Positions 1 through 31,085 of a stretch of 31,085 nucleotides of DNA are shown piece after piece; the first letter of the stretch is position 1; each line of letters opens with the position of its first letter. The position numbers were made by a program, and so were the translations under genes. The notes below the pieces were generated by a model. It did no database searches, had not been told where the DNA came from, and worked only from the letters and a program-made list of their open reading frames with translations. Source of the DNA: a virus (lineage: Duplodnaviria > Caudoviricetes); IMG/VR virus record IMGVR_UViG_3300037634_000677, positions 1 through 31,085 of that record; one strand, written 5' to 3'.

Positions 1-1
1 G

Positions 2-1018
2 GCCTGGTGCTTCGACTGGGCTGGGCTCCTGTCGGATGGGTACGGCTACGAGTCGAAGCTCCCCATCCAGATGGACGGGACCTGCAACGGCCTCCAGATC
101 TTCTCCCTGCTCCTGCGAGATGCAGTAGGTGGGCAAGGGGTCAACCTCGTGCCCTGCGAGGATCCTCAGGACATCTACCAGCAAGTGGCAGATGAGACCA
201 CAGAGATCCTGCGTAAGGTCCTGAGGGAGTCCCCGGCCTCTGACGAGGGAGTGTGGGCTGAGAGGTGGTTACAGCTAGGCGTGGACCGCAAGCTCTGCAA
301 GCGACCAGTCATGACCCTGCCCTACGGGGTCACTCGGTTCTCCATCCGGTCCTTCGTCTTCGACGTGGTCAAAGAGAGGTCCGAGGGATCCAAGGAGACC
401 ATCTTCGGGACCCACCCGGAGACCCGAGAGGCCTGCAACTGGATGGGAGATCAGATCTGGGAGGCCATTGGCCGGGTCGTCATCGCAGCTCGTGAGGCTA
501 TGGACTGGCTCCAAAGCCTCGCCCGCCTCGCCAACGATCACACCAAGCCGGTGAGCTGGATGACCCCCTCAGGTCTGCCCATCATCCAGAGCTACCGTAA
601 GCATCGGAGCAAGCGGCTGGACCTCCACATCGGGGAGTCCATGCACCGGGCTCGGATCTCTGAGGTCACCTCGACCTTGGACAAGAAGCGACAAGCCAAT
701 GGCATCGCCCCTAACTACGTCCACTCCTTGGACGGTGCTGCCCTGGCTCTGACTATCTGTCACGCCCTCGACTACGGGGTCACCTCGTTCTCGATGGTCC
801 ACGACTCCTACGGGACGCACGCAGCGGACTCTCCGGTCCTGGCTGACTCCCTGCGAGAAGTCTTCGTTGAGATGTTCGACGGCAAGGATCTCCTCGGGGA
901 TCTTCAGCAGAGCATCCAAGACTCAGTACCCGGCGTGGACCTGGACCTCCCTCCTCGGCCCGCCTTCGGAGACCTCGTGGTCAGCGAAGTCTTGGAGTCT
1001 GAGTACTTCTTTGCCTGA
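2..1018 (+). CDS. gp1: T7-like single-subunit DNA-directed RNA polymerase, C-terminal part (5' truncated by the window)
   Basis: Frame open from nt 2 (AWCFDWAG...LPIQMDGTCNGLQ). Motif A DGTCNGLQ, motif B RKLCKRPVMTLPYG, APNYVHSLDG, motif C VHDSYGTHA, C-terminal YFFA as in T7 RNAP. Confidence 0.98.
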   Translation, partial: AWCFDWAGLLSDGYGYESKLPIQMDGTCNGLQIFSLLLRDAVGGQGVNLVPCEDPQDIYQQVADETTEILRKVLRESPASDEGVWAERWLQLGVDRKLCKRPVMTLPYGVTRFSIRSFVFDVVKERSEGSKETIFGTHPETREACNWMGDQIWEAIGRVVIAAREAMDWLQSLARLANDHTKPVSWMTPSGLPIIQSYRKHRSKRLDLHIGESMHRARISEVTSTLDKKRQANGIAPNYVHSLDGAALALTICHALDYGVTSFSMVHDSYGTHAADSPVLADSLREVFVEMFDGKDLLGDLQQSIQDSVPGVDLDLPPRPAFGDLVVSEVLESEYFFA

Positions 1019-1037
1019 CAACACTCAACGCTGGTTG

Positions 1038-1057
1038 ATTAAACCCACCCCTTAGAA
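1038..1057 (+). promoter_or_regulatory. Putative phage RNAP promoter (copy 1), predicted +1 G at 1055
   Basis: ATTAAACCCACCCCTTAGAA shares 16 nt (AACCCACCCCTTAGAA) with 9330-9349. It is intergenic just after RNAP and aligns without gaps to the T3 promoter AATTAACCCTCACTAAAG. Confidence 0.8.
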
Positions 1058-1094
1058 ATAAGAAACCTTCATTCCTCCACAGGAGCCACACACC

Positions 1095-1307
1095 ATGTCG
1101 GAACTGGACAACATCGAAGAACGCATTGAGCATTGGATCGGAGAGAAAGAGGCGGTGCAACGAAGCATCGACTCCCTCGAGGCCCGGCTGCAAGAGGTTG
1201 AAGAATCTCTCGATGAGCTGGCTGACCTCGCTGACCTCACTGAGTCTGTTGAGGACTCCGAGGAACAGGCCTGGTTGTTCGCACAAGATCTGGAGGAAGA
1301 AGATTGA
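1095..1307 (+). CDS. Small highly acidic coiled-coil protein
   Basis: AGGAG RBS at 1081-1085; 70 aa with about 26 D/E versus 4 K/R. Confidence 0.8.
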   Translation: MSELDNIEERIEHWIGEKEAVQRSIDSLEARLQEVEESLDELADLADLTESVEDSEEQAWLFAQDLEEED

Positions 1308-1585
1308 GTAAGACTTACACCGTCATCGCAGAGGGGGAGAAGGCGTGCAGCCTCCATCCTCCGATCTCTGAGGGAGAGGTGACCATCCTCACCCAGGACA
1401 TCGAGTTCCGGGGGCAGGTGACCAACACCTCGGAGACCTCCGTGTCTGTGCGAGGCTTCCGCAACGTGGTAAAGAAGTCCCGAGGCAAGTACATCGACGT
1501 TCGTACCCCGTTCGTCCTGCACTTCAGCCGGGGTGACATCATCGACCCTCGCAAGGGATCGTTCAGTGGGGGTCGGATCGGTTGA
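1304..1585 (+). CDS. Hypothetical protein
   Basis: TTG start overlapping the upstream stop, GGAGG upstream, phage-typical codons. Confidence 0.7.
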   Translation: MSKTYTVIAEGEKACSLHPPISEGEVTILTQDIEFRGQVTNTSETSVSVRGFRNVVKKSRGKYIDVRTPFVLHFSRGDIIDPRKGSFSGGRIG

Positions 1586-1848
1586 AGACTGACTTCAACC
1601 TGGACCAAGTGGTCAACGCTGTGCCTGACCACGTTGGACGACGAGCCTTCCGATTCATCAATCAGTTTGACCCCGACCTGCCCGAGGCGTGTGCCCTCGG
1701 TCTGAGCCTGGCCCTGCTCCGAGTGTGTGAGCACTGGGACACGGACCCCAAGCGATTCATGCAGGTCGCTGAGAAGATCTACCGCAAGACCGAGGCAGAG
1801 GAGCCTTACATGCGAGCAGTGGATCAGTTCATCCGAGAAGAAATATGA
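1582..1848 (+). CDS. Hypothetical protein upstream of SSB
   Basis: TTGA overlap with the previous gene; 88 aa, helical; phage-typical codon use. Confidence 0.7.
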   Translation: MKTDFNLDQVVNAVPDHVGRRAFRFINQFDPDLPEACALGLSLALLRVCEHWDTDPKRFMQVAEKIYRKTEAEEPYMRAVDQFIREEI

Positions 1849-1979
1849 CCCTCTCCGACAAGATCAAGTTCAGCCTAATAGCAGGAGTAGCTACATGCTA
1901 CGTCCTCGTCGCTGTTGCAGCAGGACTCGCTGTCCCTGCGGCTGCTATCTACGCCATCTACTACTTCGCAACCCACTAA
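1845..1979 (+). CDS. Small membrane protein (44 aa, absent from the ORF track)
   Basis: ATGA overlap; MTLSDKIKFSLIAGVATCYVLVAVAAGLAVPAAAIYAIYYFATH; long hydrophobic stretch; fills the gap before SSB. Confidence 0.7.
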   Translation: MTLSDKIKFSLIAGVATCYVLVAVAAGLAVPAAAIYAIYYFATH

Positions 1980-1997
1980 GCACAGGAAACAAACAAC

Positions 1998-2618
1998 ATG
2001 GCAAAATCAAAAGTTACCCCAGCAGGCACAGCCCAGTGGCCTCGTCTCAATTCCCCTGACACCAAGTTCGATGAGGACGGTGTCTACAAGACCGACCTGG
2101 TCCTCGGGGCTGAGGAGTCCGAAGACCTCCGCGAGGCCATCGACCAGATCGCTGAGGAGGGCTGGCAGAATGCTATCGACAAGGAGTCGAAGCCTGCCAA
2201 GAAGAACGCCCTGAAGAAGTTCAACTACCACGCTCCCTACTTCCCCGAGGAAGACGATCAGACTGGCGAGGAGACTGGCAACTTCGTGTTCCGGTTCAAG
2301 ACCAAGGCGAAGAACAAGGACGGCAGCACCAAGAAGCTCCCCCTTGTCGATGCCAAGAAGAAGCCTGTCGGTGAGATCGTAGGTAACGGCTCGACCATCA
2401 AGGTCGCCTTCAGCCCTAACGACTACCAGATGCCTACCTCCAAGCAGTACGGCTGCACCCTGTACCTCAACGCTGTCCAGGTTCTCGACCTCGTGGCAGC
2501 AGGAGGCGGCGGTGCCAGTGCCTTCGATGAGGAGGACGGCTTCGAGTCTGAGGAGGCCCCTGAAGAGGTCTTCGCTGGTGCGAGTGACTCCGAAGATGAG
2601 ACGGATGGCGACTTCTAA
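1998..2618 (+). CDS. gp2.5: Single-stranded DNA-binding protein (T7 gp2.5-like)
   Basis: TPAGTAQWPRLNSPDTKF, GNGSTIKVAF, LNAVQVLDL; acidic tail ending in Phe (DGDF). Confidence 0.95.
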   Translation: MAKSKVTPAGTAQWPRLNSPDTKFDEDGVYKTDLVLGAEESEDLREAIDQIAEEGWQNAIDKESKPAKKNALKKFNYHAPYFPEEDDQTGEETGNFVFRFKTKAKNKDGSTKKLPLVDAKKKPVGEIVGNGSTIKVAFSPNDYQMPTSKQYGCTLYLNAVQVLDLVAAGGGGASAFDEEDGFESEEAPEEVFAGASDSEDETDGDF

Positions 2619-2976
2619 ATATCGCTCAGGTCTCGAAGAGCGAAACGCCAAGCATCTAGAGTCCCTCGGGATCCCCTATGAGTACGAGAAGTTCAAGGTG
2701 AAGTTCGAGGTCAACAAGACCTCTACCTACACGCCTGACTTCGTCCTACCTAACGGGGTCATCATCGAGACCAAGGGTCGCTTCACCTCCGCAGACCGCG
2801 TCAAGCATCTGCGTGTCAAGGAGCAGCACCCTGACCTAGACATCCGCTTCGTCTTCAGTCGGTCAGGTTCACGCCTCTACAAGGGAGCCAAGTCCACCTA
2901 CGCAAGCTGGTGTGAGAAGCACGGCTTCCTCTACGCCGACCGTCTGATCCCCAAAGACTGGTTGGCAGATGTTTAA
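2605..2976 (+). CDS. gp3: Endonuclease I / Holliday junction resolvase
   Basis: YRSGLE, YTPDF, IIETKGRF, DIRFVF, YASWCEKHGF motifs; ATG 2605 is the likely start. Confidence 0.96.
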   Translation: MATSKYRSGLEERNAKHLESLGIPYEYEKFKVKFEVNKTSTYTPDFVLPNGVIIETKGRFTSADRVKHLRVKEQHPDLDIRFVFSRSGSRLYKGAKSTYASWCEKHGFLYADRLIPKDWLADV

Positions 2977-3307
2977 GAAACGGAAGCAAACATCGAACAT
3001 CTTCGTGTTCTACGAGGAGTTCGAGCACGACGCCAACGCTGATGACATTGATGCCCTGCATCGGTCTCGCGGTGGTCTGTGTAATGGGTTCCACTACGTC
3101 ATCCGGAAGGACGGCAAGGTTGAGCAAGGACGCGATGAGCTGGAGCACGGGTGGCATACCCCAGGACGCAACGCTGACACCCTCGCGGTGTGTTACATCG
3201 TTGACCCTGGCGGGGAGCCGAACGACCAGCAGGTTGGGAGTGAGGTACTGAGAACTCTCTCGGTTAAGTACCCTCACGCCGAGGTGATCTACCCTCACCA
3301 ACGATGA
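2969..3307 (+). CDS. gp3.5: T7 lysozyme (N-acetylmuramoyl-L-alanine amidase) homolog, apparently catalytically degenerate
   Basis: FKKRKQTSNIFV, GFHYVIRKDGKVEQGRD, GWHTPGRN, AVC align to T7 gp3.5; syntenic; Zn ligands partly missing. Confidence 0.85.
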   Translation: MFKKRKQTSNIFVFYEEFEHDANADDIDALHRSRGGLCNGFHYVIRKDGKVEQGRDELEHGWHTPGRNADTLAVCYIVDPGGEPNDQQVGSEVLRTLSVKYPHAEVIYPHQR

Positions 3308-3315
3308 ACCCAAAG

Positions 3316-3346
3316 AAGCCCCTGGCGAAAGCTGGGGGCTTTTATT
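3316..3346 (+). terminator. Intrinsic terminator-like hairpin
   Basis: AAGCCCCTGGC-GAAA-GCTGGGGGCTT followed by TTATT. Confidence 0.75.
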
Positions 3347-3372
3347 CGTAACACACACACAGGAGCAACAAC

Positions 3373-3549
3373 ATGAGACGCAAGATGTACCCCCGGAGGT
3401 TTCGGGAGAAGTCCGTCTTCTCCATCCCAGATGCTTTACTGAACAGCACATGGGGATGGGCAGATATGGGGAGAGAGATGGAGAGACGCAAGGGAACCCT
3501 TGAGCAAGAGAAGGAACGGAAGGCCAGTGAAGAGCGGAGGAGTCGATGA
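3373..3549 (+). CDS. Small charged protein (58 aa, absent from the ORF track)
   Basis: AGGAG at 3361-3365; MRRKMYPRRFREKSVFSIPDALLNSTWGWADMGREMERRK...; ATGA overlap with the primase start. Confidence 0.7.
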   Translation: MRRKMYPRRFREKSVFSIPDALLNSTWGWADMGREMERRKGTLEQEKERKASEERRSR

Positions 3550-5168
3550 GTGAAAGCGAAGCAATCCAAACCCAACTCCCCTGCGAAGACTGCGGGAGCT
3601 CAGACGCCAAGGCCCTATACGATGATGGGCATACCTTCTGTTTTTCTTGTGAGAGCCACCGACAGGGCGAGGTATCGGAAGATGCCCCGAGACCTGAGGA
3701 TACTCCTCGAGGACCACTCCTACCTACGGGAGAATACTCACCTCTACCGAGTCGAAAGCTAAAGGCAGAGACCTGTAAGAAGTACCGCTACTCCCTCGGT
3801 AAGTTCAAGGGCAAGACGGTACACATCGCCACGTTCTGCAACGACGCCGGTAAACCTGTGATGCAGAAGATCCGCACAGCGGACAAGGACTTCATCCAAC
3901 TCGGAGACAAGAAGAACCCTCCCCTGTTCGGGCAGCACATCTGCCGAGACGCTGGGAAGATGGTCGTGGTCACCGAGGGTGAGCTCGATGCCATGGCAGC
4001 AGCACAGGCAATGAGCCCTAAGCTCACCTGGCCTGCCGTGTCTGTTCCTAACGGAGCACAGTCAGCTAAGAAGCACCTGGCGAATCACCTCGAGTGGCTC
4101 TGCCGATTCGAGAAGGTGATCCTGGCGTTCGACATGGACGAGCCAGGACGCAAGGCAGCAGAAGAGTGTGCTGCTTTGTTCCCTCCCGGGAAGGCCTTCA
4201 TCGCACAGCTCCCCGCTAAGGATGCGTGCGAGGCCCTGCAAGAGGGGAAGTACAAGGAGCTGGTAGACAGCTTCTGGGGAGCCAAGGCCTGGAGACCTGA
4301 CGGCATCGTCTCAGTCAATGAGATTGTTGACGATGTCCTCACGGATCCTCAGCACGGTGCTCCGTTCCCTTGGGCCTCATTAACAGACGCCACGTATGGC
4401 CGACATCCCGGGGAACTACTCACCATCGGAGCTGGCACCGGAGTCGGTAAGACTGACGTGCTCACCCAGATGGTGGCTTATGACCTCAACGAGCTGCACC
4501 TCAAGTGTGGCGTCATCTTCCTCGAGCAGAGCCCACGACAAACTGTCAGGCGGCTGGCAGGAAAGATCGACGGCAAGCGATACCACCTCCCTCAGGACGA
4601 GGAGGGCTGGGACTCTGAGCAACTGGAGAAGACGGTGAGGTCCATTGGGGACCGGGGGACTCTGTTCCTCTACAACCACTTCGGATCCATGGACTGGGAG
4701 AACATCAAGGCCAAGATCCGCTACATGGTTCTGAGCCTCGGTGCCCAGCACATCTACCTCGACCACCTCACGGCGATGGCGGCGGCAGAAGAGAACGAGA
4801 AGGAAGCCCTCGAGCACATCATGGCCGAGGTTGCGGGCCTGTCACAGGAACTCCAGGTGGTCTTCCACCTCGTGAGTCACCTGACCACTCCTGAGGGAAC
4901 ACCTCACGAGGAGGGCGGTCGAGTGAAGATCCGACACTTCAAGGGGTCCCGGTCCATTGGGTTCTGGAGTCACAACATGATTGGACTCGAGCGGAACCAA
5001 CAGGCTGAGGACGAGGACGAGCGGTTCACTACCACCGTCCGCATCCTGAAGTGGCGAGAGAACGGGGAGGTGGTCGGACAGACCATCCCCATCAAGTACC
5101 AACCAAGCACAGGACTTCTATTGGAGTCCGATGGCATAGGAGCATTCGATGACGAGACTGGCTTTTGA
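3546..5168 (+). CDS. gp4: DNA primase-helicase
   Basis: Zn finger CEDCGSSDA...HTFCFSC, TOPRIM TEGELDA and FDMDEPG, Walker A GAGTGVGKT, LDHL, VSHL, KGSRSI. Confidence 0.98.
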   Translation: MSESEAIQTQLPCEDCGSSDAKALYDDGHTFCFSCESHRQGEVSEDAPRPEDTPRGPLLPTGEYSPLPSRKLKAETCKKYRYSLGKFKGKTVHIATFCNDAGKPVMQKIRTADKDFIQLGDKKNPPLFGQHICRDAGKMVVVTEGELDAMAAAQAMSPKLTWPAVSVPNGAQSAKKHLANHLEWLCRFEKVILAFDMDEPGRKAAEECAALFPPGKAFIAQLPAKDACEALQEGKYKELVDSFWGAKAWRPDGIVSVNEIVDDVLTDPQHGAPFPWASLTDATYGRHPGELLTIGAGTGVGKTDVLTQMVAYDLNELHLKCGVIFLEQSPRQTVRRLAGKIDGKRYHLPQDEEGWDSEQLEKTVRSIGDRGTLFLYNHFGSMDWENIKAKIRYMVLSLGAQHIYLDHLTAMAAAEENEKEALEHIMAEVAGLSQELQVVFHLVSHLTTPEGTPHEEGGRVKIRHFKGSRSIGFWSHNMIGLERNQQAEDEDERFTTTVRILKWRENGEVVGQTIPIKYQPSTGLLLESDGIGAFDDETGF

Positions 5169-6948
5169 CGTCGAGGGGAATGACCTCCTCGACAACTGCA
5201 CACACATTCACTGCATCGTCACCAAGGACTTAGACACCGGCAAGGTGAAGACCTTCGTTGACGGTGAGATCGGGCTGGCGATTGAGGATCTCGAGAACGC
5301 CTCGGAGATCTGGGCACACAACGGGATCAAGTACGACATCCCAGTGCTCCAGAAGCTCTGGGGTCTCCGGCCTCCTGTAGTCCGTGACACCCTCGTCACC
5401 CTCCGACTCATGCACCCCGACACGTACACCCTCGACGAGCCTCTGGTCAAGAAGCAGAAGCTCCCTCAGAACCTCATGGGATCCCACAGCCTCGCTGCGT
5501 GGGGCCACAGGATCGGTGAGCACAAGCAGGACTACAAGGGAGGCTTCGAGACCTTCAGCCAAGAGATGCTTGACTACTGCGTGCAGGACGTTGAGGTGCT
5601 CTACAAGCTGGTCAAGAAGATCGAGGCCAAGGACTACAGCCAGCAGGCCGTCGAGCTTGAGCACAAGTTCGCTGAGCTGATCTGGCTCCAGGAGCAGAAT
5701 GGTTTCGGGATCAACCTCGACAAGGCCCGCTCACTACACACCGACCTCATGGCCCGACACTCGGAGCTAGAGGATGAGTTGCAGGCTGCGTTCCCTCCGA
5801 GGATCCAAGAGATGAAGAGCCGGTACTGGGTTGCTACGGGTTACGAAGATGATCCGGAGTGCCTGTTCGACACGCTGGCGGATGCTGAGGAATGTGGCTG
5901 GGGTAGAGGAGAACTTGAACAGGGACCTCACAAGACCAAGTCCATCCCCTTCAACCCTGGGTCCCGTCAAGAGTGCGGGGATCGCCTACGACAAAAGTAC
6001 AAGTGGAAGGTCCCGGAGAAGCTCAGTGATGATGTCTTCGCGGGGCTCAAGTATCCCGAGGCTCAGCTCATCGCTGAGTACCTCATGGTCAAGAAACGAC
6101 TCGGTCAACTGTCTGATGGTAAGGCAGCGTGGCTGAAGCTAGAGAAGAACGGAGCGATACATGGAGCAGTCAACACCAACGGTGCAGTCACCGGACGATG
6201 CACGCACTCCCGGCCCAACATGGCTCAGGTTCCTAAAGCATCTGATAGGGTGCCATTTGGATCTCGATGCCGTGAGCTATTTCAACCTACACGACGCGGA
6301 TGGAAGCTCGTCGGGTGTGACGCCTCCGGACTCGAACTCCGATGCCTCGCACACTACATGGCACGCTGGGACGATGGAGCCTACGCCAAGGAAGTCCTCG
6401 AGGGTGACGTTCACACTACGAATCAAAAGGCTGCTGGCCTGGAGACCCGGGACCAAGCGAAGACGTTCATCTACGCCTTCGTGTACGGGGCAGGGGACGG
6501 GAAGCTAGGCGACATTAAGGGCAAGGGCCCTAAGGTTGGCAAGCAGCTCCGGTCCAAGTTCTTGGAGGACCTCCCGGCCCTCGATAAGTTAATCAAGGCA
6601 GTCAAGGCCAAGGTCGCCAAGACGAACACGCTGCTCGGTCTTGACGGTCGCATCCTCCACGTTCGATCAGCCCACTCAGCACTTAACACTCTGTTGCAGT
6701 CTGCTGGTGCTGTAATCATGAAGCAAGCACTCATCCACTTCTGTGAGGAGATGGACGAGAGGGAGATCCTCTACGGACTCTGTGCCAACGTGCACGACGA
6801 GTTCCAGGTGGAGGTCCCTGACCACTCAGCTTACGAGGCAGCAGCCATCGCAGAGTACTCAATACAGAAAGCCGGGGAGACCCTCGACTTTCGTTGTCCC
6901 CTAGCAGGAGAGGCCAAGGTTGGAAACAACTGGGCCGAAACACACTGA
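5149..6948 (+). CDS. gp5: DNA polymerase family A with 3'-5' exonuclease
   Basis: Exo FDVE, HNGIKYD, YCVQDV; motif A DASGLELR; motif B AKTFIYAFVYG (Tyr at the T7 Y526 position); motif C VHDE. Confidence 0.98.
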   Translation: MTRLAFDVEGNDLLDNCTHIHCIVTKDLDTGKVKTFVDGEIGLAIEDLENASEIWAHNGIKYDIPVLQKLWGLRPPVVRDTLVTLRLMHPDTYTLDEPLVKKQKLPQNLMGSHSLAAWGHRIGEHKQDYKGGFETFSQEMLDYCVQDVEVLYKLVKKIEAKDYSQQAVELEHKFAELIWLQEQNGFGINLDKARSLHTDLMARHSELEDELQAAFPPRIQEMKSRYWVATGYEDDPECLFDTLADAEECGWGRGELEQGPHKTKSIPFNPGSRQECGDRLRQKYKWKVPEKLSDDVFAGLKYPEAQLIAEYLMVKKRLGQLSDGKAAWLKLEKNGAIHGAVNTNGAVTGRCTHSRPNMAQVPKASDRVPFGSRCRELFQPTRRGWKLVGCDASGLELRCLAHYMARWDDGAYAKEVLEGDVHTTNQKAAGLETRDQAKTFIYAFVYGAGDGKLGDIKGKGPKVGKQLRSKFLEDLPALDKLIKAVKAKVAKTNTLLGLDGRILHVRSAHSALNTLLQSAGAVIMKQALIHFCEEMDEREILYGLCANVHDEFQVEVPDHSAYEAAAIAEYSIQKAGETLDFRCPLAGEAKVGNNWAETH

Positions 6949-7388
6949 TGAGCATCAATTCTTTTCGCTGTCGCACCTGCGACTGCAAGCTACGCCTCGA
7001 TGACAACTGGCCCGTTCACCGTGCCAAGAACCGTCACTACATCTGTGACGCCTGTAACAAGAAAGAGCAGAGCCCCAAGGTCCCCAACGGCCACGGGTAT
7101 GTCTACCTCCTCCGTAACGAGAACCACCCCGGTCGGTACAAGATCGGTAAGTCTCGCAACCCCGAGGCTCGCTGTCAGAAATTCAACACAGCCTGCCCCG
7201 ACCGTTCCTTCTCAGTGGTGAGGACTTGGTACAGCAAGAACTACTCCAAGCTCGAGGCGGATGTCCACTTCACTCTACATGAGTACCGACTCCCTGGGAC
7301 CGAATGGTTCGAGGGGGACGGTGAAAACTTTGAGGCCATCATCAATGCTCTATCTAATGCCCGACGCTCTCATGTCCACGCCGATTGA
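6948..7388 (+). CDS. GIY-YIG (T5orf172-like) nuclease with N-terminal CxxC...CxxC; possible free-standing homing endonuclease
   Basis: GYVYLL...YKIGKS..PEAR...LEADVH...EWF pattern; TGATG coupling to the polymerase; CRTC and CDAC pairs. Confidence 0.85.
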   Translation: MSINSFRCRTCDCKLRLDDNWPVHRAKNRHYICDACNKKEQSPKVPNGHGYVYLLRNENHPGRYKIGKSRNPEARCQKFNTACPDRSFSVVRTWYSKNYSKLEADVHFTLHEYRLPGTEWFEGDGENFEAIINALSNARRSHVHAD

Positions 7389-7596
7389 CCCCATCGAGAC
7401 CTTCTCGACGAATGAGCTCGTCACCGAGATCTCCAAGAGATTCGAGGGATTCATCCTAGCTGGGTACACGTTGCCCCGATGTAGGGGGGAGTACCCGCCT
7501 CAGGTCTACGCTGACACTGACCTGGACACTCTCGCAGAGATCCAGGAGCTCGGTGGCAAGTTCTTTGACTTCATGGCATCGGAGTTGAGCGAATGA
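7372..7596 (+). CDS. Hypothetical protein
   Basis: MSTPIDPIETFSTNELVTEISKRF...; overlaps its neighbours in a coupled fashion; start uncertain. Confidence 0.65.
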   Translation: MSTPIDPIETFSTNELVTEISKRFEGFILAGYTLPRCRGEYPPQVYADTDLDTLAEIQELGGKFFDFMASELSE

Positions 7597-8348
7597 GAAC
7601 TCTCCTCCTAGACGCCGATGTAATCGCCTTCAAGATCGCAGCGGTCAATGAGACAGCCGTGGACTGGGACGGTGATGGTGAGGATCCCCAGGTGTTCGCT
7701 AACGAAGCGGACGCCAGGGCCCAGCTCACCTCCTACGTGGATGAACTGCTGGACCTCACGGAGAGTGATGAGGTTGTGGTGTGTCTATCGTGCAAGACCG
7801 GACGCTACTACCGCCACGACTTCTTCCCTGAGTACAAGGCCAACCGTACCCACGGTCGGAGACCCGAGCTACTCACCCTGATGAAGGACGTGCTGGCTGA
7901 TGAGTACCACAGCTATCGCAAGGACAGCCTCGAGGCTGACGATGTCCTCGGGATCCTTCAGACCAAGCCTACCAAGGCATGGTCCGAGTCGGTGATCTGC
8001 ACCGTGGACAAGGACCTCCGACAGATCCCCGGGCTCCATGTGAACATGAAGACCTGGCAGATCGAGGAGGAGACCGAGGAGGCGGGGGAGTACTTCTTCT
8101 ACACCCAGATACTGACCGGCGACACCGTCGATGGTTTCAAAGGGTGTCCGGGGATTGGCCCTAAGAGGGCCGAGAAGATCCTCGGGGATCTCCAGGCCGA
8201 TGAGTACTGGCCTGCGATTGTCGAGGCCTACGAGAAGAAGGGCCTGACCGAAGAAGACGCAATCATCCAAGCTCGCGTGGCTCGCATCCTGCGACACGGT
8301 GAGTATGACTACACAAACAAGGAGCCGATTCTATGGAATCCACAATAA
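7593..8348 (+). CDS. gp6: 5'-3' exonuclease
   Basis: LLLDAD, YKANR, LEADDVLG, DKDLRQIPG, GDTVDGFKGCPGIG, QARVARILR. Confidence 0.96.
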   Translation: MRTLLLDADVIAFKIAAVNETAVDWDGDGEDPQVFANEADARAQLTSYVDELLDLTESDEVVVCLSCKTGRYYRHDFFPEYKANRTHGRRPELLTLMKDVLADEYHSYRKDSLEADDVLGILQTKPTKAWSESVICTVDKDLRQIPGLHVNMKTWQIEEETEEAGEYFFYTQILTGDTVDGFKGCPGIGPKRAEKILGDLQADEYWPAIVEAYEKKGLTEEDAIIQARVARILRHGEYDYTNKEPILWNPQ

Positions 8349-8572
8349 AAGTACCAGACCTGGATATGGCACACGCCCTCGCATCTTTCATCCCCAGTCG
8401 TATGTATGTTCTGTACGACCCCAAGCGGAAGAAGGTAAACGAGCCTATCCGCAGTACTAACGGGCCTTTCTATCGTAGTCAGGCAGCAGCCCGACGAGCC
8501 AACCGACAGTACGGGGGCAGCCTCCAGATCTTTGAGTTCACCGCTAAGGGTCCATACTTGGAGGTCGAATAA
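8333..8572 (+). CDS. Hypothetical protein
   Basis: AAGGAG upstream; TAATG coupling to the next gene. Confidence 0.65.
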   Translation: MESTIKVPDLDMAHALASFIPSRMYVLYDPKRKKVNEPIRSTNGPFYRSQAAARRANRQYGGSLQIFEFTAKGPYLEVE

Positions 8573-8964
8573 TGTACACAGAAGTAAAAGACTCAGGCCA
8601 TCGGGAAGACTTCACCACCGGCAGTGTCCGGGACACCCGGGAAGGCAAGGGTCGCTACGACCTCATCTCCCCGATCTTCACCGAACGCCTAGCGAAGCAC
8701 CTCGAGCTCGGGGCAGCGAAGTACGACGAGCGGAACTGGGAGAAGGGACAGGAGGTCAGCCGCTGCATGGACTCATGCAAGCGACACCTCAACAAGTACC
8801 TCGAGGGTCACCGGGACGAGGACCACCTTGCCGCCGCCTCCACCAACCTCATGTTCATCATCCATACCGAGGAGATGGTACGGCGGGGTAGGCTCCCGGT
8901 GACCCTGATCGACTGGCCGAACTATCTGGCCGAGTGGGATGACCAGGACGAGGACGACTGGTGA
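8572..8964 (+). CDS. DUF5664-like dATP/dGTP diphosphohydrolase-domain protein
   Basis: GSVRD..EGKGRYDL, GAAKY..RNWEKG, RHL, DEDHLAA..N pattern. Confidence 0.8.
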   Translation: MYTEVKDSGHREDFTTGSVRDTREGKGRYDLISPIFTERLAKHLELGAAKYDERNWEKGQEVSRCMDSCKRHLNKYLEGHRDEDHLAAASTNLMFIIHTEEMVRRGRLPVTLIDWPNYLAEWDDQDEDDW

Positions 8965-9335
8965 AGTACGTCTACCTCTCCGGTCCCATGACCGGCATCA
9001 AGGACTTCAACCGCCCCCTCTTCAACGAGGCAGCAGAGACCCTCCGTAGCCACTTCAAGTGGGACGTGTGGAACCCTGCGGAGCATGATGGCCCAGAGAT
9101 CGAGCAGTACGTGGAGCGGAGGAAGCTCCCTGACCACCTGTGGCAGGAGGTTCTGGACAAGGATCTAGCGGTCATCAAGGAGAAGTGCTGGGCTGTGGCT
9201 GTCCTCCCAGGCTGGACCGAGAGCCCCGGTGCCAGGGCCGAGGTGGATCACGCCCTTGAGAATGGCCTTAAGTTGTATCATATCAACAACTTAGGCTCCC
9301 TGCGGTACAGCACTGACAGCATCCTAGCCAATTAA
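8961..9335 (+). CDS. DUF4406 / nucleoside 2-deoxyribosyltransferase-like protein
   Basis: VYLSGPMTG..DFN..F, NPAE, LPGW.ES.GARAE...A...G pattern. Confidence 0.85.
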   Translation: MKYVYLSGPMTGIKDFNRPLFNEAAETLRSHFKWDVWNPAEHDGPEIEQYVERRKLPDHLWQEVLDKDLAVIKEKCWAVAVLPGWTESPGARAEVDHALENGLKLYHINNLGSLRYSTDSILAN

Positions 9336-9349
9336 CCCACCCCTTAGAA
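9330..9349 (+). promoter_or_regulatory. Putative phage RNAP late promoter (copy 2), predicted +1 G at 9347
   Basis: AATTAACCCACCCCTTAGAA at the boundary between replication and structural genes; first 9 nt identical to the T3 promoter. Confidence 0.82.
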
Positions 9350-9365
9350 CCCCAGAGGATTCTAA

Positions 9366-9542
9366 ATGAAGCACCTGCATATACCTAAGGATGTCATTAA
9401 GCACCTCGAGGGTCACATTAAACCCCTCCAGCCAAAGCCCTCGGAAACCATCGAGAGCATCATGTATCAGGCTGGGAGACTGCAAGTTCTTGAACATCTC
9501 AAGCACCTGCATGAAACCTATGACCAAGAGGAAACTGCCTGA
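9366..9542 (+). CDS. Small pre-portal protein (58 aa, absent from the ORF track)
   Basis: GAGGA RBS; MKHLHIPKDVIKHLEG...IMYQAGRLQVLEHLK; the IMYxAG motif resembles small pre-portal proteins of T7-like phages; TGATG coupling. Confidence 0.8.
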   Translation: MKHLHIPKDVIKHLEGHIKPLQPKPSETIESIMYQAGRLQVLEHLKHLHETYDQEETA

Positions 9543-9754
9543 TGTGTCTGTCATCCCCTAAGACTCCGAAGATCGAAGCCGTCAAACCGGCCACGCCCCC
9601 GCCCCCTCCTATCGCTCCTGAGCGTCCACAGGCATCTCCTGTGGTCCAGAGGAACCGGAAGAACAAGGTGCGGCGTAACTCACTCACCATCTCTAACCCC
9701 ACGACCGGGACCAATGCGAACAGCTCTGGCTCTGGTGTTAGCGTCCGTAGCTAA
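9542..9754 (+). CDS. Small virion protein (T7 gp6.7/7.3-like position)
   Basis: MC start, Pro-rich then basic segment, directly before the portal. Confidence 0.75.
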   Translation: MCLSSPKTPKIEAVKPATPPPPPIAPERPQASPVVQRNRKNKVRRNSLTISNPTTGTNANSSGSGVSVRS

Positions 9755-9759
9755 TAGAG

Positions 9760-11325
9760 ATGCAGACGAACATCACTGCCAAGGGGCGATACAACCAGCT
9801 CGCTTCTGAGCGGTTGAAGTTCCTTGAACGAGCCAGAGAGTGTAGCTGGTACACACTGCCCTACTTGATTCCCAAGGAAGGCACCACCAGCTCCACGGAG
9901 TTCCACACACCCTACGCAGCTCTGCCTGCCCAGTGTGTGAACAACCTAGCTGCCAAGCTCATCACAACCCTGCTCCCTCCTGGCACAGCCTTCTTTAAGC
10001 TGAACCTGGAGAGGCTCGCAGCGGAGCAGGTAGTAGAGATCCCGGCCCCAGGCGGGGAGAACCTCAAGGCGGTAACGGAGAAACAACTCCTCCGCACTGA
10101 GCTGATCGCTACCGATGAGATCGAGGGGATGTCCCTGAGGCCCAAGGCCTACGAGCTCTTCCGTCACCTCATCGTAGGGGGCAACGCTCTCCTCCTTGAG
10201 GACGGCGAGGACAGCCGTGTGCATCCTCTCTCCAACTACGTCTGCCGACGTGACGGGGTAGGCACTCCTGTCGAGATCATCGTCAAGGAGAGCACCAACT
10301 ACTGGGACCTCACCGAAGAACAGCAAGCCCAGGTCCAAGACTACGAACGTAAGGAAGAGGACCAAGGCGAGCTGGATGTCTACAAGTCCTGTACGTGGGA
10401 CTACGAAAAGAACAAGTGGGTTGTCTACCAAGAGATCAACGGCAACAAGCTCCAAGGGACCGAGGGTACTTACACCCGTGAGAACTTCCCTTACATCCCC
10501 CTCCGCTGGACTCGCCTCGACGGTGAGGACTACGGACGGAGCTATGTCGAAGAATACCTCGGGGATGTCATCTCCCTGGAGGAGCTGACCAAGTCAATCG
10601 TACAAGGGTCAGCCGTAGCATCACGAATCATCTACCTGGTCCAGCCGGGTGGTACAACGAATCCAAAGGAACTCGAGGACGCTGACAACGGTGCCTACGT
10701 GAAGGGAAGCCCGGACGAAGTCCAGGCCCTCCAGTCACAGAAGGCCCAGGATCTCCGCATTGCAGCAGAGATGGTCAGCAACATCGAGGCCTCCTTGAAG
10801 TCCGCCTTCCTCATGATGAGCTCTGTCCAACGACAGGCTGAGCGTGTGACGGCGGAAGAGATCCGACTCATGGCTCACGAGCTGGAGAATGCCCTCGGTG
10901 GTATCTACTCCCTGCTCGGCCAGGAGTTCCAGAGACCTCTGGTCCAGAGACTTCTCTCTCGCTTGAAGAAGCAGAAGAAGATCCCTGCACTCCCCGACGA
11001 ACTGGTGAACATCCAGATCATCACTGGCCTTGAGGCCCTCGGCAGGGGCCAGGACCTACAGCGACTACAGGTTGCTATCGGGTCCATCCCTCAGCCTCTT
11101 CTACCTGAGGTCCTCCCGTACCTGAATGCTACGGAGATGCTCAACCGCATCTTCGGTGCTGTGGGTGTGGACACTACAGGGCTTCTTAAGGATGCCGAAG
11201 AGGTAGCAGCCGAACGGCAGCAGGCCCAGATGCAGCAGATGGCCGAGAAGCTCGGTCCCCAAGCTATCCAACAAGCTGGTGCTATGGCACAACAGCAACA
11301 ACAACAGCAGCAACCTGAACAGTAA
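9760..11325 (+). CDS. gp8: Portal (head-tail connector) protein
   Basis: YTLPYL, VNNLAAKL, LIVGGN, GEDYGRSYVEEYLGD, RQAERVTAEEIR, LGGIYSLL, TGLEALGRGQD. Confidence 0.98.
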   Translation: MQTNITAKGRYNQLASERLKFLERARECSWYTLPYLIPKEGTTSSTEFHTPYAALPAQCVNNLAAKLITTLLPPGTAFFKLNLERLAAEQVVEIPAPGGENLKAVTEKQLLRTELIATDEIEGMSLRPKAYELFRHLIVGGNALLLEDGEDSRVHPLSNYVCRRDGVGTPVEIIVKESTNYWDLTEEQQAQVQDYERKEEDQGELDVYKSCTWDYEKNKWVVYQEINGNKLQGTEGTYTRENFPYIPLRWTRLDGEDYGRSYVEEYLGDVISLEELTKSIVQGSAVASRIIYLVQPGGTTNPKELEDADNGAYVKGSPDEVQALQSQKAQDLRIAAEMVSNIEASLKSAFLMMSSVQRQAERVTAEEIRLMAHELENALGGIYSLLGQEFQRPLVQRLLSRLKKQKKIPALPDELVNIQIITGLEALGRGQDLQRLQVAIGSIPQPLLPEVLPYLNATEMLNRIFGAVGVDTTGLLKDAEEVAAERQQAQMQQMAEKLGPQAIQQAGAMAQQQQQQQQPEQ

Positions 11326-11335
11326 GGAGCACTAG

Positions 11336-12148
11336 ATGCCCGAAGTACCCCTCGAGTCTGATCCTGCCATCGACCCTAAGGTCGAGGATGCAGTGAAGAA
11401 CGAGACTCCCATGCCAGGCTTAGAGAAGTTCTGGGATGAGGAGAGTAAAACCTACCGTCAAGAAGACATCCAGAAGAGCTACGTTGAGCTTCAAAAGAAG
11501 TTCAGCTCCAAGGCTCCTGAGGGTGGCGACAAGCCTGACCTGAGCATCGACAAGGGTGAGCCAGAGGATCCTAAGACTGAAGAGCCTAAGGATCCCGAGG
11601 TCAACCCTGAGCAGGTGGTCAGCGATGCTGGCTTAGACATGGATGCCCTCAACGCGGAGTACGCAGAGACGGGCGACCTGTCCAAGGACTCCAAGCAGGC
11701 CATCCTCGAACAGGTCAAGCACCTGGGCGTGGACGAGGCTGGCTTGGACCTGTACCTCAAGGCCCAGGCTGAGGCCTCAGCAGGCTTCGCTAAGGAGGTC
11801 TACGAGATCGTAGGAGGTGAGCAGGAATACCAGGCTCGCCTCGAGTGGGCACAGGCCAACCTAAGCCCTGACGAGATCCAGGCCTTCAATGACGTTGTCA
11901 ACGACAGCGACAAGGAGAAGGTCAAACTATCCGTGGCTGGACTCGATGCTCGATACCGGGACGCAGTGGGCTCGCCCCCTAAATCCCCAGTGTCTGGTAG
12001 ACGATCCTCGGCGGGTGGGGTTCAGCCCTTCGCTTCCCAGATGGAAGCAACCCAGGCAACCATGGACCCTCGGTATAGCACCGATGAGTCCTATCGCCGG
12101 GAAGTGACACAACGTCAAATTGAAACCCTGAGACTCCGAGGTAAGTAA
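11336..12148 (+). CDS. gp9: Capsid assembly scaffolding protein
   Basis: Acidic; YVELQKK, VGGEQEY...WA, DPRY..D..YR..V; position after portal; AAGGAG RBS. Confidence 0.93.
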   Translation: MPEVPLESDPAIDPKVEDAVKNETPMPGLEKFWDEESKTYRQEDIQKSYVELQKKFSSKAPEGGDKPDLSIDKGEPEDPKTEEPKDPEVNPEQVVSDAGLDMDALNAEYAETGDLSKDSKQAILEQVKHLGVDEAGLDLYLKAQAEASAGFAKEVYEIVGGEQEYQARLEWAQANLSPDEIQAFNDVVNDSDKEKVKLSVAGLDARYRDAVGSPPKSPVSGRRSSAGGVQPFASQMEATQATMDPRYSTDESYRREVTQRQIETLRLRGK

Positions 12149-12333
12149 TGGATACCGAAGCAATCGTAACCGCCATCGTAGCGGCACACGCCCTGGCAGT
12201 AGCAATCGTCAACCTGACCCCTACGCCTAAGGACAACGCCCTCTTGGGTAAAGCCTACAAGGTGATCGAAGTGGTCGCAGGTATTGTCACGTCTACAGCA
12301 AAGCAGGTGGCAGATGAACAGTCGGACAGTTGA
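12148..12333 (+). CDS. Small membrane protein, holin-like
   Basis: Hydrophobic N-terminal helix followed by NLTPTPKD..L...YKVIE; TAATG coupling. Confidence 0.65.
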   Translation: MDTEAIVTAIVAAHALAVAIVNLTPTPKDNALLGKAYKVIEVVAGIVTSTAKQVADEQSDS

Positions 12334-12712
12334 TCCCCTACGGATCCTAAGCGGCCTAGTAGTCTGCATCTTTGTCTGCATGGCCTTCGCCTCCCTCCCC
12401 GGATGCGTTGGGACTCCCCAGGCCAAGCAGACCTCCTACGAGGCCTTCGTGGTCGCGGGGGAAGCCAGAGCCTCAGTCATCACCTCGATCACTCTGCTCA
12501 ACGACGCAGGGTTCATTGACGAGGATGACTACGAGGACATTGACCTAGCAATCGAATTGACCGGCCAGGCCCTTCGGCTCTGGTCGGAGTCCCTACTGAA
12601 GGGCGAGCCCTCTCAAGAGGCCGAGCAGAAGTTCTACGAGAGCTTCGAGGTCCTTAAGGGTGTTCGAGATCCAGCCCTCTATCAAGCTAACCAACGGAAA
12701 CCTGACGCATGA
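12314..12712 (+). CDS. Putative lipoprotein
   Basis: From ATG 12314: MNSRTVDPLRILSGLVVCIFVCMAFASLPGC, a hydrophobic signal ending in a lipobox-like LPGC; helical mature part. Confidence 0.7.
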   Translation: MNSRTVDPLRILSGLVVCIFVCMAFASLPGCVGTPQAKQTSYEAFVVAGEARASVITSITLLNDAGFIDEDDYEDIDLAIELTGQALRLWSESLLKGEPSQEAEQKFYESFEVLKGVRDPALYQANQRKPDA

Positions 12713-12942
12713 GCGTAGACCCGAAGACCATCATCACTGGTGCCCACGTAGCCCTGTCGATCATTCGTGAACTTCAGAAGGCAGTGAACGTGTCCCGTGA
12801 CGCACGGAAAGAACTTGACCTGGCAACTGTCCAGTCCATCATTGATAAGAATATCAAGGTTGAGACTGAGTGGAAGAAGTCGAAGACTCGACGAAAGAAA
12901 GCGGAGAGTGAGACTCCCGCAGAGCCAGGCACTGAAGACTGA
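12709..12942 (+). CDS. Hypothetical protein
   Basis: ATGA overlap; amphipathic N-terminus and basic then acidic tail. Confidence 0.7.
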   Translation: MSVDPKTIITGAHVALSIIRELQKAVNVSRDARKELDLATVQSIIDKNIKVETEWKKSKTRRKKAESETPAEPGTED

Positions 12943-12946
12943 ATCT

Positions 12947-12983
12947 AACGTCAGGCTGAGGAAACTCGGTCTGATGTTTTGTC
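12947..12983 (+). terminator. Terminator-like hairpin upstream of the capsid leader
   Basis: AACGTCAGGCTGAG-GAAA-CTCGGTCTGATGTT followed by TTGTCT. Confidence 0.65.
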
Positions 12984-13144
12984 TCCCTTGGGATCCCTCA
13001 GAGACCCTACGGCAGATCCTGATAGGCCCTGGCCCCCTGCGGGGGATAACCGGACAACCTGTTGTTGACGCTAATGAAGTCCAAGAGAAGAGAACCCACC
13101 CCACGAGGGAGTGAACCTCCACCTCTAAAAAAGAGAAATGAATT

Positions 13145-14113
13145 ATGGCAGATGCCACCCCTAACCTGATCGGTCAGGACCTTGGTGCCGGTGCAGATGA
13201 TGCACTGTTTGAACAGCTCTTTATGAATGAGCTGCACGCTGCGTTCCTCGAAGCGAACGTCATGCGTGGCCGCACCACCGTCAAGTCCATCTCCCACGGT
13301 AAGTCCGCGACCTTTGACCGGACGTGGAAGACCGACGCTCAGTACCACACCGCTGGCACTGAACTCCTCGGTACCAACAACGTCCAGCACACTCAGAAGA
13401 CCATCCTGGTCGATGATCGTGTGTCCTCGGACATCTTTGTCAACGAGATTGATGAGCTCAAGAACCACTTCTCGGTTCGCAGCGAGTACGCCAAGCAGAT
13501 GGGCTTCGCCCTCTCCAAGGTCCTCGACATCAATATCATCCGTACCATCGCTAAGGCGGCCCGTGCGACTCCGGACTTCGGTGCGGCTGATGTCACCACG
13601 CCTGCCGACCGTACCATCACCAGTGCGACCATCGGCACTGACGCTGACGTGCTGAAGGACGCCTTCTACACGATTGCTCAGAAGTTCGATGAGGGTAACG
13701 TCCCAAGTGAAGACCGCTGCGTGGTCCTGGGTCCTGCCCAGTACTACCTCCTGTTCCAGACCACGGACAACTTCCTGTTGAACCGTGACTGGGCTGGTGG
13801 CGGCTCGATCCAGAATGCGTCGGTCCCGACCTTCATGGGTCTCGACGTCGTCCGCTCGAACCACATGACTGCTGCTACCCTCGGTAACAACTACGCAGGC
13901 GTTGCTGGTGAGAACAACGACTACACCGCTGACTTCTCCGACACTGTCGGTGTGGCCTTCCACCGAAGTGCAGTCGGCACGGTCCTCCTGAAGGACCTGG
14001 CTCTCAAGGTTGTCGATCAGCCTGAGAAGTACGGCACGTTGCTGCTCGGCAGCTACATCGCTGGCACCTCGGACTTGCGTCCTGAGTCGGCCATCGAGCT
14101 TACCTCTGCGTAA
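13145..14113 (+). CDS. gp10: Major capsid protein
   Basis: ALF...F..E, KSISHGKSATF, VRSEYAKQMGFAL...D, FHRSAVGTV...DL, LRPESA. Confidence 0.97.
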   Translation: MADATPNLIGQDLGAGADDALFEQLFMNELHAAFLEANVMRGRTTVKSISHGKSATFDRTWKTDAQYHTAGTELLGTNNVQHTQKTILVDDRVSSDIFVNEIDELKNHFSVRSEYAKQMGFALSKVLDINIIRTIAKAARATPDFGAADVTTPADRTITSATIGTDADVLKDAFYTIAQKFDEGNVPSEDRCVVLGPAQYYLLFQTTDNFLLNRDWAGGGSIQNASVPTFMGLDVVRSNHMTAATLGNNYAGVAGENNDYTADFSDTVGVAFHRSAVGTVLLKDLALKVVDQPEKYGTLLLGSYIAGTSDLRPESAIELTSA

Positions 14114-14140
14114 GCAACACAACTGAATAGGCTCCTGTGC

Positions 14141-14184
14141 GGGGACTCAGGGCGAAAGCTCTGGGTCCCTGTTTTTTCGTTTTT
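14141..14184 (+). terminator. T-phi-equivalent terminator after the capsid gene
   Basis: GGGACTCAGGGC-GAAA-GCTCTGGGTCCC followed by TGTTTTTTCGTTTTT. Confidence 0.9.
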
Positions 14185-14198
14185 AACCAAGGAACACA

Positions 14199-14828
14199 AT
14201 GGCAGACGAAACCGTAGCTATCACAGCACGAACATCACTGGAGGCCATGAACTCCATCCTGGCCTTGGTGGGGAACTCGCCTGCCACGGACTACAACTCT
14301 ACCTCGGACCTCGATGTCATCCTGGTACGCCAGGTGATCGAAGAGACTTCTCTTGAGGTCCAAGAGGACTCGTGGCAATTCAACCGCGAGCTAGAGATCG
14401 AACTGACCCCCAACGGATCCGATGAGGTAGTACTCTCTGAGGCGTTCACCGCTACAGGCTACACACCCTCAGAGATCGCACGCATCGACTTCATTGCGAA
14501 GAAGAACTGCGGCAAGGACATCATCATCCGAGGGGGCAAGGCGTATGACAGGGTAGACCACACCTACGAGTTCACCAGCTCCATCTACGCTGACGTTGTC
14601 TGGTACCTCCCCTGGCTGGATATACCCAATGACCTCCGGTACTACATCACTGTCCGTGCTGCACGTAAGTTCGCGGCTCGACGTATCGGCTCCGACCTGA
14701 TCGACGCCATGCTGCGTGAGCAGGAAGGCGTGGCCTACACCAGAGCCCGTGGTGCTGAGATGGACCGGGGAGACTACAACGCCCTGAAGAATAACCCGGT
14801 ACTCCGGAGGAGCCGTCGATGGCGTTAG
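14199..14828 (+). CDS. gp11: Tail tubular protein A (adaptor)
   Basis: LEAMNSILALVGNSP, VQEDSWQFNRE, RGGKAYD...HTYEF, YITVRAARKF. Confidence 0.95.
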   Translation: MADETVAITARTSLEAMNSILALVGNSPATDYNSTSDLDVILVRQVIEETSLEVQEDSWQFNRELEIELTPNGSDEVVLSEAFTATGYTPSEIARIDFIAKKNCGKDIIIRGGKAYDRVDHTYEFTSSIYADVVWYLPWLDIPNDLRYYITVRAARKFAARRIGSDLIDAMLREQEGVAYTRARGAEMDRGDYNALKNNPVLRRSRRWR

Positions 14829-17803
14829 TCACCTACACGATCCCCAACCTTATCAACGGGATCTCCCAGCAGGCCCCGCAGCTCCGTCGTAAGACCCAGG
14901 CTGCACTGATGGACAATGGCTGGGCATCCGTCGTAGATGGCCTACAGAAGCGGCCTCCTATCGAGAACGTAGCCAAGGTGCTCACCAGCACTGACTACTC
15001 GGAGTCCCACGTACACGCTATGAACCGGGACGTGACTGAGCGTTACGTCGCTGTGTTCGGGCCCACGGAGATCACGGTCTTCGGGGTCGATGGGTCCCTC
15101 TATCAAGTGGAGACCCCGGACGGCGTGGGATACTTGCCGGCAAGTCCTTCCTCGCAGATGCGATGCGTCACCTTCGATGACTACACGTTCGTAGTCAACA
15201 CTGAGATGACCATGGCTATGTCGGGGACTACGCCTACCGCACCGAACTCCCAAGGCTTCGTTGAGGTCCGAGCAGCCAACTATGAGATGGACTACACGCT
15301 CACAGTCACAGACGCTGACGGTGCCTACGCGGTAACCCTGACCACTGGTGGTGGGCCTCCCTACAACACGACTGACCAGATCGCTGGGGACCTCGCATCC
15401 TCGACAACCCTAGATCCTATCACGGACTTCGAGGACCCAACTCGAGCCGCCACAGTAGACGGGTCAACCCCCGGGACTGCTGCGGCTGATGCAGGTCTCC
15501 AGGACCTCCTCACTGCGGAGGCCACGGATACCTACGTGGTCACCCGAGACGGCAACGTGATCCACATCGAGAACACCTCTGGGAACGACTTCCAGATTGA
15601 TGTCAAGGACGGCAACGCTGACGCTGCAATGTTGGCGTCTAAGGACTCCGTGGAGTTCTTCACTGAGCTCCCCACGCGAGCTGTCCACGATGTCTCTATT
15701 GAGGTCACCTCGACCCCCGAGGGCGGTGACGCCTACTGGGTGAAGTTCGAGAGACCCGACGCTGCCTCAGGCATCGGCGAGGGCCAGTGGATCGAGTCCG
15801 TTGACCCTAGTATCGACAATGCCTTTGACCCATCTACGATGCCCCATGTATTGGTCAGGCGTTTCGATGATGGATCGGGCACGATCACCGGGACCCCCAA
15901 CGCTGCCTACTTCAGCTTTGAGGAGTGGACCTGGTCTGACCGAGGCACCGGGGACGCAGACAGCAACCCTGAGCCTAGCCTCATCGGGGCTAAGGCACGG
16001 GACATCTTCTTCTTCCGCGACAGACTCGGCATCCTGACAGCTTCGGACATCGTATTGTCCGAGTCAGGGTTCTATGAGAACTTCTTCCGCACTACCGTCA
16101 CGGTCCTCGTGGACTCCGATGTCCTCGACCTGGCTATCAGTGACAACCAAGCTGCGGAGCTCTACTGGGCGGTGCCTGATGAGCAGGACCTGATCCTGTT
16201 CTCTGACCAGACCCAGTACATCCTAGAGAGTAACGGACCCCTGACCCCTGGGTCTGCCTCCATCCGGGCCACGACTCGCTTTGAGTCTAACCGGCGTGCG
16301 AGGCCCCAGCTCATCGGGGACCGTGTGATCTTCGGGCAGGAGAACGGCAGCTATGTCGGGCTCCGTGAGTATCGCCTAGATGCTAACACCCAGAAGCGTA
16401 CTGCTGAAGAGATCACCGGCCATGTGGATCAGTACATTGAGGGGGACCTCAAGGACATGACAGCCTCGGCACAGCAACGTGCCTTGGTAGTGGCTACGTC
16501 AGGTAGTCAGTACGTCTACCTGTACCAGTGGTTTGACCAGGGACCCCAACGCCTACAGGCCGCGTGGTCTCGGTGGGACCTCGGGGTAGGGGACTACCTC
16601 CTGGGGCTCAGGTTCATTGACACTAGTCTGTACTTCGTTTCCCAACGGGGCGACGGAGTCTACCTCGAGAAGATCGAGACGGACCCGGGTAGGCAGGACT
16701 ATGACAGCGGGGTGGTTATCCACCTTGACCGTCGAGTGGATCTCAATGATGTCCCGAGGATCTATGACCCCGTGGCTGACGAGACCACGATCACTCTGCC
16801 CTATCCCTGTGATGATGTTCCTCTCATTGTCCCGGCTTCCAATGAATGCCCGGACTCCTGTGGGGACCCAGACTTCGCGGGGACGTACTACGGGATCGAG
16901 AGATGTACGGATGGCGTTGAGCCTCCTGTGTATGTCCAGGATGATGAGTTTAATCTCAACGATGTCTTCCTTAGGAACGGCGTCTGTTACAAGGTAGTCA
17001 CCACTACTGAGACGGATCCTCCGCTTACCTCGGTGCTTCGTGTTGCAGATGTCACTAGCTCTGCGGACTGTGCGACCTGTACGAGTACCTGGCAGGACCC
17101 CGATGTCATGGCACCTCCTATGGCTGGTACGAGCTTCCTCCGGATGGCTCGGTGTGAAGATGACTCCATGGGTGAGTACTCGATCACTGAGCAGATCATG
17201 GGCTTCCCCGCTGGGGATGACCTGACGAAGATCTACGAGCTTAATGATGTCTGTTACTACGTCACGAATGTCAGAGAGACCGCTCCTAGTGATCCTCTGT
17301 TCCCTGTGATGATGGCGACGGCCCACGACACCTGTATTGATTGCATCGCCCCTTGTACTAACTGCTCGAACGACCCCAGCGACTTAGTAGCCAGCGGCCT
17401 CATTGATAACGATGTGGGGAATATCTGTACTAGCGCGAACACGACTTTTACCTTCATCGACAAGGACACTACCCCTACGAGGTGTGTCTGGAACTGGCGG
17501 TATTATGACGCTGTTAACGCGAGAACACATGAGGTGTGGCTCTACTATGCTTTAGACTCCATAACCGTTAGTACAGCCGGTAACTGCCCTGGTATACCTC
17601 TGGTAAAAGGGGAGTGGCTCATTAAAGCTGAGTTAGATTACCCAATCAGCAACGGAGTGGATTATGTGGAGAAAACTACTGGATTCTCGTGTAACACTAC
17701 GACTGGGAAGATCAGTGGATCTCACGAGGCCCTCCCCGCATGTAACGCGGGCGGCAAGTGCGATGATAGTATAACTGGTCCAACCTTCACGGTGGCCCCG
17801 TGA
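14819..17803 (+). CDS. gp12: Tail tubular protein B (nozzle): N-terminal ~660 aa fused to a Cys-rich ~330-aa extension
   Basis: IPNLINGISQQ, GLQKRPP, TMPHVLVR, NPEPS, FFRDRLG, QAAWSRW, HLDRR; after TTITLPY the sequence becomes Cys-rich and the normal gp12 C-terminus is absent. Confidence 0.93.
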   Translation: MALVTYTIPNLINGISQQAPQLRRKTQAALMDNGWASVVDGLQKRPPIENVAKVLTSTDYSESHVHAMNRDVTERYVAVFGPTEITVFGVDGSLYQVETPDGVGYLPASPSSQMRCVTFDDYTFVVNTEMTMAMSGTTPTAPNSQGFVEVRAANYEMDYTLTVTDADGAYAVTLTTGGGPPYNTTDQIAGDLASSTTLDPITDFEDPTRAATVDGSTPGTAAADAGLQDLLTAEATDTYVVTRDGNVIHIENTSGNDFQIDVKDGNADAAMLASKDSVEFFTELPTRAVHDVSIEVTSTPEGGDAYWVKFERPDAASGIGEGQWIESVDPSIDNAFDPSTMPHVLVRRFDDGSGTITGTPNAAYFSFEEWTWSDRGTGDADSNPEPSLIGAKARDIFFFRDRLGILTASDIVLSESGFYENFFRTTVTVLVDSDVLDLAISDNQAAELYWAVPDEQDLILFSDQTQYILESNGPLTPGSASIRATTRFESNRRARPQLIGDRVIFGQENGSYVGLREYRLDANTQKRTAEEITGHVDQYIEGDLKDMTASAQQRALVVATSGSQYVYLYQWFDQGPQRLQAAWSRWDLGVGDYLLGLRFIDTSLYFVSQRGDGVYLEKIETDPGRQDYDSGVVIHLDRRVDLNDVPRIYDPVADETTITLPYPCDDVPLIVPASNECPDSCGDPDFAGTYYGIERCTDGVEPPVYVQDDEFNLNDVFLRNGVCYKVVTTTETDPPLTSVLRVADVTSSADCATCTSTWQDPDVMAPPMAGTSFLRMARCEDDSMGEYSITEQIMGFPAGDDLTKIYELNDVCYYVTNVRETAPSDPLFPVMMATAHDTCIDCIAPCTNCSNDPSDLVASGLIDNDVGNICTSANTTFTFIDKDTTPTRCVWNWRYYDAVNARTHEVWLYYALDSITVSTAGNCPGIPLVKGEWLIKAELDYPISNGVDYVEKTTGFSCNTTTGKISGSHEALPACNAGGKCDDSITGPTFTVAP
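16886..17344 (+). repeat. Two diverged tandem protein repeats of ~65-70 aa in the gp12 extension
   Basis: ERCTD...NGVCYKV...ETDP...DCATC and ARCED...NDVCYYV...ETAP...TCIDC. Confidence 0.7.
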
Positions 17804-18057
17804 TCCGGGAGATCAACACCTCCGGGCAGTACGGCAAGAAGCCTGACGCCCCCGCGACCTCACCAGAACGCATACGCATAGCAGAACTCCGAGCATCCAT
17901 CTGCTCCACCTGCGAGTACGCCGAGAAGGTGACACCTCCAAAGAAGATAGCAAGTAGGTTCACGGTCTCCAACGTCCGCTGTAAGAAGTGCGGATGCTCC
18001 GGAGCCAACCTACTAAGAGAATCATCCCCATGCCCAATCGGGCGACATCCTGAATAA
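17800..18057 (+). CDS. Small Cys-rich putative metal-binding protein (DUF6171-like pattern)
   Basis: GTGA overlap; R..ICSTC...RCKKCGC...CPIG. Confidence 0.75.
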   Translation: MIREINTSGQYGKKPDAPATSPERIRIAELRASICSTCEYAEKVTPPKKIASRFTVSNVRCKKCGCSGANLLRESSPCPIGRHPE

Positions 18058-18066
18058 AACCTAAAC

Positions 18067-18105
18067 GACCCCAGAGACCTAAAAGCCTCTCGGGGTCTAT
18101 TCATT
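18067..18105 (+). terminator. Hairpin (weak terminator or processing site) between the insert and the gp12 C-terminal gene
   Basis: GACCCC(A)GAGA...TCTCGGGGTC followed by TATTCATT; U-tract is poor. Confidence 0.45.
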
Positions 18106-18120
18106 ACCCAAAGGAATCCC

Positions 18121-18600
18121 ATGAGCGACCTAACACACTCACCCGGGCAGTCGGTCCCCGTGGACTCCTGCACTGACACTGACATCGTAGTGACCGGCAA
18201 CTGGACCAACCTCCCCGCATTCGCTGGGACCCAGTACTGCTTCCGCTACCGTCTGAGTCCCCAGTACCTCAACACTGAGAGCGGGGGAGTCAGGACTCTC
18301 CTCAACGATGGGCGACTACAGCTCCGCAGCTTCGTGCTGTCCTTTACGAACACTCAGTACTTCAAGGTGGAAGTGACGCCCAACACGTCAGGCACCATGT
18401 ACGAGTACACGATTGGTGATGACGACCTAACCCTCGACTCTGAGACTCTCAACATCCAAGACGGTGACATTGATGTCCCAGTGATGGCCGAGGGCAACGA
18501 GGTGAGGATTGACCTGGTCAACTGTTCACCCTTCCCATCGAACTTCTTAACTGGCAGCTTCAAGGCTGAGTACGCACCTAAGGCCCGGAGGATCGGATGA
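18121..18600 (+). CDS. Tail tubular protein B C-terminal domain encoded as a separate gene
   Basis: GNW...G..Y.F.Y.LS, GRLQLR, VPVMA...V.I...SPFP.N......EY..KARRI match the gp12 C-terminus; own AAGGA RBS at 18111-18115. Confidence 0.9.
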   Translation: MSDLTHSPGQSVPVDSCTDTDIVVTGNWTNLPAFAGTQYCFRYRLSPQYLNTESGGVRTLLNDGRLQLRSFVLSFTNTQYFKVEVTPNTSGTMYEYTIGDDDLTLDSETLNIQDGDIDVPVMAEGNEVRIDLVNCSPFPSNFLTGSFKAEYAPKARRIG

Positions 18601-19064
18601 TTGAGTTCGTTACCCCTACGACTGAGGACCTCAAGTACCTCTCCGAGAACCTCCGGGAGGAGGACGTCAGGGAAGTAGAAACTGTGTCCCCAGGTGCTGA
18701 CCTGCTGGAGCTCCTTAAGGACTCCATGAAAGTCTCAGACCAGTGCTTCGTTGTCCGCAAGGATGGCGTGCCTGTGGTGATCTTCGGATCCAAGGCTACC
18801 GAGGACATCCTAAGCCTCGGAGCTAACGCGGCTGACATCTGGCTGCTCGGTACTGATGCCATCAAACTAAACAAGACCTCGTTCCTCAAACTGTCCCGCA
18901 AGGTGGTCCAAGAGATCTCCGAAGACGTGGACTACCTATGGAACATCGTGGACCCCCGCAACGAGCTGCACATTCGCTGGCTCCAGTGGCTGGGGTTCTC
19001 TTTCCCCCTTCCCTTCCGAACCCAAGGCGGGGTCGATTTCCTAGTAGCAATGAGGTATTCATAA
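18597..19064 (+). CDS. gp13: gp13-like internal virion/assembly protein (acetyltransferase-like fold)
   Basis: LREEDVREV, IWLLGT, LWNIVD.RN..HIRWLQWLGF. Confidence 0.88.
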   Translation: MIEFVTPTTEDLKYLSENLREEDVREVETVSPGADLLELLKDSMKVSDQCFVVRKDGVPVVIFGSKATEDILSLGANAADIWLLGTDAIKLNKTSFLKLSRKVVQEISEDVDYLWNIVDPRNELHIRWLQWLGFSFPLPFRTQGGVDFLVAMRYS

Positions 19065-19735
19065 TGTGTGAACCTGCAACAGTCATCACCGCTCTGTCCA
19101 TTGCCTCCACGGTCTCTGGGTATGTCGGTCAGCACCAGCAGGCCCAGGCCCAAGCGGACCACCAAGGACGCCTAGCCCAGGCCCGTGCTGACCAGATGCG
19201 TCAGAACAACATCAACGTGATGAATGCCTACCGTCTCAACCTCGAGCAGGTACAGACACGGCAACAGCAAGAGAACCAGGCCAGTAGCCAACAGGCCCAG
19301 GCCTACCAGCGTGAGAACCTCTCCCGTCAGGGCTTGGCTCAAGCTGCCACAGGTGAGTCAGGTGCGGCTGGTCTCAGTCGGGACCTACTCATGGCTGAGT
19401 TCGATAGAACCCAGGCGGGGTACCTGTCGAGCCTGGAGCTCCAATCGGACTACAGGAACCAGAGCGTGTTCTTCGAGACCCAGGCCATGCAGCTCCAAGC
19501 TGAAGGCCGGGCACAGTCGATCCAACCTTACATCCCGACGCCAGTCAATGGCCCCTCGCTCTTCGGAGCTGCTGTGGGTATTGGTTCAGGTGTGATGCAG
19601 GGCTACGACGCACACCTCCGTTACACCTTACAAGGCCACGCCAACCCTGACCCGAACAAGATGAATGAGGCACCTGGCTTTGGTGGGTTCATCCGCCAGG
19701 GCTTAGGCATCGACCCAACCCCAGGATTTAGTTAA
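19064..19735 (+). CDS. gp14: Internal virion protein, gp14-like
   Basis: MCEP start at the TAATG junction; Q/A-rich helix; GESGAAGLS.D motif; synteny. Confidence 0.85.
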   Translation: MCEPATVITALSIASTVSGYVGQHQQAQAQADHQGRLAQARADQMRQNNINVMNAYRLNLEQVQTRQQQENQASSQQAQAYQRENLSRQGLAQAATGESGAAGLSRDLLMAEFDRTQAGYLSSLELQSDYRNQSVFFETQAMQLQAEGRAQSIQPYIPTPVNGPSLFGAAVGIGSGVMQGYDAHLRYTLQGHANPDPNKMNEAPGFGGFIRQGLGIDPTPGFS

Positions 19736-22089
19736 TGAGCCAGTACCAACGTAACTACCTGGCTGATTCCATAGGGATCAATCCTACCGTTCGTCCTATT
19801 GACACCTTCGTCCAGGCTGCACAGGCAGGCGTGGCGGGTGCTCCGATTGGCCCTAACCCAGCGACACAGATCGCTGCGGCATTGGGGCAGGCTAACCAGG
19901 CCCTAGAGCAATACTACTTCCAGCCTGCCCATCAAAAGATGCTAAGGCAGCAGGAGGTGGATGCTCAGACCTACAAAGACCAGTACGAAAACATGCAGGC
20001 GTTCTCTGACGCAGTCAAGAGAGGGGACATCGAGCACGGGGATAACCCGTATCTCCAGGTGCTCACCAAGGAGTTGTTCGCCAAGGAGGAAGCCAACGAG
20101 GTGAGCATCCGCATCGCGGAGCTTACTGATAGACAAGACATCCTCGGGGCTGAAGATCCCATTGCAGCCTTTAACGAGGCTGTGCAGGAGATCCATACTG
20201 AAGTCCTCGGGGACAACTCGGATCCTTACTTCCGGCAGGCGTTTAGTCGCCACTCGGCACCTATGATCGCCCGAGGTGCCAACCAGTTCGCTCAGGGTCT
20301 TCGACGGTTTAACGTCGAGGAGGCCGAACGAGCGTTCCAATCCAACCTGGGCACCGAGCTAGAAAAGGTGTTTGGTGAACTAGAGACAGGCGATGTGCTC
20401 ACGCAAGAGGGCCTATCGCAGAGTATATCTGATGCCCTCGGGTCCCTGAGGGAATCCAACCTAATCCCCGCACATCGCATAAATGAGATGGCTGCCGGGG
20501 CTCTCCTAGCTAAGGCTGAGGAATACTCCACAACTGATGGCCTCGCGGCTGAGAGTGTTCTAAAGGCTCTGGAGAGTATGAAGAACAAGGACGGAGCCTA
20601 CATCTCTAATATCCCTCAGATCAGCCTGAGGATCGCAAAGCTCCGAGATAAGATTGATACAGAGAGGGAGCGAAGAGACGATAAGGACTATACAGCAAGG
20701 AAGCGGGCTCAAGACGAGGCGTTAGACGTTGCTGTAGGTTTTGTCGCTGAGTTAGATAGGACCCTGACGGGACCTGAGGTCCGGGAGATCCTAGAGAAAG
20801 AGCACCCAGGTATTACCAACAGGGCTGTCGAAGCTCTGGTCAAGGATCATGTATCCGGACAGAGGGCTGACAAGGCCTACGGGGATGCTTCCTTAGGGAA
20901 AGCCGTAGACTTAGAGATCAACGATCTTTTCGATCTCTACGACACCGCCGTCACCCCTGAGGAGCGGCAACTTCGGTTGACTCAGATATTGGACTTCAAG
21001 AACGAGACCGATCTCAGTGTGTCGCAGCACCGACGGATGTCAGACTTCATCTACGTCACAACCAACGCTGAGGCTAAAAAAGCCGGTAGGACCTTGACCC
21101 CGTTTGTGGCCTTAGAGTCCGCCGCAGTCCTCCAGGCTTATACGGTGGAGAGTGAAACGGAGATTGGTAAGTTTGCTCTCAAACCTGACGGCAAAGCCAT
21201 TAAGTCGATGATCGATGTCTACGCGACCAACGCCCTGGCAGAGCGTATGCGTGACAGAGAGCTAGGCCCTCCGACTCAGGAGGAACTCCAAGAGATTGCA
21301 CGCAACTCTGTGGCACAGGCTGAAGAGTTTGTTAAGGCTCAGAAGGAGTCCGGAGGACTGGGACTCTCCCCAGAAGTCGAGGAGATCCCTGTCTCACCTT
21401 TTGAGGTCGGACGACAGGAAGGCACCGACAAAGCATCCGAGACATATCGAAACATCCAGAAGTTAGAACAGGACAAGGCGTCGGCTACCACTCTGGCTGA
21501 ACGTGAGAGGATCCAGAAGAACATAGACAGTCAGACCCGCTTAGAGGAGAAACAAGTCCGGGACATGCAGATAGCGGTGGCCCAGCATCTCCAAGTGGGG
21601 TTCAAATCTGGCTGGGATGGCACGGCAGTTGGAGGCTTTGTGTCCATGGGATCCAGAGAGGAAGCCCAGAAGAACCTGGTGATTGTCTCGACGACCCGTG
21701 ACGGGGGTCCCCAATTTGCACGCCGCATTCTCTCTGAATACCACGAGGTCTCTCAGAAGCATCCAGACCTCTACCCTCCGAATGGAGTGGTGGACCCGCT
21801 GGTTGTTCAGTTGGTGGAGAGTCCAGGGACGTGGGCTCACATTGTAGGAGAGTTCCAGGAGATCCTAAAGGATCCGGAGTCCATCACCCGTACTCAGGGT
21901 AGATACAACACGCCTGAGCGGGACCCCAACAACATCCTTTGGTTACTCCACCAGGCGAACCCTGGATGGGGCTTAGGGGCATTTGATGCGGACGGTAAGT
22001 CCACTTCGGAGATGTTCAAGTCCATTGAAGTTGCACAGGTTCGATTAGCTACCCGGGCTCCCCAGCCCGTGAATAAGGAAAATAAATGA
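19735..22089 (+). CDS. gp15: Internal virion protein, gp15-like
   Basis: 784 aa, helical, located between the gp14-like and gp16-like genes; assignment mainly by synteny. Confidence 0.75.
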   Translation: MSQYQRNYLADSIGINPTVRPIDTFVQAAQAGVAGAPIGPNPATQIAAALGQANQALEQYYFQPAHQKMLRQQEVDAQTYKDQYENMQAFSDAVKRGDIEHGDNPYLQVLTKELFAKEEANEVSIRIAELTDRQDILGAEDPIAAFNEAVQEIHTEVLGDNSDPYFRQAFSRHSAPMIARGANQFAQGLRRFNVEEAERAFQSNLGTELEKVFGELETGDVLTQEGLSQSISDALGSLRESNLIPAHRINEMAAGALLAKAEEYSTTDGLAAESVLKALESMKNKDGAYISNIPQISLRIAKLRDKIDTERERRDDKDYTARKRAQDEALDVAVGFVAELDRTLTGPEVREILEKEHPGITNRAVEALVKDHVSGQRADKAYGDASLGKAVDLEINDLFDLYDTAVTPEERQLRLTQILDFKNETDLSVSQHRRMSDFIYVTTNAEAKKAGRTLTPFVALESAAVLQAYTVESETEIGKFALKPDGKAIKSMIDVYATNALAERMRDRELGPPTQEELQEIARNSVAQAEEFVKAQKESGGLGLSPEVEEIPVSPFEVGRQEGTDKASETYRNIQKLEQDKASATTLAERERIQKNIDSQTRLEEKQVRDMQIAVAQHLQVGFKSGWDGTAVGGFVSMGSREEAQKNLVIVSTTRDGGPQFARRILSEYHEVSQKHPDLYPPNGVVDPLVVQLVESPGTWAHIVGEFQEILKDPESITRTQGRYNTPERDPNNILWLLHQANPGWGLGAFDADGKSTSEMFKSIEVAQVRLATRAPQPVNKENK

Positions 22090-25000
22090 CCTATCAAATC
22101 CCCGAGGAGCAGTTAGCCGCTGCGTCAAATCCTCTACCACAGGGGACTCCTCGGTATCAACCAGCGGATGTAGACCACGGGCTACTCGACTACGCCAAGG
22201 ACTTCGGTCGGGGCGTTCTCCGGGGCGGCGTGGGCTTCGGAGAGTCTCTAGTAGAACTAGGGGACTCCACTGCCGAGCTCTTCGGAGGCGACCTCTTCGA
22301 GGGTAACGACCTCACTTGGAAGGAAGACCTTCTGGGCGAGAACGAGACCTGGGTGGGGACCCTCTCTGAGGGGATTACCCAGTTCGCTATCGGGTTTATC
22401 CCTGTGGCGGGCGTGACCTCGAAGATTGGTAAGGCTGCTCAGTTTGGCAAGGCAGGCCAGTACATTACCACGGCTCTCGGTGCCGGTGCTGTTGCTGACT
22501 TCGTGGCCTTCAACGGTCACGAGGGACGGTTGTCGGACTTAATCGAACAGTACCCCTCCCTACAGAACCCCATCTCCGGTTGGCTCGCTTCTAAAGAAGA
22601 TGACTCCGAGTGGGAAGGGCGGTTCAAGAACGCCTTGGAAGGCCTCGCCTTAGGTCCTATCGCTGACGTAGCTCTTGGGGGAGTTAAGCTCCTCGTGGGG
22701 GCTAAGAAGGCCCAGGCCAAAGGCGGGGACAAGGCTGGCGAGGACTACATCAAGAAGCACGCCCCAGCCTTACTCGGAGCCATCGAGGACCCCCTGACCT
22801 TCAAAGAAGCTCGGGGGCAACTTCTAGGATTAGGAATGCCTAAGAAGGAAGTTGACGCTTCGATGGCAATCATCCAGGAGACTGCTAAGAGCCTCGGACT
22901 TAAGCCTGACGAGTATGTCGGGATCACGATGAAACGTATCGAACGAGGCGTGGTCAAAGACCCCGACGCTCTCCAGCAGATGGCTGTAGAAGCATTCGAG
23001 GGTGAGGTCCCTGTATCGGTGGGGCCTAAAGAGAACATCTTCGACTTCGCCAAGAATCTGAATGACCACCTCATCTCTACCTACGGGACCCGGGACATCA
23101 AGCCCGGTACAGCTCAGTGGGAAGAGGCTAAAGGATGGGCTGCGGATGAAGTCCGTAAGCAGCTCCAGTCAGGACGAGACGGCACCGAATGGTACCAGAA
23201 GTCCATCGATAACCAGTTTCATTATTTATCCTACAAACATCCAGAGCTGGCCGAGAATGGGCCTGACCGTGTGCTATTTAGTACCTTCCTGTCTCTCACT
23301 TCCCCTGGTCGTATGCCTGACGCGAATATGAAGACGGCAGAGGCTTGGTATCGGATCTACAAAGAGACGGGGTCGATCCCAGAGAAGAACCCCTACACAG
23401 GGAACAACTGGGACACTGTCGGACCTACAGGGCGAGTCGAAGCTGGTAACGAGTTTCTCAGGGTCTTTAATTCCTTCGGGAATCCTGAAGATGCTCAGAA
23501 GTTCCTCTTCACTCCCCTGCCTTACGAGACTATGCTCAAGGAATGGGCGTTCCGGTCTGGTAAGGATGTAGCTAAACTACATGGCAAACGTGGATCTGAG
23601 ATTGCCCACTACCTCGAGGGCCTCGAAAAGATCACTGACGGATCCAACGTGAGCCGTAAGAACGTGAGACACAGCGACGAGGTTCCTCCTATCTTGATGA
23701 TCGGTCCTAAGGTAGGACCCTTCAATCTGAACCAAGCGGGATTCCACCAGTACCTGACAGCAGATAAGTGGTACTCCCGCTCTTTCCGTCGCTACTTCGG
23801 GAAGCTGTTTGATGAGCGTCCGAACGCCCAGATCGCTAAAGATGCTTCCGTCCGTCTATCCCGGCTGATCTCAGCAGGGAAGATTGGCAAGGAAGATCTC
23901 TCCGCGACTCTGTCAGCCCTCGGCGTCAAACGAGGCAATAAGCTAACTAAGGCCGCTGAGAAGGAACTTAAGAAGCAGTACGAGGAGTACTTGGAAAACG
24001 GAGCCTCAGGGAATGATAGTCTCGATAAAGTGTTCAACAAGGTCAAGGCGACCTTCACTGACATCGAGACGCCTTCCTCCAACCTCGAGCGAGGCTATAT
24101 GGCCCGCTTCGCAGCGGAGGTTTCCGAAGAACTTGGGATGACCGTTAGTGCATTCCAAGCAAACTTATGGTACTTTGAACAAACATTATGGGCCAAGGCC
24201 GGTACAGGTCGAGGCGTAACAGGAGACTTTGAAGATGCAGCAAGAAGCCTCATCGAAGCAGGCGGATACAGGCCAGATGTCCCAGGAACAGCTTCTAGCG
24301 AAGGTGTCAGAAATGATGCTGGAGGGAACCCTCAAGTCTCCCGAGGAGATGGAAGCGGCACTCAACAAGGTGGCTCGGCGGCTGCGGATGGAGGAGCAGG
24401 GACCGGACGAGGGCGAGGATCTGACCAACGAGGATCAACTCATCCTGGCTCGGAATCTGGCTCGGTCACGAAGGCAGCAGACCGGCTCGCAACCCGAGCA
24501 GCAAGGGTCAACCGAATCGGGGACGAAGCCCTCGAGTATGCCCAGCAATCTGGAATAGAGCCCCTGCCTCTCACCCGCTATGCGGATGTAGACCAGGAAC
24601 GTGCGGAGCGAATCGCTGAGGCCTATGAGAACATGAAGCACGCCCCGGAAGACCCGGAGGTTAAAGCTGCTTATGATGCTCTGGCTAGAGAGACCATCGC
24701 TCAGTATGAGTTCTTGAAATCTAAGGGTTATAAGTTCGAGTGGACTACAGAGCCCTCGACGTACGCTGACCATAAGATTCTCTTGGACGAGCTAGATAAA
24801 GGAAAGCCCATGAGGGTGTTCCTTTCCGAGGGAGGCTTTGGAGAGGACGCTGGGAAGTATCCCGGCCACCCTCTACTGGCACCTAGTGGCATTGTAGAGG
24901 ATGGTAAGGAGCTCCTGGTCAATGACCTGTTCCGTGCTGTTCACGATTACTTCGGCCACGGTAAGCCTGGGTCCTCCTTTGGAGCCCGGGGCGAAGAGAA

Positions 25001-28000
25001 CGCCTGGCGTGCTCATAGTGTCATGTTCTCCCCAGAAGCCCGGAAAGCCTTGACAACCGAGACACGGGGCCAGAACTCGTGGGTCAACTACGGGCCTAAG
25101 GCACAAGATAACCAAGCGGCTATTAAAGCTGGGAGGGTTAGCGAGGACTTCACCTTCGCAGATCAGAAAGCTGGTCTACTCCCCGATGAGTTCCGCCAGC
25201 TTGACGAGGAAGTCAACCCTGACCTCCTTAAACAGGCCGACGGTGAAGTCACCCAAGGGGAGATCAAGTTTGAAGAGGATGGCCGAGCGGTCATCCGTAT
25301 ATTCAAAGAAGGCAACGTGTCTACTGTTGTGCACGAGTTTGCTCACCTGTACAGACGCAACCTCGAACGGCTGTCACCTGGGACACTCTCGGAGGCCAAC
25401 AAGGTCTTCGGAGTCGTTGATGGTAACTGGACGCGAGCAGACGACGAGAAGTTCGCCCGTGCCTTTGAACAATACCTGGCAGACGGTAAGGCCCCTACTG
25501 AGGGTATGAAGAGTCTGTTCAGTAAGTTCAAGGAGTGGATGGGTAAGATCTATGATGGGGCAGCTAAGAGTGCCCTCGGTGATGACATCTCTCCCGAGAT
25601 GCGTGACTTCTTCGACCGGATGCTCGGTAAACCAACCCGTGAACAGCGGGTCGTCAAGACCACTGCCAAGATCCGATCTAAGATTGCTGCTCGCATCTCC
25701 GACGAGCTTGCTAAGCAGCCTGTGGACCGTGGGGACTTCAGTGATCCCGCAGCCCTCATGATGGATGCTGTGGACGGTATTGACTTCAACCTGGACAAGG
25801 TCCTCACGGACATGGAGTCCAAGGATGTCTTCAACATCTTCTCCGAAGAGCTCGAGAAGCAATTCAAGAAACTCAACGGCGGGGTGGAGTCTCTCCAGAG
25901 GACCACTGAAAAGGCCTACAAGGTTCTGTCCGAGGACCTAGGGGTTCCTGAGAATGAACTCAAGAACAGCTACCGAGACCTTAGCAACAACATGGACAAC
26001 CTTGCGGCTCGTCTCCTTGCAGGGAAGATGATCCTCAAGACCCAGGCCGAGGCCGTGGCTGAGATGGGCCTGAAGATTGACCTCGGTGATGCCGGTCCAC
26101 GCCAGCTCGCTGAGTTCAACCTGATGATTGAAGAGATGGCAGAGATGCAGGGTCTCCTCAAGAACATTCAGACCCAAGCAGCCCGGGCTACCTCGGCGGG
26201 TCGTATCGAGGTTACCTCCTCCCTGACCCGACAACAACTCGAAGAGTGGGTTGATAAGGCAGGCGGCTCCAAGCGTATCCATGACGTAGCGAAACAAGTC
26301 ACCCTCGCTGGTGACGACTTCCGTAAGATCCGTCAGATCACTGAGAGTCGATGGGATAAGAGAGCCCGTAGGTGGTTTAACATCCACAACGAGGGCTGGA
26401 TCAACGCGATCCTATCGGGTCCTGTCACCCATGTGGTGAACATGCTGTCTACAGCAGCTCACGGGGTCGTCAGGCCTCTAGAGAAGACCATCGGTGGGGC
26501 GGCTACCCTCAACGGTAAGGTTGCACGGGAAGGGGTCGATGAGATCATTGGCCTCGCCTACAACCTTACCCAGACCTTGGGCGTCTACCGTATGACTCTC
26601 AAGGCGGCTAAGGAAGGGAACACCATCCTTGACCCAGGTAATACTACCTATGACGCGGTCCAAGGAGCCATCGCCAACAAGCACTCCACCCACGACTTCA
26701 ATGAAGCGTTCTTCAAGCAACCCCTTGGGGCCTTGAAGGGGGAGGTCAGCTTCGGCCAGGCTGCGTTGGACTTCGTAGGTAATGGTGTGCGTCTCCCTGG
26801 TCGTCTCCTGACGGCGGGTGACGAGTTCAACAAGCAGTTGTTCTATCGCTCCAACCTGTTCGCCAAGGGCCTAGCAGAAGCTCGGTCCCGGGGCCTCAGC
26901 TCCGCAACAGAAAGGGCCAACTATGCCATTAAATACATTGACTCTCGCATCAGCGAGGGCGGTCGGGCCACTGACATGGACTCTCTGTACTACAGTCAAG
27001 AGAGCACGTTCACTAACCCCTTGGATTATGGGCTAGGTAAGACTCTACAAGGGGCCGCGAACAGGCACCCCTACCTGCGTCCTATCCTGCCCTTTGTCCG
27101 CACCCCCACTAACATTGTGCGTCAGCTCTGGCGACACACCCCGGGACTAGGCTTCATCCAGAAGCAGCTCCGGGAGGACCTGAAGAGTGGGGACCCTCGG
27201 CGGAAGTCTCTGGCTATCGGGCAGCAGGTGGTAGGTTCCACTCTCTTCCTTACGGGATTCATGGCAGCAGCAAGCGGTAAGATCACTGGTGGGGGTCCCT
27301 CGGACTCCAAGCGACGTGCTCTACTCCGTCAGACTGGCTGGCAACCCTACTCCATCGTCACCACCGACGAGAACGGTAAGAAGGTCTACACCTCCTACCA
27401 GCGTATGGACCCCTGGGCCTCGGCCCTCGGACTCATGGCGGACGTCCATGACGTCAGTCGCAACGCAGATCCTGGGGACGCCAGTGACCTTGTCCAGGGT
27501 ACTATGGTTGCCTTGGCTAAGAACGTGACCAACAAGACCTACCTCCGAGGTGTGTCTGAAGCTCTCGGGGCCATAATGGACCCTGAACGTAACATGAAGC
27601 ACTGGTGGCGTCAGCAGATTGGAAGCTACGTGCCGAACTTCGCTAATCAATTCAATCCAGATGACACTCTACGTGAAGTGCGTAGCGTGCTGGATGCAGT
27701 GAAGAAGCGTACCCCTTGGTTCTCGGAGACCTTGGACCCTAAGAGGAACACCTTCGGGGAGCCCATCCTTTATGGAGGTGCTCTCGGAGAGGAGCTAGGG
27801 GTTGGAGCCTTGTCTCCCTTCTACCGCTCTAAGGGTCTAGACTCCCCCATCCGACAGGAGATGGTGGACCTGAACATGCCAATGTCCTTCCGGAAGTCGA
27901 TGGTCCAGCCGGGCCTCGACCTGGCTCAGTTCCGGCTGTCCCCTAACCAGTCTGCCCATGACCGCTGGCAGGAAATGGTCGGGGAGATCGAGGTGAACGG

Positions 28001-28250
28001 TAAGGGCCTGGAAGAGGTTCTGAACGGTATGATTAAGAGCGAGGCCTATCAGCGTCTGCCTATGGTTCCTATGGACGACTCGGGTATCAAGTCCCCTCGT
28101 GCATCAGCAATCAAGAAGGTGATAAACTCCTACAGAGAAGCTGCTCTAGTTCGCCTTCTCCGGGAGAACCCGGAGCTGAAGGAAATGTACCATGCAGCAG
28201 CTATAAATGCTAGACGAGTGAAGGTACTCGGGGCTCAAGCAGCCCAGTAA
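22086..28250 (+). CDS. gp16: Large internal virion (ejection) protein, gp16-like, polyvalent with inserted domains
   Basis: 2054 aa; C-terminal NAILSGPVTH, DEFNKQ, PFVRTPTNI, GWQPYS, YQRMDP motifs of gp16-like proteins; internal HDYFGH and HEFAH motifs. Confidence 0.88.
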   Translation: MTYQIPEEQLAAASNPLPQGTPRYQPADVDHGLLDYAKDFGRGVLRGGVGFGESLVELGDSTAELFGGDLFEGNDLTWKEDLLGENETWVGTLSEGITQFAIGFIPVAGVTSKIGKAAQFGKAGQYITTALGAGAVADFVAFNGHEGRLSDLIEQYPSLQNPISGWLASKEDDSEWEGRFKNALEGLALGPIADVALGGVKLLVGAKKAQAKGGDKAGEDYIKKHAPALLGAIEDPLTFKEARGQLLGLGMPKKEVDASMAIIQETAKSLGLKPDEYVGITMKRIERGVVKDPDALQQMAVEAFEGEVPVSVGPKENIFDFAKNLNDHLISTYGTRDIKPGTAQWEEAKGWAADEVRKQLQSGRDGTEWYQKSIDNQFHYLSYKHPELAENGPDRVLFSTFLSLTSPGRMPDANMKTAEAWYRIYKETGSIPEKNPYTGNNWDTVGPTGRVEAGNEFLRVFNSFGNPEDAQKFLFTPLPYETMLKEWAFRSGKDVAKLHGKRGSEIAHYLEGLEKITDGSNVSRKNVRHSDEVPPILMIGPKVGPFNLNQAGFHQYLTADKWYSRSFRRYFGKLFDERPNAQIAKDASVRLSRLISAGKIGKEDLSATLSALGVKRGNKLTKAAEKELKKQYEEYLENGASGNDSLDKVFNKVKATFTDIETPSSNLERGYMARFAAEVSEELGMTVSAFQANLWYFEQTLWAKAGTGRGVTGDFEDAARSLIEAGGYRPDVPGTASSEGVRNDAGGNPQVSRGDGSGTQQGGSAAADGGAGTGRGRGSDQRGSTHPGSESGSVTKAADRLATRAARVNRIGDEALEYAQQSGIEPLPLTRYADVDQERAERIAEAYENMKHAPEDPEVKAAYDALARETIAQYEFLKSKGYKFEWTTEPSTYADHKILLDELDKGKPMRVFLSEGGFGEDAGKYPGHPLLAPSGIVEDGKELLVNDLFRAVHDYFGHGKPGSSFGARGEENAWRAHSVMFSPEARKALTTETRGQNSWVNYGPKAQDNQAAIKAGRVSEDFTFADQKAGLLPDEFRQLDEEVNPDLLKQADGEVTQGEIKFEEDGRAVIRIFKEGNVSTVVHEFAHLYRRNLERLSPGTLSEANKVFGVVDGNWTRADDEKFARAFEQYLADGKAPTEGMKSLFSKFKEWMGKIYDGAAKSALGDDISPEMRDFFDRMLGKPTREQRVVKTTAKIRSKIAARISDELAKQPVDRGDFSDPAALMMDAVDGIDFNLDKVLTDMESKDVFNIFSEELEKQFKKLNGGVESLQRTTEKAYKVLSEDLGVPENELKNSYRDLSNNMDNLAARLLAGKMILKTQAEAVAEMGLKIDLGDAGPRQLAEFNLMIEEMAEMQGLLKNIQTQAARATSAGRIEVTSSLTRQQLEEWVDKAGGSKRIHDVAKQVTLAGDDFRKIRQITESRWDKRARRWFNIHNEGWINAILSGPVTHVVNMLSTAAHGVVRPLEKTIGGAATLNGKVAREGVDEIIGLAYNLTQTLGVYRMTLKAAKEGNTILDPGNTTYDAVQGAIANKHSTHDFNEAFFKQPLGALKGEVSFGQAALDFVGNGVRLPGRLLTAGDEFNKQLFYRSNLFAKGLAEARSRGLSSATERANYAIKYIDSRISEGGRATDMDSLYYSQESTFTNPLDYGLGKTLQGAANRHPYLRPILPFVRTPTNIVRQLWRHTPGLGFIQKQLREDLKSGDPRRKSLAIGQQVVGSTLFLTGFMAAASGKITGGGPSDSKRRALLRQTGWQPYSIVTTDENGKKVYTSYQRMDPWASALGLMADVHDVSRNADPGDASDLVQGTMVALAKNVTNKTYLRGVSEALGAIMDPERNMKHWWRQQIGSYVPNFANQFNPDDTLREVRSVLDAVKKRTPWFSETLDPKRNTFGEPILYGGALGEELGVGALSPFYRSKGLDSPIRQEMVDLNMPMSFRKSMVQPGLDLAQFRLSPNQSAHDRWQEMVGEIEVNGKGLEEVLNGMIKSEAYQRLPMVPMDDSGIKSPRASAIKKVINSYREAALVRLLRENPELKEMYHAAAINARRVKVLGAQAAQ
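24235..24558 (+). CDS. Candidate overprinted gene nested in the +1 frame of the gp16-like gene
   Basis: AGGAG at 24221-24225, 9 nt before ATG 24235 (alternative ATG 24277). Phage-preferred codons in this frame while the host frame reads as G/S/R low-complexity linker. Confidence 0.6.
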   Translation: MQQEASSKQADTGQMSQEQLLAKVSEMMLEGTLKSPEEMEAALNKVARRLRMEEQGPDEGEDLTNEDQLILARNLARSRRQQTGSQPEQQGSTESGTKPSSMPSNLE

Positions 28251-28272
28251 GACAATCTAAACAATCCAAAGG

Positions 28273-28300
28273 ACAGCCCCGTCGAAAGGCGGGGTTGTTT
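28273..28300 (+). terminator. GAAA hairpin after gp16 (terminator or RBS-bridging stem)
   Basis: ACAGCCCCGTC-GAAA-GGCGGGGTTGT followed by TTCATT. Confidence 0.6.
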
Positions 28301-28304
28301 CATT

Positions 28305-28517
28305 ATGAACGAAGAACAACTCGAGCGTCTCTTCACCAAGCTAGGGGAGATGCACAGTGATATTCAATCCTTAAAAACCAAACAGACCGAGGGTCATGAC
28401 GAGCGAGCCAAGCTCCGTGACGACCTCGACACCCTCCAACGAACTGTGTCCCGGGCGATAGGCCTGGGGCTAGGTGCGTGGGCCGTAGCAGTGGCCTGCA
28501 TCTCACTCTTCACCTGA
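28305..28517 (+). CDS. Coiled-coil protein with C-terminal transmembrane helix (holin-like)
   Basis: Heptad-like N-terminus; AIGLGLGAWAVAVACISLFT tail. Confidence 0.7.
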   Translation: MNEEQLERLFTKLGEMHSDIQSLKTKQTEGHDERAKLRDDLDTLQRTVSRAIGLGLGAWAVAVACISLFT

Positions 28518-28528
28518 CAAGGAACCCA

Positions 28529-28822
28529 ATGGCACTTAAAGAACTCTACAACAAAGCAGCAGCAGTCGAGGCGGGTACTTCGGTGTCCCTTCCCTCTATC
28601 CAAGGAAACCCTACGGGCCTCTTCCAGGTCAAGAATGCTGGCACAGCCACCGTGGTCCTTCAGGGCCGCCTGGTTGACGATGACGCCTTGGCTGACTGGG
28701 TGGACATCCACACCTTCACCGATGAATCCGGTGCTCAGCAGGTTGCTCTGTTCCCCTTTATGCGGGTGAACATTACAGCCCAGACTAGCACCCCGACTGT
28801 CTCTGCGTATGTCCATGCCTGA
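28529..28822 (+). CDS. Small beta-rich putative virion protein
   Basis: AAGGA RBS before ATG 28529; ATVVLQGRL...WVDI...PFMRVNIT. Confidence 0.75.
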   Translation: MALKELYNKAAAVEAGTSVSLPSIQGNPTGLFQVKNAGTATVVLQGRLVDDDALADWVDIHTFTDESGAQQVALFPFMRVNITAQTSTPTVSAYVHA

Positions 28823-30182
28823 TACATCACTAACCCCCGGTCAACAACTCGACGCTAACACCGACGCCATCGCCTTATTAAGGGCTAAGGTGCAGTCGTT
28901 GGCCGAGCAGGTGGCAGCGGACGGGGCAGCGATTGCGTCGAATACGGCGAGAATCGACGCACTGGAAGCGGGGAATGTGCCGGTCGAGCCGCCCGTCGTT
29001 GAACCCACGCCACCACCCGGCGAGGGCTTCACCGACCTAGGCACGCCCGACTACCTGCTGCCTCCAGCGTCAACCATTGGCACGCTACAAGCAGCCCTTG
29101 ACCAGTATCATCACGTCGCCATCCCAGCGGGCGATACGTTCACCGGGTCGCTCACGATCCAATCCGACCAGACCATCAGCGTCTACGGCGAGGGCGACCG
29201 GCCAGTGCTGAATGTCCCCGAAGGATCGCACGGCATTACGATCACCGCCAAGTTCGCCGACGTTGACATCCAAGGCATCGCCATCCTCGGCCCAGCCTTA
29301 CCCCACCTTGGCTCGGACCGCCACGGCATCCACCACAAGATCGGCAGCACCCGTGAGGGCGGCTTGAGCCTCCTGATCGAGGACTGTGAGATCGCCCGCT
29401 TCCGCGACCTGATCTATCTAGTCGATGATCGAAGCCGCACACAGGCTGTGCCTGGCCTTGAGGGGCGAATCACCGCCTCGATCCTCCGGAACATCCTGCA
29501 TGACGCCTTCGACCGCAGCAACCATAGTGCGGGCATCTACACCGAGGGTGTTAGACTAGCAGTTGCCAAGGGCAATGTCACCCAACACATCGGCTACACC
29601 GACGACGGAGCCGACCCCCGCGAGAAGCGTAGCCACGGCTGGTACGCCCAGCAATACGGCGGGTGGATTACTTCCTTGGATAATTGGTGGATTGACTGCT
29701 CGGCTAACTCGATCCAGGCTCGGCTAGGTGGCGAGGTACGGGGCGACGTGGCTGTTCGTTGCAGTGTCGGGTTCGTGAACGGCAGTGCGGGCAGCGACTC
29801 AACCTACGTCGGCAACCTCGTTATAGATCAAGTGGACATCTCTCCCGACGAACCACGGGGAGACGCCTTCCCAGTCAGCGGCAGCTGCCACATCATCAAA
29901 GACAACCTCGCTGTGCGCAAGCTCGGCAGCGCAACCAACCGCACGGCATACAGAGACTATTGGGATGCTGCCGAGTTCAGTAACAACGGCTCAGTGGGCT
30001 GGGTTCTTGGCGGCGACGACTCGGCCAACTGGTCGATGGAAGAAGTGCCGGACGACTTCCCTGACTTCACCGACGATCTACAGACAATGCTCCTGGCACG
30101 ACCTCGCGGCGTGTGGGGCGAGCAATACGAAACCGCGACATTTATCAAGGCGGCTCGATCCGCAGTAGGAACACAACCATGA
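28809..30182 (+). CDS. Tailspike-like protein: N-terminal coiled coil, Pro linker, parallel beta-helix (pectin-lyase-like)
   Basis: LQAALD...VAIPAGDTF, LLIEDCEI..F, ILRNILHD, HSAGIY repeats typical of right-handed beta-helices; start may be ATG 28815. Confidence 0.7.
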   Translation: MSMPDTSLTPGQQLDANTDAIALLRAKVQSLAEQVAADGAAIASNTARIDALEAGNVPVEPPVVEPTPPPGEGFTDLGTPDYLLPPASTIGTLQAALDQYHHVAIPAGDTFTGSLTIQSDQTISVYGEGDRPVLNVPEGSHGITITAKFADVDIQGIAILGPALPHLGSDRHGIHHKIGSTREGGLSLLIEDCEIARFRDLIYLVDDRSRTQAVPGLEGRITASILRNILHDAFDRSNHSAGIYTEGVRLAVAKGNVTQHIGYTDDGADPREKRSHGWYAQQYGGWITSLDNWWIDCSANSIQARLGGEVRGDVAVRCSVGFVNGSAGSDSTYVGNLVIDQVDISPDEPRGDAFPVSGSCHIIKDNLAVRKLGSATNRTAYRDYWDAAEFSNNGSVGWVLGGDDSANWSMEEVPDDFPDFTDDLQTMLLARPRGVWGEQYETATFIKAARSAVGTQP

Positions 30183-30466
30183 AACCCGATTCCATTCTCT
30201 CAGGCCAAGCCCGTATCGACGTCCTCAACCGCATCAAGGAAGTGGAAGCCCTCCGCGACCGGACGATCACCGAGGTGCAGCAGAAGGTCGGTGCGACCCT
30301 GCAAGGCGTTGCCGACATCACTGCTCTTGCTGCGGCTGCACCGGCTGGCACGTTCTCGGCTGAGGAAGTTGCTTACGCGACGGCGATCCTCGACGACCTC
30401 GACGCCTCTGTCGATTCGCTGTCTGCCACACTGAAAGCCTCTATCGCCGCTGCCAAGGGAGCGTAA
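30179..30466 (+). CDS. Small helical Ala-rich protein
   Basis: ATGA overlap, AGGA upstream; 95 aa. Confidence 0.7.
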   Translation: MKPDSILSGQARIDVLNRIKEVEALRDRTITEVQQKVGATLQGVADITALAAAAPAGTFSAEEVAYATAILDDLDASVDSLSATLKASIAAAKGA

Positions 30467-31085
30467 ATGCCGACCGAAGCCCTCACAACTAAAGCCATCG
30501 AGTTCGGTGCGATCCACGCCTATCAGTTTGATGAGGCGAGCGGTGATCTACTGGACTTCGTTGGCAGCAACGACGGGACGATTAGCGGCACGCCCGACCG
30601 CGAGTTGTCTGACGGCTACGGCAACGGGGCAAGTGCGTATGGCTTTGATGGGTCCACGGACTACATCGCGTTGGGGAGTAATATCCTTAACGGTGCGAGT
30701 GCGTACACGATTGAGTTCGTGTTCGTACACACAGCGGCCAGCTTCGACATTTTGTTGTATGAAATTGACGCTGGCGGCGACGGTGTTGGAGTTTATGTCG
30801 GGTCCGGTGGTAATTTAGTTCTGCTGCACAACGCAGGGTCGGTTCAATCGGCGTCGTCTGCTATCGACGAAAACCGGACGTATCACGTTGTCGCGTCTTG
30901 GGACGGGGCAACAATTCGACTGTACATTGATGGCGTCGAGGTCGATTCGGATTCCGTAGCGACACCTATTTCGACTTCGGCCTTGGCTCACATCGGTCGG
31001 TCTAGTATTTCGGCGGCGTCCTATTGGCAGGGTAACATCGCCCACCTCGCCATCTACGACTCGGCCTTGTCGCAGGCACAGATCA
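30467..31085 (+). CDS. LamG/concanavalin-A-like lectin domain protein (3' truncated; absent from the ORF track)
   Basis: My translation: AYQFDEASG...FDGSTDYI...YTIEF...YHVVASWDGATIRLYIDG...IG...WQGNIAHLAIYDSALSQAQI; GGGAG RBS; no stop before the window end. Confidence 0.9.
   Translation, partial: MPTEALTTKAIEFGAIHAYQFDEASGDLLDFVGSNDGTISGTPDRELSDGYGNGASAYGFDGSTDYIALGSNILNGASAYTIEFVFVHTAASFDILLYEIDAGGDGVGVYVGSGGNLVLLHNAGSVQSASSAIDENRTYHVVASWDGATIRLYIDGVEVDSDSVATPISTSALAHIGRSSISAASYWQGNIAHLAIYDSALSQAQI

What the first reader, a model, noticed from the sequence alone, without database searches (positions are those of the whole stretch)
24221..24558. Hidden overprinted gene inside the ejection protein, directly after an enzyme-like cargo domain: candidate injected effector with nested antidote
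Seen: in the gp16 frame, about 24270-24480 reads as a low-complexity linker (GGSAAADGGAGTGRGRGSDQRG) with codons unusual for this phage (GGA, CGA, AGA). The +1 frame over the same bases uses the phage's preferred codons (CTC AAG, GAG GAG, CTC AAC AAG, CTG ACC AAC GAG, CTC ATC CTG). It encodes a plausible amphipathic helical protein (MSQEQLLAKVSEMMLEGTLKSPEEMEAALNKVARRLRMEE...LTNEDQLILARNLAR) and has AGGAG 9 nt before ATG 24235. Known: polymorphic toxin domains, including phage MuF toxins, are typically followed by a small immunity gene. Inference: an effector plus its inhibitor were captured in-frame into gp16. The inhibitor is still translated from its own RBS, protecting the producing cell, while the effector alone would be injected into the next host.
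Basis: partly seen in the sequence, partly recalled or inferred. Interest (0 to 1): 0.88.

Follow-up and report, generated by a model that had tools for sequence, protein, structure and literature searches.

The report
Hidden partner gene inside ejection protein

Summary
The nested gene is very probably real; the 'antidote' role is plausible but untested. In a T7-like marine phage, the 2054-codon gp16 gene holds a +1-frame ORF (24235-24558, AGGAG 9 nt upstream). Codon usage flips to that frame only here, and other assemblies are identical. The upstream cargo has a predicted HhH-glycosylase fold with an invariant Lys/Asp pair. All 37 clusters of one homolog set, and 40 of 42 of another, have a +1 ORF in this slot. 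Substitutions mostly favour the small gene over the linker, and one subfamily fixes GGAG and ATG in the same register. The small gene occurs separate, overlapping or embedded. Limits: this window's peptide matches those families only marginally (p about 0.02); no close homolog DNA, expression or toxicity data exist. It is not a MuF toxin. This scan has reported nested genes in giant virion genes before, on other DNA (8 notes); my paper searches found none in print.

The parts
22086..28250 (+). gp16-like internal virion (ejection) protein, 2054 aa, with inserted cargo domains
   Evidence: ORF; phrog_6651 internal virion protein at aa 1350-2039, E 7e-67; tblastn hits annotated 'internal virion protein D' in Roseobacter and Pelagibacter phages; follows the gp13- and gp14-like genes and a 784-aa gene in the gp15 position
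23031..24269 (+). Cargo 1: DUF7178-related domain with a predicted HhH DNA-glycosylase fold (approximate bounds, gp16 aa 316-728)
   Evidence: AlphaFold2 pLDDT 82; VIA top hit Tm1821 8-oxoG glycosylase, Z 11.8, rmsd 4.3, 195 aligned; 18 of the top 20 rows are DNA glycosylases; DUF7178 in 23 of 67 aligned homologs but not in the window copy itself
23709..23765 (+). Invariant Lys542 (GPK) and Asp560 (TADKW), 18 residues apart; putative catalytic pair
   Evidence: 67 of 67 and 43 of 43 aligned sequences; Endo III Lys120/Asp138 have the same spacing (PMC5924532, passages); residue-level structural equivalence is inferred, not shown
24221..24225 (+). Shine-Dalgarno-like AGGAG
   Evidence: sequence; -7.4 kcal/mol against an anti-SD, rank 5 of 52 +1 ATGs in gp16; GGAG and ATG fixed in the same register in 12 of 12 clusters of one subfamily
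24235..24558 (+). Nested +1-frame gene, 107 aa (alternative start ATG 24277, 93 aa)
   Evidence: the same 107-aa product is held as a called protein from a 711-bp contig (P0163)
24277..24480 (+). Three-helix core of the nested protein (68 aa); the gp16 frame here is a G/S/A/R/D-rich linker
   Evidence: single-sequence AlphaFold2: helices 3-16, 22-40, 51-67, pLDDT 73, pTM 0.44; codon score by segment
24552..25160 (+). Cargo 2: HDxFGH...GEENAW domain of unknown activity (zincin-like motif, recalled resemblance)
   Evidence: phrog_3170, E 8e-18; no Pfam hit and no PDB sequence hit; absent from the closest relative P0002, which has another domain in this slot
25218..25625 (+). HExxH (VVHEFAH) metallopeptidase-like domain, candidate processing protease
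   Evidence: motif at 25326-25346; phrog_9880, E 6e-19; no Pfam hit at E<0.01

Best explanation
The +1 frame at 24235-24558 is likely a real, separately translated small helical gene that travels with the cargo domains of the gp16 ejection protein and would most likely bind and restrain them while new virions are assembled. Shown: an open frame with an RBS, a codon-usage flip, and in homologs a conserved slot, selection on the +1 frame and modules that match the flanking domains. Inferred history: cargo cassettes (enzyme domain plus small partner gene) were inserted into gp16 with the giant frame reading through the partner's DNA, which became a floppy linker. Inferred mechanism: late in infection the partner is made from its own RBS on the same mRNA. 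It would hold the HhH-glycosylase-like domain (and perhaps the HDxFGH domain) inactive next to replicating phage DNA. gp16 would then be packaged and ejected, and its cargo freed, perhaps by the HExxH protease, to act on DNA in the next host. My odds: real gene about 0.9; physical partner of a flanking cargo about 0.55; specifically an inhibitor about 0.4.
For: Codon flip unique in the window. Set A: 37 of 37 clusters (36 without the window) have a stop-free +1 stretch of 50 or more codons in the slot, against 8 of 37 for +2 and 3-24 of 37 at control positions. Set B: 0 stops in 840 +1 codons at +20 to +39; +1 ATG-led ORF in 40 of 42 clusters against 3-11 of 42 in control windows. Selection: +1 amino-acid identity exceeds host-frame identity in 6 of 6 groups of set B (for example, differences by host codon position 0.37/0.23/0.17 against 0.16/0.08/0.54 in the domain) and in 8 of 13 overlapping groups of set A. 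TCG-GAG...TCA-GAT-GGA fixed in 12 of 12 clusters, against 1 of 74 single-codon invariant columns in the domain. Separate form L162 scores 14.4 bits, 0 of 1000 shuffles, against an embedded-only profile. Module matches next domain: FGF-ending module in 17 of 19 before a GNAT-like motif and 0 of 41 elsewhere; LRRL module in 11 of 11 before HDxFGH and 4 of 49 elsewhere. A further family upstream of HDxFGH occurs in 21 of 55 clusters and 0 of 55 in three control frames. Enzyme-like fold with invariant Lys/Asp. [quoted passage not shown]
Against: The window's own peptide is not a clear member of any family. The profiles did not single it out among six-frame segments of the window. Shuffle tests gave 24, 25, 858, 251 and 333 of 1000 and 43 of 2000. 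All conservation and selection evidence comes from loci only about 22-31% identical in the domain; no DNA was obtained for the 70%-identical relative P0002. In set A, 4 of 13 groups favour the host frame and 1 ties. GAT is not enriched at the start-forming Asp across set B (23:16 against 117:84). Only 1 of 4 terminal cases matches the profile clearly (27, 76, 0 and 140 of 1000). 34 of 55 HDxFGH clusters lack the tested motif, and several have no long +1 ORF, so that domain does not always need a partner. The module regexes were written after seeing the sequences. Co-segregation also follows from simple linkage. Many module-A peptides are only about 20-35 aa, short for an immunity protein. Toxicity of the cargo is unshown, and phage HhH-fold proteins can be base-modifying enzymes (PMC8989533, passages; PUGT at Z 6.6).
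Confidence: 0.5

Rival explanations
1. The nested protein is a real partner but acts as a chaperone or assembly adaptor. It helps the neighbouring cargo domains fold, stay ejection-competent or be packaged, rather than blocking a toxic activity.
For: Domain-specific co-segregation fits any partner. Partners also precede GNAT-like and HDxFGH domains whose toxicity is unknown. Rz1 within Rz is a precedent for an embedded gene that encodes a co-working subunit (PMC6139136, passages).
Against: Terminal, short host proteins keep the small gene directly downstream (L162, L118, L164, L098), the usual toxin-immunity order.
Confidence: 0.2
2. The small gene is real but functionally independent, for example a late anti-defence or regulatory peptide. 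It hitchhikes in recombining cassettes and tracks the flanking domains only by linkage.
For: Several unrelated peptide families occupy such linkers. The window peptide has no significant family match. Earlier scan notes describe stand-alone small phage genes nested in giant genes (unchecked).
Against: The same slot after the HhH domain is filled in 37 of 37 and 40 of 42 clusters across very different host proteins and downstream domains. A free hitchhiker should be lost or swapped more often.
Confidence: 0.2
3. The +1 frame is not an independent gene here. It is either a relic of a captured gene no longer translated, or an alternative C-terminus reached by a ribosomal +1 frameshift from gp16.
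For: No expression data. The RBS is not exceptional. In several homologs the +1 frame is open from inside the domain's last helix.
Against: The +1 codon bias is as strong as in ordinary genes, which argues against decay. SD and ATG codons are fixed in register in one subfamily. A fully separate copy with its own RBS exists (L162).
Confidence: 0.07
4. Chance open frame under a low-complexity linker, or a double frameshift error in the assembly.
For: +1 frames are often open under real genes (3-24 of 37 at control positions).
Against: Identical sequence in other assemblies; score about 5 sd above background; conserved slot and selection in homologs.
Confidence: 0.03

Closest known systems
Phage polyvalent proteins (Iyer et al. 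2017, PMC5512222; passages read)
   Same: A giant virion-context protein that strings together disparate enzyme-like domains with a zincin-like HExxH domain proposed to process them.
   Different: The passages returned for 'nested', 'overlap' (0 occurrences), 'reading frame', 'immunity' and 'glycosylase' (0 occurrences) describe no out-of-frame partner genes and no glycosylase cargo. Its supplements were not read. The scaffold here is a T7-type gp16.
MuF and other polymorphic toxin-immunity pairs (Jamet et al. 2017, PMC5576092; passages read)
   Same: An enzyme domain in a virion protein followed by a small ORF; swappable cargo (P0002 has a different second domain).
   Different: No MuF domain, not next to the portal gene, cargo internal rather than C-terminal. 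The small gene is embedded out of frame, and partners can lie upstream of their domain. Toxicity and immunity are untested.
Lambda Rz/Rz1 embedded spanins (PMC6139136; passages read)
   Same: A small gene in the +1 frame of a larger phage gene whose products may work together; embedded, overlapped and separated architectures all occur.
   Different: Spanins are membrane lysis proteins. That paper found no family mixing embedded with overlapped or separated members, whereas here a separate copy matches an embedded-only profile (L162).
HhH DNA glycosylase superfamily (Tm1821 OGG, Endo III, MutY) and phage aGPT-Pplase/PUGT
   Same: Predicted fold and an invariant Lys/Asp pair at Endo III spacing.
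   Different: About 10-13% identity, large helical insertions, no Pfam HhH-GPD match, carried in an ejection protein; substrate unknown.

Membership tests
MuF polymorphic toxin | MuF domain at the N-terminus | tested here: not met
   No Pfam family on the 2054-aa protein; PHROG hits are internal virion protein and unknowns
MuF polymorphic toxin | Gene in the packaging module next to portal or terminase | tested here: not met
   Portal is at 9760-11325; this gene lies at the gp16 position, 22086-28250
MuF polymorphic toxin | Toxin domain at the C-terminus | tested here: not met
   Cargo at aa 316-728 of 2054. In some relatives the same domain is terminal
Polymorphic toxin-immunity pair | Small ORF immediately after the enzyme domain | tested here: met
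   Window, 37 of 37 clusters and 40 of 42 clusters, in nested form
Polymorphic toxin-immunity pair | Domain is toxic and the small protein neutralises it | not testable with these tools
   Needs expression tests
Phage polyvalent protein | Several disparate enzyme-like domains in one polypeptide | tested here: met
   HhH-fold domain, HDxFGH domain and HExxH domain; homologs carry ART-PolyVal and LPD families
Phage polyvalent protein | Zincin-like MPTase domain | tested here: inconclusive
   HEFAH motif and phrog_9880 match, but no Pfam MPTase hit
Phage polyvalent protein | Encoded among virion genes | tested here: met
   After capsid, tube, nozzle, gp13 and gp14 genes; matches internal virion protein D
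HhH DNA glycosylase superfamily | Two-lobed HhH glycosylase fold | tested here: met
   VIA Z 11.8, rmsd 4.3, 195 aligned to 3n0u; 18 of the top 20 rows are glycosylases. Caveats: predicted model, helical (the tool warns that Z under about 13 can be generic), and Foldseek found no PDB hit at E<=0.001
HhH DNA glycosylase superfamily | Catalytic Lys and Asp after the HhH motif | tested here: inconclusive
   Invariant K and D 18 apart, as in Endo III K120/D138; residue-level superposition not obtained
HhH DNA glycosylase superfamily | Base excision activity | not testable with these tools
   Needs an assay
Embedded (nested) same-strand gene | Own start and RBS, open frame, selection on the nested frame | tested here: met
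   for the window; selection and fixed RBS/ATG shown only in distant homologs
Embedded (nested) same-strand gene | Demonstrated translation | not testable with these tools
   Needs ribosome profiling or proteomics

The most novel reading that the evidence does not exclude
Giant phage ejection proteins are arrays of effector-immunity cassettes in which each injected enzyme domain carries its own inhibitor gene hidden in the +1 frame of the adjoining linker. Here that is a virion-delivered HhH glycosylase/AP-lyase that attacks host or competitor DNA, with a fused two-part antidote that silences both neighbouring cargo domains in the producing cell.
Probability: 0.3. Interest if true: 0.92.

Novelty: new variant of a known kind. 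Interest (0 to 1): 0.74.

Why it matters
Standard annotation discards ORFs inside longer genes, so a whole layer of small genes in the linkers of phage virion proteins is missed. The domain-to-peptide pairing gives a direct way to predict which injected domains are harmful to a cell, and supplies candidate natural inhibitors, including of an HhH-glycosylase-fold enzyme. It also gives a natural series (separate, overlapping, embedded) for how nested genes arise by read-through, and explains why these linkers are rich in G, A, R, D and Q.

Tried and rejected
Co-folding the cargo domain with the 68-aa core gave 'no answer' (ipSAE 0.00 in two runs, partner pLDDT under 50); this is no evidence either way. 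The run search listed no RNA holder. Close-relative DNA was not found: single-protein scan of viral contigs, gp16-pair scan of viral contigs and of metagenomes (only the same phage). Reads laid showed no variants, so dN/dS on the window's own ORF could not be computed. No stand-alone homolog of 227-723 aa by the word-index search, although the HMMER search found 1381 relatives. The nested peptide had no Pfam, PHROG or Atlas hit and only itself in the protein search. Foldseek against PDB and sequence searches of PDB gave nothing useful. No Rfam match; promoter and terminator scans were at chance level. Assembly error and chance were rejected. By eye, helix 1 resembles the post-HhH peptides and helix 2 the pre-HDxFGH peptides, but profile scores were only marginal, so family membership is not claimed. 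Rows dropped before counts: set A, 84 sequences, 78 anchored, 74 long enough, 37 clusters; set B, 80 loci, 42 clusters; HDxFGH set, 80 loci plus the window, 65 anchored, 56 clusters. Each scan kept only the best 80 of 306, 295 and 572 confirmed stretches. The middle's output was cut; counts come.

Full report
Setting. The window is a 31-kb, about 77% complete virus record of a T7-like phage: RNA polymerase, primase/helicase, DNA polymerase, portal, capsid, tube, nozzle, gp13 and gp14 homologs. Runs holding it are marine metagenomes.

The observation. AGGAG lies at 24221-24225 and ATG at 24235, and the +1 frame is open for 107 codons. Over 24277-24480 the +1 frame has the phage's codon habits (CAI 0.69, GC3 0.72) and the gp16 frame does not (0.62, 0.35; A3 0.38 against 0.12 in training genes). 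The 68-codon score difference is +0.34, against -0.67 +/- 0.19 and a best of -0.02 elsewhere among 1326 windows. The last 25 codons overlap the next gp16 domain and favour gp16. GGA and CGA are not rare codons here, and the RBS ranks only 5th of 52 +1 ATGs in gp16. Another assembly is identical over gp16 (0 of 6165). Contigs from further runs show no mismatch or gap across the region; these may be one campaign, and X6 may be the source. A gene caller produced this same 107-aa product on a 711-bp contig. A single-sequence model of the 68-aa core gives three helices (pLDDT 73).

The upstream cargo. It has 1381 relatives at E<=0.001, mostly inside giant phage proteins, and 23 of 67 aligned members hit DUF7178. 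Its model (pLDDT 82) found no PDB match by Foldseek. VIA-align ranked Tm1821 8-oxoguanine glycosylase first (Z 11.8, rmsd 4.3, 195 aligned), and 18 of the top 20 rows are DNA glycosylases. Lys542 and Asp560 are invariant and 18 apart, like the catalytic Lys120/Asp138 of Endo III (PMC5924532, passages). That they are the equivalent residues is inferred. Phage proteins of this fold can also be base-modifying enzymes (PMC8989533, passages), so 'toxin' is not implied. The downstream domain (HDxFGH...GEENAW, phrog_3170) has no Pfam or PDB match. The closest relative, P0002, has another domain in that slot, so cargo is swappable.

The slot is conserved. Three GenBank phages, including Limnohabitans phage DC33, have an AGGAG(G)-led +1 ATG just after the domain's last helix. 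In set A (best 80 of 306 stretches; 37 clusters including the window and those three), 37 of 37 have a stop-free +1 stretch of at least 50 codons across the slot, against 8 of 37 in +2 and 3-24 of 37 at control positions. In set B (best 80 of 295; 42 clusters), there are 0 stops in 840 +1 codons at +20 to +39. There, 40 of 42 have an ATG-led +1 ORF, against 3-11 of 42 in control windows.

Selection acts mostly on the small gene. Inside the domain, differences pile up at host third positions. In the slot that excess disappears or shifts to host first positions, which are the +1 frame's third positions. +1 identity exceeds host identity in 6 of 6 groups of set B and 8 of 13 overlapping groups of set A; 4 favour the host frame and 1 ties. 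In one subfamily of 12 clusters the codons that create GGAG and the ATG are fixed in 12 of 12, at the same Asp codon as the window's ATG 24235, while only 1 of 74 invariant domain columns uses a single codon. Across all of set B that Asp is not GAT-enriched (23:16 against 117:84), so starts vary.

Three architectures, modular peptides. Where the host ORF ends right after the domain, the small gene overlaps or follows the stop (L098, L118, L162, L164). L162's copy has its own RBS and start past the stop and matches an embedded-only profile (14.4 bits, 0 of 1000 shuffles); the other three are weak (27, 76 and 140 of 1000). C-terminal modules follow the next domain: an FGF-ending module in 17 of 19 clusters before a GNAT-like motif and 0 of 41 otherwise; an LRRL module in 11 of 11 before HDxFGH and 4 of 49 otherwise (patterns written after inspection). 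In L009, L040, L125, L099 and L114 the two modules are separate tandem ORFs; in L006 and L081 they are fused. A scan on the HDxFGH domain (best 80 of 572) showed another upstream family in 21 of 55 clusters, 0 of 55 in three control frames, with first-position-biased differences in the four close loci compared. The other 34 lack that motif.

The window's own peptide. By eye, helix 1 resembles post-HhH peptides and helix 2 the pre-HDxFGH family, and L242 shows the same fused layout between the same two domains. Statistically this is marginal: 24-25 of 1000 shuffles for two profiles, not significant for three others, 43 of 2000 for the pre-HDxFGH family. No profile singled it out among six-frame segments. 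I therefore claim positional, not proven sequence, homology.

Mechanism. Most likely, enzyme-plus-partner cassettes entered gp16 with the giant frame reading through the partner gene, so the linker is the by-product frame. The partner would be translated from its own RBS late in infection and would bind and restrain the neighbouring cargo until gp16 is packaged and ejected. Reality of the gene (about 0.9) rests on the calls above; binding (about 0.55) and inhibition (about 0.4) are inferred from gene order, co-segregation and the toxin-immunity precedent. Chaperone/adaptor and independent-hitchhiker readings remain open at about 0.2 each.

Comparison and novelty. It fits polyvalent proteins (PMC5512222, passages; supplements not read), is not a MuF toxin (PMC5576092, passages), and shares only its architecture with Rz/Rz1 (PMC6139136, passages). 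The preprint 10.1101/2025.10.29.685425 (passages) covers host antiviral HhH glycosylases, not virion cargo. Searches for nested genes in such proteins, DUF7178 and HhH glycosylases in polyvalent proteins found no description; for I saw listings and abstract starts only, apart from the papers named. The library lacks most subscription papers. This scan has noted nested small genes in giant virion genes in other genomes (8 notes, unchecked); none was returned for this domain. What this case adds is an enzyme assignment for the cargo, domain-specific pairing on both sides, and a separate-to-embedded series. Verdict: new variant of a known kind, interest 0.74.

Noticed in passing
window 14819-18600: The nozzle gene is split: profile positions 1-623 lie in ORF 14819-17803, followed by a roughly 330-aa Cys-rich extension without Pfam hit. 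Then come an 85-aa Cys-rich ORF (17800-18057) and an inverted repeat near 18066-18096, and nozzle positions 652-794 lie in a separate ORF, 18121-18600.
   Followed up: partly
L002:7109 onward, L030, L031, L059, L079 and others: A conserved nested +1 module, DP[IL]..AM..HP.LT.E.AE..A..FGF-stop, sits before a GNAT-like domain in 17 of 19 clusters.
   Followed up: partly
L166-L242, about 50-110 codons upstream of the HDxFGH domain: A nested +1 family, P.R.DF...EEFEEA.G.W, in 21 of 55 clusters, with selection on the +1 frame in four close loci.
   Followed up: partly
L001:7727-8086, L003:7742-8035, L003:8039, L002:7958: Further nested +1 ORFs after other cargo domains of the same giant genes; L001 and L003 share WLG.GIVM.GPK. 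Cultured Limnohabitans phage DC33 carries at least two.
   Followed up: no
window 24552-25160: A widespread phage domain with HDxFGH and GEENAW motifs (about 1100 stretches estimated in IMG/VR) has no Pfam or PDB match; its fold was not predicted.
   Followed up: partly
window 6161-6508: A 115-codon +1 ORF inside the DNA polymerase gene has the highest +1 codon score outside the finding (-0.02) and GGAG upstream; its peptide looks unstructured and it is probably chance.
   Followed up: partly
L121-L148: Roughly 600-690-aa phage proteins that end about 97 residues after the HhH domain; the low-complexity tail exists over a nested roughly 55-70-aa gene that stops just before the host stop.
   Followed up: partly
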